From IMG/VR virus record IMGVR_UViG_3300041964_000148: a stretch of DNA of 64,000 nt; one strand, 5' to 3'. The notes under the pieces are model-generated. The model ran no database searches. It saw nothing but the letters and a program-made list of their open reading frames with translations, and was not told the DNA's origin. Shown piece after piece: positions 1-64,000 of this stretch; positions within the stretch are counted from its first letter, which is position 1; each line of letters opens with the position of its first letter. The DNA is from a virus (taxonomy: Duplodnaviria; Caudoviricetes). Position numbers and translations under genes: made by a program.

Positions 1-211
1 GATTTTCTAAATCTGTTTTAACGCCACATTCAGGACAATCAAAAGTGACAAAGTAATCTGTCTCGTCACGAACAGTTGAGCTTGTTTGATACAAATCTTC
101 CTCGTCTACTAATAATTCTGCTCCACAACCTCCACCTCCGTTCCCTTGCCCAGTGCATATAGCCTTTGTACTCCAGCCTTTTTGTCCTGAACCTTGTTTT
201 AGTACTTTCAT
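1..211 (-). CDS. hypothetical protein, 3' end outside window (possible Zn-ribbon)
   Basis: Manual translation from ATG at 211: MKVLKQGSGQKGWSTKAICTGQGNGGGGCGAELLV...CPECGVKTDLEN, open to the window edge. Confidence 0.7.
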   Translation of the reverse strand, partial: MKVLKQGSGQKGWSTKAICTGQGNGGGGCGAELLVDEEDLYQTSSTVRDETDYFVTFDCPECGVKTDLEN

Positions 212-263
212 GGTTTCACCTAATTACTACTAAGTTCTTGGTTTCTTGTTAACTATCTAGAAT

Positions 264-530
264 CTATAGTCCTCCTAGTAAATGCTCACTTTGTCTGTAG
301 TCAGAGTGTGCTTCGTCTACATCGAACTCGATGCCAAGAGAGTTAGGATGCCCCATTGAACCAAGATAAAGCTTTACTTCTATTTGGTCGTCTTTGAGTC
401 CAGGGAAATCAGACTTAGCAATAGCTGCCAATACCTTTACATCCTCAAATGTTTTTACGTGCGAAGCCGTTATCTGGCAACGATGCTGTTTTTGCCACTT
501 CAATAATATGCGGTCAGATTTTTGTGTCAT
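264..530 (-). CDS. hypothetical protein
   Basis: ORF in a compact co-directional run of small genes. Confidence 0.65.
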   Translation of the reverse strand: MTQKSDRILLKWQKQHRCQITASHVKTFEDVKVLAAIAKSDFPGLKDDQIEVKLYLGSMGHPNSLGIEFDVDEAHSDYRQSEHLLGGL

Positions 531-575
531 TTCTTCACCTCGTAAATGTTTTCACAATCAATTGCGATCGCCTCA

Positions 576-809
576 CTAAAGACTGGCTAAATAGTCTCTA
601 ACTGCATTCTTAATCTCTAATTCGTCCTCAGTAGCTCTCCAGTCAGTCCACATATGCAGTCTCTTTGCCTTGGGGCTTTTGTTGTTTCTGTAATAAAACA
701 CATCGAGCGTCTGAGTTCTGATTGTTTCGGTAACTTTCGCCTGGTTAATGAGGGGATAGCGAATGTGGACTATTCTTATTTCTGCCTTAGTTATTTCTGC
801 CTTAGTCAT
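576..809 (-). CDS. hypothetical protein
   Basis: ORF in co-directional run; GAAGG-like RBS. Confidence 0.65.
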   Translation of the reverse strand: MTKAEITKAEIRIVHIRYPLINQAKVTETIRTQTLDVFYYRNNKSPKAKRLHMWTDWRATEDELEIKNAVRDYLASL

Positions 810-825
810 TTCTTGCCTTCAGTAA

Positions 826-1221
826 TTAGGATTCAGCCAGTTTACTTAAAAGGGAAAACGCCCTCAGACTAGCGATTTTGATCAGTTCGGACTTAGCTTC
901 GTCGCCTAAAGACTGAAGCTTGCCGATGATTCTGCGCTTGTCTTCCTCTTCCAGTAACTCTTCTAGTACCGGAATCATGTTGGATGGCTCTAGCTTCACT
1001 CGACTGCGCGAAGACGCAATCATCAAGGCGTCTATGTCTCTTTCGATTAAGTGAGATTCCTGAAGTTGTCTTTCAACTTCAGGATTAGTTGATGGGGCAA
1101 AAGATGCTCGGAAATCGTTAATTAATTGTTGCTCTTCTGGTGTCATAAATTTGTTGAATGGTATGTGGGCAAGAACGATAGTGGGCGATCGCAGCATTGG
1201 GCAAATCCGAGCCGTAGTCAC
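826..1221 (-). CDS. hypothetical protein (start may be downstream, MTPEEQ)
   Basis: Helical, charged ORF in co-directional run. Confidence 0.6.
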   Translation of the reverse strand: MTTARICPMLRSPTIVLAHIPFNKFMTPEEQQLINDFRASFAPSTNPEVERQLQESHLIERDIDALMIASSRSRVKLEPSNMIPVLEELLEEEDKRRIIGKLQSLGDEAKSELIKIASLRAFSLLSKLAES

Positions 1222-1262
1222 TATGGCTCGGATTAATACTCACAGCTTGCGAATGTTTTGGT

Positions 1263-1559
1263 TCATGATTTTGGTCTGTGAAAAAAGAACATTAAGTCAC
1301 CCGAATAGAAAATATCATCATCGTCTTGTTCGACTGGCTTAACAATTGGAAGAAACTGAGTTGAATGAAGTCTCCACCCATCTTTTGCATACTCGTTCAT
1401 AAATTCAGTTACGAGCGTTGAGGCTGTTTCTTCGTTATGGCATAGTTTAACGGCAAGGTACTCTTCTTTGACTGGACTACGAGTTTTCTCTGCGTCAGCC
1501 TTCTCTTCTTCTTCTTTAACGAGGCGATTGAATTTCTCTTCATGTGATTCAACTGACAT
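1263..1559 (-). CDS. small protein, DUF4177-like
   Basis: EYLAV...MNEYAKDGWRL...FFFHRP pattern; GGAGG RBS. Confidence 0.55.
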   Translation of the reverse strand: MSVESHEEKFNRLVKEEEEKADAEKTRSPVKEEYLAVKLCHNEETASTLVTEFMNEYAKDGWRLHSTQFLPIVKPVEQDDDDIFYSGDLMFFFHRPKS

Positions 1560-1589
1560 TGTATTCCTCCGCTACTTTTTGATGGGATA

Positions 1590-1949
1590 CTATATGTCAA
1601 GAAAAGTACTTTTTGGAATAGCTAGCCACCCATCGGCAGGTAAAATTCCCCCCCTATCTTTGGGAATGGAAAGAGCCGCACCTTTTTCGTCGGTAAAATG
1701 CAACTGACAACTAGCACACCCCTCAAATTTCCAAGTTCCGTAGTTCGCGTATCTCATTCCAGTGCCGACACTATCGGCAGCCGCAAGCTCGTAATATTCG
1801 CCTATTTTTAGTGAAACTGGGATTGCTACGGGTGTTAGTTTTTCGGGCGGCAGTTCATCCGGTAATGCATCATCGTCGATATTGTATCCTTTGTAGGTCA
1901 TAGCTTCCTTAGTAACGCAGTAAAATGATTGTAACAAATACGGTATCAT
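1590..1949 (-). CDS. hypothetical protein
   Basis: ORF track; likely start at MTYKGY. Confidence 0.55.
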   Translation of the reverse strand: MIPYLLQSFYCVTKEAMTYKGYNIDDDALPDELPPEKLTPVAIPVSLKIGEYYELAAADSVGTGMRYANYGTWKFEGCASCQLHFTDEKGAALSIPKDRGGILPADGWLAIPKSTFLDI

Positions 1950-2015
1950 CTATGAGCCAACCAAAATTACAGCCTGATTGGGCGGCGATCGCAAACTGAT
2001 CAATAGTAATGGCCC

Positions 2016-2066
2016 CGTAGCCACATCCTCTTAGAATCCCTCGTCTTTTAAGCGAGGGAGATGTCA
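2016..2066 (+). mobile_element. orphan IS200/IS605 right-end remnant
   Basis: CGTAGCCACATCCTCTTAGAATCCCTCG-TCTTTTAAG-CGAGGGAGATGTCA closely resembles the right end of the element at 31114 (CGTAACATCCTTTGAGAATCCCTCG...CGAGGGAGTACGTCAA); no tnpB attached. Confidence 0.6.
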
Positions 2067-2099
2067 TACTAAGGCTTAATTCGCCAAGTTTTAAAGCAG

Positions 2100-2369
2100 A
2101 TGTTGGATCTTGAAGAGTTCGGTGTCACATGGAGAGAATTGTCCGAGATCTCTTATAGCGCGACAAGTATATTAGAAGAAAACGCCCCCAGGTGGGACGA
2201 ACTAACTTATCAGCAACAATTACTTATTGAAATAGGCTTGCGCCAAGTACAAGCTGCCGCTAATAGACAAATCAAGTCAGCAGAGTATTGGCGCGATTTT
2301 GTCAAAAATCGATTGGAAACGAGGTTAATGGTTTCAGGGGCAAGCAATCAGAGGGATAGATTGAGATAA
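2100..2369 (+). CDS. hypothetical protein
   Basis: TAATG-coupled to the endolysin. Confidence 0.65.
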   Translation: MLDLEEFGVTWRELSEISYSATSILEENAPRWDELTYQQQLLIEIGLRQVQAAANRQIKSAEYWRDFVKNRLETRLMVSGASNQRDRLR

Positions 2370-3865
2370 TGTCGCCAATTTCGCTCTCTGCCCTAAAACC
2401 CGAATACCAGAAACTCTGGGACACCTGCACTATCAACCCAGAATCTAAGAAAGAAGCGGAAGGAATAGTAGCCCGAATACTCGCTCAGAAATCTCGCTAT
2501 CAATCTATCGCATCCTCAATCGGCTGCCCCTGGGAATTTGTTGCCGTAATTCACAACATGGAGGCAAGCTTAAACTTTAACTGCCACCTGCACAACGGTG
2601 ATCCGCTTAGTGGGTATACCTACAACGAACCCCCCAATCGTCCAGCTCATGGTAAGCCACCTTTCACTTGGGAAGAAAGTGCCGAGGATGCGCTGAAGTT
2701 AATGCAAATAGATCAAGTCAAGGATTGGTCAGTTACCGGGAGACTGTTTCAAGGAGAGCAATATAACGGTTGGGGATACCGCCTATACCATCCAGAAGTT
2801 CTAACCCCTTATTTGTGGAGTGGAACTAGCCATTACGTCCGAGGCAAATATGCCTCGGATGGCTACTTTGATCGAAATCTAAAAAGTGAACAAATAGGCA
2901 TCGTGCCATTGCTCAAGCTCTTGTCAAGCAACGCGAACACCCAACAGCAACCTATTGCAAAAATGACGACAGAATTATTAAAGGGCGGCGCTTGCAAGTT
3001 GCGGATAGAGAAAGATGCATACCTTACTCAAGCGCCTATTCCAGCACTAGAGTTAAAGACAAGCGATCGCATACTTCGTGTTCGGGCAGGGACTATATTG
3101 CCCGTACTAGCTTGGCGACAAGTAGGGGCAGGATTCCTGGTCGTGACCTTTGGCAAAACCCTTCGAGGGTACAACACCTGGCACGTCAGAGAAGAGGATG
3201 TAAGAATGTCGCCCCTCGTGCCCAAACTCCCGGTTCAAATTGCGGCGAAGCCAGTTGTTCCAGGTGATTTATCCAGTTTGCCGGGGGACAAAATCATCCG
3301 ATTCCTGCATAGCCGCGACTTCCGGGTCCGGGCGCTCAACATCGTGTACCTCGTTGGCGCTTCGGCAGAGGACTGGTCACCGATACCCAACTTAGTAGAT
3401 GGCTGGAACGACGTTCGTTGCGTGGTTCGCGACAATGGCGAGGTACTTGGGAGCTGGCAAGCAACGACAGATCCGGGGGAACATTACCTAGAGAATCCCA
3501 TGAACCCACTGGGATGCGCCATTGTCGCATTAGGGCAGCACAAAGATGCTTGGGAGATTGGGGAACACAAAGCTGGACATTGGGGATTAGTTCAGTGTGG
3601 AGATCTAGTAATTTATCGCGACCAGCTCGCAACCGGAGTGCGATCGGGTCACACTGTTCGGGCAGGGGCTGAGTGTGGACTGAACCACCACGGGACTGGC
3701 GAACGAGATGGAGACCCAAACTCAATCGGGTTTTGGAGCGCTGGTTGCTGCGTTGGGCTGTATCGAAAATCTCACGATAAATTTATGGATTTGTGCAGAC
3801 ATTCGGGCAACTCAACTTTTGACGCTACCCTGATTGATGGAGCAACACTATACAACTTTCGTTAA
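2369..3865 (+). CDS. endolysin: N-terminal lysozyme-family (COG5526-like) domain plus a second putative peptidoglycan-acting domain
   Basis: VIHNMEASLNF..HLHNGDPL..TWEESA..YNGWGY..PYLWSGT..GKY.SDG; C-terminal ATTDPG..YRD..NHHG..WSAGC. Confidence 0.8.
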   Translation: MSPISLSALKPEYQKLWDTCTINPESKKEAEGIVARILAQKSRYQSIASSIGCPWEFVAVIHNMEASLNFNCHLHNGDPLSGYTYNEPPNRPAHGKPPFTWEESAEDALKLMQIDQVKDWSVTGRLFQGEQYNGWGYRLYHPEVLTPYLWSGTSHYVRGKYASDGYFDRNLKSEQIGIVPLLKLLSSNANTQQQPIAKMTTELLKGGACKLRIEKDAYLTQAPIPALELKTSDRILRVRAGTILPVLAWRQVGAGFLVVTFGKTLRGYNTWHVREEDVRMSPLVPKLPVQIAAKPVVPGDLSSLPGDKIIRFLHSRDFRVRALNIVYLVGASAEDWSPIPNLVDGWNDVRCVVRDNGEVLGSWQATTDPGEHYLENPMNPLGCAIVALGQHKDAWEIGEHKAGHWGLVQCGDLVIYRDQLATGVRSGHTVRAGAECGLNHHGTGERDGDPNSIGFWSAGCCVGLYRKSHDKFMDLCRHSGNSTFDATLIDGATLYNFR

Positions 3866-3877
3866 AAATTAGAATTT

Positions 3878-4336
3878 ATGCCTACTCAGCAACTATCTCC
3901 TTCTCAATGGGTCGTTGATATTTCTGCCCTTTCCAACGCGGCAGGAAATTTCCTCTCCTTGGCTGGAGGCACCATAACTACAGTTGTTTCTGTTGCAGCA
4001 GTCGCTGCTGTAGTGGGAATTTGCGTTATTAACAACAAAGATTTACCCCCTTGGGCGCAGGTAGCCTTGGGGACAGGTACTGTAGCTGGGGTTGTTTACG
4101 ATCCCAAGAAAGATCAGACAAGAATTCATCAAGAATTCCAGCAGCCAGTGGACAATGCCTCAATTGCCACAGCACCCAATTCCTCCACAAATACAGAGCT
4201 GCGAACTGCTCCTGATATCAGCGTAATGCGATCGCAACCTTCCCCACCTCCCGATCCTGAATGGTTACAGGATAGTAACGAGTTGGACGACAGTGGGGAA
4301 TGGTTGACACCTAAGGAACTTGCAATGATGGGTTAA
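3878..4336 (+). CDS. putative holin / membrane protein
   Basis: Two hydrophobic segments; directly after the endolysin. Confidence 0.5.
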   Translation: MPTQQLSPSQWVVDISALSNAAGNFLSLAGGTITTVVSVAAVAAVVGICVINNKDLPPWAQVALGTGTVAGVVYDPKKDQTRIHQEFQQPVDNASIATAPNSSTNTELRTAPDISVMRSQPSPPPDPEWLQDSNELDDSGEWLTPKELAMMG

Positions 4337-4551
4337 GGTGTTAAATAGTAACAGTAGTAACGTATCCACGCTGTCCTGACGGGCATCGTGGTTTTTAATG
4401 CGTGTTTCGTAGTAAATTTGAAAACGATCGCATCCTTTGAGACAAAACGCCGGATGCGATCGCTATCCACACACATAAGGAATAAAAACTCATGTCATAA
4501 CAATTATATCGGCGTATTATTTTTCGGCAAACTCCTCACCACACACACACT

Positions 4552-6621
4552 ATGCAACAAACACTAGAAAAACCTTGGCTAATTGGATTTCGACTCTACC
4601 AACTAGACCTTCGGAGAGAAATTATAAAAGCCTGGAGAGAAGGCGCACAGAGGATACTGGTTCAACTTTGTACTGGTGGTGGCAAAAGCATGATTATTCG
4701 TTCATTCCAGCTAGAGCTGTGGCTGAAGGGCAAGAAAGTTCTGCTGGTTTGTCAAGATACTGGGATACTGACTCAGTTGTTAAGCCATGCGATTGAGTCT
4801 GGTATTCCTCAAGATCAGGTAGGGGTTCTAAAAGCCTGGAAAAGTGGCGAATATCCCCTTGAATTGCACAAGCCTATGCAGATTGCAATGGTTCAAAGCC
4901 TGACTAACAATTGGGAAGAATTAACGTCGGGGACACATCCCCTTGCCCCCGATTTAATCCTAATTGATGAGTGCCATCATTGCGACAGCCAAAATAATTA
5001 CTTCCAGCTTTGGGAGCAATTTCCAGAGGCGAAAATACTAGGTTTGTCGGCTACTCCTGCCCGTCCCAACGGTCACGGCTTCTACTATCCAGAGGAAGAA
5101 GGGCAAGATAGAAAGTATTTATTTGATCGGCTCATTCTAGGAGTGCCAAAGCGATCGCTCATTGACCAAGGGTTTCTGCCAGAGTGCGGAACTTACTTTG
5201 CTCTAACCCCCAGTCTCAGAGGCGTGGCAAAGAAAAGAGGGGAATTCAGGGTAACAGGTGCTAATGGACTAGAGTCCCGATACAACAATGCCACTATTCG
5301 GGGTGATGTCATTCGTGCTTGGCGGGAGTTCGTTTACGACAGATTCGGTGCTGCTCCTACTATGTGCTATGGGGTGAGTGTTGCTCACATCAAAGACATC
5401 GCTGCTGATTTTAGAGCAAACAATATCCCCGCTGTGGCTTTGCACGGGAAAATGGGCAGGGGTGAGCAGGCTAAAGTCCTGAAGTCATTTATCGCAAGAG
5501 AAGCGGTTATTTTGTGCCTGTGCGGCATGGGTCAAGAAGGCTTTGATCTGGCTACCCTAGCTAAGTCAATGGGGCTAGAAGCCGAAAACGTATTTTGCGT
5601 GATCAAGGCATTGGCAACAACAAGCCTTGTTAAAAACTCACAGCTAGATGGACGAATACGAGGCATAGACTTAATGCGATGGAATTGGCGGCAATTGCCC
5701 GAAAAGGTTGAGGTTATTGAGACAGATCAACCAATAAATCAACCACAAGCAACAGACGCAGTTCTAGGAGGTTCTCGCTCACCGATTCATGGGGCAATGG
5801 TGCTAGGTGGAATGGCAGGGGTTGAATCGCTGCTCAAATCGAAGGATATAGGCGGAAGGGTAGCGGGAATTAAGAAGGTTCTGGCAATGTCCAGGCTTGA
5901 CTTGTTGGAGCCTTTCTTAGTGCCAGGGAACGAAGACCCCTCCCCACAGGTTCAGGCGTTAGTTGAAACCATCCTAGATCATAAGGGGTTAGCTTCTGTG
6001 GGCAAGCTGCTTTACGGCGTGATAATCGACTGCGGCAACAATTTTGTCCGCCACGAAGTATACGACGCCGAACATGAATGGAGTTTGGAGGGGGTCACAG
6101 TTAGACCTCTTAATAGCAAGCAGTGTCCGGAGTGCAGCCTGGTTGGCTTGAAAGCCAACCTAAGCAAATGCCCAAATTGTGGTCACGTTTTCTCTAAAGA
6201 AAAAGTCGAAGAAAACAGCCAAACCCCAGCAGGCGAAGGGGCGACTATTAGCCAAGATAAAGAATGCCAAATGGCGCTATTAGACAAGGAGGCTTGGCGC
6301 TCTTGGAAAGAGTTAATGAAGGAAAAACGTAGCAACTATGTCGCGCTGACAGAATTTATTATGTCGGGCGCACCGATACCAGAAATAGCAAGAGCTGGAA
6401 GGCAATGTAAAACACAGAAAGGTATACCTTATAAGAAATATGCCATTTACAGTCTTTGGCTTGGTTGCCAGCGCAAAATTCATGGGCAACTTTGGCTCCC
6501 CACTTTAGAAGCATTAGAAGAGTGGTGCAATGCTTTCGGCTACAGAAGGGGAATAGCTAGGGACTGGATGGCTGAATGTGAAGAATATGTTACAAAAAGA
6601 AAAACCCCTTTGCTCTTCTAA
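4552..6621 (+). CDS. SF2 DEAD/DEAH-box helicase with C-terminal Zn ribbon
   Basis: TGGGKS, DECH, SAT, EGFD and QLDGR motifs; CPEC..CPNC. Confidence 0.9.
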   Translation: MQQTLEKPWLIGFRLYQLDLRREIIKAWREGAQRILVQLCTGGGKSMIIRSFQLELWLKGKKVLLVCQDTGILTQLLSHAIESGIPQDQVGVLKAWKSGEYPLELHKPMQIAMVQSLTNNWEELTSGTHPLAPDLILIDECHHCDSQNNYFQLWEQFPEAKILGLSATPARPNGHGFYYPEEEGQDRKYLFDRLILGVPKRSLIDQGFLPECGTYFALTPSLRGVAKKRGEFRVTGANGLESRYNNATIRGDVIRAWREFVYDRFGAAPTMCYGVSVAHIKDIAADFRANNIPAVALHGKMGRGEQAKVLKSFIAREAVILCLCGMGQEGFDLATLAKSMGLEAENVFCVIKALATTSLVKNSQLDGRIRGIDLMRWNWRQLPEKVEVIETDQPINQPQATDAVLGGSRSPIHGAMVLGGMAGVESLLKSKDIGGRVAGIKKVLAMSRLDLLEPFLVPGNEDPSPQVQALVETILDHKGLASVGKLLYGVIIDCGNNFVRHEVYDAEHEWSLEGVTVRPLNSKQCPECSLVGLKANLSKCPNCGHVFSKEKVEENSQTPAGEGATISQDKECQMALLDKEAWRSWKELMKEKRSNYVALTEFIMSGAPIPEIARAGRQCKTQKGIPYKKYAIYSLWLGCQRKIHGQLWLPTLEALEEWCNAFGYRRGIARDWMAECEEYVTKRKTPLLF

Positions 6622-6720
6622 ATCGTAATATGAAGGCGATCGCAAAGCGCAGGTCGCCTTCCCTCGGATGTTCGCTTTTCAGTGAAATTAGATAGCTCAA
6701 AAAAGTAGTGGAAGACCCCA

Positions 6721-7353
6721 ATGAAAATTAACAGTTTGACGTTTCAAACAACCCCTTGTAGCGACGGGCGCATGGCTTTTATGTGTCCTGAACTTGGGAT
6801 CTGTGAACTTCTGCCCGATGATCCTGATGAGGATGAGGGTATTGTCTACAGAGTTGCAGACCTAGCGACAGTATGTGAGGAAGCCCTAGTTTTCCTCTGG
6901 GACGCTAAAGCACTAGAGGAGACCCCAGCCCTAGTTGAACTACTTAAAAGCATTGATTTAGATGACGCCAGGGAGGGCATTAACTCCTCCCGCGAGGAAT
7001 GGGCAATCGAGAGCAATTATCCAGCTCTAAAAACCCACTGGAACAGGAGAGTGGCAATCCCTTATATAAGGTGGGAGATGCCACAAGAAGATCGGTACGT
7101 TTCAAAAGCAGACTTTGCGATCGCTATCGCAAATTGGGAACAAGAAAAGGAAGCAGAGAAAGAAGCATGGGAGATACTGCTCTGCAAAGGTAAAGATGAT
7201 CAAAGGTGGATCGACTGGATTCACTGGGTAACAAAAAAATTACTTCCAACTTATCAAAAGAAGTACCGGAAGAAGGTTTGGGAGGAGTGGGAAAAGGTTG
7301 GTTTACCAGTTTTGCCGTTTGAAGAGACTTTGAAGAGAAAAAAACCACTATAA
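6721..7353 (+). CDS. hypothetical protein
   Basis: 210-aa ORF followed by a terminator. Confidence 0.7.
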   Translation: MKINSLTFQTTPCSDGRMAFMCPELGICELLPDDPDEDEGIVYRVADLATVCEEALVFLWDAKALEETPALVELLKSIDLDDAREGINSSREEWAIESNYPALKTHWNRRVAIPYIRWEMPQEDRYVSKADFAIAIANWEQEKEAEKEAWEILLCKGKDDQRWIDWIHWVTKKLLPTYQKKYRKKVWEEWEKVGLPVLPFEETLKRKKPL

Positions 7354-7360
7354 CCAAATA

Positions 7361-7395
7361 AAAACCCCCTTGATCGTGTTGATCAAGGGGGTTTT
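7361..7395. terminator. bidirectional intrinsic terminator
   Basis: AAAACCCCCTTGATC-N5-GATCAAGGGGGTTTT between convergent genes. Confidence 0.8.
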
Positions 7396-7416
7396 CAGAA
7401 TTAAAGAGACTTGCAT

Positions 7417-9249
7417 TTAACCAGCGATCGCTCTCATCTGCCGAGCCTCTTCCAGCTCCTGTTTTAATTGCTCAATTTCCCGTTCCTTTTGAGCTAACTG
7501 CGCCTCAATTGCCTGTGCCTGCTCAGAAAGAAACTGTTCATTCAGGATTTTATTCTCGTTCTCCTTCCTGAGTTCTTCATTTTCTGCCTGTAACTCACTC
7601 ACCTGTAATCGCAGAAGAGTATTTAGATTTTGTACATTTTCTACCTCCTCCCTGGAAATTTTTTCTGGCTTCTCCCCTGTCTGCTTTCTAGGCTTTGGGT
7701 TGAAACGGAACTTGTATTTGTCCTCCCAGTTCTCCTCGGTGGAAACTGATTTGATCGTTTCAGAGATCGCCTTTTTGGTCAGCTCTGGCGCAGATTCAAT
7801 AACGAGTTTCTTCGCCTCCAAAATTTCCTCTTCCTCAGCGTCTCTGAAGGTATCCATCCTTCTCAACTCCAAGGCTGCCGCATCGGACATCCCCTTGACC
7901 TTCACCTGAATATCCTGATCTACTAGGGGTAGTAACTCACGCCGCTCTTGTTCGGCATTAGCCTTTTCCCTCGCACTGTTGGGACGATAAGGGAATCCTT
8001 CCTCGTCGTGAAGGCGCCGACACATTTGCTCAAAAGTGCCGTATTCTTGGGACTTCCGGCGATTATCATTCTGGAAAACAACAAACTTGAGTTCCCACAG
8101 GTAGTCTGTCACCGCTTCGGAAAAAGGCTGGCTTATTTCGATCAACTTAACGGCGATCGCCCGACACTTCCTCTCATGTTCTGAGGTAAGGAAAGTCCAG
8201 TCCTCGCCCTCTTCCCCTTCTTCCTCTGTTACCTCTGCAATAGAGTCATCCAACTTCTTACAGTCACTATAAGAAGTTCCATCACTTTCCTCTTCCTCTG
8301 TTTCAGGATCTGTCTCAGGAGCGGCTTCCTCAACTGCTGCCGGTTGTGCAACTACTTCTGTTACTTGTAATTTGCTCACCACAGGGGAGCGTGGCGTAAA
8401 TTGAAGTAAGTTACTTTTCGTTGGTTCTGGAGGCGTAAAGATCACTTCAATGGGGGCAAAATCATCTTCCTCTTGATCTTCTTCTCGATCCTCTTCCGGA
8501 TCATCTAAGAAATCTTCTAAAAACCGTCCTTCTAGCCCTAACTCTCCCTCTATTTCCGGATATTCTAAGAAGTCTTCTTCGAGTTCTTCTAGGGGTTCTT
8601 CTGGGAGCAACTCTTCAACAAAATCAGTAATTTCTGAGATTAGTTCCGGCATCGACACTTCGTTTGTCGCCTCAGCCTCTTCAAGAGGCTCAGCCCCAGC
8701 CCCCTGAAAAGGGGCAATTTCATCTTCTACTTCTAGCAATTTATCCAAAAGGGCTTGAGCCTCAGCCTGATCTTTTACAAACTTCGTTGATTGAATAGGA
8801 TCTTGCCCTTTAATGTCAAAGCGCATTCCACTGGCAGTTACCGAGGCGATCGCCTTTACTCCCCTAGCCTCTACTGTTTGTTTTTTGGTGGGACGTAGGA
8901 ACCGATCCTCAACCCACTTCTTATTCCAATTCCCACTAGGAGAAATAACGTTGCAGTAAGCTTTACCTTTATAAAAATCATCTACAGGATCATGCTGAAT
9001 CACTTCAGCAAAAAAACCTGTGTGGTCGCCCCGATCATCGAAAATACTAAGGATTTCCCCAATTTTAAGTTTCTCAACTTCCTTTAAGGAAACTGAAGGT
9101 ACCCAGTCTACTGTTCGCAGATCTTTACTGTAATTAGTGAGTTCACAACGAATTTGGTCTTTTTTCCCTTTTTCGATTACACGAGCATAATAGCCCTTAT
9201 ATTGCCCCTTAAGAACGCGATTTATAGGACTTGCTGTAGTTGTAGACAT
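7417..9249 (-). CDS. large acidic protein with C-terminal coiled coil
   Basis: 610-aa ORF; E/D-rich middle; heptad C-terminus. Confidence 0.75.
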   Translation of the reverse strand: MSTTTASPINRVLKGQYKGYYARVIEKGKKDQIRCELTNYSKDLRTVDWVPSVSLKEVEKLKIGEILSIFDDRGDHTGFFAEVIQHDPVDDFYKGKAYCNVISPSGNWNKKWVEDRFLRPTKKQTVEARGVKAIASVTASGMRFDIKGQDPIQSTKFVKDQAEAQALLDKLLEVEDEIAPFQGAGAEPLEEAEATNEVSMPELISEITDFVEELLPEEPLEELEEDFLEYPEIEGELGLEGRFLEDFLDDPEEDREEDQEEDDFAPIEVIFTPPEPTKSNLLQFTPRSPVVSKLQVTEVVAQPAAVEEAAPETDPETEEEESDGTSYSDCKKLDDSIAEVTEEEGEEGEDWTFLTSEHERKCRAIAVKLIEISQPFSEAVTDYLWELKFVVFQNDNRRKSQEYGTFEQMCRRLHDEEGFPYRPNSAREKANAEQERRELLPLVDQDIQVKVKGMSDAAALELRRMDTFRDAEEEEILEAKKLVIESAPELTKKAISETIKSVSTEENWEDKYKFRFNPKPRKQTGEKPEKISREEVENVQNLNTLLRLQVSELQAENEELRKENENKILNEQFLSEQAQAIEAQLAQKEREIEQLKQELEEARQMRAIAG

Positions 9250-9932
9250 AGTTGGCTCTCTGTTGTTTGTATTTGGTTATCAACTTGCACTGGTATATCT
9301 AGACCGAGAAACTTGTTGTGCCCGCGAACGACCGCTCTGTTGTTCCGGTGATGTAATGCTGATGCTCCATCTAGGGCGATCGCTTCTTCATGTACCCCAG
9401 GTTCGCCCTTCCTGGGAGAAGTGGTGTAACCCTTGTGCTGGGCTAAACCGTACATGGAAAACTGAGGCCAGGACGCAAGGCGAGTGATTAGTTCGTCGCG
9501 CCATTCTTTGGCAATAATCGACGCAGCAGCGATCGCACAAATTTTGGTATCCCCTTTTATCACTGCCGATTGCCGACGCTTACCTATTCCTGGGATGAGG
9601 TTGCGTCCATCAACAAAGATTTGATCAGCATTGATATTAAGCCCTTCAACCGCCCGCTTCATTGCCAAGAGGGATGCTCGGCAAATATCGCCTTCGTTAA
9701 TTTCCCTGACTGAGCCTACGCCAATCTTGTAACGCCCTATCTCCTTGAGTAAGGGGACAAGAACAGAGCGTTGTTTTGGGGAACGTTGTTTTGAGTCCCT
9801 CCCCTCGTACTTGCCCCATTCCAGTACCTTTTCCAACTCCTGAAGATGTTCGGGAAGCGGACTATAGGCACAAGCTACGACAGGACCAAAGGCGGGCCCT
9901 AAGCCGACTTCATCTACGCCAATTAAAATCAT
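9222..9932 (-). CDS. rnhB: ribonuclease HII
   Basis: GVDEVG.GP.FGPV, DSK, VDG, KGD....IAAASIIAK..RD, HKGY motifs. Confidence 0.92.
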   Translation of the reverse strand: MILIGVDEVGLGPAFGPVVACAYSPLPEHLQELEKVLEWGKYEGRDSKQRSPKQRSVLVPLLKEIGRYKIGVGSVREINEGDICRASLLAMKRAVEGLNINADQIFVDGRNLIPGIGKRRQSAVIKGDTKICAIAAASIIAKEWRDELITRLASWPQFSMYGLAQHKGYTTSPRKGEPGVHEEAIALDGASALHHRNNRAVVRGHNKFLGLDIPVQVDNQIQTTESQLCLQLQQVL

Positions 9933-10119
9933 CAGAACACCTCCGATGCGGGAAACTCAGTGTCCTTAGATCTGAGAGGAACGCACGGTAGCGGTTTTAA
10001 CCGCCTACAGTCTTTAGAATCCATATCCATAACCATCCTTTTGGTGAATTTGCTGACAATATTTATATTTTCTCCGTCACGGTTCTCCGTGATGAATGTA
10101 ATGAACTGCTGCCAGTGCC

Positions 10120-11373
10120 TTACGGCTCAGGCAGTTTCTGACGCTTCTTTTCCCACGCTTGCTGAAAGCCTCCACAATGTTTAGTTGTGGGTTTTTCAGT
10201 AGAGGCTTGAGATCCACGTTTGTCGAGCGTCGTTCCAACGCCCGTTGCCCATATTAGGCAAACTTTAGCTGAGGCTACATCTCTGTCTTCGACACAGCCG
10301 CAAGGACATTGATGTAGTCGTTCAGCCAGTGTTTTAGGTTTGACTTGCCAGCAGTCAGGACATCGTTGAGAAGGCTTGAGTGTCTTAGTTGGAGCTTTCA
10401 GAAATACCCCATCAGCTTCACCTAATTTGTACTCCAGCATTCCCCCCAAAATTCCCCAACCTACATCCAAAATGGAGCGGTTTAGCCCAGACTTCTGTCG
10501 CTTCCGCTTTCCCTTCTTGGCTTTTTTAGTCATCCCCTTGATGTTGAGTTTCTCTGTCACGACCATGCTGTTACTGCTTACTATCTGTGTCGTGACCTGA
10601 TGCGCCCAGTCTTGACGTTGATTAGTCGCTTTGCGCTGCAACTTATTGACTTTAGACTGAGCTTTTTTCCAGCGTTTTGATCCCTTAATCTTTTTCTTGA
10701 AATTGGGGCTACGTTTCCGACGCTTCTGTTTAGATGCCGCTCTGATTTTCTCTTGAGTTGCACCCAAGAAGCGAGGATTTTCTATTTTGGTTCCATCGCT
10801 ACAAGCGACGGCTGTTAGAGTGCCAAAATCAATGCCAATTGCACCCGTTCCGGTTTCTCGGACTGGCTCACATTTGACGGTGATTGAGGCATACCATTTG
10901 CCTTGTCGGTACACGATGGTGCAAGTTGTTGGGATTCCCCAAGTTCTTGCCTTTCCTCTCATCTGAATTTGCCCTAAGTTAGACAGTTCCAGATAGCCGT
11001 TGTCACCCGTGGTGTGTGCTTTCCAACCAGGTGCCGCTGGGTAAGTCCATCCACTATAACGACGAATTGACTTGAATCGGGGGTATCCTCCCAAGCCTTT
11101 GAAGAACCGCTCGTAAGCCATGTCAACCCGTTTAAGGGTAGCCTGTAGGGCTTGGCTTCCTAGCTCTTTGTACTCTGTCCAGACCGTCTTGAACTCAGGT
11201 AATGAGTTTTGTTGGTCGTAGTAGGTAACTGATTTCCCAAAACGTTGATATTGCGTCTTCTTGTTGTACAGCGCTGCATTATAAAGGTCTTTATGTAAAC
11301 GCCTCCAATAGCTCAACTTTTGGGCTTGAGCAATGGAAGGATAAAGACGAAAGGTGCAACGACGGGTTATCAT
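10120..11373 (-). CDS. tnpB: RNA-guided endonuclease TnpB
   Basis: HTH N-terminus; RuvC D (GIDFG), E (VTEKL), D (DRDVA); Zn finger. Confidence 0.93.
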   Translation of the reverse strand: MITRRCTFRLYPSIAQAQKLSYWRRLHKDLYNAALYNKKTQYQRFGKSVTYYDQQNSLPEFKTVWTEYKELGSQALQATLKRVDMAYERFFKGLGGYPRFKSIRRYSGWTYPAAPGWKAHTTGDNGYLELSNLGQIQMRGKARTWGIPTTCTIVYRQGKWYASITVKCEPVRETGTGAIGIDFGTLTAVACSDGTKIENPRFLGATQEKIRAASKQKRRKRSPNFKKKIKGSKRWKKAQSKVNKLQRKATNQRQDWAHQVTTQIVSSNSMVVTEKLNIKGMTKKAKKGKRKRQKSGLNRSILDVGWGILGGMLEYKLGEADGVFLKAPTKTLKPSQRCPDCWQVKPKTLAERLHQCPCGCVEDRDVASAKVCLIWATGVGTTLDKRGSQASTEKPTTKHCGGFQQAWEKKRQKLPEP

Positions 11374-11401
11374 GATGCCAGTATAACGTCAGAGTAAGGT
11401 C

Positions 11402-11545
11402 ATGAAGAAGCTAACTGTTCGATTTTCTGATAGCGAGTACAAGAGCCTGACTCAACAGAGTATTGATGTTGAGCGTTCTCTGAACGAGATTGTCCGAGAA
11501 GCCGTTAGAGAATATATAAAGAATCAGACTTCCCCACAGCATTGA
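11402..11545 (+). CDS. ribbon-helix-helix (CopG-like) protein inside the IS
   Basis: Manual translation MKKLTVRFSDSEYKSLTQQSIDVERSLNEIVREAVREYIKNQTSPQH (below the ORF-track cutoff). Confidence 0.75.
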   Translation: MKKLTVRFSDSEYKSLTQQSIDVERSLNEIVREAVREYIKNQTSPQH

Positions 11546-11573
11546 TTCGCTTTCATCCCCCAGTGCCTTCGGC

Positions 11574-12701
11574 TCAGGGGGATTTCCCGCTCACACTTGT
11601 TAAGCGTTCTTTGAGTACAGCAAATGCGATCGCTCCCACCTGAGGGACAATGGCATTTCCCAATACAGATACCTGGCTGTTCATGAGACCTCGTGCCTCC
11701 ATATACTCTTTTAGAGTTTGGTCAAACTCTTGCTTGAGTTCTTGATATTCGCTTGCGCCCTCTCCTTCAAGGCACTCAGCTTGTCGATCAAATTTTTTGT
11801 GGTAGGCTCGCTTGAGTTGATCATACTCTCTTCGATCTGCTGGTGATAGGGCTTTAATTTCTCTTGGAGAAAGTTCAACCGAGCCACGAGGCTCCCTTGT
11901 AAAACTGGGCATTGTGGATGCGGTGAGCCACCCATCAAGGTCTGGGTGTCGCAAGAGATATCCGCCCAAGTTGGCGGGTAGCCCATCATCGCTGCCACAA
12001 AGTAAGGGTTGAGGGTAGTGTCCTTTGTCGTTAAATTCAGTAGGGAGTACTTTCTCCTGTTTTTTGCCTCCGCCACTGAGCCGCCCCGTGAGAGACCGGC
12101 TGTTGGCGTAGGCAATAATCCATATTCGCGCTCGAAGGTGGGTTCCTCCCACTCCAATGCGGAATCTTTTTTCTTTACCTCGGCTAGAGCCTGTTTCCAA
12201 ATGGGCGCATGGTACAGTTCCCCATTCGACATCGAACCCCAGCTCGTCCAGGTCTCGCAAAATTCCCTTGAAAAATTCTCCAGATTCGGAAGATAGCAAT
12301 CCAGGGACGTTTTCCAGCACCGCCCATCTGGGCTGAACTTCGCGAAGGATTCGCCGAATCTCAGGCCATAAGTCCCGCTCGTCTTCCGAAGCCTTTTTCT
12401 TGCCGAGGACTGCGTGGGGTTGGCAAGGGAAGCCGCCGGAGATTCCGTCGATCCTAGGGACTCCCAATTGTCGAAGAGATTCAACTGTAACATCGCATAC
12501 ATTTTTAATTAAAGGAATGCCAGGGAACCTAAGTGACAACAATTCTTGGCAGTAATCATCATTATCACATACAGCAACTGTCTCAAGTCGAAGATCATTG
12601 TCATCCCCTTCTCTACTAATGGATTCTGCCAGGAGGAATCCTCCTCCTCCAGAACACAAATCCAACACGTAGTGGGTGTTCTCGTCCTGTAATAGCTTCA
12701 T
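11574..12701 (-). CDS. C5 DNA methyltransferase, alpha subunit (3' end altered by IS)
   Basis: Motifs I (LCSGGGG), IV (GFPCQ), VI (ENV), VIII (RARIW), X (GNAIVP); motif IX missing. Confidence 0.88.
   Translation of the reverse strand: MKLLQDENTHYVLDLCSGGGGFLLAESISREGDDNDLRLETVAVCDNDDYCQELLSLRFPGIPLIKNVCDVTVESLRQLGVPRIDGISGGFPCQPHAVLGKKKASEDERDLWPEIRRILREVQPRWAVLENVPGLLSSESGEFFKGILRDLDELGFDVEWGTVPCAHLETGSSRGKEKRFRIGVGGTHLRARIWIIAYANSRSLTGRLSGGGKKQEKVLPTEFNDKGHYPQPLLCGSDDGLPANLGGYLLRHPDLDGWLTASTMPSFTREPRGSVELSPREIKALSPADRREYDQLKRAYHKKFDRQAECLEGEGASEYQELKQEFDQTLKEYMEARGLMNSQVSVLGNAIVPQVGAIAFAVLKERLTSVSGKSP
11711..12493 (-). CDS. C5 methyltransferase beta subunit, nested in an alternative frame
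   Basis: LLPTPTA and motif-IX-like LNPYFVAAMMGYPPTW; paralogous to 12802..13722. Confidence 0.75.
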   Translation of the reverse strand: MLQLNLFDNWESLGSTESPAASLANPTQSSARKRLRKTSGTYGLRFGESFAKFSPDGRCWKTSLDCYLPNLENFSREFCETWTSWGSMSNGELYHAPIWKQALAEVKKKDSALEWEEPTFEREYGLLPTPTAGLSRGGSVAEAKNRRKYSLLNLTTKDTTLNPYFVAAMMGYPPTWADISCDTQTLMGGSPHPQCPVLQGSLVARLNFLQEKLKPYHQQIEESMINSSEPTTKNLIDKLSALKERAQANIKNSSKSLTKL

Positions 12702-13927
12702 TTTTCCTCCTTAAGTGCTGACAAACGTTCCTTAAGTACAGCAAATGCGATCGCTCCGACATGAGGGACAATCGCGTTCCCGAATATCGATAGCTGGGTA
12801 TTTATTGCCTTTTTAAGTTCTTTGTACTCGTTAAGCTTGAGCAAGAATTGCTCCTGGAATTGGCAATATTGGTTTGCGCTCTCTCCTTCAAGGCACTCAG
12901 CTTGTCGATCAAATTCCTTATCGAAGGCTCGTTTGAGTTTCTGATATTCGCTTCGATCTTCTGGTGAAAGGGATCTAATTTCTCCTGGAGTGAGTTCAAT
13001 TGAACAACGCACCTGCCGAAAGAAGCAGGGGATTGTGGATGCGGTGAGCCACCCATCAAGGTCTGGGTGTCGCAAGAGATATCCGCCCAGGTTGGGGGGT
13101 AGCCCATCATCACCGCCGAAAGGTAAGGATTGAGGCATCTGCTCTCTTGATGTGGGGTCATCAGCCGGACAAAGCGACTCAACCCCACTGACCCATTTAC
13201 TCCTTGGTTGCTGATCTTCCTTGGTGTTCCATTTCTTGTGAAATAGATCTTCGTATTCTCGTTGAAGACCGCCGCCATTGTGGCATCGGATGCCGTTGGG
13301 GTAGGGATCAGGGTTTTGATGATTTGTCGCAGCCCCTTCCCCTTGAAGGTGGCGGTAAGCGACAATCCAGACTCGCTCTCGGAGATGAACTCCTCCAGCT
13401 CCAATAAACTCGTTAGGGCTTGCTTCCATATAGGCGCAGGAAATAACTCCCCACTCAACATCAAACCCCAGTTGGGCAAGATCTCCAAATATTCCTCGTA
13501 GGAACCGTCCAGCGTCCGTTCTAAATAGCCCTGGGACATTTTCAAAAACCGCCCAGATGGGCTGAACTTCGCGAAGGATTCGCCGAATCTCCGGCCACAA
13601 GTCCCGTTCGTCTTTAGAGCCTTTTTTCTTGCCGGCGACGCTATGGGGCTGGCAGGGGAATCCGCCGCAAATTCCGTCGATTTTGGGGATTCCCAATTGT
13701 CGAAGAGATTTAGTTGTGACATCGGATATATCTGGGATGACAGGGATGTGGGGAAATCTTAGCCTTAATACATCCTGACAATTTTCGTTGTTATCGCACA
13801 CAACTACCGTCTCCAGCCGCAGGGCGTTTTTAGCCTGCTGGGAGATGGCTTCCGCTAGGATAAATCCTCCTCCTCCAGAGCATAAATCCATTACGTAGTG
13901 GATGTTTTCGTCATGTGACAGGCTCAC
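12698..13927 (-). CDS. C5 DNA methyltransferase, alpha subunit (paralog)
   Basis: Same motifs I, IV, VI, VIII, X; motif IX missing. Confidence 0.88.
   Translation of the reverse strand: MSLSHDENIHYVMDLCSGGGGFILAEAISQQAKNALRLETVVVCDNNENCQDVLRLRFPHIPVIPDISDVTTKSLRQLGIPKIDGICGGFPCQPHSVAGKKKGSKDERDLWPEIRRILREVQPIWAVFENVPGLFRTDAGRFLRGIFGDLAQLGFDVEWGVISCAYMEASPNEFIGAGGVHLRERVWIVAYRHLQGEGAATNHQNPDPYPNGIRCHNGGGLQREYEDLFHKKWNTKEDQQPRSKWVSGVESLCPADDPTSREQMPQSLPFGGDDGLPPNLGGYLLRHPDLDGWLTASTIPCFFRQVRCSIELTPGEIRSLSPEDRSEYQKLKRAFDKEFDRQAECLEGESANQYCQFQEQFLLKLNEYKELKKAINTQLSIFGNAIVPHVGAIAFAVLKERLSALKEEK
12802..13722 (-). CDS. C5 methyltransferase beta subunit, nested in an alternative frame
   Basis: LIPTPTASD and LNPYLSAVMMGYPPTW; 306-codon open overlapping frame. 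Confidence 0.78.
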   Translation of the reverse strand: MSQLNLFDNWESPKSTEFAADSPASPIASPARKKALKTNGTCGRRFGESFAKFSPSGRFLKMSQGYLERTLDGSYEEYLEILPNWGLMLSGELFPAPIWKQALTSLLELEEFISESESGLSLTATFKGKGLRQIIKTLIPTPTASDATMAAVFNENTKIYFTRNGTPRKISNQGVNGSVGLSRFVRLMTPHQESRCLNPYLSAVMMGYPPTWADISCDTQTLMGGSPHPQSPASFGRCVVQLNSLQEKLDPFHQKIEANIRNSNEPSIRNLIDKLSALKERAQTNIANSRSNSCSSLTSTKNLKRQ

Positions 13928-14567
13928 TTTTTACCTCCACGACAGAGGAACATGGGAGACTTTTTTGTCCCGGAATCGTGCCTATAAAGCTGTTCCAAGC
14001 GTCCAAATCGGTTTTGATGACATCCAGTTGCTTTGGATCTTTAGCCTCCCAGCGCACTGCCTTAACCCCTCCAGGAAAATGAAATTCAACGACCAAGGGG
14101 TTCAACTCATACCCACCCCAGCATCTTGTAAAACTGATCCCAGGAAATAGTTCTAGTAAGTATTTTTGCGCCTTGTCTTTTTCTTCTTGAATCCTCTTGG
14201 ACTTAGCATTGAAGTCTGCTTGGCAGTCTCGACTACAAAACGCGACCTTTCTATTGAACTTCGGTTCTAGAGGTTCCCAACGCTCATCCTCCTCTTCATT
14301 GTTTTTGGACACGTTACAAAAGCAATGAGGACACTCAAAAGTCCAACCATCGTTGTACAGGATCTCCGCTGGGACATACCCCAGTGCCGCGTAGTGATCG
14401 TATTCAGGTAGCCGCTCAACCTTGAGGATTTCCGGTTCACTCCACAATTTACAGGCTCCTGCCACCGCCGCTTGCGCTTTTTCTAGGGCAAAAACAATAT
14501 CCGCCCCCTCTTCCTCATCTTCCACATACCAAGCTACTGAAGCTGTCGGATTCACTAAATCATTCAT
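13911..14567 (-). CDS. hypothetical phage protein (Cys motifs)
   Basis: GWTFECPHC, FCSRDC; overlaps neighbours in the operon. Confidence 0.7.
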   Translation of the reverse strand: MNDLVNPTASVAWYVEDEEEGADIVFALEKAQAAVAGACKLWSEPEILKVERLPEYDHYAALGYVPAEILYNDGWTFECPHCFCNVSKNNEEEDERWEPLEPKFNRKVAFCSRDCQADFNAKSKRIQEEKDKAQKYLLELFPGISFTRCWGGYELNPLVVEFHFPGGVKAVRWEAKDPKQLDVIKTDLDAWNSFIGTIPGQKSLPCSSVVEVKSEPVT

Positions 14568-15438
14568 AATTTGTCTCCGTCACGGTTCTCCGTGATGAAC
14601 TATCTAACTGGTATTTTTTGATCAATAAATCCAACTTGTCGGCGATAAAGTTGGGATAGCACATCTCCTGTGCGCCATCAAAGACCGTCCATAACTGCCA
14701 CCAAGCCGTTAGATCCATCTCTCCTTCGCGCTCTAGAAAAATATCGGCTTCCTCTTCCACCCCATAGGCATTAAGGCTGTAGAACAAAGGGGCAGAACAG
14801 CGATCGCAAACTCTCCGACCATCGGCTATTTCCAGGCTGAACCTGTGAGGCTTGATTGTGTAGTAGGAACTACTCCACCAATACCCCCACTGGCAAAGTC
14901 TCCACAGAGTATCTGCAAGCTTATAATGCTGCCGGGATAGCAACATACAGGCGTAAATCAAGCTACTCCGAGTTCGGGTTATGAAACTACTTGCACAATC
15001 CCAGCAGTATTCTTCCCCAGTATCTTTGAGGAACCGCTGGTCGAGGTAATAAGGGTCTGAGATATTCACCCCCCTGGATAGCTCCTGAAGTCGCTCAAAA
15101 GCTTCCTCAAGTCTAGACACTCGCTCTGGTGATGCATTTCTCTTGGGATAAACATCATGCTGCAACCAAACTTTGGCTGCCCTAATATCTACGATCAGGT
15201 CTTTGACTAGGTAAAGGAACCTGTCCCCCGCAGGGATTCTTGGAGGGGTGATTTGTTCACGCAGTAGTTGCGATCGCGTTGCGAGGTTTGCTAAATCAAA
15301 CCCACTCAAATCCAACCAAGGGTATAGGGGTTCATAGGTGCGAACCTTCCGCCGGGATTCTTCCTGCTCAACTATTTCAATTTCGGAACTTATTCGGTTT
15401 AATTGCCGGATTAACGTGTCTAAGACTGGTGATCTCAT
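14560..15438 (-). CDS. hypothetical protein (CxxC pairs)
   Basis: CWDC, CDRC; operon context. Confidence 0.7.
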   Translation of the reverse strand: MRSPVLDTLIRQLNRISSEIEIVEQEESRRKVRTYEPLYPWLDLSGFDLANLATRSQLLREQITPPRIPAGDRFLYLVKDLIVDIRAAKVWLQHDVYPKRNASPERVSRLEEAFERLQELSRGVNISDPYYLDQRFLKDTGEEYCWDCASSFITRTRSSLIYACMLLSRQHYKLADTLWRLCQWGYWWSSSYYTIKPHRFSLEIADGRRVCDRCSAPLFYSLNAYGVEEEADIFLEREGEMDLTAWWQLWTVFDGAQEMCYPNFIADKLDLLIKKYQLDSSSRRTVTETNYE

Positions 15439-15472
15439 TTTTACTTTGTCATGAACCTCTGTTGTGTAGCTT

Positions 15473-17071
15473 TTAGAACTCGTAGATTGCTATTATTCTT
15501 CCCTGCTCGTCATAGTCGGCACAGTACTCCTCGTTTTCCTCAATAAACTTCTGAGCTTGGGTTTGGACAGATATATCAACTCGAAACACCGAGTCTTCCA
15601 GCGCTGCTTTTAATCGGTCGAGAACTGCCTCAGGTGAAGATGGTGGCGGAGCCTTGGGCAAAGTTCGCTTCCGAGCTAGCTCTGCTATCTGCTGGAATAT
15701 TAGCTTTGAACCCGCAGCGGCGTGTTGTTGATCTTCCTCTGTTATTTGCTTTGGTTTCCACTCGTTATGATTTTCTACGCCTTGTGGCAGGACAGGGGTT
15801 TTTGTAATGTCTCGTCCTGACAGTGTTTCGGATTTGGATACCCCTGTTTGAGGCATTGGTGATCGCACAGCTTCTAGATTGGTCTCTAGATACTCCTTCT
15901 CATCGTCAGGTACAACTCCACCACTGGCTATACGCTGTGCAGCACTTTCATAGTGGTGGTTGAAGGTTAGAGAGTAGGTTCTCCACCTCAAAGAAATTTT
16001 GTCTGGTTCATTAAAGAAATTACTAATGACAGCTTCTTCGGCATCATAAACGGACGAGTATGTCCACTTCTTCATCCACTCCTGAGCTTTCCATCTGACA
16101 AACTCACCCTTAAACTCGTTATTTCGATTTAGCCAGGGTGTCTCACCTTCACAGTACACAAGGTTAGGATGCACCTCGCGCCTTCGATCCTGCCTCCACT
16201 TTGTAGATTCAGAGACTTTTTTATCTGTTATCACAGCAGCGGCGGAATTTTTATCTTCACCAGGAGTTTCTATTGCTTGCAAAGGAATGACCTCAATTTG
16301 TGGATCTTTTGACAGGGTGTTGCTTGGAGTTTCTTCTTCCGGTTCCGGAATCTCAAATCCAAATTGCTTTTCTTTCGCAGCCCTAGGGTTATTGCCGATA
16401 GATCTTGGATTGGTTCCAACAGCCCTAGGGTTATTACCGATAGCTCTTAAATTAGTTCCATCTTCTCTTTTTCCTGATTTACTTCCCCCTTCTTTTTTTT
16501 CCCCGCTTGCGGGGTTAGGGGGGTTGATCTGATGAATAGATCTAATTTCTGATCTATTCATAGATGATGGTCCACCCAGCGGATGCTCCATCATCTCCTG
16601 GGTGGATGGTCGATCATCCTCTGAGTGGATACTCTCATTTTCAGGATCATCCATTTTTGGCACTATCTGATTTCTCGACGTTACAGCCGTTTTAGAGGCA
16701 TTCATGATTAACTCACCGATTGTCTCTGGATTGGGTCTGTAAAACTTAGTTTGATTCCATTGACCCGATAAAAACTGACCCGATATCAAGTAACCCTTAT
16801 CTTCAATATTTAAAAGTAGCCGTTGAAGTTTGCGGGGGTTCCCCAAGCACGGATACATCTCACTCCACTCTTGGTAAGTGGCAGCAGTCCACCACTCGTC
16901 ATCGTGGTAGTACTTTTCCCTGCCAGTGATCGCATTGTTTTGACACCAATCTTCTATGATTTCAAGTAGCAAAGCCTCAAGTACTCCAATTTGGTTCGCC
17001 ATTCCCCACACCAGCTTGGTAAAAGGAAGACGATGGAGGGACTTGTAGGCAGCTACAGCAGCCGTAGTCAT
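15473..17071 (-). CDS. phage replication initiator / replisome organizer-like protein
   Basis: N-terminal wHTH-like segment (EALLL..I.DW..W...TYQEW..R.LQRLL..GYL..TKFYRPN); internal repeats. Confidence 0.7.
   Translation of the reverse strand: MTTAAVAAYKSLHRLPFTKLVWGMANQIGVLEALLLEIIEDWCQNNAITGREKYYHDDEWWTAATYQEWSEMYPCLGNPRKLQRLLLNIEDKGYLISGQFLSGQWNQTKFYRPNPETIGELIMNASKTAVTSRNQIVPKMDDPENESIHSEDDRPSTQEMMEHPLGGPSSMNRSEIRSIHQINPPNPASGEKKEGGSKSGKREDGTNLRAIGNNPRAVGTNPRSIGNNPRAAKEKQFGFEIPEPEEETPSNTLSKDPQIEVIPLQAIETPGEDKNSAAAVITDKKVSESTKWRQDRRREVHPNLVYCEGETPWLNRNNEFKGEFVRWKAQEWMKKWTYSSVYDAEEAVISNFFNEPDKISLRWRTYSLTFNHHYESAAQRIASGGVVPDDEKEYLETNLEAVRSPMPQTGVSKSETLSGRDITKTPVLPQGVENHNEWKPKQITEEDQQHAAAGSKLIFQQIAELARKRTLPKAPPPSSPEAVLDRLKAALEDSVFRVDISVQTQAQKFIEENEEYCADYDEQGRIIAIYEF
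16379..16448. repeat. three to four 21-bp tandem units (RAIGNNP/RAVGTNP/RSIGNNP) inside the initiator gene
   Basis: GCCCTAGGGTTATT recurs with 42-bp period. Confidence 0.7.
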
Positions 17072-17124
17072 GAATTCTCCTTGTTATATCGTCTGGTTTT
17101 GTAGGTACTTTGATGAATGATGTA

Positions 17125-17763
17125 TTACAACAATTCCTTTTGCATGACAAGTAAAACAAATGCCTCTATTAGCCCAAGGACGTAATAGTAAATTTCCTCA
17201 AATACGGCTTCCTCAAAACCGTAAAGATAAAAAGAGGATTTAACTCTTTCTGGTACCACGCTTGTAAGAAAAGGATACGCTTGCTCTAGCTGCCCCCTTT
17301 CTGTCACTACACCATAAGCCCTTGAGATTAGGTCGTGGAACCCAGAAAGGTGGGCTTCGGTAAATTTGTGATCAATTGGATCTCCTGCGTGATCTGTCAG
17401 TAGGTTTTTAAGGAATTCCTTGAACCAGCCTTCGATAACTGCCATATTGACCACTGATCCAACGCAAAATGCGGCGAGATTGGCTTTCCTCTCTTCTTCA
17501 TTAAATTCAAACCAATCGCCACGAACCCGATATTCTTTTAAAAGCCTATGCCAGTATGTCTCGTCAGATGGGGCGTCCACTGTCCAAAACGAATCGATAA
17601 TTTTCAGTGGATAGGGCGATTGATTTTGTAAAGTCTGGTGTCTCGCTATAGGTTTAACGCTGCGCCCAATCTTGTAGCGATTGGTTCCAACTGCGTGAAT
17701 CAAATAAACCCAGCCTTCACGTCCTACTGAAATATCCTCTAGTCTTATTATTTTGCCCATCAC
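17125..17763 (-). CDS. GIY-YIG (T5orf172-like) domain protein
   Basis: GWVYLI..YKIGRS..R..LQ..SP..E..H..RVRGDWF. Confidence 0.85.
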   Translation of the reverse strand: MMGKIIRLEDISVGREGWVYLIHAVGTNRYKIGRSVKPIARHQTLQNQSPYPLKIIDSFWTVDAPSDETYWHRLLKEYRVRGDWFEFNEEERKANLAAFCVGSVVNMAVIEGWFKEFLKNLLTDHAGDPIDHKFTEAHLSGFHDLISRAYGVVTERGQLEQAYPFLTSVVPERVKSSFYLYGFEEAVFEEIYYYVLGLIEAFVLLVMQKELL

Positions 17764-17815
17764 AAAACCTCTTTGGCGATCGCCAGTGTAATTGCATCAA
17801 TAGGATCGTCAATAT

Positions 17816-18010
17816 TCATCCTTTACCTCCTGACACGTCTTCTGCCTGCACATTGATCGCCGTGCAGTGTTTATGGGACTTGCTAAACTCCTTGCTCATA
17901 GCTAACCAGAGTTCTAGAGGCACTGGAGTGTTGGGCTGATAATGCCCGCCACATCGCTTGCACCTAAAGTCTAAATTTGGGGTTGTGACAACCCAATCTT
18001 GTTTACTCAT
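17816..18010 (-). CDS. small Zn-binding hypothetical protein
   Basis: CKRCG..HKHC; ATGA coupling. Confidence 0.6.
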   Translation of the reverse strand: MSKQDWVVTTPNLDFRCKRCGGHYQPNTPVPLELWLAMSKEFSKSHKHCTAINVQAEDVSGGKG

Positions 18011-18315
18011 CCTTCTCCCTCTGCATCCACTGCATTTAATCGAGCATCCAACTCTTCCTGGCTCTTGATGTCCCCAAGCAACTCTGTGCTGTTAACATCA
18101 ATGCCTATTCTGGTGAGATGCTCTGTGAACAGTTGTTGCACTTCCGGCTCACAGTGCGCCATCGCATCTACCCATGTTGGGCTTCGCTTGTTAGCGTTGG
18201 CAAATGTGAATCGGTAGTAGAATGAGGTCGCATCGTGCGGGGACTCAGGAGAATGCTCGACCGCACAAATTCTGCATTTATTTGGGGCAGGAGGTACTAC
18301 TTGCCAGTCGGTCAT
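18007..18315 (-). CDS. hypothetical phage protein
   Basis: CRICAVEH..PH..TW.DAMAHC; GGAGG RBS. Confidence 0.7.
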   Translation of the reverse strand: MTDWQVVPPAPNKCRICAVEHSPESPHDATSFYYRFTFANANKRSPTWVDAMAHCEPEVQQLFTEHLTRIGIDVNSTELLGDIKSQEELDARLNAVDAEGEG

Positions 18316-19110
18316 GCCAAACCTCCTACAGCGATTTGCTGCAAGTAGATATCTTGGATCATTTTGCTATTCCTTTTAGTGCAAACTTTTTTCCGCATAC
18401 TGGGGCGGAAGTAGAGTTCTAAAATTAAGAACTTCATTGGAACAAATCTGAATACTTGTCGGCAAGGCAAAAAATGCCCTATAATACTTTCCATAGCGCT
18501 CCGCTTATCGCAATTAAGTGGACTTAACTCGCTTCCTGAAAGGCCTCTTTAGATGGTCAGATCTAAAGCCCCGCCTGGGAGCGAATCTTTTCAAAAATGA
18601 TAGCACATTCTTTGTGTGTGGATTTATGCAAGCAAGAAGGCTTCGCTCTTGCATACCTGCCCAAAAAACTGTACTATTAAATACTGAAGGCACTAATGCG
18701 CCTCGAAGAAAAAGCATATATTAATCCTTAGATGCAGACACCCCTCGGTGTCTTTTTTTTGTTTATATAGGAATTTTAGGCTTACCTCGGAAAATGGGCA
18801 ACCCTTTTTTAACTATGCCCACGCGATCGCTTGGGGTTACAGTACCGCGTTACAATCTTCGTCTAACATTTCATTCGATATGGGGGTGATAGGTAGAATT
18901 ATGTGTTTGCAGAAACTTGGTTAAGTACAGTTCTGGCGATTGTCACTAAAGGCAAAAAAACTCTGAAGACGTTACAGGATTAGGGTTTTGGCGGCTGGCA
19001 GTTTGAGGTAAAAGTAATTGACCACCCAACTCTCGCCTTTATTTATGCGATCGCACTTCACCTGGGTTGATGTTACAATCCGGGAAGTCTTGTGAAAAAT
19101 TTATCGCATT

Positions 19111-19956
19111 ATGCAAACCAAAAAGAATTCCTCAGCGGCAGACCGCAAGGATGTTGCCTTGCTCTTTACGTCGGATTTAATCGAAGCCCTTCTCAAAGGA
19201 ACGAAAACCCAGACCCGCAGAATAATCAATCCTCAGCCTGTCCTAGAAGACGGGATTTGGATGTGGAAGCGAAAAGGTGAAACCCCCATTCCGTTAGTGA
19301 ATCAATCCTTGTCCATGCTGGCAGAAAGTCGGTATCAGGTAGGTGATCGCCTCTACGCTAAGGAGTCGATGTATCTCGACAAGGACGATCTCGGCGAGGG
19401 CGACTGTTGGTATTACGATTTAGATAAGAAGAAAGTTATGGTTTCGCGGGAAGACGAAGGAGCCATGCTTGCCTGGGCGCACCATAAGCAGACGACTACT
19501 CAAAGCGCTCTATTCATGCCGCGATGGGCAGCCCGAACTTGGAGGGAGATTGCAGAAGTTAGCGTTCAGCGTATAGGTGATATCAGCGAGGAAGATGCGA
19601 TCGCCGAAGGGATTGTCCCACTGATATACAGGGCTTCAGCCGAAGGACACTATGTTCGCTACTATCATTACGAGTATCAGACGTACCATACAACCTACGA
19701 CGGGGACGGGGCGCGGCAAAGCTTCCGAACACTCTGGAACCAAATCAACGGAAAATGGACAGCCATTCGGAAGAACATGGACGGCGGCGAAACCAAAAAA
19801 AAGGAGTTGTCGCATTATATTTCGTACCCTTGGAATGAGGAGGATATTAAGGACAAACCCGATGTTCGTAACAAAAATATCCCTTTTCTCGCTTGCCCGA
19901 ACCCTTGGGTCTGGGCGATAAAATTCACCACGGTTCTCCGTGACGAAGGAAAATAA
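19111..19956 (+). CDS. ASCH/PUA-like phage protein
   Basis: G.KTQTRR..GDRLY.KE..FMPRWA.R..DA.AEG..NPWVW family pattern. Confidence 0.75.
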   Translation: MQTKKNSSAADRKDVALLFTSDLIEALLKGTKTQTRRIINPQPVLEDGIWMWKRKGETPIPLVNQSLSMLAESRYQVGDRLYAKESMYLDKDDLGEGDCWYYDLDKKKVMVSREDEGAMLAWAHHKQTTTQSALFMPRWAARTWREIAEVSVQRIGDISEEDAIAEGIVPLIYRASAEGHYVRYYHYEYQTYHTTYDGDGARQSFRTLWNQINGKWTAIRKNMDGGETKKKELSHYISYPWNEEDIKDKPDVRNKNIPFLACPNPWVWAIKFTTVLRDEGK

Positions 19957-21341
19957 TGATTTTCGCATCTCTTTTCTCTGGGTTTGGATTGGCAGATATC
20001 GGAGCCAAATTGGCAGGTTGCGAATTGGCTTGGGGGATCGAATTGGATGAGGCGATCGCAGAAATTTCTCGCCAACTAGGACACCGAGTCCTGTGCCAGT
20101 CCGTAACCGAAACTGATTTTAGTAAGCTGGAAAAGCCCGACATTCTTTGGGTTTCCCCACCGTGCCCAAATTTTTCTGTGGCAAAGCAGGGCGCTAAAGA
20201 AACTGCCCTCGACATTGAGCTAGCTAATGCTGTAGTTAATGCGATTTCAATCCTAGAGCCGAAATATTTCATCTTGGAAAATGTCGAGGCGTACAAGCGA
20301 AGCAAATCCTTGAGAATCATTGAGGACAAGCTTTACAGCCTTGGCTACTGGATTGATCGGCAGGTATTTAATTCTGCTGATTTTGGGGTTCCTCAAACTC
20401 GCAGACGTTTAATTGTCCGTGCGGTTAGGCATGGCTTCGTTCCGCAAATGCCCCAAGCGCAAAGCTGGTTAGGCTGGTATCAAGCTATAGAAGACCTTTT
20501 GCCAGATCTCCCAGAAACAACGCTTGCAAAATGGCAAAGGGATAGGCTGGGGGCTGCTTTTGAAAAAGGACAGGATATTGATGGGGACTTGTGGATCGGT
20601 GGCTCAAACTGCTCGGAAAGTTTCTTGCAGTTTGCCATAGATAATCGCCCAACTATCCCTGGGATAAGGAAAAGGGGGCAGCCGTTGCCTACAATTCCTG
20701 CCGATGTCGCCACCAATAGTAAGGCTAGAGCAATTCTAGTTCCTGGAGGAAATGCAAGTAGTTTTCCTATCCGTGCAGACCACCAACCGGCTGCAACCGT
20801 CGGAGATACACATCGGACGGGGAATAGACCAAAAGCTGTCCTTGTCTGTGGTATTGGAAACAGAGGAGAATCTTTGTCAACCCGACAAGACGAGGAGCCA
20901 GCTCTCACTGTTACAGGTGGGCATCAAGCTCTAAGAGCTATGCTCATCCAATCCAAAAACCCCAATCAGGAGTATGGGAACGGAATAAGGGAAGGTGGAG
21001 AACCTGCCCAGACTGTAATCACAGATGGCAAACCTAGTCACCAATTAAAGGCGGTACTGATCGATGTCAGCAATATAATTCGTGATTGTACTGTCCGACA
21101 GATGGATGAGCCATCGTTTACCATTACAGCCGAAAAGATGCGTCGCCCAATTTCAACCCCAAAGGCGATTCTGGAATCGGCAAGAATTGTGCAAATGAGT
21201 TCTCGCTGTCTGGCACGGTTTCAAACCTTGCCGGATTGGTACGAACTTCCCGTTAAAAATGCTTTAGCTTGCAAGGGGATTGGGAATGGAGTCCCTTGTA
21301 ATATGTCCGAACAAATCGTGCGATCGCTAATAGGAAGTTAA
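19956..21341 (+). CDS. C5 DNA methyltransferase with repeated TRD-like segments
   Basis: LFSGFG, SPPC, ENV, PQTRRR, ARFQTLPD, GNGVP; five repeat units in the variable region. Confidence 0.9.
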   Translation: MIFASLFSGFGLADIGAKLAGCELAWGIELDEAIAEISRQLGHRVLCQSVTETDFSKLEKPDILWVSPPCPNFSVAKQGAKETALDIELANAVVNAISILEPKYFILENVEAYKRSKSLRIIEDKLYSLGYWIDRQVFNSADFGVPQTRRRLIVRAVRHGFVPQMPQAQSWLGWYQAIEDLLPDLPETTLAKWQRDRLGAAFEKGQDIDGDLWIGGSNCSESFLQFAIDNRPTIPGIRKRGQPLPTIPADVATNSKARAILVPGGNASSFPIRADHQPAATVGDTHRTGNRPKAVLVCGIGNRGESLSTRQDEEPALTVTGGHQALRAMLIQSKNPNQEYGNGIREGGEPAQTVITDGKPSHQLKAVLIDVSNIIRDCTVRQMDEPSFTITAEKMRRPISTPKAILESARIVQMSSRCLARFQTLPDWYELPVKNALACKGIGNGVPCNMSEQIVRSLIGS

Positions 21342-21343
21342 AA

Positions 21344-22306
21344 ATGAGCAAAACCTCGATTCAATGGACTGGTAGATCTTGGGGTTATCAGCAGGGCTGC
21401 TCTCCAAAGAGTCCCGGTTGCCCCAACTGCTACGCCGAAAAGATTGCCAAGCGATTGGCGAAGAATCCCAATGTCCCCCAGTATACGGATGAAATTGCCC
21501 TTTGGAACGGTGTCATGAATCTCCATATCCCCGGACTTGTGGAGCCGCTGCTACAGAGAAAAGGGACGACATGGTTTCCGAGTATGACTGATCCTTTCCA
21601 CCCAAACGTACACAACGAATGGATTGGACTGGCAATTTTAGTAGCAGCACTTTGCCCACAACATCGATTTTTGATGTTAACTAAGCGCCCAGAGGGAATC
21701 TTGGAGTGGCTTAATTCATCTGTTTGTGACGAATTCAGCCAATCTGGAGGAGCCTTTGCTGCATTGGCGCTGCACTGGATGTCTCAATGTGGGCTAGAAG
21801 ATTGGTGGGATTTACTTGAGGATGCAATCTCTCGGTATCCGCGTACAGACACCTATGAGAACTTCCCCATCCCCAATACCTGGCTCGGTGCATCAGTTGA
21901 AGACCAAAAAAGAGCTGACGAGCGGATGCCACTGATGCACGAACTTAAGAAAAAGGGCTGGCACACGTTTATTTCGGCGGAACCCCTCTTGGAGAAGGTG
22001 GATTTGCACCTCGACAAGTACCCAGTTGACTGGGTAATCATTGGCGGCGAATCTGGCAACAAATCGCGAACTTTTAATCTTAACTGGGGGCGATCGCTTA
22101 TTCAACAATGCCAGGATAATGGAATTGATGTGTTTTTCAAGCAGATGGGGGGCAATGCCACCGATTCTGTTCCCTACATACCAGGAACTTTAGCAGAGTC
22201 AGTGAGCTGGCAAGTAGAATTTAAAGATAAAAAGGGAGGGACACTGGAGGAATGGCCGAGAGAGTTTCAGATTCGGGAAGTTCCGAAGATTCTACAGATA
22301 GCGTAG
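21344..22306 (+). CDS. phage Gp37/Gp68 (DUF5131) family protein
   Basis: TSIQWT..GC...SPGC.NCYA, SMTD.FH, LTKRP, SAEPLL, WVIIGGESG, FFKQ.G. Confidence 0.9.
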   Translation: MSKTSIQWTGRSWGYQQGCSPKSPGCPNCYAEKIAKRLAKNPNVPQYTDEIALWNGVMNLHIPGLVEPLLQRKGTTWFPSMTDPFHPNVHNEWIGLAILVAALCPQHRFLMLTKRPEGILEWLNSSVCDEFSQSGGAFAALALHWMSQCGLEDWWDLLEDAISRYPRTDTYENFPIPNTWLGASVEDQKRADERMPLMHELKKKGWHTFISAEPLLEKVDLHLDKYPVDWVIIGGESGNKSRTFNLNWGRSLIQQCQDNGIDVFFKQMGGNATDSVPYIPGTLAESVSWQVEFKDKKGGTLEEWPREFQIREVPKILQIA

Positions 22307-22563
22307 TGCATCGCTGCCACGCCAAAGGTTGTAAGCGTCCGATCGCGGCAAGGTTCCTAATGTGTTACAAACACTGGGGCATGGTTCCTTTGGCTTTGCA
22401 ATGTCAGATTTATGCTGCTTATAGACCGGGACAAGAGGTTGACAAGCAGCCATCTAAAAAATACTTAGGCGCGATAAAAAAGGCGATCACTGAAGTTGCT
22501 CGACGAGAAAATCCCAGATCTTATTTCCCCAAGCAATCAAAGGCAAAGGTGGTAGATGGCTGA
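22306..22563 (+). CDS. small Zn-binding phage protein
   Basis: H.CHA.GC..FLMC..HW; likely GTG start overlapping the upstream stop. Confidence 0.65.
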   Translation: MHRCHAKGCKRPIAARFLMCYKHWGMVPLALQCQIYAAYRPGQEVDKQPSKKYLGAIKKAITEVARRENPRSYFPKQSKAKVVDG

Positions 22564-22846
22564 TTATTTCGATTCGTTCGGGACACTTGCCCGCCGCATC
22601 TATTCATCCCCTGTTGTAACCTATGGCGCTCCGATAGATCAGGGAAAAGTTGTCGCTAAGGCAATTTACGATGGCACCCTGCTTCCCAGCTTCATCCACG
22701 AAAACGGCGGTGATTATAAACAGTATCCTCAATTTCTGGTTGATAATCGCATTGGCTCTGTGTTCGACGATTTAGAGGAAGGGCAGCAGGTTGTGGTGGG
22801 GCAAGGCAAGAGTAGCGATCAGTTCTCTCAGCATTCGGAAGCCTGA
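22556..22846 (+). CDS. hypothetical protein
   Basis: Overlap-coupled; followed by a terminator. Confidence 0.6.
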   Translation: MADYFDSFGTLARRIYSSPVVTYGAPIDQGKVVAKAIYDGTLLPSFIHENGGDYKQYPQFLVDNRIGSVFDDLEEGQQVVVGQGKSSDQFSQHSEA

Positions 22847-22866
22847 GTTTTAAAGGGCTGTGGCAC

Positions 22867-22907
22867 AAAAAAGAAGGGTCTGCGAAAAATGCAGACCCTT
22901 CTTTTTT
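22867..22907. terminator. bidirectional terminator
   Basis: AAAAAAGAAGGGTCTGC-N7-GCAGACCCTTCTTTTTT. Confidence 0.8.
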
Positions 22908-23385
22908 ATTTGGTGGGTTCAGGTACAGAGTCAATATCGGCATCAATAGTTTCATCTGTCTCGATCAATCGATACTGGTAATAAAGAGTTACTTTTGTTC
23001 GGTGGGGTTCAACATGGATCAATTCGACCTGGTAGAAACGCCCGTTTACCCAAAAGAAGGAGTTTTCGTCTACATCCTTGGGGGAAAAGTTGATTGGAAA
23101 TATGTAGGCACTTTCCTCAGAATCCTTAATGCTACCGGTGCCTTGATTGATGGCGATCGCACTCAACTTAGTAGTAATTGTCCATCCTTCAAGCTTGCGG
23201 CACGTCCATCCGTATACGGCTGCTGCCCCATATTCTGGTTGAGCTTTCTCGATTATCCCTTTTTTGCATATTCGGATATCGTCGCCCTTTTCGTTCTTGC
23301 AATCTATTAGGGCTTGGAGATCAAACCAGGATTGTGATTGTTGGGCAAGCCAATTGTTCATAATAAGATCGGGAGTCCTACACAT
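22906..23385 (-). CDS. putative head-closure / neck protein
   Basis: Beta-rich, ..FWVNGRFYQV.. pattern; adjacent to a virion morphogenesis gene. Confidence 0.4.
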   Translation of the reverse strand: MCRTPDLIMNNWLAQQSQSWFDLQALIDCKNEKGDDIRICKKGIIEKAQPEYGAAAVYGWTCRKLEGWTITTKLSAIAINQGTGSIKDSEESAYIFPINFSPKDVDENSFFWVNGRFYQVELIHVEPHRTKVTLYYQYRLIETDETIDADIDSVPEPTK

Positions 23386-23394
23386 TAGTCGCTT

Positions 23395-23931
23395 GTGCCT
23401 AAAATTAGTCTAACCGTCCAACGCAATAACTACCCCCTACTTCGCACCCACATCACAGAAATTGAGAAAGAAGTGCCACGGCTGGGGCAGAGGTGGGCAA
23501 GGGAATCGGCACAGTTTTTTGACGACACCTATCGCGATCGCTTGGCAAGTCAAGGTAGAGGTGGGCAGCCTCCGCCTTTGAGTTCGGTCACACGACATCT
23601 CTACCGACGGCTGGGAGAACCCAATGGTAGTGGCATCCGCAACCATATAGAACTGACTTACAATCAGCAGGAGAATACTTTTACAGCTACGTTGGGCATC
23701 CCCCAGGGGCGTCCTACTATCGTCGCCAAAGTCCAAGATCAAGGAGCCACAATCCGCGTCACGCCACGGATGCGTGGTTTTTTAGCTGTTCATGGAGTTT
23801 TCCTGAAGGCGACGACGACCCATATCCAAATCCCAGCGCGGCATTCTTGGGAGTATTCCTTGCGGGATGCCAAGGAAGAAGCTAAACGTAAGCTTAAAAA
23901 CTTTTGGATTGACCTACAACGCCAGGTGTAG
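23395..23931 (+). CDS. phage virion morphogenesis / tail completion protein
   Basis: PPLS..T..R; QDQGATIRVTPRMRGFL..IPAR. Confidence 0.7.
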   Translation: MPKISLTVQRNNYPLLRTHITEIEKEVPRLGQRWARESAQFFDDTYRDRLASQGRGGQPPPLSSVTRHLYRRLGEPNGSGIRNHIELTYNQQENTFTATLGIPQGRPTIVAKVQDQGATIRVTPRMRGFLAVHGVFLKATTTHIQIPARHSWEYSLRDAKEEAKRKLKNFWIDLQRQV

Positions 23932-24004
23932 GCACAAAAAAACTCATCACGGTTCTCCGTGATGAGTTTTATTCAGAAAGCTGTTGGCATCAAATTACAG
24001 GATT

Positions 24005-24349
24005 CTATTCTTCCCAGATTGGCTTCCAATGTCCTGGGCATGGATTTTCCCCTGGTTCTATGTAGCCACAGAATAGAGCTGGATCTTCATCCTGATGATC
24101 CTCATCCCCAACGAATTCAACCTCTGCTGCGGGCGTAGGGATATGACAGCCCGAAGTTAAAACAAGCCCAATAATGGCATTGCTTCTTTCCTGTTTCATC
24201 CAATCTTCTGCATCCCAGTCCCGCACTAGCGCCCAAGCAACTAGTGGAACTTTAAATAAGGTCTTATCTTCTTGGTGTTGAAACACGGCGCACCATCCGT
24301 TGGCGGATGTAATAGAAAGAATATCCTGAGAATTCAGTGATGGAGGCAT
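24005..24349 (-). CDS. hypothetical protein
   Basis: A.GW.AVF..PLVAWALV; own promoter and AAAGCAAGATC leader. Confidence 0.7.
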   Translation of the reverse strand: MPPSLNSQDILSITSANGWCAVFQHQEDKTLFKVPLVAWALVRDWDAEDWMKQERSNAIIGLVLTSGCHIPTPAAEVEFVGDEDHQDEDPALFCGYIEPGENPCPGHWKPIWEE

Positions 24350-24446
24350 GATCTTGCTTTAAATGAATTACTCCTATTTTAACGTAATTTAACATACAAT
24401 AAAGCCCTCAACACGTAGCTGTGTTGAGGGCTTTATTGTGGGAAGG

Positions 24447-25244
24447 TTACTCTATAATTACTTCGTATCCAACGGCATCAGCGAGTTGCTGTGCCAAAGA
24501 TGATTCATTTTGTGAGCTGATCGTAGGCGTATATTCCCTTCGTAGTACGCTCTTCTGCTCGTCATTAATGTCGTGGCGGAAGTATGTCATACTGGCTTCT
24601 CCACGAAGCAGGATGTCTTCATAGAGACATCGGTAGACATAATCGTCATAGCTCCAGCCATACGCCCAGAAGCTGCCTTCATCCGTATTTTCGTCAGGAT
24701 AAAAGACTCCATCTTCGGTCAATTGTTCGTAACAGTCAGTGTCAATCTCCCAGCCGTTCCCGACCAGATCTTCAAACAATTCGTAGGATGCATCAACTGG
24801 TAGCTTCTTAAAAAGGTCATTGAGTTCCTCCAAAGCCGCTGGGGTTGGGTATATGGTGAGAGAGCGATCACATTCTAATACGATCGAAATATAGTGCCCC
24901 ATCGCAATAGTTATTCTCTGTGGAATTGGAGTTGGCTCCAAAAATACATCAGGATCATCTGACCCAGTAAAATGCTGGAAGAGTAAGTACGCAGACATAC
25001 TCATGGATGGTGGCAACTGTGATCTCTGCCATTCCTTTGCCGTAGTATCGCCTTCTCCTTTGCACCCTGATGGGAATGCAAGGATAGGGGTCTCTTCGGC
25101 TCTCCAACCAAACCCAAGAGGGTTGTACTGAGCAGTTAAGTACCCTTTTTCATTAATTGAAAGAGGGTTTTTCCAGAGATTGCTTTCCATGTTCCGCCAG
25201 CGGTAAAATCGACGGCGCAACATTTGATCCAATTTATTTGGCAT
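24447..25244 (-). CDS. hypothetical protein
   Basis: ORF with GTTATAAT promoter and AAAGCAAAATC leader. Confidence 0.7.
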   Translation of the reverse strand: MPNKLDQMLRRRFYRWRNMESNLWKNPLSINEKGYLTAQYNPLGFGWRAEETPILAFPSGCKGEGDTTAKEWQRSQLPPSMSMSAYLLFQHFTGSDDPDVFLEPTPIPQRITIAMGHYISIVLECDRSLTIYPTPAALEELNDLFKKLPVDASYELFEDLVGNGWEIDTDCYEQLTEDGVFYPDENTDEGSFWAYGWSYDDYVYRCLYEDILLRGEASMTYFRHDINDEQKSVLRREYTPTISSQNESSLAQQLADAVGYEVIIE

Positions 25245-25359
25245 GATTTTGCTTTAAAAGTGACTACTTTCATTATAACGTAATATGACGTACAAGCGGA
25301 AAGCCTCTACAGAGTTTTCTGTTGTGCAATAATAGTTTTACCCGCGTGTTACTGGGGTT

Positions 25360-25683
25360 ATGGTAAAACAAAATCGGTTGGACAATGGTACTTTTGCTCC
25401 TAAGTCATCTGAACGTAGAGAAGTTAGAACCTTGCGGGTGACTGATAAAACTTGGCAAGTTTTAGGTGGGATAGCCCAGTCAATGGATATCACTCGTGCT
25501 GACCTCTTTGAGGAACTAGTTGCTAGTGGGGCAATTGAACAATGGGGAAGTGTCAAAAATGAAATAGAACATCTTAAAAAGGAGCTTCAAGAACTAGCTG
25601 TTGAGAAGGAAAGCCTAACTCGACAGATTACTACATTGCGAAATAAAAAAGTTGAGTATTTTCAGCCTAGATTGTTTGATTAA
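25360..25683 (+). CDS. putative RHH DNA-binding protein with coiled coil
   Basis: RTLRVTD.TW..L..IA....ITRADL.E, then heptads. Confidence 0.55.
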   Translation: MVKQNRLDNGTFAPKSSERREVRTLRVTDKTWQVLGGIAQSMDITRADLFEELVASGAIEQWGSVKNEIEHLKKELQELAVEKESLTRQITTLRNKKVEYFQPRLFD

Positions 25684-25748
25684 ATACACGAATAAGCGGG
25701 TGCAAAGAAAAAAACCAGTTGTATTGCAAGCTATGATCTACAAAAAAT

Positions 25749-26612
25749 ATGACCTTTTTTATCGGCGTTCACGACGTGACCGATGCCATCCTTTTTGGCA
25801 ATTGTATGATTTCTGTGAACCGCCTCAAGGCAACTAAGGGAAGATCTAACTGGTATTGTTGGCTCAAATGGTATTGGGGCAGCGATCGCACTAAACCCTT
25901 CAAGTCAAGGCAATCAACAAGGAAGCGAACCGCGAGGAAAGCTCCTTTCCCTGTGAAGAACTGGATTCTCGATTCTGGGGCATTTACGTGCCTCGAAACG
26001 ATGGGAACACAAATGTGTATTGCAGAATATGTATCCCTGATTGAATACTGGCATCAGCATGGCAATTTATTAGCCATTGTTACTCAAGATTATATGTGTG
26101 GGCAGTTCATGCTGGAGAAGACGCGCCAAACCGTGGAGGTTCACCAGCGCTTGACTGTCTACCGTTACGATGCAATTCAAAAATTACTGAATGCTCGTGG
26201 GATAAACGTATATCAAATGCCCGTTCTCCAAGGATATCAACCAGAAGAATATGTAGAACATATCCGACTATATGGCGATCGCCTGAAGTCGGGGATGTGG
26301 GTTGGGGTTGGCAGTGTTCGCGACCGAAATGACAAGCCTAAAGAATTAGAGGCAGTATTTCTCGCTATTCGTAGGGAGCTTAAGGCGCAGGGGCTAGAAG
26401 ATATCAAGCTCCACGGGTTTGGATTAAAGGAGAAGGCTCTTAAACATCCTCTTGTTGACGCTTTGGTCGATACTACCGACTCAATGAGTTGGGAATACGA
26501 TGCGGGGAGAAAGAATGTGAGGGGTGATAAACGTCGGGCATTGGGAGTTCAATACGAACAAAAAATGAATGGGCGATCGCGCCAATTAGTACTCACTGAT
26601 TTGTTTGTATAA
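25749..26612 (+). CDS. queuine tRNA-ribosyltransferase-fold / DpdA-like base-exchange protein
   Basis: LDSGAF, QDYMC, PVLQG, GVGSV, LHGFG.K, DSMSW. Confidence 0.75.
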   Translation: MTFFIGVHDVTDAILFGNCMISVNRLKATKGRSNWYCWLKWYWGSDRTKPFKSRQSTRKRTARKAPFPVKNWILDSGAFTCLETMGTQMCIAEYVSLIEYWHQHGNLLAIVTQDYMCGQFMLEKTRQTVEVHQRLTVYRYDAIQKLLNARGINVYQMPVLQGYQPEEYVEHIRLYGDRLKSGMWVGVGSVRDRNDKPKELEAVFLAIRRELKAQGLEDIKLHGFGLKEKALKHPLVDALVDTTDSMSWEYDAGRKNVRGDKRRALGVQYEQKMNGRSRQLVLTDLFV

Positions 26613-26670
26613 CTTTTGTTACAATTAGGGAAACACAGTACTCTGTGATCTAATTTTTTAAGGCAAAACC

Positions 26671-27363
26671 ATGCAAGAGAAAGTCGAAGTTAAATTACTG
26701 CTCGACCAGTACCAAATCGAATTAATTCGAGACTGGGTTAAGGGAGCGCAGGACAACCTGCACGACCAAAACAATGGCTGGGAGTGGGGCATCAATGCCC
26801 CAGCGAATTACAACGAGGAGCATTTAATGCGTTATGGCACAACCTCGCACGAGGAGGCTCAAGGTCTACTTGAGGACATCACACATCAATTGCCGCCAAC
26901 ACAAGATCAGGAATTGGTTGCTACTGAAAAAGAGAAAAATATGCACTGCATGGAATGCAACTATATATGGAACGCCCATGAAGAGTGGAAGCCAGAGCTA
27001 ACTTGTCCTCAGTGTGACAGTGGGGACATTGCAAGCACGACTCCCAGCCAGCTCTCAGACCAATTATTGGATGAAGTAGAGCCATTAATAGTAGGCTGGG
27101 TCAAGTATTGCGAAGGCAAACTACTGCAAATTGACGGCACTGTGTGCAGCACAAGCGATATTGAAGTTTTACTAAAAGATACAATTCCGACAAAAGACGG
27201 CTCAGAAATTGTTGCCTGCTCTCTAGAGATTCCAGGTGTACCTAACCCTTGGTCAGCAACCGATGATTGTTTTGGCTATGAGTACGATCAAAAGAAAGAC
27301 AGGACAACGTATCATTTCTACGGGAAAACTGCCGAGCTACTAAGGAAATTGTTCTCGGTGTAG
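26671..27363 (+). CDS. hypothetical protein (Zn ribbon)
   Basis: CMEC..CPQC; GCAAAACCATG leader. Confidence 0.7.
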   Translation: MQEKVEVKLLLDQYQIELIRDWVKGAQDNLHDQNNGWEWGINAPANYNEEHLMRYGTTSHEEAQGLLEDITHQLPPTQDQELVATEKEKNMHCMECNYIWNAHEEWKPELTCPQCDSGDIASTTPSQLSDQLLDEVEPLIVGWVKYCEGKLLQIDGTVCSTSDIEVLLKDTIPTKDGSEIVACSLEIPGVPNPWSATDDCFGYEYDQKKDRTTYHFYGKTAELLRKLFSV

Positions 27364-27490
27364 ATCTTGGAAACCTTTGATCGCGTAAAATAACAACAAC
27401 TTACAAAACCCGCTGGGTGATTTATTCACCCAGCGGGTTTTGCTTTTTCTCATCACGGAGAACCGTGACGAACACCATATTCTTATAAAA

Positions 27491-29716
27491 ATGCCTAATC
27501 CTCTACCTCTCAAGTCGCATACCCTCCAGATCAAGCCCATCCCCCCAGCTTCACCAACAAAACCCGCAGTCCCCCTGGCTGAAGAGTTTGACCTCAATTC
27601 CCGCGCCACAATCCGAATGTTTCAACTGGCGCGGAAACAGGGGTGGAAAACACTGCCCAAAGTGGAGGTCGTTTCAGGGAAATTGAAAATCAATGGGGAG
27701 GCGATCGCGCGCGCTTACCCATCTGAATCAATCCCGATTAACGCCACCATCTCTATCCCCCCTTTGGATAATCCAACTGCGATTATTAAGCGGGATGACT
27801 ATTTGTCCCTTGTTGTGGTCGGCACAGAAGTTGGCGTGGCGCAGGATGCCAGCATTGGCAAAAGTTTCAGATATCGTGACCCACAAACCAAACAGATGGC
27901 AATCGCGCCTCCAGGGACTGAGAATTCCAGGGAGTATCGTTCCTTTTGGCTGCTGGCTTTAAGTGGGCAACCCCTTACACCGGAAGATATTCTGGGTTCA
28001 ACGAGCTTGGAAGCGAGTGGCGATCGTCGGGTTGCGATCGTTAACAATTTCGACTCAGGTTTCTTAGTTGCGCCTGGGCTGCGATATTGGGCAGCAGACC
28101 CCAACTGGACAAGTGGGCTGGCGTATACACTCTTGCCGGAGTGTATTGAAGTTCTGCCAATTTGTACAATTAAGAGAATCCAAAACTTCGTTGAAGATGG
28201 TTCAACCCAAGGGTTTGGGGGAGAAGCGCCTCTTACTAATGATCTTATTTCACCCCTAGCGTCCCTCGAACTAGGCGACCTGAAAACAGAGGTTGAGCGG
28301 CGGGTTTTAGAAATTTGTGCTGGAATACCGGGACGGGGCAAGACCAATAAGCGGATTATTCTTAATTTAAGTGCAGGGCAAGCCGGGGGAAATCCTGGTC
28401 GTGCTGGGGTAGCTGCTTCGTCGCCCAACGGAAGTTATTGCATGGGCAATGATCAGCGGGTTAGCTTTACTAATGAGCAGATTACCCAGACGCTGGGGGT
28501 TCAGATAGTTGTCGCGAGTAACGATGGGTCTGGGAAGGCACGATTAGCTGTTGGCTTGAACACGAATGCCCCTCTAGGCTCTATTTTTAGCCCCGACCGG
28601 ACTCAACACCGCATCTACTCGACAGATGGGGTTGAGCAATCATCATTGGGTTCTTTCAGTAACCTGGGTGGCAACGGTTCATTACAGTGGGTGGCGGGGG
28701 AAAACTCCTCAATCCGTCCTGGCAGTACCGTTTTCTTCGTGCCGGCAATCATTTATCCCAGTGGCAGCGGTTTCTCTGTTCCTCTTTCCGTCGCCGAACG
28801 TGCTTGGTACGGGCAAGGGGCGGTGACGGCGGCGTTGTCGCCGGAGAATGTGCGGTTTGGTCTGCACAACGACTTGGATGCCTTTGAGTCGCCGGCGAAA
28901 GGGGAGCCGTACATCGTAATTTATGGCAGTGAGCGAATGGCGCTGCACTATATCTATAAGTTGGTCACTGTGACGGCTGACCCTAATGGGGTAGTTTCTA
29001 TCCCCTTGGCAGAACGCGGCTGTTTTGCCTTTATCCAGGGGACTCAAGGGCGAATTGATGCCCCAGCCTACAAAGGAGTTCCATCCGGAAAGACTGTACA
29101 GGCACTCGTATACTACCCACCGAGAAGCCAGGAAACATGGCAGTTGCAGTTGAAGTACCCTGAGTATCAGGGAATTGGTGCGTCTGACCCAGCATTCCTC
29201 AATGGGGCAACTATTGCCAGTCCTGTTCAGCAGTTTATCCACACGCAAGGGGGTGGATTGTCTGTTCATGCTGTTAACGCAGTTCTCCGCGAAAGTTGTG
29301 TAGCCTCCCATCTACCTCGTGTAGAATCGGCTGTGGCTGCACACGAATTCAACGCCCCAATTCAGATATCGGGTGAAGCGTACAACGGACCCATCACGTT
29401 CCGGGGCGATATCCCTCTACTCCCAGCCCGGAACTTAGTATTTCCTAGCCCTGGACAAGTGCTGGAAGTGAAGACAGTGGCTGGAACGAGAGAGCGATCG
29501 CTTAACGTTGCCCTCTACTCCAATGGGTATCCTTTAGGCTTCCGCGCCTCGGTTCTGGCATCTCGTAGTCCCTTTCAAGTGTTCGTGGCATTTGCTGTGA
29601 AGAAAAGGGATGTGACGCGGTTGGTGATTATTACCCACAACTGCCGTGGCGCGGCTGGAGAGGATGTAATATTGGATGCAGGACAAGAAAGCGCAATTGA
29701 TATTTTTGAATTATGA
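27491..29716 (+). CDS. putative virion (tail/baseplate) protein
   Basis: Large beta- and Gly-rich ORF; likely start MPNPLP after the terminator. Confidence 0.5.
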   Translation: MPNPLPLKSHTLQIKPIPPASPTKPAVPLAEEFDLNSRATIRMFQLARKQGWKTLPKVEVVSGKLKINGEAIARAYPSESIPINATISIPPLDNPTAIIKRDDYLSLVVVGTEVGVAQDASIGKSFRYRDPQTKQMAIAPPGTENSREYRSFWLLALSGQPLTPEDILGSTSLEASGDRRVAIVNNFDSGFLVAPGLRYWAADPNWTSGLAYTLLPECIEVLPICTIKRIQNFVEDGSTQGFGGEAPLTNDLISPLASLELGDLKTEVERRVLEICAGIPGRGKTNKRIILNLSAGQAGGNPGRAGVAASSPNGSYCMGNDQRVSFTNEQITQTLGVQIVVASNDGSGKARLAVGLNTNAPLGSIFSPDRTQHRIYSTDGVEQSSLGSFSNLGGNGSLQWVAGENSSIRPGSTVFFVPAIIYPSGSGFSVPLSVAERAWYGQGAVTAALSPENVRFGLHNDLDAFESPAKGEPYIVIYGSERMALHYIYKLVTVTADPNGVVSIPLAERGCFAFIQGTQGRIDAPAYKGVPSGKTVQALVYYPPRSQETWQLQLKYPEYQGIGASDPAFLNGATIASPVQQFIHTQGGGLSVHAVNAVLRESCVASHLPRVESAVAAHEFNAPIQISGEAYNGPITFRGDIPLLPARNLVFPSPGQVLEVKTVAGTRERSLNVALYSNGYPLGFRASVLASRSPFQVFVAFAVKKRDVTRLVIITHNCRGAAGEDVILDAGQESAIDIFEL

Positions 29717-29967
29717 ACAACAACGAAGAAACAATCGAAATCCCAAAGTCTATTGTCATGGAAGTAATGGAGAATCTTCAAAAAACATATGGGTTGCTAA
29801 AAAGCACGGAGAAGGTTGAGGAAAAGGTTCTACCACTTCGGGTAGGGCGTGCAACGGAACTAACTCAGGTGACTCTCAAGAATTTGTCGCAGGTTATCCC
29901 GGAATTGAAGGACAAGCCGGTAGAAAAGTTGCTCCAAGAAGGTATAGACCTAGCTGAAGAGCAATAA
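29713..29967 (+). CDS. hypothetical protein
   Basis: ATGA-coupled. Confidence 0.65.
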   Translation: MNNNEETIEIPKSIVMEVMENLQKTYGLLKSTEKVEEKVLPLRVGRATELTQVTLKNLSQVIPELKDKPVEKLLQEGIDLAEEQ

Positions 29968-29976
29968 TCAAAATAA

Positions 29977-30210
29977 TCAAGCAACCTGAGATTGAGATTG
30001 CAGAACAGAGGCAGTCGGCACTAACTTCCAGCCGGACTGCCTTAATTTTTGATAAGTTGCCCACCCTTTTGAGCCACGAGCAATGCGACAATCTGGTACA
30101 GCGTATTGTCTCAAGCTCGTATAGGGAACCCAATGACTCTCACTTGTAACTTTTAGATGGAGGATTTTCTCGGAATTTCCGCCTAGGGGAGCCAACCAAC
30201 ACATTTGCAT
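29977..30210 (-). CDS. small conserved cyanobacterial-type hypothetical protein
   Basis: W.PY...VPD...SKGWATYQKL...GW.L. Confidence 0.6.
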   Translation of the reverse strand: MQMCWLAPLGGNSEKILHLKVTSESHWVPYTSLRQYAVPDCRIARGSKGWATYQKLRQSGWKLVPTASVLQSQSQVA

Positions 30211-30335
30211 AAATTTCGTCCAAAATTTACATCAGATTAGCGTATTCTTGAGACTGAAGAAATAACATTTTGCGAAGATTCTGAGAGAAAAAATGAGTGG
30301 CAAGCCCTCGTGGCTTGCCACTTGGCGAAACAAGA

Positions 30336-30614
30336 TTAACTATTGATTACATCAGGGTGGGGTATGCTCCAAACATCATCCAAAACCTCTAATTCATCGG
30401 TGTCGTCAATTGTTGTGTGATCTCCATCACCCCAAAAACAAATTATTTGCCCTGATCGCCATTCTGAACTTAAACTTTCGCACAGCCGCATACAAACGCC
30501 TATATCACCTTGACATGGATTAATCATTCGCACTCTGACACAAGGTTGAATGTAATCAACCCTCTCGTCAGAAGAACTCCAACTCATAAATTCTTTGAAC
30601 TCTGCACCTGTCAT
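30336..30614 (-). CDS. hypothetical protein
   Basis: ORF track. Confidence 0.55.
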   Translation of the reverse strand: MTGAEFKEFMSWSSSDERVDYIQPCVRVRMINPCQGDIGVCMRLCESLSSEWRSGQIICFWGDGDHTTIDDTDELEVLDDVWSIPHPDVINS

Positions 30615-30709
30615 GTGTCTTTTCCCTAAACATCAATTGGTTATGCTCTCGCTTATCGGCAACCCTAGTGGGATTTGTCTCTTAGCGCAAACAAATTGTT
30701 ACAATTGTA

Positions 30710-31117
30710 TTGAAGTTATGGACAAAAAGACATGGTAGCATTTTGGGAAATGGCTTGTTAGTGGTCTACCACTTACAGGAAGAAGTCTTTGTGTATTTTG
30801 ACTTCTGTTGTTTCAATCCCACTGATTTTGGTTCTTTTAGGGGATTTTATTCTGATCTGGCAATTGGATATGAACAGTTGCCAACTCCGTCAACAATTAA
30901 AGATTTTCGGCTTAAATTACAGGCGATCGCTAATGGTCAAACATTCACAGGATGGAAAGGAGGCAGCTACAATATGGACGGAGACTCAAGGATATGGGTC
31001 GCAAATTCAGGAGAGGCAACTGAAACAGTATTGATTGACGCTATATATATCCCCGACAACGAACGGTTAGTACTAAAGACCGACTATTTTCCCTATTCGG
31101 AAGTCCACTGGGGTTGA
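30710..31117 (+). CDS. hypothetical phage protein (start uncertain)
   Basis: SFRGFYSDLA..G.TF.GWKGG.Y.M..WVA pattern; stop codon supplied by the IS end. Confidence 0.65.
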   Translation: MKLWTKRHGSILGNGLLVVYHLQEEVFVYFDFCCFNPTDFGSFRGFYSDLAIGYEQLPTPSTIKDFRLKLQAIANGQTFTGWKGGSYNMDGDSRIWVANSGEATETVLIDAIYIPDNERLVLKTDYFPYSEVHWG

Positions 31118-32577
31118 CGTACTCCCTCGGCTGAAGCACGAGGGATTCTCAAAGGATGTTACGAGGCAGGCTGAAGCCGTGCCTCTCCACCCTTTTTCCT
31201 GCTTCGCAGACTCTTAACTAGACCGTTGCCAGTCCCCGTCAGACCGTCTCCACAGGCAATTTCTTCCACGCTGCGTCCCAGCGCAGAGATCCCTCTATTG
31301 CGGATCACTTGTGCTGCTGCCACATCCCGATGGGTTGTGTAGCCGCATTCAGGACAAGCATGAAGCCTGTCGCTTAGTTCTTTCTTTCCGGTATGCGTAT
31401 CGCATTGAGGACACACTTGCGAGGTGTAATCCTTATTCACCTTATCGAAGTAAACACCCCGTTTCCAGCACACCCATTGCAGAATTGAAACGAACTGTCC
31501 AAATCCAGCATCAAGGGTATGTTTACCAAGCATCCCTTTTGCCCAAGTGCGGAAGTTGATATCCTCAACAAACAGCATTCCAGCTTCGTCACAAAGTTTG
31601 TGAGCCAACTTGAAATGCCAGTCTTTACGAGTGTCCGCAATGCGCTGGTGCAATCGTGCAATTTTCCGAGTGAGCCTGTGCCGATTATTTGAGCCTTTCT
31701 GCTTGTGCTTCAGCCTGCGTTGCAGCAATGTCAGCTTGCGTTGCAGTTCTTGAAGGAAACGAGGGCGTTCAATCAGCGCTCCATCAGACGTTGCAGCAAA
31801 TTTGTCTAACCCTAAATCAATCCCCCTCGGATGCCCACTAGGGACAGGATCAGGTATATTTACATCACATTCAAGCGTGAACATCAGGAAGTACCCCGAA
31901 GCCTTACGAACCACCCGAACCTGCTTCACGATAAAGCCGTCCGGGATGTCGCGAGACTTGACGTATTCCACCCACCCCAACTGTGGCAATTTGATTTGAC
32001 TCCCCTTCAAGAATTGAGACTTACCCAACTGCGGATACACAAATGAGCGCATCCGATATCGGTTCTTGAATCGGGGAAACCCCAGACCTTTGCGCTTCAT
32101 GTCGATAAAAGCGGTTTCCAGCTTTCTCAGAACTTGCTGCAACACCTGAGCATTCACAGTTTTAAGTTCTCTTAATTGCTCTTTTGCCAGTGTTAGAGAC
32201 TTGGCTTGAGCGTTGTAGTTAGGGTAAGGTTCATCAGCCGAGATGATGTACTCAGAAATGATGGAGCAAGCATTTACCGGACATTTACGAGAATTAATCC
32301 AGTCTTTGCGTTCACGTAAAGCAAAGTTCCAGACTTTTCGACACACCATTAAAGTGTGTTCGATTAGCTGGACTTGCTCATCTGTCGGCATTGCTTTGTA
32401 CTCGTAAGTTAGGGTTAACACTGCTTTCACCTCCTTCTACAAATCATACCCTAGCTTTGTAGAAGTTGAGACAAAGCGTAAATACTCTTACGATTAAACC
32501 CGGACAAACAGAGGGCTAAAGCCCTGAGTTAGCTTTCATCCCCCGGTTGAAACGCGGGGGTTCTCAGCATCTTTTCG
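31114..32577 (-). mobile_element. IS200/IS605-family element (tnpB only)
   Basis: Right end hairpin ending ..GTCAA; left-end hairpin with GGGGATGAAAGC as in the element at 10102; preceded by TTTAT. Confidence 0.8.
31159..32430 (-). CDS. tnpB: RNA-guided endonuclease TnpB
   Basis: GIDLG / FVEDI / HRDVA; CPQC..CPEC. Confidence 0.93.
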   Translation of the reverse strand: MKAVLTLTYEYKAMPTDEQVQLIEHTLMVCRKVWNFALRERKDWINSRKCPVNACSIISEYIISADEPYPNYNAQAKSLTLAKEQLRELKTVNAQVLQQVLRKLETAFIDMKRKGLGFPRFKNRYRMRSFVYPQLGKSQFLKGSQIKLPQLGWVEYVKSRDIPDGFIVKQVRVVRKASGYFLMFTLECDVNIPDPVPSGHPRGIDLGLDKFAATSDGALIERPRFLQELQRKLTLLQRRLKHKQKGSNNRHRLTRKIARLHQRIADTRKDWHFKLAHKLCDEAGMLFVEDINFRTWAKGMLGKHTLDAGFGQFVSILQWVCWKRGVYFDKVNKDYTSQVCPQCDTHTGKKELSDRLHACPECGYTTHRDVAAAQVIRNRGISALGRSVEEIACGDGLTGTGNGLVKSLRSRKKGGEARLQPAS

Positions 32578-32752
32578 ATAAAAAGTTGCCAATAAGCGAT
32601 CGCACACCCTTCCTTCCATCACAACCGACAAACCCACCGAAGCTGCATTCGGTGGGCTTTTGCTTTCATCACGGAGAACCGTGACGATGAAAAGTCACTT
32701 TTAAACTTTAGTACTTCGTTATAATACATATAGACGTTATTTAAAGCAAATC

Positions 32753-33283
32753 ATGAATTGGTCAATAAAGAACACTGTTGCTGAATCCCTTCGGCTACCA
32801 GTAGGAGAAAGGTTTTCCCCTGGAGGCTTCAGATGTGAGGATATGCCCGATATGACAGAAGAAGCGGCAGAATACCTAATTAAAAAGGATTGGGAAGGTG
32901 AAGTTAGAACACAATCAGAAATAATAGTTATTGCTCGATTATTAGGAGCATTTGAAGGATATATCGATTTCTTGTTAGTCCCAAACCCTGAAACTATTAC
33001 ACCTCAACCAAAGAGTAGTAAAGATCCTCTTGGGAGCGTAATGGGAGAAAAAAGACAGTTACTGGCGCATCAAATTATTAAAAGATGGCAGCCTTTATTT
33101 GGCTCAGGATGCTTTCCAGATGCCAGGTTTATGGCTGATCTAATTGACGAATATATTCGGATTGATGAACAGGGCTTACTAAGTGAGATTCTTACTGGTA
33201 GAGCCTTTGAAGATGTCCCGAATTGGTTGATTCTACACCACCTCTGCGAAGTGGCACGAGTTTACTACTCAAAACACAGGTAA
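32753..33283 (+). CDS. hypothetical protein
   Basis: GTTATAAT promoter, AAAGCAAATC leader, downstream terminator. Confidence 0.7.
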   Translation: MNWSIKNTVAESLRLPVGERFSPGGFRCEDMPDMTEEAAEYLIKKDWEGEVRTQSEIIVIARLLGAFEGYIDFLLVPNPETITPQPKSSKDPLGSVMGEKRQLLAHQIIKRWQPLFGSGCFPDARFMADLIDEYIRIDEQGLLSEILTGRAFEDVPNWLILHHLCEVARVYYSKHR

Positions 33284-33372
33284 TAACTTCGCGATCACTT
33301 GAAATAACCCCCCGAAAATATTTTTCGGGGGGTTATTTTTTTCGCCACGGTTCTCCGTGATGAACAACACAA

Positions 33373-33603
33373 CTACCAAAACTCATTGCCAACAGGTGAC
33401 CCCCAATCCGTTGGTCTATGGCAATTCTCTGGGGTCACTCCCTCTAATAACTCTTCCAACGTATAGCTCGGCACTTGAGATTTTTTAATCTCAACCAATG
33501 TTACCGATTCAACTTCTCGCAGCATTGCCGCGATTTGTGAGCTAATCTGTTGAGGAAACTCCGATTCAACACAGACCTTAATAATCAAAGTTGTTTCTGC
33601 CAT
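33373..33603 (-). CDS. orphan antitoxin-like protein with MazE C-terminal toxin-binding segment
   Basis: YTLEELLEGVTPENCH..DWG.PVGNE.W matches the MazE/ChpAI tail; no AbrB motif; no mazF adjacent. Confidence 0.7.
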   Translation of the reverse strand: MAETTLIIKVCVESEFPQQISSQIAAMLREVESVTLVEIKKSQVPSYTLEELLEGVTPENCHRPTDWGSPVGNEFW

Positions 33604-33654
33604 GAGGCGACTTCCCTCTTAACAATAAAGCAATTGTAGCAATCAATTAATGCG

Positions 33655-36525
33655 ATGCCCTATTCTCGTCGAGTCTATGACCTGCTCCCCATTTTTGCGA
33701 GAATGGTGGATGAAGAACGCGGACTATTGCGCCATATTTGCGACTGGGGCATCCAGCCGGAACTGGATGAACTCTATTCCAAAATCCAGCTTCAAGAGTA
33801 CTTCTACAATCCAGACCACCCTGCGAGTTGGGGACATCTAGACTGGCTTGGGCAATTTGTCGGGCTTGGCATCCTAGACGGGCATTGGCTCGGAGTCGGA
33901 CTTAAGCCCAGTTGGTCGATCGCCACAAAAGTCGATGTTATTAAGCGGGCATGGAATTACTGGCAGATTAAGGGAAGTGAGGCAGGTATTCGGGAGGCGA
34001 TCACAATGTGGCTGCGCTTCCAGGATAAAAGTCGCCTCATCCTCCACCTTCCCTTTGGCACGATTCCGACGGATGAACCACCCAACTGGCACGGATGGAA
34101 TACTCCTTATGATATTTCCCTCAACCAAACTTTTCCTGAGAAGCAGCGGATGGGTTGGGGGAATTATTGGGGCAATCATCACCAGCCGGACTACTATACC
34201 CTGCAAGCCGATTGGGAGTGGGAGTGGGGACAGTTAGTTGATTCCGGTGGGGGCGACTACGCGGGGGAACCCTGGCAAGACAGGGCAAATGAGGATGGAG
34301 AAATTGTCCGCGAACTCGACTATGTAGCGCCGCCTGATATTTACATGGAACGCTCACGCCTGGGCGATCGCGAACTATGGATGCATTTTTATCTCAAGGA
34401 GTCTGAGTGGAACCGCATCTTCCCTGATATCTTTGAGCTAAATCTTGAAACTATCCCCATAACCACAACTGCTTCTGTATTTGGTTGGCTCCAAGGAATC
34501 CGGCAACCTGCCATTCAACCATTAATCCAAGCTCCTCAGTCGATTGAGGACATGACGGTAACGGAGATTGAGTTTGATGGGATGCAGTGGGGGCAGCTAC
34601 TGGCAACCGAGGGTTGGGTACTGCCGGGGGGCGCCTGGGCTTATGCCGGAACTTTATGGCCTTTTGATGTTGCCGACCCCTACACGACGATAGAAACAGT
34701 AGAGTCCAAAATTGAGTGGGGCGTGTGGGAACCGGAACTGTGGGATGGGCAGCCGTGGGGAGCGGTGATTGGAGAAGCTGTAAATCATGAATCTCTCTCA
34801 ATTTTCTTAGATGATTTACAGCCGATGCCGACCCTGAAAGGTGAGACGTTGAGCATTGAGACGAGGGACTTGCCTTATTACTCAGAGGCTGCCCCTAATT
34901 ACTGGTACGCTCCCTGGGAAGAGCGAATAATAACTGAAACGGTTACGGTGCAGCATCCTGGGACTGGGTGCTTGGAGGGCATTCCAATTAAGTTTGATTC
35001 CACTCCCGACATCCTGACTATATCTTTAGGGCGATCGCTCTCCCAAGTGACGAACCAGCTATTTGTCCCCTATGAGGAACCGGGGGAACCCAGGGTCGTT
35101 CCAAACGACTCAGTAGAAACACTGAGTATCAGCATTCCTCGCCCTGATTCTGGAGGATTCACTAATGCCTCCGCGCAGGTTCAGACGGTGGAGAGTGGGA
35201 TCTGGATGGATGCCTTATTTTTTGATATGGGAGGAACTGTTGAGCCACCATTTGCTCCTGCCTACGTAGAACGAAGTATGCCGATTGATGGCTTTGACTT
35301 GGGAAATGTCGAGGGATTCCAGCCGGGAAGAACCCAAGGAAATTACCCTATCCCACCTGGATTTGAGGAAGCGGTGATTATTGAAAATGACTTTTTCTCG
35401 CACTCCTCCCTTGAGGGAGAAACCTTAAGTGCAGGGGATCTGACCGACTTGATAATCCCGACAACACGCACACAGATGGAGATGGTAGAGCCAGTTGGTA
35501 TTGCAACCTATGGCGGTGAGTACGAGGAGTATTCGTACTACTACGATTCTGGCTTTACTGGGGATATCAGTGAGGTAGCTATCCCAATGCAGACACTGAG
35601 CATCAACACCTCTCAATGGGCGGCTGTCGAGACACTCTCCGCTACACCGGAGGTTGACGGGTATCTGTGCAATGTTTTTGCCGGATGGAGCACCCTAACC
35701 CCGACGAGCATTAATCAGTACAAGGTGGAACCGGAAGGGGAGGATAGCTCAATATTTGAAGCCTATCCCCTACTTGCCCAAGCCATTGATGGGGAAAGCT
35801 GGAAGTTGCTGGTAGAGACAGAAGAAGAATTCTATATCCTTCAACCTGTAACGATGTTCTGGAAGGAACGGGGGCGGCAAATTCCGATTGGGAAGGAAGT
35901 AAGGCGATCGCAAATCTTCTCGTTTGAGGAAGGGATGACGGACTTGTATTTGGAGTTTGTCTTCCAGCCAAAAGTTGACACCTACATTCACTCTGCCTCG
36001 CTGTCGTTGGCGGGTAAGCTGATCCAGCATCAAAACTACTACTACAAACTCAACGCGCCCGACGAGGCGTATATTGGGTTCGTTTTTGATGTGCCGTTCC
36101 GGTTGCCGAGTGGCGCCGGTTCACCGCAAGAGGAAGTACTACTCGAAGAAATTCTGCCCAACTTAACCCAGGAGCTATTACAGCTTGCTGGATTACCTAC
36201 TAACTCTGGGTTAGTACCTACGCCTGTGATTACTACCTTGCCGACTGAGCCTGTTGTTTCCCCCGAAAGTTTGACAGATATCTTGCGATCGCTTCGTGAT
36301 TTGATCCGTGAAAAAGGTGGAGATAAGCACTTCCCGTTCACAATTGAATTGCCAAGTACAGATGTGGAAATTGTCCATAATTTGGGCAAGTATCCGTCTG
36401 TGACGTTCATAGATACTGTTGATGGCGAAGGTAATAAGTCTTACGGAGATGTTAGATACATTGACCGAAATACGATTGTTATTTCGTTCTCTGATCCAAC
36501 TATTGGGCGAGTGTTCTGCAATTAA
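33655..36525 (+). CDS. phage baseplate/tail protein (P2 gpI-like N-terminus)
   Basis: YDLLP..LDWLGQFVG..KGSEAGI; C-terminal HNLGKYPSV..D.NTI.I.F domain. Confidence 0.7.
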   Translation: MPYSRRVYDLLPIFARMVDEERGLLRHICDWGIQPELDELYSKIQLQEYFYNPDHPASWGHLDWLGQFVGLGILDGHWLGVGLKPSWSIATKVDVIKRAWNYWQIKGSEAGIREAITMWLRFQDKSRLILHLPFGTIPTDEPPNWHGWNTPYDISLNQTFPEKQRMGWGNYWGNHHQPDYYTLQADWEWEWGQLVDSGGGDYAGEPWQDRANEDGEIVRELDYVAPPDIYMERSRLGDRELWMHFYLKESEWNRIFPDIFELNLETIPITTTASVFGWLQGIRQPAIQPLIQAPQSIEDMTVTEIEFDGMQWGQLLATEGWVLPGGAWAYAGTLWPFDVADPYTTIETVESKIEWGVWEPELWDGQPWGAVIGEAVNHESLSIFLDDLQPMPTLKGETLSIETRDLPYYSEAAPNYWYAPWEERIITETVTVQHPGTGCLEGIPIKFDSTPDILTISLGRSLSQVTNQLFVPYEEPGEPRVVPNDSVETLSISIPRPDSGGFTNASAQVQTVESGIWMDALFFDMGGTVEPPFAPAYVERSMPIDGFDLGNVEGFQPGRTQGNYPIPPGFEEAVIIENDFFSHSSLEGETLSAGDLTDLIIPTTRTQMEMVEPVGIATYGGEYEEYSYYYDSGFTGDISEVAIPMQTLSINTSQWAAVETLSATPEVDGYLCNVFAGWSTLTPTSINQYKVEPEGEDSSIFEAYPLLAQAIDGESWKLLVETEEEFYILQPVTMFWKERGRQIPIGKEVRRSQIFSFEEGMTDLYLEFVFQPKVDTYIHSASLSLAGKLIQHQNYYYKLNAPDEAYIGFVFDVPFRLPSGAGSPQEEVLLEEILPNLTQELLQLAGLPTNSGLVPTPVITTLPTEPVVSPESLTDILRSLRDLIREKGGDKHFPFTIELPSTDVEIVHNLGKYPSVTFIDTVDGEGNKSYGDVRYIDRNTIVISFSDPTIGRVFCN

Positions 36526-36594
36526 AACTAAGGTTGCAAAATGTTACGATAATAGTACGCCCCTATCGGGCAACATTCTATTCAAAGCAAAACT

Positions 36595-37575
36595 ATGAAC
36601 ACAAGAAAAAGATTTGATGCGGTTATTCAATACGAAGATCGTGTTGAATACCGAGATGAGTACTGGTTAGTAATTGACGGGAAAATTGCAAGCCGTAGAT
36701 TTTATGAAGGAGTCTGTGAAAGCGGTCTTACACCCTTAGAAGTAACGACTGCAATAAACGCAGCCCTTGCATCTGTGGGTTCCAAAGCCCTGACTTTTGA
36801 AACCTTAGATTGGACAGAAAAGATAAACGATGCCGCCCAATACTTTGGGTGTGATGAGCGAACTGCGCTTGAAAAATTGCTGGAAGAACGCAATGCGGCA
36901 ACAATCAATGAAGTCGAGAAGGTAACTCCAGAAAAAGTATCAGAAATGGAACTTGCTGTGAAGATCGTCTTCACAGATCCAATCCAGGATACGGAAAAAG
37001 TAATGCAGAACGTCTGCGACGCTTTAAAGTATCAAGTAGAGTATGGATTGGGGTTAGTTGCTGAGGACGAAGAAGAAGGTTGCACCCAAACTGTTGTTGC
37101 GGCATTCCAAGGTAAGGAATATCTTGCCCTAAACTATCGACCAACGCCAAAATTGTTGACTGACGAAGAGTATCTGAGGCTCTCTCGTCTCTTTTTCGGT
37201 ACAACTAAGCCAACAGCAAGACTGTTCCGATTCCACCCTGGAACAGCCGAGCTAATGAAAAGAGCGGATCGTTACAGGGATGCATTGCAATCTTTAGAAT
37301 ACGAAGAGTTCTGCCGAACTCTGTCGGAGCTAACTAGCACCCCGCAGCCTTTCACTGTAGACGGGCTGACGGCAAACTGGAATGTTGTTTACCACTATGT
37401 AAACAATCCCCAACAATCGTCTCTTCTTCTTGTAGAGATATTAGAAGCCGCTAACGCAATCGTTGATCTTCCGATTACACCTGAAGTAATTGACTCACTG
37501 GATATCAGTGAACAAGCGAAGGTTGAATTGGTTGGTAAAGGGTTGGCAATTATTTGGTTTAAAACCCAGATTTGA
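36595..37575 (+). CDS. hypothetical protein with FTDP domain
   Basis: Shares KVSE..KIVFTDPIQ segment with the next two genes. Confidence 0.7.
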   Translation: MNTRKRFDAVIQYEDRVEYRDEYWLVIDGKIASRRFYEGVCESGLTPLEVTTAINAALASVGSKALTFETLDWTEKINDAAQYFGCDERTALEKLLEERNAATINEVEKVTPEKVSEMELAVKIVFTDPIQDTEKVMQNVCDALKYQVEYGLGLVAEDEEEGCTQTVVAAFQGKEYLALNYRPTPKLLTDEEYLRLSRLFFGTTKPTARLFRFHPGTAELMKRADRYRDALQSLEYEEFCRTLSELTSTPQPFTVDGLTANWNVVYHYVNNPQQSSLLLVEILEAANAIVDLPITPEVIDSLDISEQAKVELVGKGLAIIWFKTQI

Positions 37576-37639
37576 GGCTAACAAAAGGTAAGGAATATCT
37601 TGTCGCCAACTATCGACCAATCCAACAAGAGGACAAAAC

Positions 37640-37867
37640 ATGGATAACCCAAGAGTATCAAAAGTAAAAATCGAGCTGCAAATTGACTTTACAGATCCTG
37701 TTGAAGGCGCGGAACAAGTGATGGAAGGCACTTGTGAAGCACTCCGAAAGCTATTGCAAGAGCGTGGGCTAATTCTTGATGAAATAGAAATCGGTACAAT
37801 GGATTTTCGCGAATCGGGGAAACATACCTCGATATGGCAGTTAAACACTAAGCCCTCCGAAAATTAA
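37640..37867 (+). CDS. hypothetical protein with FTDP domain
   Basis: RVSKVKIELQIDFTDPVE..CEAL. Confidence 0.65.
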   Translation: MDNPRVSKVKIELQIDFTDPVEGAEQVMEGTCEALRKLLQERGLILDEIEIGTMDFRESGKHTSIWQLNTKPSEN

Positions 37868-37990
37868 GCCGATCACGCTTAAAAACAAACCCGCCTAAGT
37901 AATCATTTGGGCGGGTTTTGTATTTGCATAAATGTTAAAATCAAAGTATGGCTACAAGCCTAATTAGTGCAGCCTTTTTAAAGCAAAACT

Positions 37991-38587
37991 ATGAGCGAAC
38001 CAAAAGTATCGGAAGCGGAAATTGTAGGAATGGAAGTTGTTGTGAAGATCGTCTTCACAGATCCAATTCAGGCTCATAATACGGGTGAAGTCTTGGAGCA
38101 TATTACTCAAGCTCTCCAACGTGAGATAGCTAATTGCGGACTTACTCCTGATGACGAAGAATCCTCTGTCGAGAGTGTTTCCTTGGAATACTCAGGAAGT
38201 AAAACCCTTGTGTGGAGTTGTTCTAGTTCTACTGAAAATATCGAAGATGCCAACGAAAAAAGTTTTAGCATCCCAGCCGAAGCGTACTCGGATGATTGTC
38301 TTGTAAAGATAAAATTTGACGCAGTGGACTACATCAAAAATGCTGATGTAGAAGCATTACAAGCCTTAATAAATTGTGGTTGGGGTGGTGACTACCCAGG
38401 CGATTATGTCGCTAAATATTACGAAGATGGGGTACTCAAACCCCTATTCGACTACCTTGACTCCATTAAGGACATCCACTCTAAAAAAGATCAGCGTGGC
38501 TTTGAGTGCTACGTAGATGGGTACCAAGCACAGAAGTGGCTAGCAGCTAATCGCCTCGAAGTATTCAATAAATTGAGTCCCTTCTAA
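37991..38587 (+). CDS. hypothetical protein with FTDP domain
   Basis: KVSE..KIVFTDPIQ; C-terminal GWGGDY.GD..GFEC.VD. Confidence 0.7.
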   Translation: MSEPKVSEAEIVGMEVVVKIVFTDPIQAHNTGEVLEHITQALQREIANCGLTPDDEESSVESVSLEYSGSKTLVWSCSSSTENIEDANEKSFSIPAEAYSDDCLVKIKFDAVDYIKNADVEALQALINCGWGGDYPGDYVAKYYEDGVLKPLFDYLDSIKDIHSKKDQRGFECYVDGYQAQKWLAANRLEVFNKLSPF

Positions 38588-38712
38588 ATTGAAGTGGAGC
38601 AAATATTCGAGGACTGAAGATTTATTTAGCGATCGCGTTGCCTCTACTTAGGGTAGAATGACCCTGAGAAAACCAACAAAGCCCGTCGGGTGATTTATTC
38701 ACTCGACGGGCT

Positions 38713-39183
38713 TTGTCGTATTACAGAGGTTTTTACGCTGTGCCTCGTTATTCCAATACACTCGAAGTCCGCTTTAATGTAGTCGAGGAGCATCGCTGGG
38801 AAGTTTACCAGGAGATGCCCAGCGTTGCTCAGTTGGGTGCCAGTGAGGCTCTCAAGCGCGACGGCTGGGTCTTTTTTGTCCGAGACAGCGATCGCATCGT
38901 TCCGTATTATTTCGATGCCAGTAGCCTAACTATTTACCCATTTACAGGCAATGTTGTCGTTGCCCCTCGGAAACTTAGGACACGCATCGGCAATGGGACA
39001 GATCGAGAATTTATCGTTAACCACGGGTTCAACTCTTTGGATGTTGATGCGTCGGCATGGGAGTTTGTCGCAACTCGTAGGTACAGAATTGAATGTAATA
39101 TCTTTAAGGTAGATGAAAATAGTATAGGTTTTGAGTTTTCCGAGCCGCCGACACAGGATGCTATCGAAGTTTTGATCGGTTAG
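38713..39183 (+). CDS. putative tail-associated protein
   Basis: IGNG....F.V.H.FN..DV...D.NSI..F..PP domain, related to the C-terminus of 33655..36525. Confidence 0.55.
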   Translation: MSYYRGFYAVPRYSNTLEVRFNVVEEHRWEVYQEMPSVAQLGASEALKRDGWVFFVRDSDRIVPYYFDASSLTIYPFTGNVVVAPRKLRTRIGNGTDREFIVNHGFNSLDVDASAWEFVATRRYRIECNIFKVDENSIGFEFSEPPTQDAIEVLIG

Positions 39184-39193
39184 ATTAAGGCAC

Positions 39194-39232
39194 AAAAAAA
39201 GCCCCCACCAGGATTTCCTGGTGGGGCTTTTT
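39194..39232. terminator. bidirectional terminator closing the ribozyme operon
   Basis: A7-GCCCCCACCAGGA-TT-TCCTGGTGGGGC-T5. Confidence 0.85.
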
Positions 39233-39267
39233 AATATTTAGTGCCTGTTATTTGGCTTCAAAAAAGT

Positions 39268-40251
39268 TTAAGCACTGGCTACAGTTTTCTTAATTACTGT
39301 AAGAACTTCTTCGGGGGAGAGTAGAGATGCATATCCCTGTTCACTTCCTCCTACTTCAGAGTTCCCACCCCAACGCTTCTCAACCTCTTCCTCTCCCCGC
39401 TTTTGGGATTCAAGGAAATTGAGTTCGTCAAAGACAGCTTGAGAATTCCAAGTCGCCTCTGGCGAATAGCGGCCAATAGTGTACTTGAGATGTGGCTCAA
39501 ATTTGCCATTCGCCGTAAATTCGGGGTTGTATGCGATCGCATACTTGCCGAAGCGGTAGGCATAACCTGTCGCCCCAATATGCGCTGATTCTACGACAGC
39601 GATGTCGCCATCAACGGCAATGAGTTTGGATGCCTTGAATGCATCCATTTTTGTTTTGATGCCCTTTTCGCGGCTACCCTCTGGTTCAACACCAGCGATA
39701 AGCCACTTCAGGACATTTACAACCTTTTGCTTAACTCCGACAGAATCGACTGCTCGTTCACGCACATAGGAGTGCATGGCAATTAGCGGATCTTTCTGGA
39801 GTTTTTCTGCATACTCCTCTGAAGACATTTCTGTCTGTGATTCTCGTACCCAGCCCCCCTTGTCGGATTTGTCCACAAGGGCAATTCGTTGAACGAAATC
39901 TCCATCAGGCTGGACACCCAGCTCATCAAAGCTTAACTGTCCATGCTTTTTAAGGAGGACTGCGGCGGCGCAGTACGCATCCAGATCTTCTTTGCCGATA
40001 AATACGGCACTGTCATGAGGTACTCGCCAGAAATGTCCGTCTGTGAACATTTCGATGGCAAAGGCCGCCGCGCTATATGGCTTATTACTTCCATCATGCT
40101 GAGGATCGATATTGAAATCCAAGGCATCAACTGCCCAAGGATAGGCTTCGGCTCCAAAGCATAAGCAGTCATATTCCTTCTTGATGCGCTCAATGAGAGC
40201 GACATCTTCGGCTTGATTGCGGGGGTTTAGGACGTAGAATGTAATGCTCAT
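39268..40251 (-). CDS. hypothetical protein, possible DHH-like phosphoesterase fold
   Basis: ID.QH, DLD, KYTI, WGG..VGGS; start moved to the ATG after GCAAAACC, downstream of the ribozyme. Confidence 0.65.
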   Translation of the reverse strand: MSITFYVLNPRNQAEDVALIERIKKEYDCLCFGAEAYPWAVDALDFNIDPQHDGSNKPYSAAAFAIEMFTDGHFWRVPHDSAVFIGKEDLDAYCAAAVLLKKHGQLSFDELGVQPDGDFVQRIALVDKSDKGGWVRESQTEMSSEEYAEKLQKDPLIAMHSYVRERAVDSVGVKQKVVNVLKWLIAGVEPEGSREKGIKTKMDAFKASKLIAVDGDIAVVESAHIGATGYAYRFGKYAIAYNPEFTANGKFEPHLKYTIGRYSPEATWNSQAVFDELNFLESQKRGEEEVEKRWGGNSEVGGSEQGYASLLSPEEVLTVIKKTVASA

Positions 40252-40291
40252 GGGTTTTGCTTGATCACGGAGAACCGTGACGATAGTTTTT

Positions 40292-40344
40292 GCTCCCTCA
40301 CTATTTTTCACCCAGGCTTGGGACTGGCGTCGGCTAGTTTAAGC
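40292..40344 (-). ncRNA. twister ribozyme (P1 type)
   Basis: GCU-UAA-ACUA-GC-CGACG-CCAG-UCCCAAGC-CUGG-GUGAAAAA-UAGU-GAGGG-AGC; predicted cut U40341/A40340. Confidence 0.88.
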
Positions 40345-40384
40345 GGCTCCCCCAAGGGGAGCCTAACTTTCATTAAACTGAGAT

Positions 40385-40873
40385 TTACTTTGATAACTTA
40401 TTTACCCATTGAAGCTGTGGGTTTTGCTCTCTAAAGGCAGAATCCCATTTATATCGCCCCATTTCTGGATGGTATGGAAAGTCATTTTCCCACCACACAG
40501 AGATACATTTTTTTAGCGATTCTAAGGTTATCATTCCTTCTACTGATGGAACACTATACCCAGAAGCCGCAGATGACTGTATTTGGGAACAAGGTATTGC
40601 TTTGAAATTAATTCCCCGCTCTAAACATCGCGAGATAATTTCCCCTAAAGCAAATATGGAATCTCTTCCAAAATCTAAAGATAGGCAATTTTGAGATTCT
40701 TGATATCGAACCTGAGAAGTGTAACTAAGAAGACTGCTATCTGGTAACTGTGTCGCAGTTCCATGATAATCGTCGTCTTCGTCTATTTTGGGAGCAAACG
40801 AGGGAAATACCTGAAATACTGCTTCTTTCGCTAGCTCTGAATTTTCTAAGAATAAAAATCTGGCTGAAAACAT
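40385..40873 (-). CDS. hypothetical protein
   Basis: GCAAAACCATG leader; flanked by ribozymes. Confidence 0.7.
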   Translation of the reverse strand: MFSARFLFLENSELAKEAVFQVFPSFAPKIDEDDDYHGTATQLPDSSLLSYTSQVRYQESQNCLSLDFGRDSIFALGEIISRCLERGINFKAIPCSQIQSSAASGYSVPSVEGMITLESLKKCISVWWENDFPYHPEMGRYKWDSAFREQNPQLQWVNKLSK

Positions 40874-40893
40874 GGTTTTGCATTATAAATTTT

Positions 40894-40945
40894 GCTCCCT
40901 CTGCATTTTTATCCAGGCTGGGGACTGGCATTGGCTGCATTAAGC
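40894..40945 (-). ncRNA. twister ribozyme (P1 type)
   Basis: GCU-UAA-UGCA-GC-CAAUG-CCAG-UCCCCAGC-CUGG-AUAAAAA-UGCA-GAGGG-AGC, close to the canonical rice twister; predicted cut U40942/A40941. Confidence 0.92.
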
Positions 40946-40970
40946 GGCTCCCAAGGGAGAGCCTTTACAT

Positions 40971-41996
40971 TTATATGAGCGCTTCGTGGGCGATCGCATT
41001 AATGTAAGCGATCGCATCCTCGTAGGTTGGGCGAGATGGGTACTCGTGAACCCCTATTTTTAGCTCAAACAGGGAAACTGGTTCCCCGAACGGGTCATTT
41101 GGGTTCTGCACCCTCGGACTTTTGCTTGTCGAGTGGCAGTATCGATCAAATAGGATGTATTTTTCTAACGTCCCTCCTTGGAGGAAGCGCTCAACGTCTT
41201 CCTCAAATGTTCGGTCTTTTGGAATAGAGTATTCTACTCCTTGAGTCCAAAAAGACTTGGACTGAACAAGGGGCATTGCTAACTTTACATGGCGTTTGCC
41301 AAGTTCAGTTGCCGCTAAATCCCAGAAAACTGCCAAGGCTTGTAGTAACTCTTCCGAGAGATCTTCTCGGTCTAGATTTAAACTGGACAACGGATGCCCA
41401 ATAACTTCATGATTGCCGTATCCTGTCCAGCGACAGTAATCCAACAAAAATTCCTCAGGGTTTTCGGGGACAACCCATCCCCATTTAATCGCTAGAAGAA
41501 GACCTTCTGCGATCGCCCATCCTACCGAATTGTTGGGGCAGTGAAGCAATCGCTGCGTCAGTCGCCCCTCTTGGGCGGCTTCAAGACTGTCATTGTTCTG
41601 GTAGCTTGTCCAGCACCAGGCCCAAGCTACAAGAGAACTTCGTAAATGTGCATGGGCGAAGTTGGGTGTATAGTTTAGGGCAATTACATCGAATATTGTT
41701 GTCCAGTAGCCCCACTCTGCTATTTCCGCCAACTTCCCCCATCCCATTTGGTTATGGGGATCGGGCAGATCGTATATCGGCTTCTCGAATATCGCGTATT
41801 CGCTTATTCCAGTTGCAATTCGTGCAATTTCTCGCACCTTTTCCGGATGTTCGTCGTCGCAGCAGGCAAGCAGATATCTTGCCGCGAATGACAAGTCACT
41901 TCCGTCTTCCAACGCTGCTATCTTCTCGATCTCTTCAATATGGCGATTGTTGATAATTGAGGCGATCATTCGTTCGATTTTTTCTTCAGATTGCAT
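40971..41996 (-). CDS. hypothetical protein
   Basis: 341-aa ORF; GCAAAACCATG leader. Confidence 0.75.
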   Translation of the reverse strand: MQSEEKIERMIASIINNRHIEEIEKIAALEDGSDLSFAARYLLACCDDEHPEKVREIARIATGISEYAIFEKPIYDLPDPHNQMGWGKLAEIAEWGYWTTIFDVIALNYTPNFAHAHLRSSLVAWAWCWTSYQNNDSLEAAQEGRLTQRLLHCPNNSVGWAIAEGLLLAIKWGWVVPENPEEFLLDYCRWTGYGNHEVIGHPLSSLNLDREDLSEELLQALAVFWDLAATELGKRHVKLAMPLVQSKSFWTQGVEYSIPKDRTFEEDVERFLQGGTLEKYILFDRYCHSTSKSPRVQNPNDPFGEPVSLFELKIGVHEYPSRPTYEDAIAYINAIAHEALI

Positions 41997-42035
41997 GGTT
42001 TTGCTTGATCACGGAGAACCGTGACGATAGTTTTT

Positions 42036-42088
42036 GCTCCCTCACTATTTTTCACCCAGGCTTGGGACTGGCGTCGGCTAGTTTAAGC
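42036..42088 (-). ncRNA. twister ribozyme (P1 type)
   Basis: Identical to the copy at 40292..40344; predicted cut U42085/A42084. Confidence 0.88.
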
Positions 42089-42113
42089 GGCTCCCAAGAG
42101 GGAGCCTATGTTG

Positions 42114-42695
42114 TTAGTTGTAAATAGAAGAGATATCCAAAATCTCATCTATCTTTTCCTGGTCTAATCCGATAATTTCGCGTTGTTTATAATAGCGGAA
42201 ATTATCATTTTCAGACATGAATTGGATGCGTTCAGCAATAGGGAGGCGAATGATTCGCTCATACGTTACTGGTAGTAGTATGTAGAAATCGTCTGAACTG
42301 AACTCAGGGTCATACCCTAAATCATCTTCGTCTGAAGAGATCCAACACGCTAGCCCAGCTTCCATTTGAAGTTTTTTTTCTACCTCGAAAACTACTTCAG
42401 ATATTCCAGCCTTTCCAGATGAAAAACAATGCCAGTCATAAGGCGCGTTATCTGATTTGTATAGGTTCGCGAACCTGTTGTCTGGAATGTCTTCGTTGCA
42501 GTGAAAAGATGCTGCTATGCCTTGGCTTCCCATCATTCCATTCCAGTGGAGCTGAATGTTTTGAACCACAATTTTTCGATTGAACAAATCCAGCATGAGC
42601 TGAATTTCTTGGTCGGTTACGAAATGGCGCTTTATTTGACGCATTTGGTGATGTGCTTCGTATTTGTACTCGTACATTAGAATTTTCCCTTTCAT
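42114..42695 (-). CDS. hypothetical protein
   Basis: Start moved to MKGKIL after AGCAAAACC. Confidence 0.7.
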   Translation of the reverse strand: MKGKILMYEYKYEAHHQMRQIKRHFVTDQEIQLMLDLFNRKIVVQNIQLHWNGMMGSQGIAASFHCNEDIPDNRFANLYKSDNAPYDWHCFSSGKAGISEVVFEVEKKLQMEAGLACWISSDEDDLGYDPEFSSDDFYILLPVTYERIIRLPIAERIQFMSENDNFRYYKQREIIGLDQEKIDEILDISSIYN

Positions 42696-42710
42696 GGTTT
42701 TGCTGATTTT

Positions 42711-42764
42711 CTCAATTGGTTGGCTATCCACACCCGCCGCGAGGAGGCTTGAGTATTTGGGTGC
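42711..42764 (-). ncRNA. minimal HDV-like ribozyme (no P4)
   Basis: GCACCC-AAAUA-CUCAA-GCC-UCCUCGC-GGC-GGGUGU-GG-AUAGCCAA-CCAA-UUGAG; predicted cut 5' of G42764. Confidence 0.85.
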
Positions 42765-42808
42765 ATTGCCCCCGAAGGGGCAGGGGAGGATTTAATCCTC
42801 TAAGAACA

Positions 42809-42982
42809 CTAAGGAGGAGTGTCATTTTCTTCGCTTTTCCACCTCTCCTCTAAGAAGTTTTCGCGCTCTAGCTCTTCATTCTTCTGTCCGGCATACCAGA
42901 CCATTAATTGGTTGAGTTTCCATGCGTTTTCAGCATTGGGGTTAGCTTTGAAGGCTTCAAAAGCTTTATCTAGTTGGTTCAT
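42809..42982 (-). CDS. small hypothetical protein
   Basis: MNQLDKAFEAF.. after an AAAGG RBS, downstream of the twister. Confidence 0.65.
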   Translation of the reverse strand: MNQLDKAFEAFKANPNAENAWKLNQLMVWYAGQKNEELERENFLEERWKSEENDTPP

Positions 42983-43001
42983 TGATTTACCTTTGTAAAT
43001 T

Positions 43002-43057
43002 ACACCTCTCTGCGTTAGGGGCTGGAGACCCTTAGCTTTCGCTAGGCGCATTAGTAC
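43002..43057 (-). ncRNA. twister ribozyme with P3 hairpin
   Basis: GUAC-UAA-UGCGCC-UAGC-GAAA-GCUA-AGGG-UCUCCAGC-CCCU-AA-CGCA-GAGAG-GUGU; pseudoknot covaries to CUC/GAG; predicted cut U43053/A43052. Confidence 0.8.
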
Positions 43058-43106
43058 GCCCCCAAAGGGGCGGGGGAGGATTTAATCCTCTAGATTTACG
43101 CTATTA

Positions 43107-43385
43107 TCAACTAGCCAATTTAACATTCCATTGACTTCCCATACCCATGTCATACTGACGACGGCACGAGACTGGAAACTTCTCTCCATCTATTTCTGTA
43201 TGTCCTTTGTAGTCTTCTCCTCCTCCGTAAGCGTCAGAAAAAGTATTGGTACGCTCAAGATGAAAGACTAAATCATAGCGAGTACTCTCTGGAATAGTTC
43301 TAATTTTGTCAAGCAGTGATGGAGTCCGGATGTGTACTCCGTCAGTTACCGCTTTTCTCATTTGTTCCATTGTCCACTGTGTCAT
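43107..43385 (-). CDS. hypothetical protein
   Basis: 92-aa ORF between ribozymes; AAGGA RBS. Confidence 0.7.
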   Translation of the reverse strand: MTQWTMEQMRKAVTDGVHIRTPSLLDKIRTIPESTRYDLVFHLERTNTFSDAYGGGEDYKGHTEIDGEKFPVSCRRQYDMGMGSQWNVKLAS

Positions 43386-43417
43386 TTGTTTTTCCTTGTC
43401 ATGGTTTTGCTGATTTT

Positions 43418-43471
43418 CTCAATTAGTTGTATATCCACACCCGCCACGAGGAGGCTTGAGTATTTGGGTGC
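43418..43471 (-). ncRNA. minimal HDV-like ribozyme (no P4)
   Basis: GCACCC-AAAUA-CUCAA-GCC-UCCUCGU-GGC-GGGUGU-GG-AUAUACAA-CUAA-UUGAG; predicted cut 5' of G43471. Confidence 0.88.
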
Positions 43472-43506
43472 ATGGGCGATAACTCAAGAGAGCGATCGCC
43501 TGACTA

Positions 43507-44334
43507 TTAGTCCTTTAAATAAATTGCGTTAGGTGGTACGGGGGTTAGTACTTCCTCCGTCTCGTAATCCCAAGGTTCTTGACTTTTTCGCTTATGAACG
43601 AAAGAGACCAAAAACTTTTGATTACCCTCTTCTTTAAGAAGTTCTGAACGCATATCAACGTTGATTCTAGGAGCATCATTTAGCTCCCATTGATTGTCAG
43701 GAACCTCTAGTAAATCAACAAGCATATTGGGTTTGTTGATTAACCATTTTTCAATACTCTCGAAGTCGTCAAGGCTGCAACCGTAGTAGCCCTGTAGAGT
43801 TAAGTTGAGCGTTTTATCTACGCTTATTCCGCTCCATCCACTGTCATAGTAGTATGGGACAGATTCTAACCCTTTTTCAAGGATTGATGTTGCTGCAAAT
43901 TGAATTGCTTCTTCACAAGAGTGAAACTCTTTGCCTAGTAATTGCTGAAGAGTTGCTTGGAGATCCTTTAAAGGTTTTCCAAAAACTACGTCTTTAGCAG
44001 CAAAGACTACTTCATTGCGAAACCGTTCATCGCTAGCAGCTAATGTTACTGCCTCTGCGGCTGTGACAAGAATGCATCTTCCGTCCCAGTCTTCATCTTC
44101 GTCTCGTGGAACGTCGTACCCATCTTTGGCGAGGAATACCAGCGCTTCATCGGGAATGAGGATTTCATAAATTCCGAAGTTATCCCATCCTTCTGGAAGG
44201 TATGGGTAGGCGAACCCAACCTTTCCCTCTAATAAGAAAGAGAGGTGATTGCGATCGCTTCCGTGGTAACTGTCTCCTGGTTTTACAGGGGAAAAGTTTA
44301 TTCCACTTCCTAAGCTGTGATAGAAAATTGTCAT
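43507..44334 (-). CDS. hypothetical protein
   Basis: 275-aa ORF; AAAGCAAAACCAATG leader. Confidence 0.75.
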   Translation of the reverse strand: MTIFYHSLGSGINFSPVKPGDSYHGSDRNHLSFLLEGKVGFAYPYLPEGWDNFGIYEILIPDEALVFLAKDGYDVPRDEDEDWDGRCILVTAAEAVTLAASDERFRNEVVFAAKDVVFGKPLKDLQATLQQLLGKEFHSCEEAIQFAATSILEKGLESVPYYYDSGWSGISVDKTLNLTLQGYYGCSLDDFESIEKWLINKPNMLVDLLEVPDNQWELNDAPRINVDMRSELLKEEGNQKFLVSFVHKRKSQEPWDYETEEVLTPVPPNAIYLKD

Positions 44335-44354
44335 TGGTTTTGCTTTAATTAAAT

Positions 44355-44414
44355 GTACCCTTCTGCGTTTATTCAGACTTAGGACTGACAGCTAATAGCT
44401 GGTCGCATTAGTAC
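44355..44414 (-). ncRNA. twister ribozyme with P3 hairpin
   Basis: GUAC-UAA-UGCG-AC-CAGCU-AUU-AGCUG-UCAG-UCCUAAGU-CUGA-AUAAA-CGCA-GAAGG-GUAC; both pseudoknots covary (CCU/AGG, AC/GU); predicted cut U44410/A44409. Confidence 0.9.
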
Positions 44415-44443
44415 GCCCCCGAAGGGGCATTAGTTTATCTGTA

Positions 44444-45115
44444 TCAAGAAACGGCTTCAAAGATTGAAGCTAAATTCTTGAAAGTTTTGAAATAAAATGT
44501 GCCGTATTTTACCCATTGATGGTAGTTACCATCATGAATGGGCGTATGCTCACTTGAGCGAGCATCATACACAACTGGATTACTTGGAAGTGTTCGTATC
44601 TTTTGCTCCATCCCTTCAATTAGAAGGGTTGAAGAGATTTTATCCCACCACAGCACCCATAAGTCATCCCAAGCTCGTCGCCCGTCTGCTATCTGCATCT
44701 CTGGATAAAGACACAAGAAAACAAACTCAGGCATTAGTTCTTCCCAACTATAGGGAATTCCTTGTCGGCGATGGTCTTTTTTCTCAACCATTTTTGGCTG
44801 TTTTTTCATGAATTCTGCGATCACTGTCGGTTGCAGTAACGGGACAGGGATACAAGCGTAAGCTTCCCCTTCTCCTATAGATATTCCGGCTAAGTCGTAG
44901 TAGGCGTTGTCTCCTGCATCTTCGTAGACCAGGGAACAAGCCCCTGACTCATAAGCAGTAGCCCAAAGCAAGTTGGCGTAGAAAAGGAGGGTTTCATTTC
45001 CCTCGTGTGCCACCGCCTTGGCTTTGAACTTGTTACTTAGATTGATTGCCATTTTTGCTCTGGTAGAAGCATCTGGCATGATTTCAGTTTTGGCATTGAT
45101 TTGTTGATTCGTCAT
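44444..45115 (-). CDS. hypothetical protein
   Basis: Start moved to MTNQQ, downstream of the ribozyme. Confidence 0.7.
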   Translation of the reverse strand: MTNQQINAKTEIMPDASTRAKMAINLSNKFKAKAVAHEGNETLLFYANLLWATAYESGACSLVYEDAGDNAYYDLAGISIGEGEAYACIPVPLLQPTVIAEFMKKQPKMVEKKDHRRQGIPYSWEELMPEFVFLCLYPEMQIADGRRAWDDLWVLWWDKISSTLLIEGMEQKIRTLPSNPVVYDARSSEHTPIHDGNYHQWVKYGTFYFKTFKNLASIFEAVS

Positions 45116-45141
45116 TGTTTTTACTGATGGTTTTGCTTTAT

Positions 45142-45194
45142 GTTCAATTGGTTGGTTATCCGCACCCGCCGCGTGGAGGCTTGAACTTGGGTGC
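45142..45194 (-). ncRNA. minimal HDV-like ribozyme (no P4)
   Basis: GCACCC-AA-GUUCAA-GCC-UCCACGC-GGC-GGGUGC-GG-AUAACCAA-CCAA-UUGAAC; P2 covaries relative to the other two copies; predicted cut 5' of G45194. Confidence 0.87.
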
Positions 45195-45219
45195 ATTGCC
45201 CCCGAAGGGGCGGGAGGAA

Positions 45220-45591
45220 TTAAAGCCTCCAAGTCGTGTCGCGTCCCTGTCTGGGATCTTTTCCGCAACCGTTGTTCTGGGTTGCGGCGACTCTATCTCT
45301 TTCAGCTTGCTTCCGGTTTAGTTCTTCAACTCGCTCAAGTTTTACAAGCTGCTCACGCAATTTCTTGAGTTGAGGCTCTAACTCTTTCTGGAGAGCGATC
45401 GCTGTCCGCTGTTGGGCTCGCAGCGAATCTATCTCCGCTTGAATTGCAGCAAGAACCTCTGGAGGTTTATTCCGCTTCTTGGCTCCAAGAGGCTGGAGTT
45501 TCCTGCTACAATCCCATCGCTGGGATGTAGCAATATCAAGTTGCTGTTCTAGTGAGGCAATTTCTTGTCTCAATTTGTTAATGTCAGTCAT
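45220..45591 (-). CDS. coiled-coil hypothetical protein
   Basis: TAATG-coupled to the upstream gene. Confidence 0.7.
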   Translation of the reverse strand: MTDINKLRQEIASLEQQLDIATSQRWDCSRKLQPLGAKKRNKPPEVLAAIQAEIDSLRAQQRTAIALQKELEPQLKKLREQLVKLERVEELNRKQAERDRVAATQNNGCGKDPRQGRDTTWRL

Positions 45592-46028
45592 TAGTTGCTC
45601 TGGCAGAAATGGCAGTCGTACCCAGTACGGTACTCTCCGCTAGCCCCGTTGAAGGAGCCACAATACCCGCAGTAATCTCCGTTGCCACAGAGATGCTCTG
45701 TGACCGTTTTGAAATACAGGGGCTTGATTAAGCAGAAGTCGCCTTCTACCCGCATTCCATAAGTGCCGAAGCTGCTTCCGTCAGAACGGAATGGGCGGAA
45801 TAGTTTCCACTCTTCGCCCCCATTTTGCCAACTAACAATGGTGTCGTTTTGGCGCTGGGGAGGGGTTTTCTCTCCGATTGCGAAGGTGTCTTTTACTTGG
45901 CAAGCAACAAGATGGTTGTTTTCCATCTCATTGATTTCCTCGGCAGACTTCTCTTTGAAACGAGAAGAACTCCTTACCGTAGTGAAATTTTGGTAAAGAT
46001 CACTCGTGAACATATAGTAATTCATCAT
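45591..46028 (-). CDS. hypothetical protein with C-terminal Zn ribbon (first gene of the operon)
   Basis: CGYCG..CHFC; ATG after AGCAAAACC. Confidence 0.7.
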   Translation of the reverse strand: MMNYYMFTSDLYQNFTTVRSSSRFKEKSAEEINEMENNHLVACQVKDTFAIGEKTPPQRQNDTIVSWQNGGEEWKLFRPFRSDGSSFGTYGMRVEGDFCLIKPLYFKTVTEHLCGNGDYCGYCGSFNGASGEYRTGYDCHFCQSN

Positions 46029-46052
46029 GGTTTTGCTTCCTAACATAATACC

Positions 46053-46082
46053 ATTGTAACATTTGTGTTACACCACCGTCAA
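46053..46082 (-). promoter_or_regulatory. sigma-70 promoter with overlapping palindromic operator
   Basis: TTGACG-N18-TACAAT with TG extension; palindrome TGTAACA-N4-TGTTACA at 46055..46072. Confidence 0.7.
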
Positions 46083-46156
46083 TCTGTCTTTCAACAGTAT
46101 ACGTAGCACTGGAAGACCCCACTTCCATCACTTTCAAGTTATGAAGCTATGAACTA

Positions 46157-46867
46157 TCACAGTCCTCTGGGAGTGGGGCGATAGTGGGCGATCGCACCCT
46201 CTAGTTGCTCAACCAATCTTTCCCTCACACCTGATTGGCTCAGTACTTTGCAATCCTTCCCGTACCGGATGATTTCCCGGATGAACCAGAAGGTACTTGT
46301 AATCCTGCGGGTGACGACCTTCACCTTGCCGTCCCAAGAGTCAAGCCGATCCTTCTCCCCCTCCCTGAAGGCGTGAGCCAGCCCTCTGTATAATTCAAAC
46401 TGCACAGGAATCGTTGCCATGCCTTCTTCCCGCCAAGTGCTGGCATCCAGCGGGAAGAAGGCATCAGCGTTAGTTACGCGGTCAAACCGGAAGCACCAGT
46501 TATGGCGCAGTGGCTCTAAGTCCTGGTTATCCTCGGTTTCATCGCACCAGCATTCGAGGTAGTAGTAGCCCTCTCTAAGCACTCGCTCTCCGTAGCGAAC
46601 GGTGAAGACAAAGGGTTTGCCCGCTGCATCTGCGTAGGAGAAACGAAAGGGAGTTTTGTTGCACAACAGTTCTAAAATCTTCCTCGCCTGGGGTGAGTCT
46701 AGGCTGGGAGGTATGCTTGTTTCGACTGCTTCGTGTGCGATCGCCTTGTAGAAAGCCGTCTGATTTCCTTCTTCGCCCCACAGGTATCCGTGTTTGGCTG
46801 CGATCACCTTGAATTGCCGTTGCTCCTCTTCAGTAACACTGAGTTGGACTGTATTTCGCTTGCTCAT
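46157..46867 (-). CDS. WYL-domain transcriptional regulator (RHH-like N-terminus, cyanobacterial type)
   Basis: QLSV.E.E...F..IA..HG..WG..GN; F.FSY.DA.G; YLECWCDETE; NW.FRFDR; FWF.REI.RYG..C.V. Confidence 0.85.
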   Translation of the reverse strand: MSKRNTVQLSVTEEEQRQFKVIAAKHGYLWGEEGNQTAFYKAIAHEAVETSIPPSLDSPQARKILELLCNKTPFRFSYADAAGKPFVFTVRYGERVLREGYYYLECWCDETEDNQDLEPLRHNWCFRFDRVTNADAFFPLDASTWREEGMATIPVQFELYRGLAHAFREGEKDRLDSWDGKVKVVTRRITSTFWFIREIIRYGKDCKVLSQSGVRERLVEQLEGAIAHYRPTPRGL

Positions 46868-46947
46868 TGACTTTTGAGTGGTAACAGGATAAATATAATT
46901 CTATCCTGCTAATTGCTAGAATAGGGGATGTCCCCTAGGAGAAATTC

Positions 46948-47373
46948 ATGCTCGACATATTCGACAAAGACGGAACCTTAGTTGAAACCAAGTCTGGAGA
47001 ACCGTTTCCCAAGCTTGGCGACCAAAGGTTGATCTCAGGAGTCAAAGAGCGAATCGCGGATTCGGCTGCCGCAGGCAACATCATTGTTGTTGCTAGCAAT
47101 CAAGGTGGCATTGAGAAAGGGTACAAGCCCTTGGAGGATGCGATCGCAGAATTCCAGGAGGTGATGAAACTTCTTCCTGAAATTAGTATGTGTCTTTTTT
47201 GCCCTGATTTTGCAGGTAATGATTGCTGGATAGTTGCAAATCCCTTGCAAAATGCCATTAACGTTTTTCCTCCAGATACAACCCATGTACTCTTCCGCTC
47301 TAGTAGTTTAAACGAAATATTTATTTCATTCGCGTACAGAGCGGGGAAGAACAACAACGTACCAACTCTTTGA
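46948..47373 (+). CDS. HAD-family (GmhB / PNKP 3'-phosphatase-like) protein, apparently C-truncated
   Basis: FDKDGTL, ASNQGG, FCP; later KP and GD motifs not seen. Confidence 0.7.
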   Translation: MLDIFDKDGTLVETKSGEPFPKLGDQRLISGVKERIADSAAAGNIIVVASNQGGIEKGYKPLEDAIAEFQEVMKLLPEISMCLFCPDFAGNDCWIVANPLQNAINVFPPDTTHVLFRSSSLNEIFISFAYRAGKNNNVPTL

Positions 47374-47627
47374 GCGAATTAATTGTAAAAAGTGAAAACC
47401 TTAACTTCCCCGAACTTGCTGGTTCAATTGCCCAGATTACTTGGGCAGAACAAATTCGCCAAAAAACGAGTTCTGAGATTCTGCGGCGAGTCAATCCTGA
47501 ACACAAAAGTAAGTTACTAGAATTGTTACCCATGCTACCAGTGTTGGCAAAAGAGTGGATTGATAATCGCGATAACTCTGTTGATTGGGCAATGTCTAAA
47601 CTCAAACAACTTGCTCGATATCGATAG
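47370..47627 (+). CDS. hypothetical protein
   Basis: PEL.GS..QI.WA..IR..A..WIDNR pattern. Confidence 0.65.
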   Translation: MSELIVKSENLNFPELAGSIAQITWAEQIRQKTSSEILRRVNPEHKSKLLELLPMLPVLAKEWIDNRDNSVDWAMSKLKQLARYR

Positions 47628-47644
47628 TCTAATAGCAGGTATCA

Positions 47645-47932
47645 ATGAATAATTCAATTGCAAACACTTTAGACCTTCTACGCCAGGAATTTCCAAACTT
47701 GGAGTGGAAAGGGTACAAGATCAATAAAGATCATGCTCATGGCTTTGTTGCTGTCTTCTGTGGTTGGTGGAAGTTAACCGTTGAGGTTACTTCTTTTGGT
47801 TGTATGGCAAATCTTTCTGGAGGACATAGCATTATTACTGGTTCCCCCAACGAGCAAGGTAAATCACTCGAAGAGGTAATAGCCCATGTCAGAAATGAAT
47901 GGGAAAAAATTGCTCATGCGATGAGCAAGTAA
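47645..47932 (+). CDS. hypothetical protein
   Basis: Co-directional; followed by a terminator (about 47955..47987). Confidence 0.65.
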   Translation: MNNSIANTLDLLRQEFPNLEWKGYKINKDHAHGFVAVFCGWWKLTVEVTSFGCMANLSGGHSIITGSPNEQGKSLEEVIAHVRNEWEKIAHAMSK

Positions 47933-47991
47933 TTTGCAACGCAGATATCTATGAGCAAAGCCTCGGCAAGATTGCCGAGGCTTTTTTGTGT

Positions 47992-48837
47992 CTATTTTGT
48001 AGCGTTACTTACCTTTCTGGCTGCCACCTTATCCTTGGAACTAGCCTTCAGGAACTTAGGAGGGGAAGCTGAAGGCATACTGTTCGACTCTATAACCTCG
48101 AACAAATTCAACTCCGGCACAAATCGAGTTCTTACCTGGATAAAAGGGGGTTTCCCTTGCTTTTCTTTATTGCCCTGTGGATTAAACCTGAATGGCTTTA
48201 CCAACGAATTTTGCCACTTCAAGGGGATATGTATTGCTTTTAGGGCTTGAACTTTTTCTTGCCCAGTGAAGCCTTCAAGAAAACGAACTCTCGCTTCATT
48301 TGAATTTCTGAAGACTGTGAGAACTGGCAGCTTGGAGACTGGGATGAATTGCCACAGTCCAGATAACTCAAATTCAAAATCCTTGAATTTATTGGTAACC
48401 GACCCTTCGGCATGAGAACGAGCTATCTCTTCATGTTTGGGTCCAACAAATCCCACCAAATTGAAAGAAAGCTGGCAGGGACGATCTCTCCCAGGAAAGT
48501 GGACAAATCGCGGGTAAACAATCAGTCTCTGGAATGCTATTCCCGTGGTTTCTATATACTTTCTTAAGGCAAAAAAAACGCCCGTGTTTCTACGCTTGTA
48601 ACCTAATCGATGAATTTCTTCTCCTTGGTCAAGTCCACAATACCCCAATCGATAGGAATTATCTCCAATCTTGATGGACGCGACACCCTGTTCGTTGAAA
48701 GAAACCTCACCGGATATGATCCCAACTGCCTTGAATAAGGCATCAGGATCTGGCTTTTCTGCTAAGGTTACCTGGGTGGCTTTGGGCTTAAGGACTGGCT
48801 TAAGTACTAGCTTAGGATTTGCTGTAATTGCAGGCAT
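47992..48837 (-). CDS. hypothetical protein of a type seen on cyanobacterial plasmids
   Basis: F.AVGII.GEV..RL.VYP..GLWQFIPV pattern (recalled, not searched). Confidence 0.6.
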   Translation of the reverse strand: MPAITANPKLVLKPVLKPKATQVTLAEKPDPDALFKAVGIISGEVSFNEQGVASIKIGDNSYRLGYCGLDQGEEIHRLGYKRRNTGVFFALRKYIETTGIAFQRLIVYPRFVHFPGRDRPCQLSFNLVGFVGPKHEEIARSHAEGSVTNKFKDFEFELSGLWQFIPVSKLPVLTVFRNSNEARVRFLEGFTGQEKVQALKAIHIPLKWQNSLVKPFRFNPQGNKEKQGKPPFIQVRTRFVPELNLFEVIESNSMPSASPPKFLKASSKDKVAARKVSNATK

Positions 48838-48963
48838 GGTTAAGGTTAATCTAAGACTTTGTGCTTCACATGGATCATTTTGCCATGTATTTCGCTGGAT
48901 AGTTCAATATTTGGTTAATAAGAAAACTGTTATAATCATTTATAGTTTTTGTGAGTAAAATAT

Positions 48964-50403
48964 ATGCCGATCGCAGGCTTAACTGGTCGCCCCAAGGAGT
49001 TTAGTACCGTAGGGCGTATTGATATTTCTGTATTCAAAGGACGGCGCAAAACTGCAACAAGGGCAGGAACCGATCTAGAAACACATTTGCGAATCGCTAC
49101 TACCAACCCAACTGCTGCTAAAATCCTGCGCGAGTACTACGGCGAACCAGATGGCAATGGTGACTTTTTGACCGAAACAATCAATGTTTACTTAGGGTTT
49201 GATGATGTTAATAAGACTTTTTGGACTGGGATGAGGAAGTTTAGTGCCTCTGGGCTTGAACTCGAATGCGATAGGCACACCATCTACAAGCGCTGCATCC
49301 CGTACACGGACGACAAAGGCAATAGATGGCGACCAGTAGTGGATGTTCAAGAAGTTTGCCCTATGCGCGACAAGGGCTTTTCTGGAGAGTGTCCGAATGA
49401 ATGCGTTAAGGAAGGTAGGCTTACTTTTTTCATCAAGGAGATCCTTGATCAAGACTTAATGCTTCCTGTTAAGCTAACCGTTCATGGTTATGCAGACATT
49501 ACCCACATTGATGAGCGATTGCCATCCCTCTTTGATGAGTTGGGCAGCTTAACTACCTCTCCATTCCCCTCTATCCTCACTCGGAACAAGATTCCGTTCG
49601 TTCTCAGCCGCGTTAAGGTCAGAAATAAAAGGCCGGGAATGAAGGAGAACGGACAAGACGCTAGAGGGAAAAAGCTCTACAAGCGTACAGGAACGAAGTC
49701 CGATGATTGGACTTGGGCAATTGATATTCAGTGCGACCCCTACTGGATGGAGCTGCGGCGTAAGTGGCAACTTGTACAGGAGTTGCGAAGCTATGGGAGG
49801 CAGCTACCTGGGCAAACGATCGCATCTCTGCTAAATGGGGACGCTTCCACAGTTATTGATGTAGAAGCGACCACCGTTGCAGAGCCTCTCGCACTCCCAA
49901 CGCACAGTAGCACGGTTGAGATTGAGTCTGTATCCAGTGAGTTACTGTCGGCTCCTGCAAGTGATCGCTATTTAAACAACCCCCAACTCGATCTACTGGA
50001 GAACCTATTTGAACAAAATGAATGGGATGAAGAGTCCGTTAGTGCAATGCTACAAAGGGAATTTGAGGTGGCGGAGCTGAATGAACTCAAGGCTGATGAT
50101 TATGAGAAAGTGTATGCGATCGCCTCTAGCCCTCAGCGCATCACTGTAGAATGTTGGACTCAAGAAATTGAACCTGTATTTAGGCAGAATGGCTGGTTTC
50201 TACTCCAGGATGGAAAGGAGAAGATGATGGCAGCCTTCCTCATGCTGCAATCTGAGTACGGGATAACCCGTTTAGGGGAAATATACACGTCCCAGATACC
50301 TGAAGTACTGGAGTTTGCCGCAAACCATGAAGTGCGCGATCGCTGGTTGAATCTCCCTGAACCAAAGCCCACCCAATCTCTCCCATCTCAGAGCGGTGAC
50401 TAA
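48964..50403 (+). CDS. Gp3-like recombination directionality factor-family protein
   Basis: G.I...KG; CD; CP..CP.EC..EGRL.F.I; IPFVL.R. Confidence 0.55.
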   Translation: MPIAGLTGRPKEFSTVGRIDISVFKGRRKTATRAGTDLETHLRIATTNPTAAKILREYYGEPDGNGDFLTETINVYLGFDDVNKTFWTGMRKFSASGLELECDRHTIYKRCIPYTDDKGNRWRPVVDVQEVCPMRDKGFSGECPNECVKEGRLTFFIKEILDQDLMLPVKLTVHGYADITHIDERLPSLFDELGSLTTSPFPSILTRNKIPFVLSRVKVRNKRPGMKENGQDARGKKLYKRTGTKSDDWTWAIDIQCDPYWMELRRKWQLVQELRSYGRQLPGQTIASLLNGDASTVIDVEATTVAEPLALPTHSSTVEIESVSSELLSAPASDRYLNNPQLDLLENLFEQNEWDEESVSAMLQREFEVAELNELKADDYEKVYAIASSPQRITVECWTQEIEPVFRQNGWFLLQDGKEKMMAAFLMLQSEYGITRLGEIYTSQIPEVLEFAANHEVRDRWLNLPEPKPTQSLPSQSGD

Positions 50404-50479
50404 TTATTTGTCATTAATGACTAATTGTTGTCATCACGACTAATTAAGTGTCGTCAATGACAAGTTAAATGTCGTCAAA
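50398..50479. repeat. four degenerate ~21-bp tandem repeats
   Basis: GACTAATTATTTGTCATTAAT / GACTAATTGTTGTCATCAC / GACTAATTAAGTGTCGTCAAT / GACAAGTTAAATGTCGTCAAA. Confidence 0.75.
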
Positions 50480-50509
50480 GATGAAACTTCGGCTCCCCAT
50501 GAGCCGAAG

Positions 50510-50971
50510 TTAACAGCACCAAATTAGCAACCCTCTTAATCTCAATTCAACCGCAACCATCCAGTCTGGGAAGCTGTTCCTAACTTCTACAAAGTGACTT
50601 TGCCCAAGGGGTTGGTAAACAGCGGAAGCTGGAGAGTACAAATCTCCAGCAGCTTCTAACCAATTTGGGTAAGATGCGATCCAGAATGCAGGAATTCCTT
50701 GCGATCGCATCTTCCAAATATTTAAAGTCATCAGGAGCGGGCAGGTATAACTGTGACCGCTCCTGCCGTGAATAGAGTGTCCAACCCACCAGAAATCTTT
50801 TAGTCGAAGAATCACTTGATCCTTGGAGCAGCGAAACTCTTGCCATCCAAATAGAAGTTTTGGGTTGATGCGTGTATAAATCTCTTCTCTGAGCGCACTG
50901 TTAATCATGATTTTGTGAGATTCTTTTTTTAGAGGCAACTTCTGTCGAAATTCCTGATAAAAGGGTAACAC
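50510..50971 (-). CDS. hypothetical protein
   Basis: ORF track; likely start MINSAL. Confidence 0.55.
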   Translation of the reverse strand: MLPFYQEFRQKLPLKKESHKIMINSALREEIYTRINPKLLFGWQEFRCSKDQVILRLKDFWWVGHSIHGRSGHSYTCPLLMTLNIWKMRSQGIPAFWIASYPNWLEAAGDLYSPASAVYQPLGQSHFVEVRNSFPDWMVAVELRLRGLLIWCC

Positions 50972-51039
50972 AGGGACTTTTGTAGTTCTTGTATTACCCT
51001 TTGTTACAATGAGGCTAATAACACTTTAGTACCTTTAGT

Positions 51040-51267
51040 ATGAAAGACCCGGAATTCCGATTAAAAATCGAGACGACCTCCGACTCAAGCTCTGCCTACA
51101 AATATGCGGGGGACATCGAAGTCATTTACCCGTCCCCAAAACATGACAATTCTGTTGTGGAGCTACGGGTCAGTGAGTATCAGTTAATCGTTGACATTGA
51201 CAAATTAAGTAAAGCAATGGAAGCGGTTAAAGCTATTCGACAGGTAATAACACCGACCGATGATTAG
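51040..51267 (+). CDS. hypothetical protein
   Basis: TGTTACAAT promoter upstream. Confidence 0.6.
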   Translation: MKDPEFRLKIETTSDSSSAYKYAGDIEVIYPSPKHDNSVVELRVSEYQLIVDIDKLSKAMEAVKAIRQVITPTDD

Positions 51268-51300
51268 CGATCGCATTCTCCTGGTTAAGATGCTAGGATT

Positions 51301-51468
51301 GTATCAAGTACAGATTTGAGTGAACGAGTTAGGTGTACGCCTTCAAATCTAAAAAACACAGGCTTCCCTGAACTGTATTGCCTAACGTAAGGTGTAAAGG
51401 AAGTCAGAGGCTCACGTAGAGCTACAGCGGGTGAAAATCCCGCTATTTTAATGCCTTTAACTTGATAC
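51301..51468 (+). ncRNA. candidate structured ncRNA, family unassigned
   Basis: 9-bp closing helix and four internal helices; complementary loop segments; T-loop-like UGAAAAU. Confidence 0.55.
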
Positions 51469-51587
51469 TATAGCGATCGCATCTCATTTCAATTACTCTG
51501 GTCTTAATTAACAAAGCCGCTCCCGGTGAAATACTTGGAGCGGCTTTTTGCGCTTGAAAATTTAGAACGCATCATTTAGAACGCCCT

Positions 51588-54080
51588 ATGGTTTCCCTAG
51601 AAAAATTCGTCCGCCCCGACTTCGCCGAAGGTAGATTTACTGATCTAAATGAAGGAAGGATTATGGGTGGAATCCCCGCAGAGATAACTTCTCTGGATGA
51701 CCCAGAAAAAATTGGGCGAATTCAAGTCTGTTGTCCCCTAATTGATGACACTGCAAACCTGCCAAATGGAGAAGATGGTTGGGTTCACGTTATTGAACTT
51801 TTTACGAATAATGCAACTCCCGGTGGAGACCATCGTTTACTTCACCTGGGCAGCCAGGTAATCCTTCTCCCTATATTAGGGCATCCCAACCAAATGATAC
51901 TTCTGGGCTGTATTCCCAACCGAGTGGATCGCCCTTCCCCGGAGGTAAATCGGGCGGAAGGGTTGTATGGGCATCAGACTCAGAACGGAATTTTTAAAAT
52001 CCGCAACGACAAGGAGCAATCAGAAATTAATGCATTCCCCCACGGAGTAACACAACATATCTCTGGCGCTGGGGATATCACCCAGCAAACTAAAGAGGGA
52101 GCGAAGATGCAGCTCAAAGCCGATGGCACCGTTCGTAACGAGAACCCCAAGTCTTCAACGACACTCGCGCCGGATGGCAGTGTAGAGACGCGGAATGCGG
52201 CATCCGGTACCAGTGTACTCACCAAAGACGGCAACTGGGAAATCAAATCTAAAAACCAAGCCTCTCTAAAACTCAACGCCGGCGATGCGGTGATGGAAGG
52301 TCCGAAGTCCCAACTCTCCTCCCTCGTCTCTGACCTTAAGCAAAAACTCGCCGGACCACTTGGGCAAGGCGAGTCCCTTGTGCGCCAAATTGAAGGGCTT
52401 AAGGATTCAATCGGCACCATGAGTGTGGATAACCTACTTGTCCAACTACCTCAGGCGATCGCATCCGTAAACGAAATTATTAAATCCTTTCCCGACGCAT
52501 TAGACACCCTTAACGAACTTAAGAAGTTTTCTGTTGAGGAACTCGGCGATTCGCTCATGGGGCAGGCTAACCACTTCCTCGACAAGGGGATAGGGAATAT
52601 TATCCCTGTAATTCAGAAGGTCTTATCCAGTCCTGGCTCTATTGAAGACAAGGTGAATGAACTAGTACTAAACCTGGGCTATACCGGATCTAAACAAGAC
52701 CTACAGAGGACTTTATCAAGTCTAGACGGGATGCCCGATATCCAGACACAGGCTGTAGTAAGCCTTGTAGCGCCTGGGGGGTTTGAGGCATCGCAGAACA
52801 TATTCGGTTTGGGATTGGAATCTTCCCTGGCTAAACTAGACCTACACCTGAACTCTACTAGACCTGTACTAGAGCTAAACCAGGAATTTACGACTAGCTC
52901 CAGTTCAGATCAAGTTCAGGGCTTGTCAAGTACTAATCAAGACCTAAACCTGGCTAAGGTGAGTGAGATGCTAACTAAACTTGGGATTGATAAAACCAAT
53001 CTAGACCTAGCTGCCATCCTTGACCCCAGCTTCTCCTTTACTCCCTCCCGACAAACTAATCCAAATTCACTCGTCACGGAGAACCGTGATATAAAACAAT
53101 TCCTTAACCAATTAATTGAACGAGAAATCCCCAGCCTCCTTCCTGCTCAACTAAAAGATCTATTCAGCAAGGGCGACGTAACAAATCTGGTTCAACTTGC
53201 CCTAACCGGAGGCAACCCGATGGGTATGTTGCTGGGTCAATCCGCCTCAAAACTTGTTGGGGATTTAGCGCCAACCTTATTGCAGGGTGTCGGACTAGGG
53301 AGTGCGATCGCTCCCGTCCAGAAAATCCTTAGTTCCCTCCAGTCGGGCAAATTGGATGGGGTGGGAGAAATTATTAACGACATCATTCCTGGTTTAGACC
53401 TTGATAAGGTCTTGTCAGGTGGTGTCCAGAGTGTTGTCGAGAACGTATTGCCCGATGTTTTGGGTGGATTAACGGGTAAACTTGGCGGACTCTTTGGTGG
53501 TGGGAAGAAAAAAGCTAACTTCGCCTTCAATTCTCTGGACGGCTCTGCGAAGGGTGGAGTTGTCCGTGCTAGTAAAGACAAAGTTGAAGTGGTGGCAGAC
53601 TCTGCTTTGCCCACTGCCAAGATGGTTGTTACGAAGGCGAAGGCATCCCTCGTTGCTCAAACTGGACTTGCCGAAGTGTTCGCGGGCGGTGCGACGGCTG
53701 GGCTATCTACCCCGTTCGGCTCATTCGGGTTTGGTCCCGATGGCGGAGACCTCTTTTCTAAGGGGGCGATGGCGATGCGAATTGCTCAAGAGCTTGGTAA
53801 GTCGGCGGGGTTGATGCTGCATCCTAAATCTGGCGTGTCCCTGGCTAGTTTTGCCGATAAGAAAAAGACGGCTGAAGTCACAATTGATGAGGGCAATATT
53901 TATATTTTTTCTTACGGCAGTGGACACGATGGTATTGCTGTCACTCCCGATGGTGTTTACCTAGAAGGCTGCCATATCCGATCCCTAGTTAATCGCCTTT
54001 CTAGTTTGGAATCTTCGTTCGCTAACTTATCTATCCAATCTGACTTAGGCGATGATTTCATCGGTGGTGCAATTGTTTAA
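51588..54080 (+). CDS. gp5/VgrG/gpV-like baseplate spike with large internal helical domain
   Basis: OB-fold (A.IT.LDDPE.IGRIQV..G.QV...GHPN...LG), followed by beta-repeats. Confidence 0.8.
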   Translation: MVSLEKFVRPDFAEGRFTDLNEGRIMGGIPAEITSLDDPEKIGRIQVCCPLIDDTANLPNGEDGWVHVIELFTNNATPGGDHRLLHLGSQVILLPILGHPNQMILLGCIPNRVDRPSPEVNRAEGLYGHQTQNGIFKIRNDKEQSEINAFPHGVTQHISGAGDITQQTKEGAKMQLKADGTVRNENPKSSTTLAPDGSVETRNAASGTSVLTKDGNWEIKSKNQASLKLNAGDAVMEGPKSQLSSLVSDLKQKLAGPLGQGESLVRQIEGLKDSIGTMSVDNLLVQLPQAIASVNEIIKSFPDALDTLNELKKFSVEELGDSLMGQANHFLDKGIGNIIPVIQKVLSSPGSIEDKVNELVLNLGYTGSKQDLQRTLSSLDGMPDIQTQAVVSLVAPGGFEASQNIFGLGLESSLAKLDLHLNSTRPVLELNQEFTTSSSSDQVQGLSSTNQDLNLAKVSEMLTKLGIDKTNLDLAAILDPSFSFTPSRQTNPNSLVTENRDIKQFLNQLIEREIPSLLPAQLKDLFSKGDVTNLVQLALTGGNPMGMLLGQSASKLVGDLAPTLLQGVGLGSAIAPVQKILSSLQSGKLDGVGEIINDIIPGLDLDKVLSGGVQSVVENVLPDVLGGLTGKLGGLFGGGKKKANFAFNSLDGSAKGGVVRASKDKVEVVADSALPTAKMVVTKAKASLVAQTGLAEVFAGGATAGLSTPFGSFGFGPDGGDLFSKGAMAMRIAQELGKSAGLMLHPKSGVSLASFADKKKTAEVTIDEGNIYIFSYGSGHDGIAVTPDGVYLEGCHIRSLVNRLSSLESSFANLSIQSDLGDDFIGGAIV

Positions 54081-55319
54081 ACTTCCCCGACCTCGGCGTA
54101 AGCAGGTCGGGGATTTCAGTAGCCCTAAGACATGATGCTCTAACGAGCAAGCAAGTCCTGAACCTCTAGGCTGGTCTAAAAGCAGCCCCAATGTAGAAAT
54201 ATTCTTAGCCCCATTCTCATCAGCATCACCAACCCAACCGCAATGACCGCATCTAAACTTCTTGCCACTTCTGTACGATTCACCTCTAACGGGGTGGATA
54301 TGCAGACACTTGTGGCAGGTCTGGGATGTATAACGAGGGTCAACAAACACCAGATTTATGCCAAACTTTACGGCTTTATAAGTGAGGAACTGGCGAAGCT
54401 GAAAAAACGCCCAACTATTACTTCTCCGTCTCTCTGTTTTAGAGCGAGGTTGTTGGTTGGTGCGCTCTCTGATGCCCGTCAAATCTTCCAGCGCAATGGT
54501 TTGTTTGGTGTTTTTGGCGTACTGAATGAGTCGGTAGCTGACAGTATGATTAACTTGTGCCTGAAATCTTCGCTCTCGCCCACTCAACCGTTGCAAGACC
54601 TGTCTCGCTCTACGGCGAGTAGACCTTGTGCCTTTGGACGCTTTCTCTTGTAACGAAGCTCTCACACGAGAATACTTGTCACGAACGAGTGTTATTTCCT
54701 TTCCACTAAACTTCTCCCCATCAGAGGTAACAGCAATGTCAGTGCGTCCCAAATCAACACCCAAAACCTTATCGGTCTTTTCAGGGTTTGGTGGCTCAGA
54801 TTCAAGCTGAATTTGCAGGTAATAAGTACCGTCTTTCCGCTTAACCAATACTGCCGTTTTAGGGTTCTTTCCAGTGAGCAAGTGACGTTGATAGTTGCCG
54901 ATATGCAAAGGGAACTTTTCTCTCCCTTTCATCATGGTCAAACTAACACTCCAGTCTTTCTCCTTAAAAGTGAAAGTTCTGGCGTCATAGGTTGCACTGG
55001 TTGGAGCAAACCCATTGACAGGTCGATTCTGTTGCTTTGCCGTTTTGCGGTTGGCACAGACCCTACGAACAGCATGGATAGTCATCTGAGCAGACAAACC
55101 AGAGTATTCCCGCGCTTCCTTGTAAATCAGGGATTGCACAGCAATTTGGTTAGTCAGCCTTGGGTCTGTGTTTTTGTTCACGTACTCACAGCAGCTTGCA
55201 AAGGCACGAAGTACCGCATCAAGTTTTTCAACCTGATGTTGAGATACTTCGAGTTTGCAGCTAACCGTAAGAACTTGAGACATTTTCAAATGTTGAAGAT
55301 TATGCTGCCAATATACCAT
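54045..55319 (-). CDS. tnpB: RNA-guided endonuclease TnpB (reads through the element end)
   Basis: GVDLG / ALEDL / DADEN; Zn finger; likely start MSQVLT. Confidence 0.92.
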   Translation of the reverse strand: MVYWQHNLQHLKMSQVLTVSCKLEVSQHQVEKLDAVLRAFASCCEYVNKNTDPRLTNQIAVQSLIYKEAREYSGLSAQMTIHAVRRVCANRKTAKQQNRPVNGFAPTSATYDARTFTFKEKDWSVSLTMMKGREKFPLHIGNYQRHLLTGKNPKTAVLVKRKDGTYYLQIQLESEPPNPEKTDKVLGVDLGRTDIAVTSDGEKFSGKEITLVRDKYSRVRASLQEKASKGTRSTRRRARQVLQRLSGRERRFQAQVNHTVSYRLIQYAKNTKQTIALEDLTGIRERTNQQPRSKTERRRSNSWAFFQLRQFLTYKAVKFGINLVFVDPRYTSQTCHKCLHIHPVRGESYRSGKKFRCGHCGWVGDADENGAKNISTLGLLLDQPRGSGLACSLEHHVLGLLKSPTCLRRGRGSLNNCTTDEIIA

Positions 55320-55449
55320 GTATTTACTAAAAACGGGGGCATCGAACCCCCATTTTTAGCCGCTATACCTCCCCGTCCTATTGCCGCTCATCCTTGCCTG
55401 ACGGCTACGGAAATCGCGTCAATTGAGAGTGGGGATTCCCGCGATTCTG
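54078..55449 (-). mobile_element. IS200/IS605-family element (tnpB only; ends approximate)
   Basis: Right-end hairpin CCCCGACC..GGTCGGGG-AAGTTTA; left end GAATCGCGGGAATCCCC. Confidence 0.7.
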
Positions 55450-55649
55450 TTGAATTGTTGGCATTCGCATCTTAGACTTGCTAACATAGAAGTAACCAAT
55501 GGTCGGGCGATATAATAGGTACTTCCAACGATTTTCTTCTTTTGAGTTGTTTTGGAGAGTCCCAATAAATAATTTCTTGATTCATGGTTTTGCTTATAGC
55601 TATCAGGGGCTGTCTCACCACTACGAGACAGCCCCTTTTGTTTGTAGTT

Positions 55650-56612
55650 TTAAACGAGATCCTCAAGTTTTATCTTTTTCTTGTAAGCTGTTTTCTTGAG
55701 TTTTTGCAGCGCCTTATTTTCGATCTGCCGAACTCGTTCTCGACTTAAATCTAATATCCTACCTATTTCAGCTAGGGTCATTGGCTCCCCTTCTCGACCA
55801 AAATATCGAAACTGAATTACCTCACGCTCTCTAGAGGTTAGATTATCCAATAAAACCCCCGCTGCTTCTTCTAAATCTGGGGAAACTGGGTCTTTTTCAT
55901 CCGGGATTAAATCTATTAGCTCAGTCTCGCTGTCCTTCCCGATAGGAGTTGACAGCGATACGACTTTTCTACTATGGCTTAGAACCTCGAATACATCTTC
56001 AACCTTTATTCCTAGCGCTTCTGCAATATCAGCCGCTTTTGGAGTCCTGCCCAGTTTGGATGCTAGTTCCCTAGATGCCTTCTTGATCTTGTTGAGTTTT
56101 TCTGTCATGTGAACCGGGATTCTGACTGAGCGAGAGTCAATGGCGATCGCGCGCGTAATTGCTTGGCGAATCCACCAGTAGGCATAGGTTGAGAATTTGT
56201 AACCTTTTTCCGGGTCAAATTTCTCTGCTGCTCGTTGCACCCCTAAATTCCCTTCTTGGATTAACTGCTGGAAATCCAAACCCCGATTTTGATACTTTTT
56301 GGCGCAAGCGACAACTAATTTTAAATTCGATGTCACCATTTTTTCTTTGGCTTTCATCCCTTTTCTCTCGGTGCGAAGAAGTTGGGACGGCTCCATGTTG
56401 GCAGCATCAGCCCACTCTTCTAGTGATGGCTCCCTCTCAAGAGTCCCCTGGAGAACCTCTCGGATTTCCTGCAACCTAACTAGTAAGACAACTTGCCGAG
56501 AGAGTTCAATTTCTTCCGCTGGCTTAAGTAGGGGAATTCTACCGATATCGCACAAATACTGGCGGACGCCATCCGTTATCAATGGTTTTTGCTTAGGTTT
56601 TTTTGTTGGCAT
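55650..56612 (-). CDS. RpoD/SigA-family (group 2-like) sigma factor
   Basis: YL.DIGRIPLL, LIQEG.LG..RA.EKFDP.KGYKFSTYAYWWIRQ, LSRERVRQIE. Confidence 0.93.
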   Translation of the reverse strand: MPTKKPKQKPLITDGVRQYLCDIGRIPLLKPAEEIELSRQVVLLVRLQEIREVLQGTLEREPSLEEWADAANMEPSQLLRTERKGMKAKEKMVTSNLKLVVACAKKYQNRGLDFQQLIQEGNLGVQRAAEKFDPEKGYKFSTYAYWWIRQAITRAIAIDSRSVRIPVHMTEKLNKIKKASRELASKLGRTPKAADIAEALGIKVEDVFEVLSHSRKVVSLSTPIGKDSETELIDLIPDEKDPVSPDLEEAAGVLLDNLTSREREVIQFRYFGREGEPMTLAEIGRILDLSRERVRQIENKALQKLKKTAYKKKIKLEDLV

Positions 56613-56807
56613 GATTACCTGAATTGCTGATATCTAAGTTTCCCGTAAAAAAAATGCGATCGCGTTCTCTCATCTACGCATCGCATTTTTCCCTTTTTAG
56701 GAGCATCTTTTCTTGATAATACAATGTTTCCTCGCCAACTCGACATAAAAAAGCGATCGAGCTAGGAGTGCGATCGCCGTTATCAGGGTGCATTTGTCTT
56801 ATTCTAC

Positions 56808-57080
56808 CTAGCTAGTCGCTTCCTCTGCCAACCTTTGTGCCAAATACTCCATCACTACGCTATCCCCAAATACCGCTTGGGAAACGTCCAGGTTGCCTCC
56901 ATATCCGTCAGCATCACCAGTGCGTTGAAAGCAAGCGCGATTGATTGCCGTGGCTTCTTCAATCGTCAATCCCGCTTCAGCAATTAGATCAAACTCGTTA
57001 CATCCGTGGTTGCTAAATTTTTCGGATGCCATTTCTAGGAGTTTTGCCGCCAACTTGAGTTCGTAAGGCTGTAATGTCAT
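56808..57080 (-). CDS. hypothetical protein
   Basis: LL.MAS..FSNHGCN pattern. Confidence 0.65.
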   Translation of the reverse strand: MTLQPYELKLAAKLLEMASEKFSNHGCNEFDLIAEAGLTIEEATAINRACFQRTGDADGYGGNLDVSQAVFGDSVVMEYLAQRLAEEATS

Positions 57081-57119
57081 TTTTGTTGATTAACCTTTGT
57101 TTTGTTCATTGGTGGTAAC

Positions 57120-57198
57120 TTATCTGGACAGCTCTAATCCCTTATCTGGACACCAGGACAGTTCTTATCTGGACACTAGGAGAGTTGTTATCTGGACA
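57120..57198. repeat. four direct repeats of TTATCTGGACA (iteron/operator-like)
   Basis: Exact 11-mer at 57120, 57142, 57165 and 57188. Confidence 0.85.
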
Positions 57199-57256
57199 GT
57201 TGGCGATCGCATTTAATACAGAACCTGTACAAGAACGTGATCGCTTTTTGCTCAGG

Positions 57257-57724
57257 CTAGGGGACAAGGATTAAGTCTGGACTGGCGACAACCTCGCTTG
57301 CCTGCTCCCCTTGGCTTAAAACTAGGTTGCCAAAACCAGTGTGCCGAGACCAGAACCGAACGAGCATCCATCCGGCTTTAGTGCGAATTCGGGCAACTTG
57401 CTCAAACTCTGAACCCGCGTCTCGGTACAACTGCCGTTTCTTTTCCAGATCGTCTGGATACCAGTCTTTGGAAGTGTTCCTTTGAATAGCTGCCTTCATG
57501 TCATCCGTAGACATGGCATCGAAGCCAAATAATTTCACGCTGGCAGCGTTGATCCCTAACTGAATTGTCTCAAGACCCCTACCATAAATATGAATGGGTT
57601 CCAAAAGTCCTGTGGGTTTCTCTGCATCTTCCATTTCTTGGAGGATACTATTAATGGCGGGAACAATGACGCCCCCAAACCAAACGAAGCCTTTTGGCGG
57701 ATCTTGATCAAGCGATAATATCAT
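57257..57724 (-). CDS. putative PAS-fold protein
   Basis: N.A...LFG; WYPDDL; E..ARIRTK.GW. Confidence 0.5.
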   Translation of the reverse strand: MILSLDQDPPKGFVWFGGVIVPAINSILQEMEDAEKPTGLLEPIHIYGRGLETIQLGINAASVKLFGFDAMSTDDMKAAIQRNTSKDWYPDDLEKKRQLYRDAGSEFEQVARIRTKAGWMLVRFWSRHTGFGNLVLSQGEQASEVVASPDLILVP

Positions 57725-57783
57725 CGTGTTTTCTCCTGTTTTGTTGATGTGCCGTAGATTTCTGACATCTACGGCACATATTT

Positions 57784-58563
57784 TTATCTTCTTAAAATGA
57801 TGTCAGTTGGAGGCGCGATCGCTTCCACCCCAAGGTTCCGTGAAAGCTGGTATGCTGTTCCAGCTTCGTCAATAAACGTTAGGTATTGGTGGGTGATCAT
57901 TCTCCAGCTTCCGTTCCGAGAGACACAGCGCCAAGAGACATCCTTCCTGGTATCTTCGGGCGTGATCACGCCGTTCCTGAGATCTCGAATCAGTTCCCCT
58001 GTTTGCACCCGAAACTGGTATAGGTCGAACTGATGCCAAAATTCATGCCGTTGCCTGTTTACGGCTTCTTTGAGCGTCGTAGTTGTCAAGAGAGCTACGG
58101 AAGAGGCGCTCATAACAACCTGTTTCTCATCATGGACTCGCGTGATCCCAGTGATTAACTCTGGGTTTTCCATCATCCAATTGACCCGATTAAGTATTTG
58201 GGTGCTAGCCGTAAGTTCGCCAATCTCGACAGTTGGCACAGTGATAAGTGGTCCATTGCTCATGGTAAAGTCTCCTGGTTGTTGTTTTTGTGAAGCGGTT
58301 ACTGGGATAGGGTTGCGGTTCATGGCATAAAATATTTCCACAGCAGACTGATTCCATGCCCTGCAAGCTTTTGCCAACTCGCCCCTTTTTTCCCTATATA
58401 GTTGCTTTGCCGCCTTTGAACTTGGCGTAAAGATGCGGATCAGATCGGAATAGAAAGCCCCAGGGTAGGGAATGTTATATTCCTGGGCAAACATTTTCCA
58501 CGCCGCTTGACTAACTATTAATGATGCATCCCTGATTAATGATCCCGTTAGATCCACAGTCAA
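57784..58563 (-). CDS. putative PAS-fold protein (paralog of the neighbour)
   Basis: WH..DL; WRC.SRNGSWR; similar C-terminal tail. Confidence 0.5.
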   Translation of the reverse strand: MTVDLTGSLIRDASLIVSQAAWKMFAQEYNIPYPGAFYSDLIRIFTPSSKAAKQLYREKRGELAKACRAWNQSAVEIFYAMNRNPIPVTASQKQQPGDFTMSNGPLITVPTVEIGELTASTQILNRVNWMMENPELITGITRVHDEKQVVMSASSVALLTTTTLKEAVNRQRHEFWHQFDLYQFRVQTGELIRDLRNGVITPEDTRKDVSWRCVSRNGSWRMITHQYLTFIDEAGTAYQLSRNLGVEAIAPPTDIILRR

Positions 58564-59233
58564 ATTCCTCCCTACGCATCTTGGTTAACTGATCGAGTTT
58601 TACCCCCGTAACGGACGATATAAGCTCAAGTTCTTCCTCTGTAGGTCTGCTACCCCCAGCGATCGCACTCACTCGGTTTTCATGATCTGGAATGATATCC
58701 TCGAACAGCTCAAGACAGCCAGCTTGGTTTAGATCAACCAACTTGGCGATAGTGAGAGTCTCAGATGGCTGTTGGATGGAAGTTTCCAAGACATTTTTAA
58801 TTTTGTCTTGAAGAATATTCCAGGCTTGGTTCATTACCTCCACCAGAAACAGTGGGGAGAGTTTGCTTAGTAGCCGCAAAATTTCCCCAGCAATCTGAGC
58901 CTCATCAATAGGGGTTTCAGTCTTATTAATCGCGTCGAAAATGCGATCGCTCGACAGTCGCCCCCTCATGTAGTGATGAAGATCGTTCTCATTTATCTCG
59001 ATTGCCTGTGCTAGCTCGGCAAGGTTTTTGTCCAAGATCCCTTGTTCCCCTCTCTCCCATCGTTTAACCGTTTCTGCCGAGAAACGCTTGCACTTTGGGA
59101 GGTTGCGGTTGAGGTAGTCGGTCAAAGCCGTCGGATCTTTGTTGCCGATACGCGATCGCACAAAGCTCAATAGCGTAGCTAGCCGCGCACGAGTGGCTAG
59201 CTTTTCTTCTTCTGGTTGTTTTTTTCTGCCCAA
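58511..59233 (-). CDS. XRE-like HTH repressor
   Basis: FSAETVKRWERG..L..LA.AI; second HTH-like segment; divergent arrangement. Confidence 0.65.
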   Translation of the reverse strand: MGRKKQPEEEKLATRARLATLLSFVRSRIGNKDPTALTDYLNRNLPKCKRFSAETVKRWERGEQGILDKNLAELAQAIEINENDLHHYMRGRLSSDRIFDAINKTETPIDEAQIAGEILRLLSKLSPLFLVEVMNQAWNILQDKIKNVLETSIQQPSETLTIAKLVDLNQAGCLELFEDIIPDHENRVSAIAGGSRPTEEELELISSVTGVKLDQLTKMRREEFDCGSNGIINQGCIINS

Positions 59234-59492
59234 TCCCCTCTTCCTCCTTACTCCTCGCCAATTGTCTCATTTATCTCGTCTATCTAACAATTTAGTTCTC
59301 CCAGTCTCAATAACTTGATACCTAAGAGATATTTTGAACCCCTTGTCAGATTTGAATTTACTTGCTTATACTGATTGTAGTAATTAAACGAGAAAAACGA
59401 AACTCAGTTTACTCTTTTAATTCAAAAGCAAAACCAGTTTCAAGACTATCAATCACGGTTCTCCGTGCCAATCACTTCTCATAAGCAAAACC

Positions 59493-59759
59493 ATGACTCG
59501 AATAAAAACCAAAACTCGAAGAAAAACCAAAGCACCAAAAAGCCCGGAATCAGTTAACGTAACTAGTTCCGGGGCGATCGCAGTCACTTTCACGATCGAG
59601 CTGGCACCCCATTTATGCAAGAGACTTAACTTGTTTCTTGCCCTCAGGGGGATCAGCTTGCCAACTCTGATCGTTTCGTGGCTTGATCGCTGGCTACCAG
59701 ATATCTCTGTTTCTCAAGAGTCGCCGAATGAGGGGGCGCTCCTGGTGACTGGGGATTAG
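59493..59759 (+). CDS. small RHH-like DNA-binding protein
   Basis: FTIEL...L.KRL....A.RGISL..LI. Confidence 0.55.
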   Translation: MTRIKTKTRRKTKAPKSPESVNVTSSGAIAVTFTIELAPHLCKRLNLFLALRGISLPTLIVSWLDRWLPDISVSQESPNEGALLVTGD

Positions 59760-59820
59760 TTGTCCCCTCTGCCATCCCGCCTCGAAGGCGGGATGGAGCA
59801 AATAGCCTTTTGGAGGAGTA

Positions 59821-60039
59821 ATGGGTAAAACCCCTTTTCAACAGTTCAGTGATGAAGTTGATCGGCTAATAGTCAAAGCTGACGGAACAGGTGATCCAGT
59901 CGTTATTCAAGGAGGACAGATACTGAAAGAGCTTAGAAGCTCTTACAAGGAATTAACAGACGAAACTTTTGCCAAATTTAAAGAAGGGCAGGCACAAAAA
60001 AGGCAAGCTAGAAACAATGACAGACAGAACAGAAGTTGA
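59821..60039 (+). CDS. hypothetical protein
   Basis: GGAGG RBS. Confidence 0.6.
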   Translation: MGKTPFQQFSDEVDRLIVKADGTGDPVVIQGGQILKELRSSYKELTDETFAKFKEGQAQKRQARNNDRQNRS

Positions 60040-60590
60040 TTACGCAAGGGTTGTAGCCGAACTACAGGCTCAAAATATGCTAATCACACCAGAAGAGGAG
60101 CGGATTGCAGATCGGCTAAACAGAGAGAACCCATCCGGTTTCTTCGGCGGTGTTCGACGTGCGATCTCTGCCTTTACTAGTTTGGTCAAATGATTGGTGG
60201 GGCGGAGTGTGTGTGACGAGTGAGGGAAATTTTCCCAACTGCCCTCCCTTCGGGGAGGCGGACTGGGGCAATAGCCCTCTGGCAGTGCCAATTACGTTTT
60301 GCCTGGGACTGCCAGTTTTCTATAGATAGTGAGGAGAGATGATTCGCTTCGGTGACAACCTTTTGGGCAAGCCTACTGGTAATCAAAAAAAATCTTGCGA
60401 GTTATTTTGTAACAATGACCCTTATGATTATCTAGAGGTCAAAGTTCAAAGCGGTGAAATCTATTGGGTTAACTCATTGGAAAGTAGGCGTTCTTACGAC
60501 TTCTGGCCCTCAAGCTATTTTGAGCCGTAGTCATATATCACAATATAGGACTACCGTCTCAAGAGATGGATTATAGGCGGGGTATAGCTT

Positions 60591-61613
60591 ATGGCTTTAC
60601 GAATCAACACAGGCGGAGAACCAGAATCCCAAAATAATGAGGTTTTGGGCGAGATTGAAGAACCAATAGTAGCAATAGAAGAAGACGATTCAGTTCATGT
60701 CGATTCTGAGGTCGTTGAGGAGGACTATGTGATAGAAACGGAGGTAAATTCTTCTAAATCAGAGACTAGAGTTGGTGATGTAGAAATTATCAATTACTTG
60801 CCAAGGGTTCCTTGGGATGTTCGCGGAGGGTTTCGAGACTTCACTGACAAGGAGTGGGCGATCGCACTTGAGGATTTCAAGCGAGGATATGCCCCACTAC
60901 CTCAGGAAGACTGGGAAAAATACCAAATCCCTGAGGAACCCATCGCTTATCGAACTAGGGAAAAACTCAGTGCAAATTGCCTGAAGGTTTCGGCGGGCAT
61001 GGTTGGCAAATGGGTTCAGGGAAATACCAATAAGCATCGGCAGATGTATCCTAACGGATACTTGCAAGATGAATTTGGGTTTACTCCCCAAGCTGTCGCT
61101 GTGTTCCGAAACATGATGCGATACACCTGTAAACGGCGATTTAAAGCCAACGAGCAAGGGGTAATTGAGTGGTCAAGGCTTGACCGTGACACTTCCCCCA
61201 TGAAAGACCCAGAGTATAGCGAGGAAAATCCCGACTATATCCTCTGCTCTCTCTACTGGGAGAAAAGGGAAGAGATGTGGCTTGACTATCTAGACTTAAT
61301 GGATTGGATAGAAGACTATCGCAAGCGCCAAAGCCTTTCTCAATCCTCTTTTCAGCCAGAAATGCCCCAAGTGTGGGGCGATAACGCGGCAAGATCTGAG
61401 GCTAGGGCAAGAGAGGAGTTGGCTAAACAGGAAATCGTCCTGTTTTGGGGACGGCAACTTGACCATTTAAAAGATCAGATCGTAGAGATGGCTCGCGATA
61501 AAGCTCAGGAAGCCTTGGCTGAAGGATTTGAGGCGATATCTGAAGTTGTCAAAAATGCCGAACCAGAGGTTCCCACTGAGGGAGATGATTTCTGGTCGGA
61601 GGACGGTAAATAG
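60591..61613 (+). CDS. hypothetical acidic protein
   Basis: 340-aa ORF upstream of the actin-like gene. Confidence 0.7.
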   Translation: MALRINTGGEPESQNNEVLGEIEEPIVAIEEDDSVHVDSEVVEEDYVIETEVNSSKSETRVGDVEIINYLPRVPWDVRGGFRDFTDKEWAIALEDFKRGYAPLPQEDWEKYQIPEEPIAYRTREKLSANCLKVSAGMVGKWVQGNTNKHRQMYPNGYLQDEFGFTPQAVAVFRNMMRYTCKRRFKANEQGVIEWSRLDRDTSPMKDPEYSEENPDYILCSLYWEKREEMWLDYLDLMDWIEDYRKRQSLSQSSFQPEMPQVWGDNAARSEARAREELAKQEIVLFWGRQLDHLKDQIVEMARDKAQEALAEGFEAISEVVKNAEPEVPTEGDDFWSEDGK

Positions 61614-61678
61614 AGTTTACCTAGCCTAGACCTAGGCTAGGTACAGACTAAACAGCATCTAAACAAAAGTTACACATT

Positions 61679-62878
61679 ATGGCGATCGCAAAAATGAAAG
61701 CATTACCTGCACAAGCAGAAGAGGATAACGATATTTCGGTGACTCCGTTGCCGGGAGGCATCATTGAAGTCAGGTTGGCAGAAGAAATGGTTATGCCCGA
61801 TGGGGGCGTAACTATGATCAACGACACAGGGCGTTCCACCCAAAAGGTGGGCTACCTGAAAAACAGCAAGATAATTCTTCTCCAAAAGTTAACCAGCTAC
61901 CTTGCCAAAATCGAGAAAGAGAAGTTTGTCAAAGCCGGCGGAAACGATTTCCTGGGTAAGCAGGCGGCGAAAGCAAGCACCAAAAACCGACTAAGTTTTG
62001 AATGCCCAGATGCCGATGGCTCTTCCCAGTGCTGGAGTTTCGGACAACACGCCGCGAAGCACGGAGGCACTGTCGGTTTAGGGGAGAGCAAGGTCGTAAA
62101 TTTGCGTTTACGAATCATGGCTTCTCTAACCTCTTGGGATATAACCAGTGGAGACGTTAACTTGGGAGTAACCATCCCATTCCAGAACACACGCCAATTC
62201 ACCGAAGAGCGGATGAAGGCGGAAAAAGAACTGGAGGAACAACTCATCTGGACATTCAAGAGCAAACCCTGTGCGGTCAACGTAGTCCGGAAGTTGATAG
62301 CGCCTGAATCGTACTTTGGGGAGCGCTTGGCTTGGAAAGCCAAAACCGATGAAAACGGCAAGCCCTATCCTTGTTTTGAGGGAATTGATCGGTTCATTGC
62401 TGACATGGGTTTCCAGTCCTTCAACTTAATTGTTGTTGACGAGGAAAACAATTTTGACCCAGATCTAAGCGTTAGCTTGGACTATGGCGTCAACCTGTAC
62501 TACAAAGCGGTAGCCGAAAGCATTGGGTTTAAGAATTTCGAGCATCCTGCGTTTATCTTGGCTGTCAACGAAGCTTCCTTGGTGGAATCATACCCCTTCC
62601 AGATACCAGGGACGATGAATGTTATCGATCTGTCGGCACACTGTCAAGTCGCAAAGAACAACTTCTTTCAGGGGTTGAAAACAAAGCTTAACCAGTTTTC
62701 CTCGAACGAGTCTATCTTGCAGAGTATTCGGCATTTCACTGTAGTTGGTGGCGGTGCATACTTGTTTGGTGATCAATTCGTTGACTACCTGTCGAATTCT
62801 GAAGGTTTTGTCTCTCCTTTGCCCGACCTTGCTAATGCGATCAGCATGGCTATGGCAATGGGGGAACTACTAGGGTAA
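61679..62878 (+). CDS. ParM/StbA-like actin-fold ATPase
   Basis: Phosphate-1 NDTGRS.QK, APE, phosphate-2 ADMG.QS.N, adenosine VVGGGA. Confidence 0.75.
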   Translation: MAIAKMKALPAQAEEDNDISVTPLPGGIIEVRLAEEMVMPDGGVTMINDTGRSTQKVGYLKNSKIILLQKLTSYLAKIEKEKFVKAGGNDFLGKQAAKASTKNRLSFECPDADGSSQCWSFGQHAAKHGGTVGLGESKVVNLRLRIMASLTSWDITSGDVNLGVTIPFQNTRQFTEERMKAEKELEEQLIWTFKSKPCAVNVVRKLIAPESYFGERLAWKAKTDENGKPYPCFEGIDRFIADMGFQSFNLIVVDEENNFDPDLSVSLDYGVNLYYKAVAESIGFKNFEHPAFILAVNEASLVESYPFQIPGTMNVIDLSAHCQVAKNNFFQGLKTKLNQFSSNESILQSIRHFTVVGGGAYLFGDQFVDYLSNSEGFVSPLPDLANAISMAMAMGELLG

Positions 62879-62953
62879 ATACTCCACCTTCCCATCCTGT
62901 TGGGATGGGGGGATTGAGTACTTATCTTAGCTGCCCTTAGGGGCAGTTTTACT

Positions 62954-63526
62954 ATGACCAAAAACAAATTGCCCGACGATAGCAGCTTCCAGTTTGACCG
63001 CTTCAAAAAGCGATCAAATGCCGAACAATTCCGAAAATTTGGAATTAATCCAGCCGCGATGGAAGACCTAGCCTTGCTTCAGCAAAGACACAACCTATAT
63101 CCAGAGAATTTAGAGCAAGCAAAGGCACATAACCAAAATTGGGCTTTTGAGCTAGATCAGCGACTTACTGAATTGACGGGTTACTCTCTCCAATCGCAGG
63201 AGCTGTGTGAGGTGGCTGACACACTAGCAAGCTCGGAAGCGCAAATCGAACGATATGAGAGGATCTCCTCGCGATTAGCCTTACTAGAAAAAGAGAAAAA
63301 AGAAACCATTTTCCGGCTAACTCGTGCCGGAGCCAAGCAACTTTTACCCTGGCTCCCTGTAGCTGCACTGATCATCCTTTCCGCTGTTATATACAACCAA
63401 TCCAATGGTAACCGCACTCAGAATTCCTCAACAGGCCCGTCGCAGCTCCAGCAGCAGCCTGGATCTACAGGTTCAGCAAATCGAGAAGAAGCTCCAGTTT
63501 CTAAGCCAACAGGCGAGACAAAGTGA
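62954..63526 (+). CDS. coiled-coil membrane-anchored protein
   Basis: Helical N-terminus; one transmembrane segment. Confidence 0.6.
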   Translation: MTKNKLPDDSSFQFDRFKKRSNAEQFRKFGINPAAMEDLALLQQRHNLYPENLEQAKAHNQNWAFELDQRLTELTGYSLQSQELCEVADTLASSEAQIERYERISSRLALLEKEKKETIFRLTRAGAKQLLPWLPVAALIILSAVIYNQSNGNRTQNSSTGPSQLQQQPGSTGSANREEAPVSKPTGETK

Positions 63527-63557
63527 GCATAGGGCAAGTACCCAGCATCAACTAATA

Positions 63558-64000
63558 ATGCTGGGTAAGGAGCTAGAGGCACGGGCTGATTCCCTTGATC
63601 CTGAAAAATATCGGCAACTCAAGGAGCATTTAATAGCCCTAGCTGCCGTAGCTGGAATTGGCATAGTTACCTTTACAGGAAGTTATGCCAACGATAAATC
63701 TCTGGGGGATTTTCGAGGGGCAAGTTTAAATTCCGCCCCAAAAGTAGAACACGTCCATTCATATAGACCCAGTACAGCCAATACTCAGCCTGTATCTAGG
63801 GTAAGTACAGGTAATACCAGCACTGAACAAGGACTAAACCTAAACCAAGACCAAAAAATTACTGCCCTAATGCGTGCCATTATTGGGCAGGAGAGCGCTG
63901 GAAAATTCAATGCCACTAATCGGCATTCTGGTGCCCTTGGGTATGGTCAAGTTATGCCAGAGAATGTCCCCTCCTGGACTCAGGAAGCCTTGGGATATCC
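63558..64000 (+). CDS. lytic transglycosylase (SLT-like), runs off the window
   Basis: Manual translation: TM segment, then AIIGQESAGKFNATN..SGALGYGQVMPENVPSW. Confidence 0.8.
   Translation, partial: MLGKELEARADSLDPEKYRQLKEHLIALAAVAGIGIVTFTGSYANDKSLGDFRGASLNSAPKVEHVHSYRPSTANTQPVSRVSTGNTSTEQGLNLNQDQKITALMRAIIGQESAGKFNATNRHSGALGYGQVMPENVPSWTQEALGY

Follow-up and report, generated by a model that had tools for sequence, protein, structure and literature searches.

The stretch of DNA analyzed here, which we call the window (64,000 nt), belongs to a large cyanobacterial phage and carries on its minus strand a putative transcription unit of about 6.9 kb. Eight junctions are distributed along this unit, in which three copies of a candidate HDV-like ribozyme alternate with five candidate twisters (Table 1). 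Four of the twisters are Rfam matches to twister-P1 that fall short of the cut-off of 67.2 bits, with scores of 44-56 and E values of about 1e-6 to 1e-10; the fifth is a variant. Searches of Pfam, PHROGs, and PADLOC returned nothing for the ten operon genes examined beyond marginal matches to a gene of 123 aa, and Protein Atlas gave only weak leads, while the regulator encoded upstream matches WYL/WCX. A cyanobacterial host signature is given by GCGATCGC, which occurs 68 times as opposed to an expected 0.6, and the sequencing runs that contain window DNA are all DNA runs from biocrust or soil. A megablast comparison of 14 kb with plasmid and phage collections produced no match.

Table 1. Predicted features of the transcription unit, in order of transcription. 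L126 is a sister-phage locus.
Feature	Position	Strand	Basis and remarks
Promoter-like site, head of unit	46053..46082	-	TTGACG, 17-18 nt spacer, TACAAT; consensus match only
Double hairpin upstream of copy 3	45198..45230	-	GCCCC-UUCG-GGGGC stem, 3 nt from predicted cut
HDV-like ribozyme copy 3	45142..45194	-	Core pattern match; covariance model R1, 68.8 bits; field-by-field parse; G1 = 45194; putative catalytic C = 45151
Leader after copy 3 and AUG (45115) of 223-aa gene (44444-45115)	45113..45141	-	Sequence
Twister-P1 between copies 3 and 2	44355..44414	-	Rfam match below cut-off
Hairpin upstream of copy 2	43475..43500	-	-17.4 kcal/mol; 26 nt, then CAU, then G1
HDV-like ribozyme copy 2	43418..43471	-	Core pattern match; R1, 55.5 bits; field-by-field parse; G1 = 43471; putative catalytic C = 43426; predicted cut between 43472 and 43471
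Leader after copy 2 and AUG (43385) of 92-aa gene (43107-43385)	43383..43417	-	Sequence
Variant twister (fifth)	~43005-43060	-	Read by eye; resembles twister at L126:1554
Double hairpin upstream of copy 1	42768..42800	-	Sequence; the 45 nt before the cut fold to -18.6 kcal/mol
HDV-like ribozyme copy 1	42711..42764	-	Core pattern match; R1, 55.6 bits; field-by-field parse; G1 = 42764; putative catalytic C = 42719; predicted cut between 42765 and 42764
A-rich leader AAAAUCAGCAAAACC and AUG of 193-aa gene (42114-42695)	42693..42710	-	Sequence
Further twister-P1	42035-42089, 40893-40946, 40291-40345	-	Rfam matches below cut-off
Intrinsic terminator, end of unit	39194..39227	-	GC-rich stem, then U run; read from sequence

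Anatomy of the HDV-like elements

The three HDV-like elements are 53-54 nt long and lie in intergenic spacers on the sense strand, 15-32 nt ahead of start codons. A covariance model (R1), built from loci unrelated to the window, recovers exactly these three copies, with scores of 53-69 bits and E values of about 1e-12 to 1e-15, and an 18-nt core pattern occurs three times in the window compared with a chance expectation of 0.02. The next-best R1 match in the window, at 33216-33255 with 13.6 bits, was considered as a fourth ribozyme; having neither P3 nor L3, it was dismissed as noise. No Rfam gathering score is attained anywhere in the window, and the best score of the Rfam model HDV-F-prausnitzii (RF02682), obtained on copy 2, is 19 bits against a cut-off of 44; the Rfam HDV models include P4.

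Read from its 5' end, copy 1 consists of P1 (GCACCC), J1/2 (AAAUA), P2 (CUCAA), P3 (GCC), L3 (UCCUCGC), and P3' (GGC), followed by P1' (GGGUGU), the GG of P1.1, the L4 linker, J4/2, and P2' (UUGAG). Copy 2 departs from this solely at L3 position 7, at two positions of L4, and at the N of CNAA. Copy 3 has G-C rather than G.U as its first P1 pair, and its P2 is a 6-bp helix (GUUCAA/UUGAAC). In each copy an 8-nt L4 linker takes the place of P4 (AUAGCCAA in copy 1, AUAUACAA in copy 2, and AUAACCAA in copy 3) and leads into a J4/2 that begins with the putative catalytic C (CCAA, CUAA, and CCAA, respectively). P1 is 6 bp in all three, closed by G.U in copies 1 and 2 and by G-C in copy 3, and a P2 of 5-6 bp crosses it in every copy to give a nested double pseudoknot; for copies 1 and 2 an alternative reading of P2 spans seven positions with one A.A mismatch. 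A 3-bp P3, an L3 of the form U-CC-NCGN, and P1.1, in which the CC of L3 pairs with the GG after P1, are likewise present in all three. The P4-less, HDV-like layout described in the original prediction is thus complete in each element, and within the window R1 and the core pattern single out these elements. As judged from their sequences, the copies would belong among the theta-like, minimal HDV ribozymes to which they had been assigned, an assignment that holds for every feature of the descriptor tested.

Hairpins and leaders around the ribozymes

Each copy is preceded by the end of a protein gene and a stable hairpin, in agreement with what had been claimed for the upstream element. Copies 1 and 3 share the hairpin GCCCCUUCGGGGGC, which is followed by AAU and then G1. 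The double hairpin of copy 1, composed of a GAGGAU..AUCCUC stem and then a GCCCC-UUCG-GGGGC stem 3 nt from the predicted cut, represents a repeat family (D4) that is common to the twister junctions. The hairpin of copy 2 contains a GCGATCGC site and stops 3 nt short of the predicted cut. Matches to PhotoRC-I in the window (15-19 bits against a cut-off of 45) were rejected as merely these upstream hairpins. Downstream of the ribozymes comes a GCAAAACC-AUG leader, which all genes of the unit possess, the promoter-proximal gene included. After copy 2 this leader is duplicated, and the additional GCAAAACC-AUG opens a frame of just six codons that overlaps the real AUG (43385).

Relatives of the ribozymes and covariation

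A search pattern blind to P1 and P2 identified 109 further loci, 75 viral and 34 genomic. A perfect 6-bp P1 is found in 82 of 87 unique copies, compared with 15% in shuffles, and is built from 49 different P1 strands. The closing pair of these 82 is G.U in 69, G-C in 8, and A-U in 5, and the G-C of copy 3 at the cleavage-site pair is therefore a minority state. The original prediction had cautioned that the cut site could be off by one since P1 reads as 6 bp. This concern is not borne out: a 6-bp P1 is the family norm and G1.U is the commonest closing pair, and therefore the cut most likely falls between U(-1) and G1, unshifted. A 7-bp P1 with a shifted cut was rejected on two grounds: the base at -1 is A in 7 of 84 copies, and P1.1 requires both G's that follow P1.

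In an alignment of 45 gapless sequences, P1 had been picked for perfect pairing, so that only P2, which played no part in selecting the sequences, provides an unbiased test. Within P2, 95.2% of cells pair as compared with 66.9% after shuffling, a level reached by none of 500 shuffles, and all seven P2 pairs show double changes; the P2 covariation originally pointed out is thereby substantiated. Neither P3 nor P1.1 varies in the large alignment; their pairing is consistent with the sequence and, for lack of variation, receives no support from covariation. The sole P3 variant seen is ACC/GGU, at position 8395 of the sister-phage locus L122, and the sister phages contribute five more copies with compensatory changes in P1, P2, and P3. 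J4/2 reads CNRA in 78 of the 87 copies. When the base at the catalytic position of the pattern was substituted, viral contigs yielded 75 loci with C and none with A, G, or U.

The attachment of these elements to mRNAs rather than tRNAs, also part of the original prediction, is upheld by ARAGORN, which found no tRNA anywhere in the 64,000-nt window, and by the family, whose 119 copies include none with a tRNA at the cut site. The surroundings seen in the window recur among its relatives. The 45 nt upstream of the cut fold to -10 kcal/mol or lower at 63 of 89 loci, as opposed to 19 of 89 control stretches, with the hairpin ending 0-5 nt before the cut, and an ORF of at least 40 aa starts 5-35 nt past P2 at 50 of the 89 loci. 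In other loci of the HDV-like subtype, the ribozyme strand also bears RAGATH-16, RAGATH-36, and twister. The 2017 RAGATH supplement reportedly names an HDV variant, RAGATH-2-HDV.

Ribozyme classes and gene cassettes in sister phages

The two ribozyme classes occupy corresponding places in different phages. Members of a gene family of 341 aa are preceded by a twister in the window and by an HDV-like ribozyme in L120, L122, and L126, and the junction after the conserved 123-aa gene holds an HDV-like ribozyme in the window and L122 and a twister in L120 and L126. Both classes are preceded by the same UUCG hairpin. We show here that the predicted HDV-like and twister ribozymes are interchangeable at orthologous junctions and genes of sister phages. 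The homologues of the 223-aa gene at L110 and L111 have neither an HDV-like nor a twister ribozyme before the gene.

Strain variants of the phage differ by gene cassettes, and the breakpoints fall in the ribozyme junctions; these junctions, at 93-97% identity, make up the region's long direct repeats. In one joint from a related-strain contig, 40338 is connected to 40940, twister to twister, with the removal of one gene; in another, 43071 is connected to 45191 with 334 other bases between them; and in a third, 45186 joins back to 42757, fusing copy 3 to copy 1. Copy 2 and the HDV-like copy at position 3222 of L120 are nearly identical, their hairpins included, and differ in their flanking genes. 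Exact matches to the 123-aa protein all came from the same strain, with gene order unchanged. Searches for relatives with the WYL protein among viral contigs and with a 145-aa protein among metagenome contigs yielded none, and a window-specific ribozyme-plus-leader pattern had no match in metagenome contigs.

Discussion

The three elements are most likely real minimal HDV-like ribozymes, of the theta type that is not associated with tRNA, and would serve to process a polycistronic mRNA. In the mechanism that we envisage, each ribozyme would fold during transcription and cleave the linkage from U(-1) to G1 that marks its 5' edge. Such a cut would fall 2-3 nt past a very stable hairpin, so that the upstream cistron would end with the hairpin and a 2',3'-cyclic phosphate, and the downstream cistron would begin with a 5'-OH on the compactly folded ribozyme, ahead of the A-rich leader (GCAAAACC) and the AUG. 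The polycistronic RNA would be converted into units that are separately stable and separately translated, with twister ribozymes in the same role at the remaining junctions. We infer the cleavage, and its effects on RNA stability and translation, from comparison of sequences. Processing of mRNA, as first suggested for these elements, now gains comparative support from the conserved arrangement of hairpin, cut, and leader and from the replacement of one ribozyme class by the other in sister phages. Two unrelated folds occupy the same slots, with the same hairpin, leader, and genes, which argues that selection most likely acts to retain the property they have in common, self-cleavage near their own 5' end.

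Other roles for the same elements can be envisaged. The ribozymes could be real and yet be kept mainly as DNA-level blocks of homology for cassette recombination, with RNA cleavage secondary. That related-strain contigs join exactly at the junction modules, that these modules are the long repeats of the region, and that copy 2 and its counterpart in L120 are so alike between different genes all speak for such a role. We nevertheless consider it an improbable main explanation: homology by itself would not preserve pairing in P1, P2, and P3 through compensatory changes, nor keep the catalytic C invariant, and it leaves the presence of two unrelated folds in the same slots unexplained. Furthermore, the joints come from metagenome contigs matched at 80% likeness, so that some could be assembly chimeras formed at repeats. 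A function as homology blocks and the processing of mRNA are compatible, and neither excludes the other. The ends left by self-cleaving ribozymes, a 5'-OH and a 2',3'-cyclic phosphate, are of a chemistry suited to RtcB joining, and an RtcB-type ligase might accordingly turn internal cistrons released by two flanking ribozymes into circular mRNAs. This expected end chemistry is the only support for circularization, which we regard as very unlikely given that the genes carry ordinary stop codons and leaders and that a strong hairpin at the 3' end is better suited to the protection of a linear end.

It has also been proposed that the HDV-like ribozymes of R2 and L1Tc aid translation besides cleaving (review, PMC6765202), which could suggest that the window elements are HDV-fold RNAs that do not cleave and act as a protein-binding site or as a 5' structure that enhances translation. 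The likeness to R2 and L1Tc lies in the cut, predicted for the window, at the ribozyme's own 5' edge, which frees the downstream coding RNA from a co-transcript and keeps the ribozyme as its 5' end; the difference is that those are full-size ribozymes with P4 from eukaryotic retroelements, whereas no reverse transcriptase is present here. A non-cleaving role is very unlikely in view of the invariant catalytic C, the retention of G1.U and CNRA, and the replacement of the HDV-like copies at orthologous junctions by twister, with which they share just self-cleavage. Trimming of tRNAs by theta ribozymes and chance repetition can both be set aside with near certainty, the former refuted by the absence of tRNAs from the window and from the family cut sites, and the latter by the three occurrences of the core, far above its chance expectation. 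Processing of polycistronic mRNA, the reading that we favor, has a precedent in the gene clusters with twister, hammerhead, and RAGATH elements characterized by the Breaker and Weinberg laboratories, where processing of polycistronic transcripts by twister and hammerhead ribozymes has been proposed (review, PMC6765202). The neighborhood there is the same, but the HDV-like ribozyme is of a different class.

It is possible, though somewhat doubtful, that hairpin, ribozyme, and leader together form a portable cassette part, which would both insulate accessory genes and supply DNA homology in an integron-like manner. If so, large cyanophages would carry an integron-like array with ribozymes in place of attC sites, in which cassettes are gained, lost, and reordered. 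In synthetic insulators of the RiboJ type, a self-cleaving ribozyme placed before a cistron gives it a standard 5' end and makes it independent of the sequence upstream. Those insulators are engineered and hammerhead-based, whereas the window would represent a natural system with two ribozyme classes, and its elements of about 54 nt could provide compact natural insulator parts for gene-expression engineering. To our knowledge, most self-cleaving ribozymes of bacteria and phages have no established function. The locus and its sister phages constitute a natural experiment on the role of non-tRNA theta ribozymes, and the proposal of operon RNA processing becomes testable on defined junctions.

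The RNA type itself is already published, and what is added here is the layout of the family, the operon, the class swaps, and the cassette borders. The novelty implied by the original prediction was thus overstated. The association with tRNAs gave the theta family its name but lies outside its descriptor, and 58% of published occurrences have their cut within 5 nt of a tRNA 3' end whereas 41% are not tRNA-adjacent (PMC10879173). Self-cleavage in vitro was reported for four tRNA-associated examples (PMC10879173); these share their catalytic core and P4-less architecture with the window copies, from which they differ in cutting at a tRNA 3' terminus. Most have an L4 of 5-7 nt (e.g. GTAACG, ATAACG), and the 8-nt ATAACCAA linker was not found among the tRNA-associated entries searched. 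The 8-nt-linker subtype, with AUAACCAA or AUAGCCAA, instead belongs to what Kienbeck et al. (2024, PMC10879173) list as "isolated" (non-tRNA) theta ribozymes, where GG/ATAACCAA/CCAA accounts for at least 173 and ATAGCCAA/CCAA for at least 11 isolated entries in the part of Supplementary Data 2 consulted. The linkers of copies 1 and 3 agree with that list letter for letter; the linker of copy 2, AUAUACAA, is not among the entries searched. Kienbeck et al. (PMC10879173) assigned no function to the isolated theta ribozymes and did not describe their layout, and their oligonucleotide list includes no sequence of the 8-nt-linker subtype.

The fields of the isolated theta ribozymes and the window copies are identical from the 5' end (P1 of 6-7 bp, short J1/2, P2, P3, and L3 U-CC-NCGN) to the 3' end (P3', P1', GG, short L4, CNRA, and P2'), and both are found in sense orientation within non-coding DNA of tailed phages (Caudoviricetes). 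Window copies 1 and 2 differ in having a longer J1/2 and a shorter P2. More than 80% of the published matches are from gut phages (PMC10879173), in contrast to the window phage with its cyanobacterial signature and biocrust or soil samples, and the range of the subtype is thereby extended from gut phages to cyanophages of soil crusts.

HDV-like elements in the window and their family

The original prediction of three P4-less HDV-like elements at 42711-45194 was confirmed: an 18-nt core occurs three times in the window against 0.02 expected by chance, and a covariance model built from 45 unrelated copies picks up exactly these three elements in the window, at 53-69 bits, and no other. As read from the sequence, copy 1 consists of P1 GCACCC, J1/2 AAAUA, P2 CUCAA, P3 GCC and L3 UCCUCGC, followed by P3' GGC, P1' GGGUGU, P1.1 GG, L4 AUAGCCAA, J4/2 CCAA and P2' UUGAG. 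This layout is common to all three copies, with differences confined to family-variable positions or paired changes; copy 3 has a G-C as its first P1 pair and GUUCAA/UUGAAC as P2. Rfam gave no match in the window at the gathering score, and at loose thresholds its HDV-F-prausnitzii model met copy 2 in the expected register with only 19 bits. ARAGORN found no tRNA across the 64 kb, so the claim that none lies upstream held.

Features of the ribozyme-bearing region and associated loci
Feature	Position	Strand	Remark
HDV-like copy 1	42764-42711	minus	spacer between co-oriented genes
HDV-like copy 2	43471-43418	minus	spacer between co-oriented genes
HDV-like copy 3	45194-45142	minus	spacer between co-oriented genes
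L4 linkers	42720-42727, 43427-43434, 45152-45159	minus	8 nt, replaces P4
Twister-P1, four	40291-40345, 40893-40946, 42035-42089, 44355-44414	minus	Rfam 44-56 bits
Fifth, twister-like element	about 43005-43060	minus	GGGUCUCCAGCCCC replaces usual GUCCCAAGCC core
WYL/WCX-domain regulator gene	46157-46867	minus	directly upstream of operon
Promoter-like site	46053-46082	minus	head of operon; overlaps inverted repeat TGTAACA-N4-TGTTACA
Textbook terminator, predicted	39194-39227	minus	end of operon
RAGATH-16 and RAGATH-36 RNAs	L047:10860-10930, L077:213-284, L104:1698-1768, L047:6689-6804	HDV-like strand	gut/rumen phage or Clostridia loci
Join	40338 to 40940		twister to twister; one gene lost
Join	40252 to 42033		related-strain contigs
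Join	43071 to 45191		334 foreign bases between
Join	45186 back to 42757		copy 3 fused to copy 1

In public collections, a search pattern in which only P3, L3, the GG, the C and part of the linker are fixed, with P1 and P2 free, matched 75 loci of viruses and 34 of bacterial genome assemblies, the latter mostly Bacillota. P1 is a perfectly complementary 6-bp helix in 82 of 87 unique copies, as compared to 15% for shuffled partners, with 49 different strands and a closing pair that is G.U in 69, G-C in 8 and A-U in 5. P2, which played no part in the choice of sequences, was assessed on 45 copies aligned without gaps: 95.2% of its cells pair versus 66.9% in shuffles, a level reached by 0 of 500 shuffles, and sliding the partner by 1-3 columns reduces pairing to about 32-46%. 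Both partners vary in each of the seven pairs, which take up to four pair types; this bears out the original reading of P2 as covarying. P3 and P1.1 are neutral as evidence because they are invariant in this alignment. J4/2 reads CNRA in 78/87 unique copies, and changing the putative catalytic C of the pattern to A, G or U gave no viral-contig match, against 75 loci with C. Position -1 is U in 60 family copies, C in 17, A in 7 and G in none. The linker ATAACCAA, whose two middle bases are unconstrained in the search pattern, is present in 63/87 unique copies. The 8-nt L4 is strongly conserved and is longer than the linker of tRNA-linked theta ribozymes, the published minimal HDV-like class.

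At 63 of 89 unique loci, the predicted cut is preceded by 45 nt with a folding energy of -10 kcal/mol or better; control stretches, each located 75 nt further upstream, reach this level in 19 of 89 cases. The upstream hairpin stops 0-5 nt short of the predicted cut, most commonly 2 nt, and the start codon of an ORF of at least 40 aa follows P2 by 5-35 nt at 50 of the 89 loci. In none of 119 family copies does a tRNA end at the cut site. At other loci of the subtype, RAGATH-16, RAGATH-36 and twister-P1 share a strand with the HDV-like copies. It was in gene neighbourhoods with these marks that the Breaker laboratory found twister, hammerhead and their relatives (PMC6765202). HDV-like ribozymes are absent from the class lists in the papers describing that shared context, and the present loci add them to twister-type phage neighbourhoods.

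Ribozyme motifs at the junctions of one operon

The promoter-like site and the predicted terminator enclose ten minus-strand genes. Of their nine junctions, eight hold a ribozyme motif; the remaining one is an overlap between the first two genes and has no spacer. The junction order is HDV-like copy 3, twister, HDV-like copy 2, variant twister, HDV-like copy 1 and three twisters. A GCAAAACC-AUG precedes every operon gene, the first included, and a GCCCC-UUCG-GGGGC hairpin lies upstream of both ribozyme classes. The four twister-P1 matches fall below the Rfam cut-off of 67.2, with E-values from about 1e-6 to 1e-10, and each has a GC hairpin directly 5' and a GCAAAACC leader 3'. Rfam does not report the fifth element even with the E-value limit raised to 10; a twister variant resembling it (L126:1554-1611, in a sister phage) scores 44 bits, and the element may be a conserved twister variant. 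The leader after copy 2 is duplicated (43385-43402, minus), and the 6-codon frame it opens, MTRKNK plus stop, overlaps the true start codon of the 92-aa gene. Either module duplication left it behind as a relic, or it is a small upstream frame.

The window DNA recurs on ~240-kb contigs from biocrust and soil. The GCGATCGC octamer is present 68 times in the window versus 0.6 expected, an excess that is a cyanobacterial signature.

Exchange of ribozyme class between sister phages

Related operons, reached through homologues of the conserved 123-aa gene with 59-72% identity, add five twisters and another five HDV-like copies scoring 53-59 bits. Within this lineage P1 takes the forms GCACCC/GGGUGU, GCACUC/GAGUGU, GUACCU/GGGUAU and GCGAUC/GAUCGC, P3 is GCC/GGC or ACC/GGU, and P2 varies through paired changes. 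Gene mapping across the window and the sister phages demonstrated that orthologous genes are retained while the ribozyme class switches. The 341-aa family is preceded by a twister in the window and by an HDV-like copy in the sister operons L120, L122 and L126; the 327-aa family is preceded by a twister in three phages and by an HDV-like copy in L122; and the junction after the 123-aa gene carries an HDV-like copy in the window and L122, and a twister in L120 and L126. Two unrelated folds in one slot share only self-cleavage near the 5' end, and no other evidence here argues as strongly that cleavage would be the selected function.

The HDV-like copy at L122:10387-10439 has its P1, GCGAUC/GAUCGC, made from the cyanobacterial GCGATCGC palindrome. 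At one operon junction of this phage (L122:9494-9716), a long AT-rich spacer behind an intrinsic terminator takes the place of a ribozyme. In a distant relative, a tRNA gene rather than a ribozyme precedes the homologue of the 223-aa gene (46% identity); ARAGORN identifies it as tRNA-Tyr with anticodon ATA (L111:1173-1245), and it may represent tRNA-based cutting of the same kind of junction.

Relation to published theta ribozymes

The theta supplements split each ribozyme into descriptor fields; 6-bp P1 helices are common there and the layout is identical to that of the window copies (PMC10879173). In the examined part of the isolated theta list (Supplementary Data 2), GG-ATAACCAA-CCAA occurs 173 times and ATAGCCAA-CCAA 11 times, and neither linker string occurs in the examined part of the tRNA-associated list (PMC10879173). 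The motif and the linker subtype are therefore on record; the window ribozymes are further members of an established class, and the value of the finding is their context. Theta ribozymes come from gut phages in over 80% of all hits, with only 12 in bacterial genomes; 526 occurrences have no adjoining tRNA, >96% of them in the same orientation as the nearest gene, and the function of these isolated ribozymes is given as unknown by their authors (PMC10879173). What is new relative to that record is the proposed role and the layout of the isolated linker subtype, not the motif, and the orphan class gains a testable function.

Proposed mechanism

From the motif, its covariation, its positions and the interchangeability of classes, we infer cleavage and its consequences, in support of the original reading of theta-like ribozymes that would process mRNA. 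Each ribozyme would fold and cut co-transcriptionally between U(-1) and G1. The upstream RNA would then end in a stable hairpin with a cyclic phosphate, and the downstream RNA would begin with a 5'-OH, followed by the compact pseudoknot and the standard leader. In bacterial RNA decay, ends of these kinds should withstand attack from either side. Protected ends would give each cistron a separate lifetime and separate access to translation. The hairpin may also screen the ribozyme fold against upstream coding sequence; hairpin shielding of the fold from upstream sequence is known for the genomic HDV ribozyme.

Cassette behaviour

When contigs of related strains were aligned to the region, the joins coincided with junction modules, each comprising hairpin, ribozyme and leader; these joins come from metagenome contigs, and misassembly at repeats could account for some of them. 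The junctions themselves form the long direct repeats of the region, and the module at L120:3222 closely matches copy 2 plus its hairpin, being nearly identical despite different neighbouring genes. The pattern of joins fits cassette exchange via junction modules. Neither Pfam nor PHROG gave a match for the 275-aa cassette protein (43507-44334, minus); its language-model features place it close to viral hypothetical proteins and to a cluster of AcrIF11-type ADP-ribosyltransferases (score 0.91, 152 shared features), a weak lead towards an anti-defence role.
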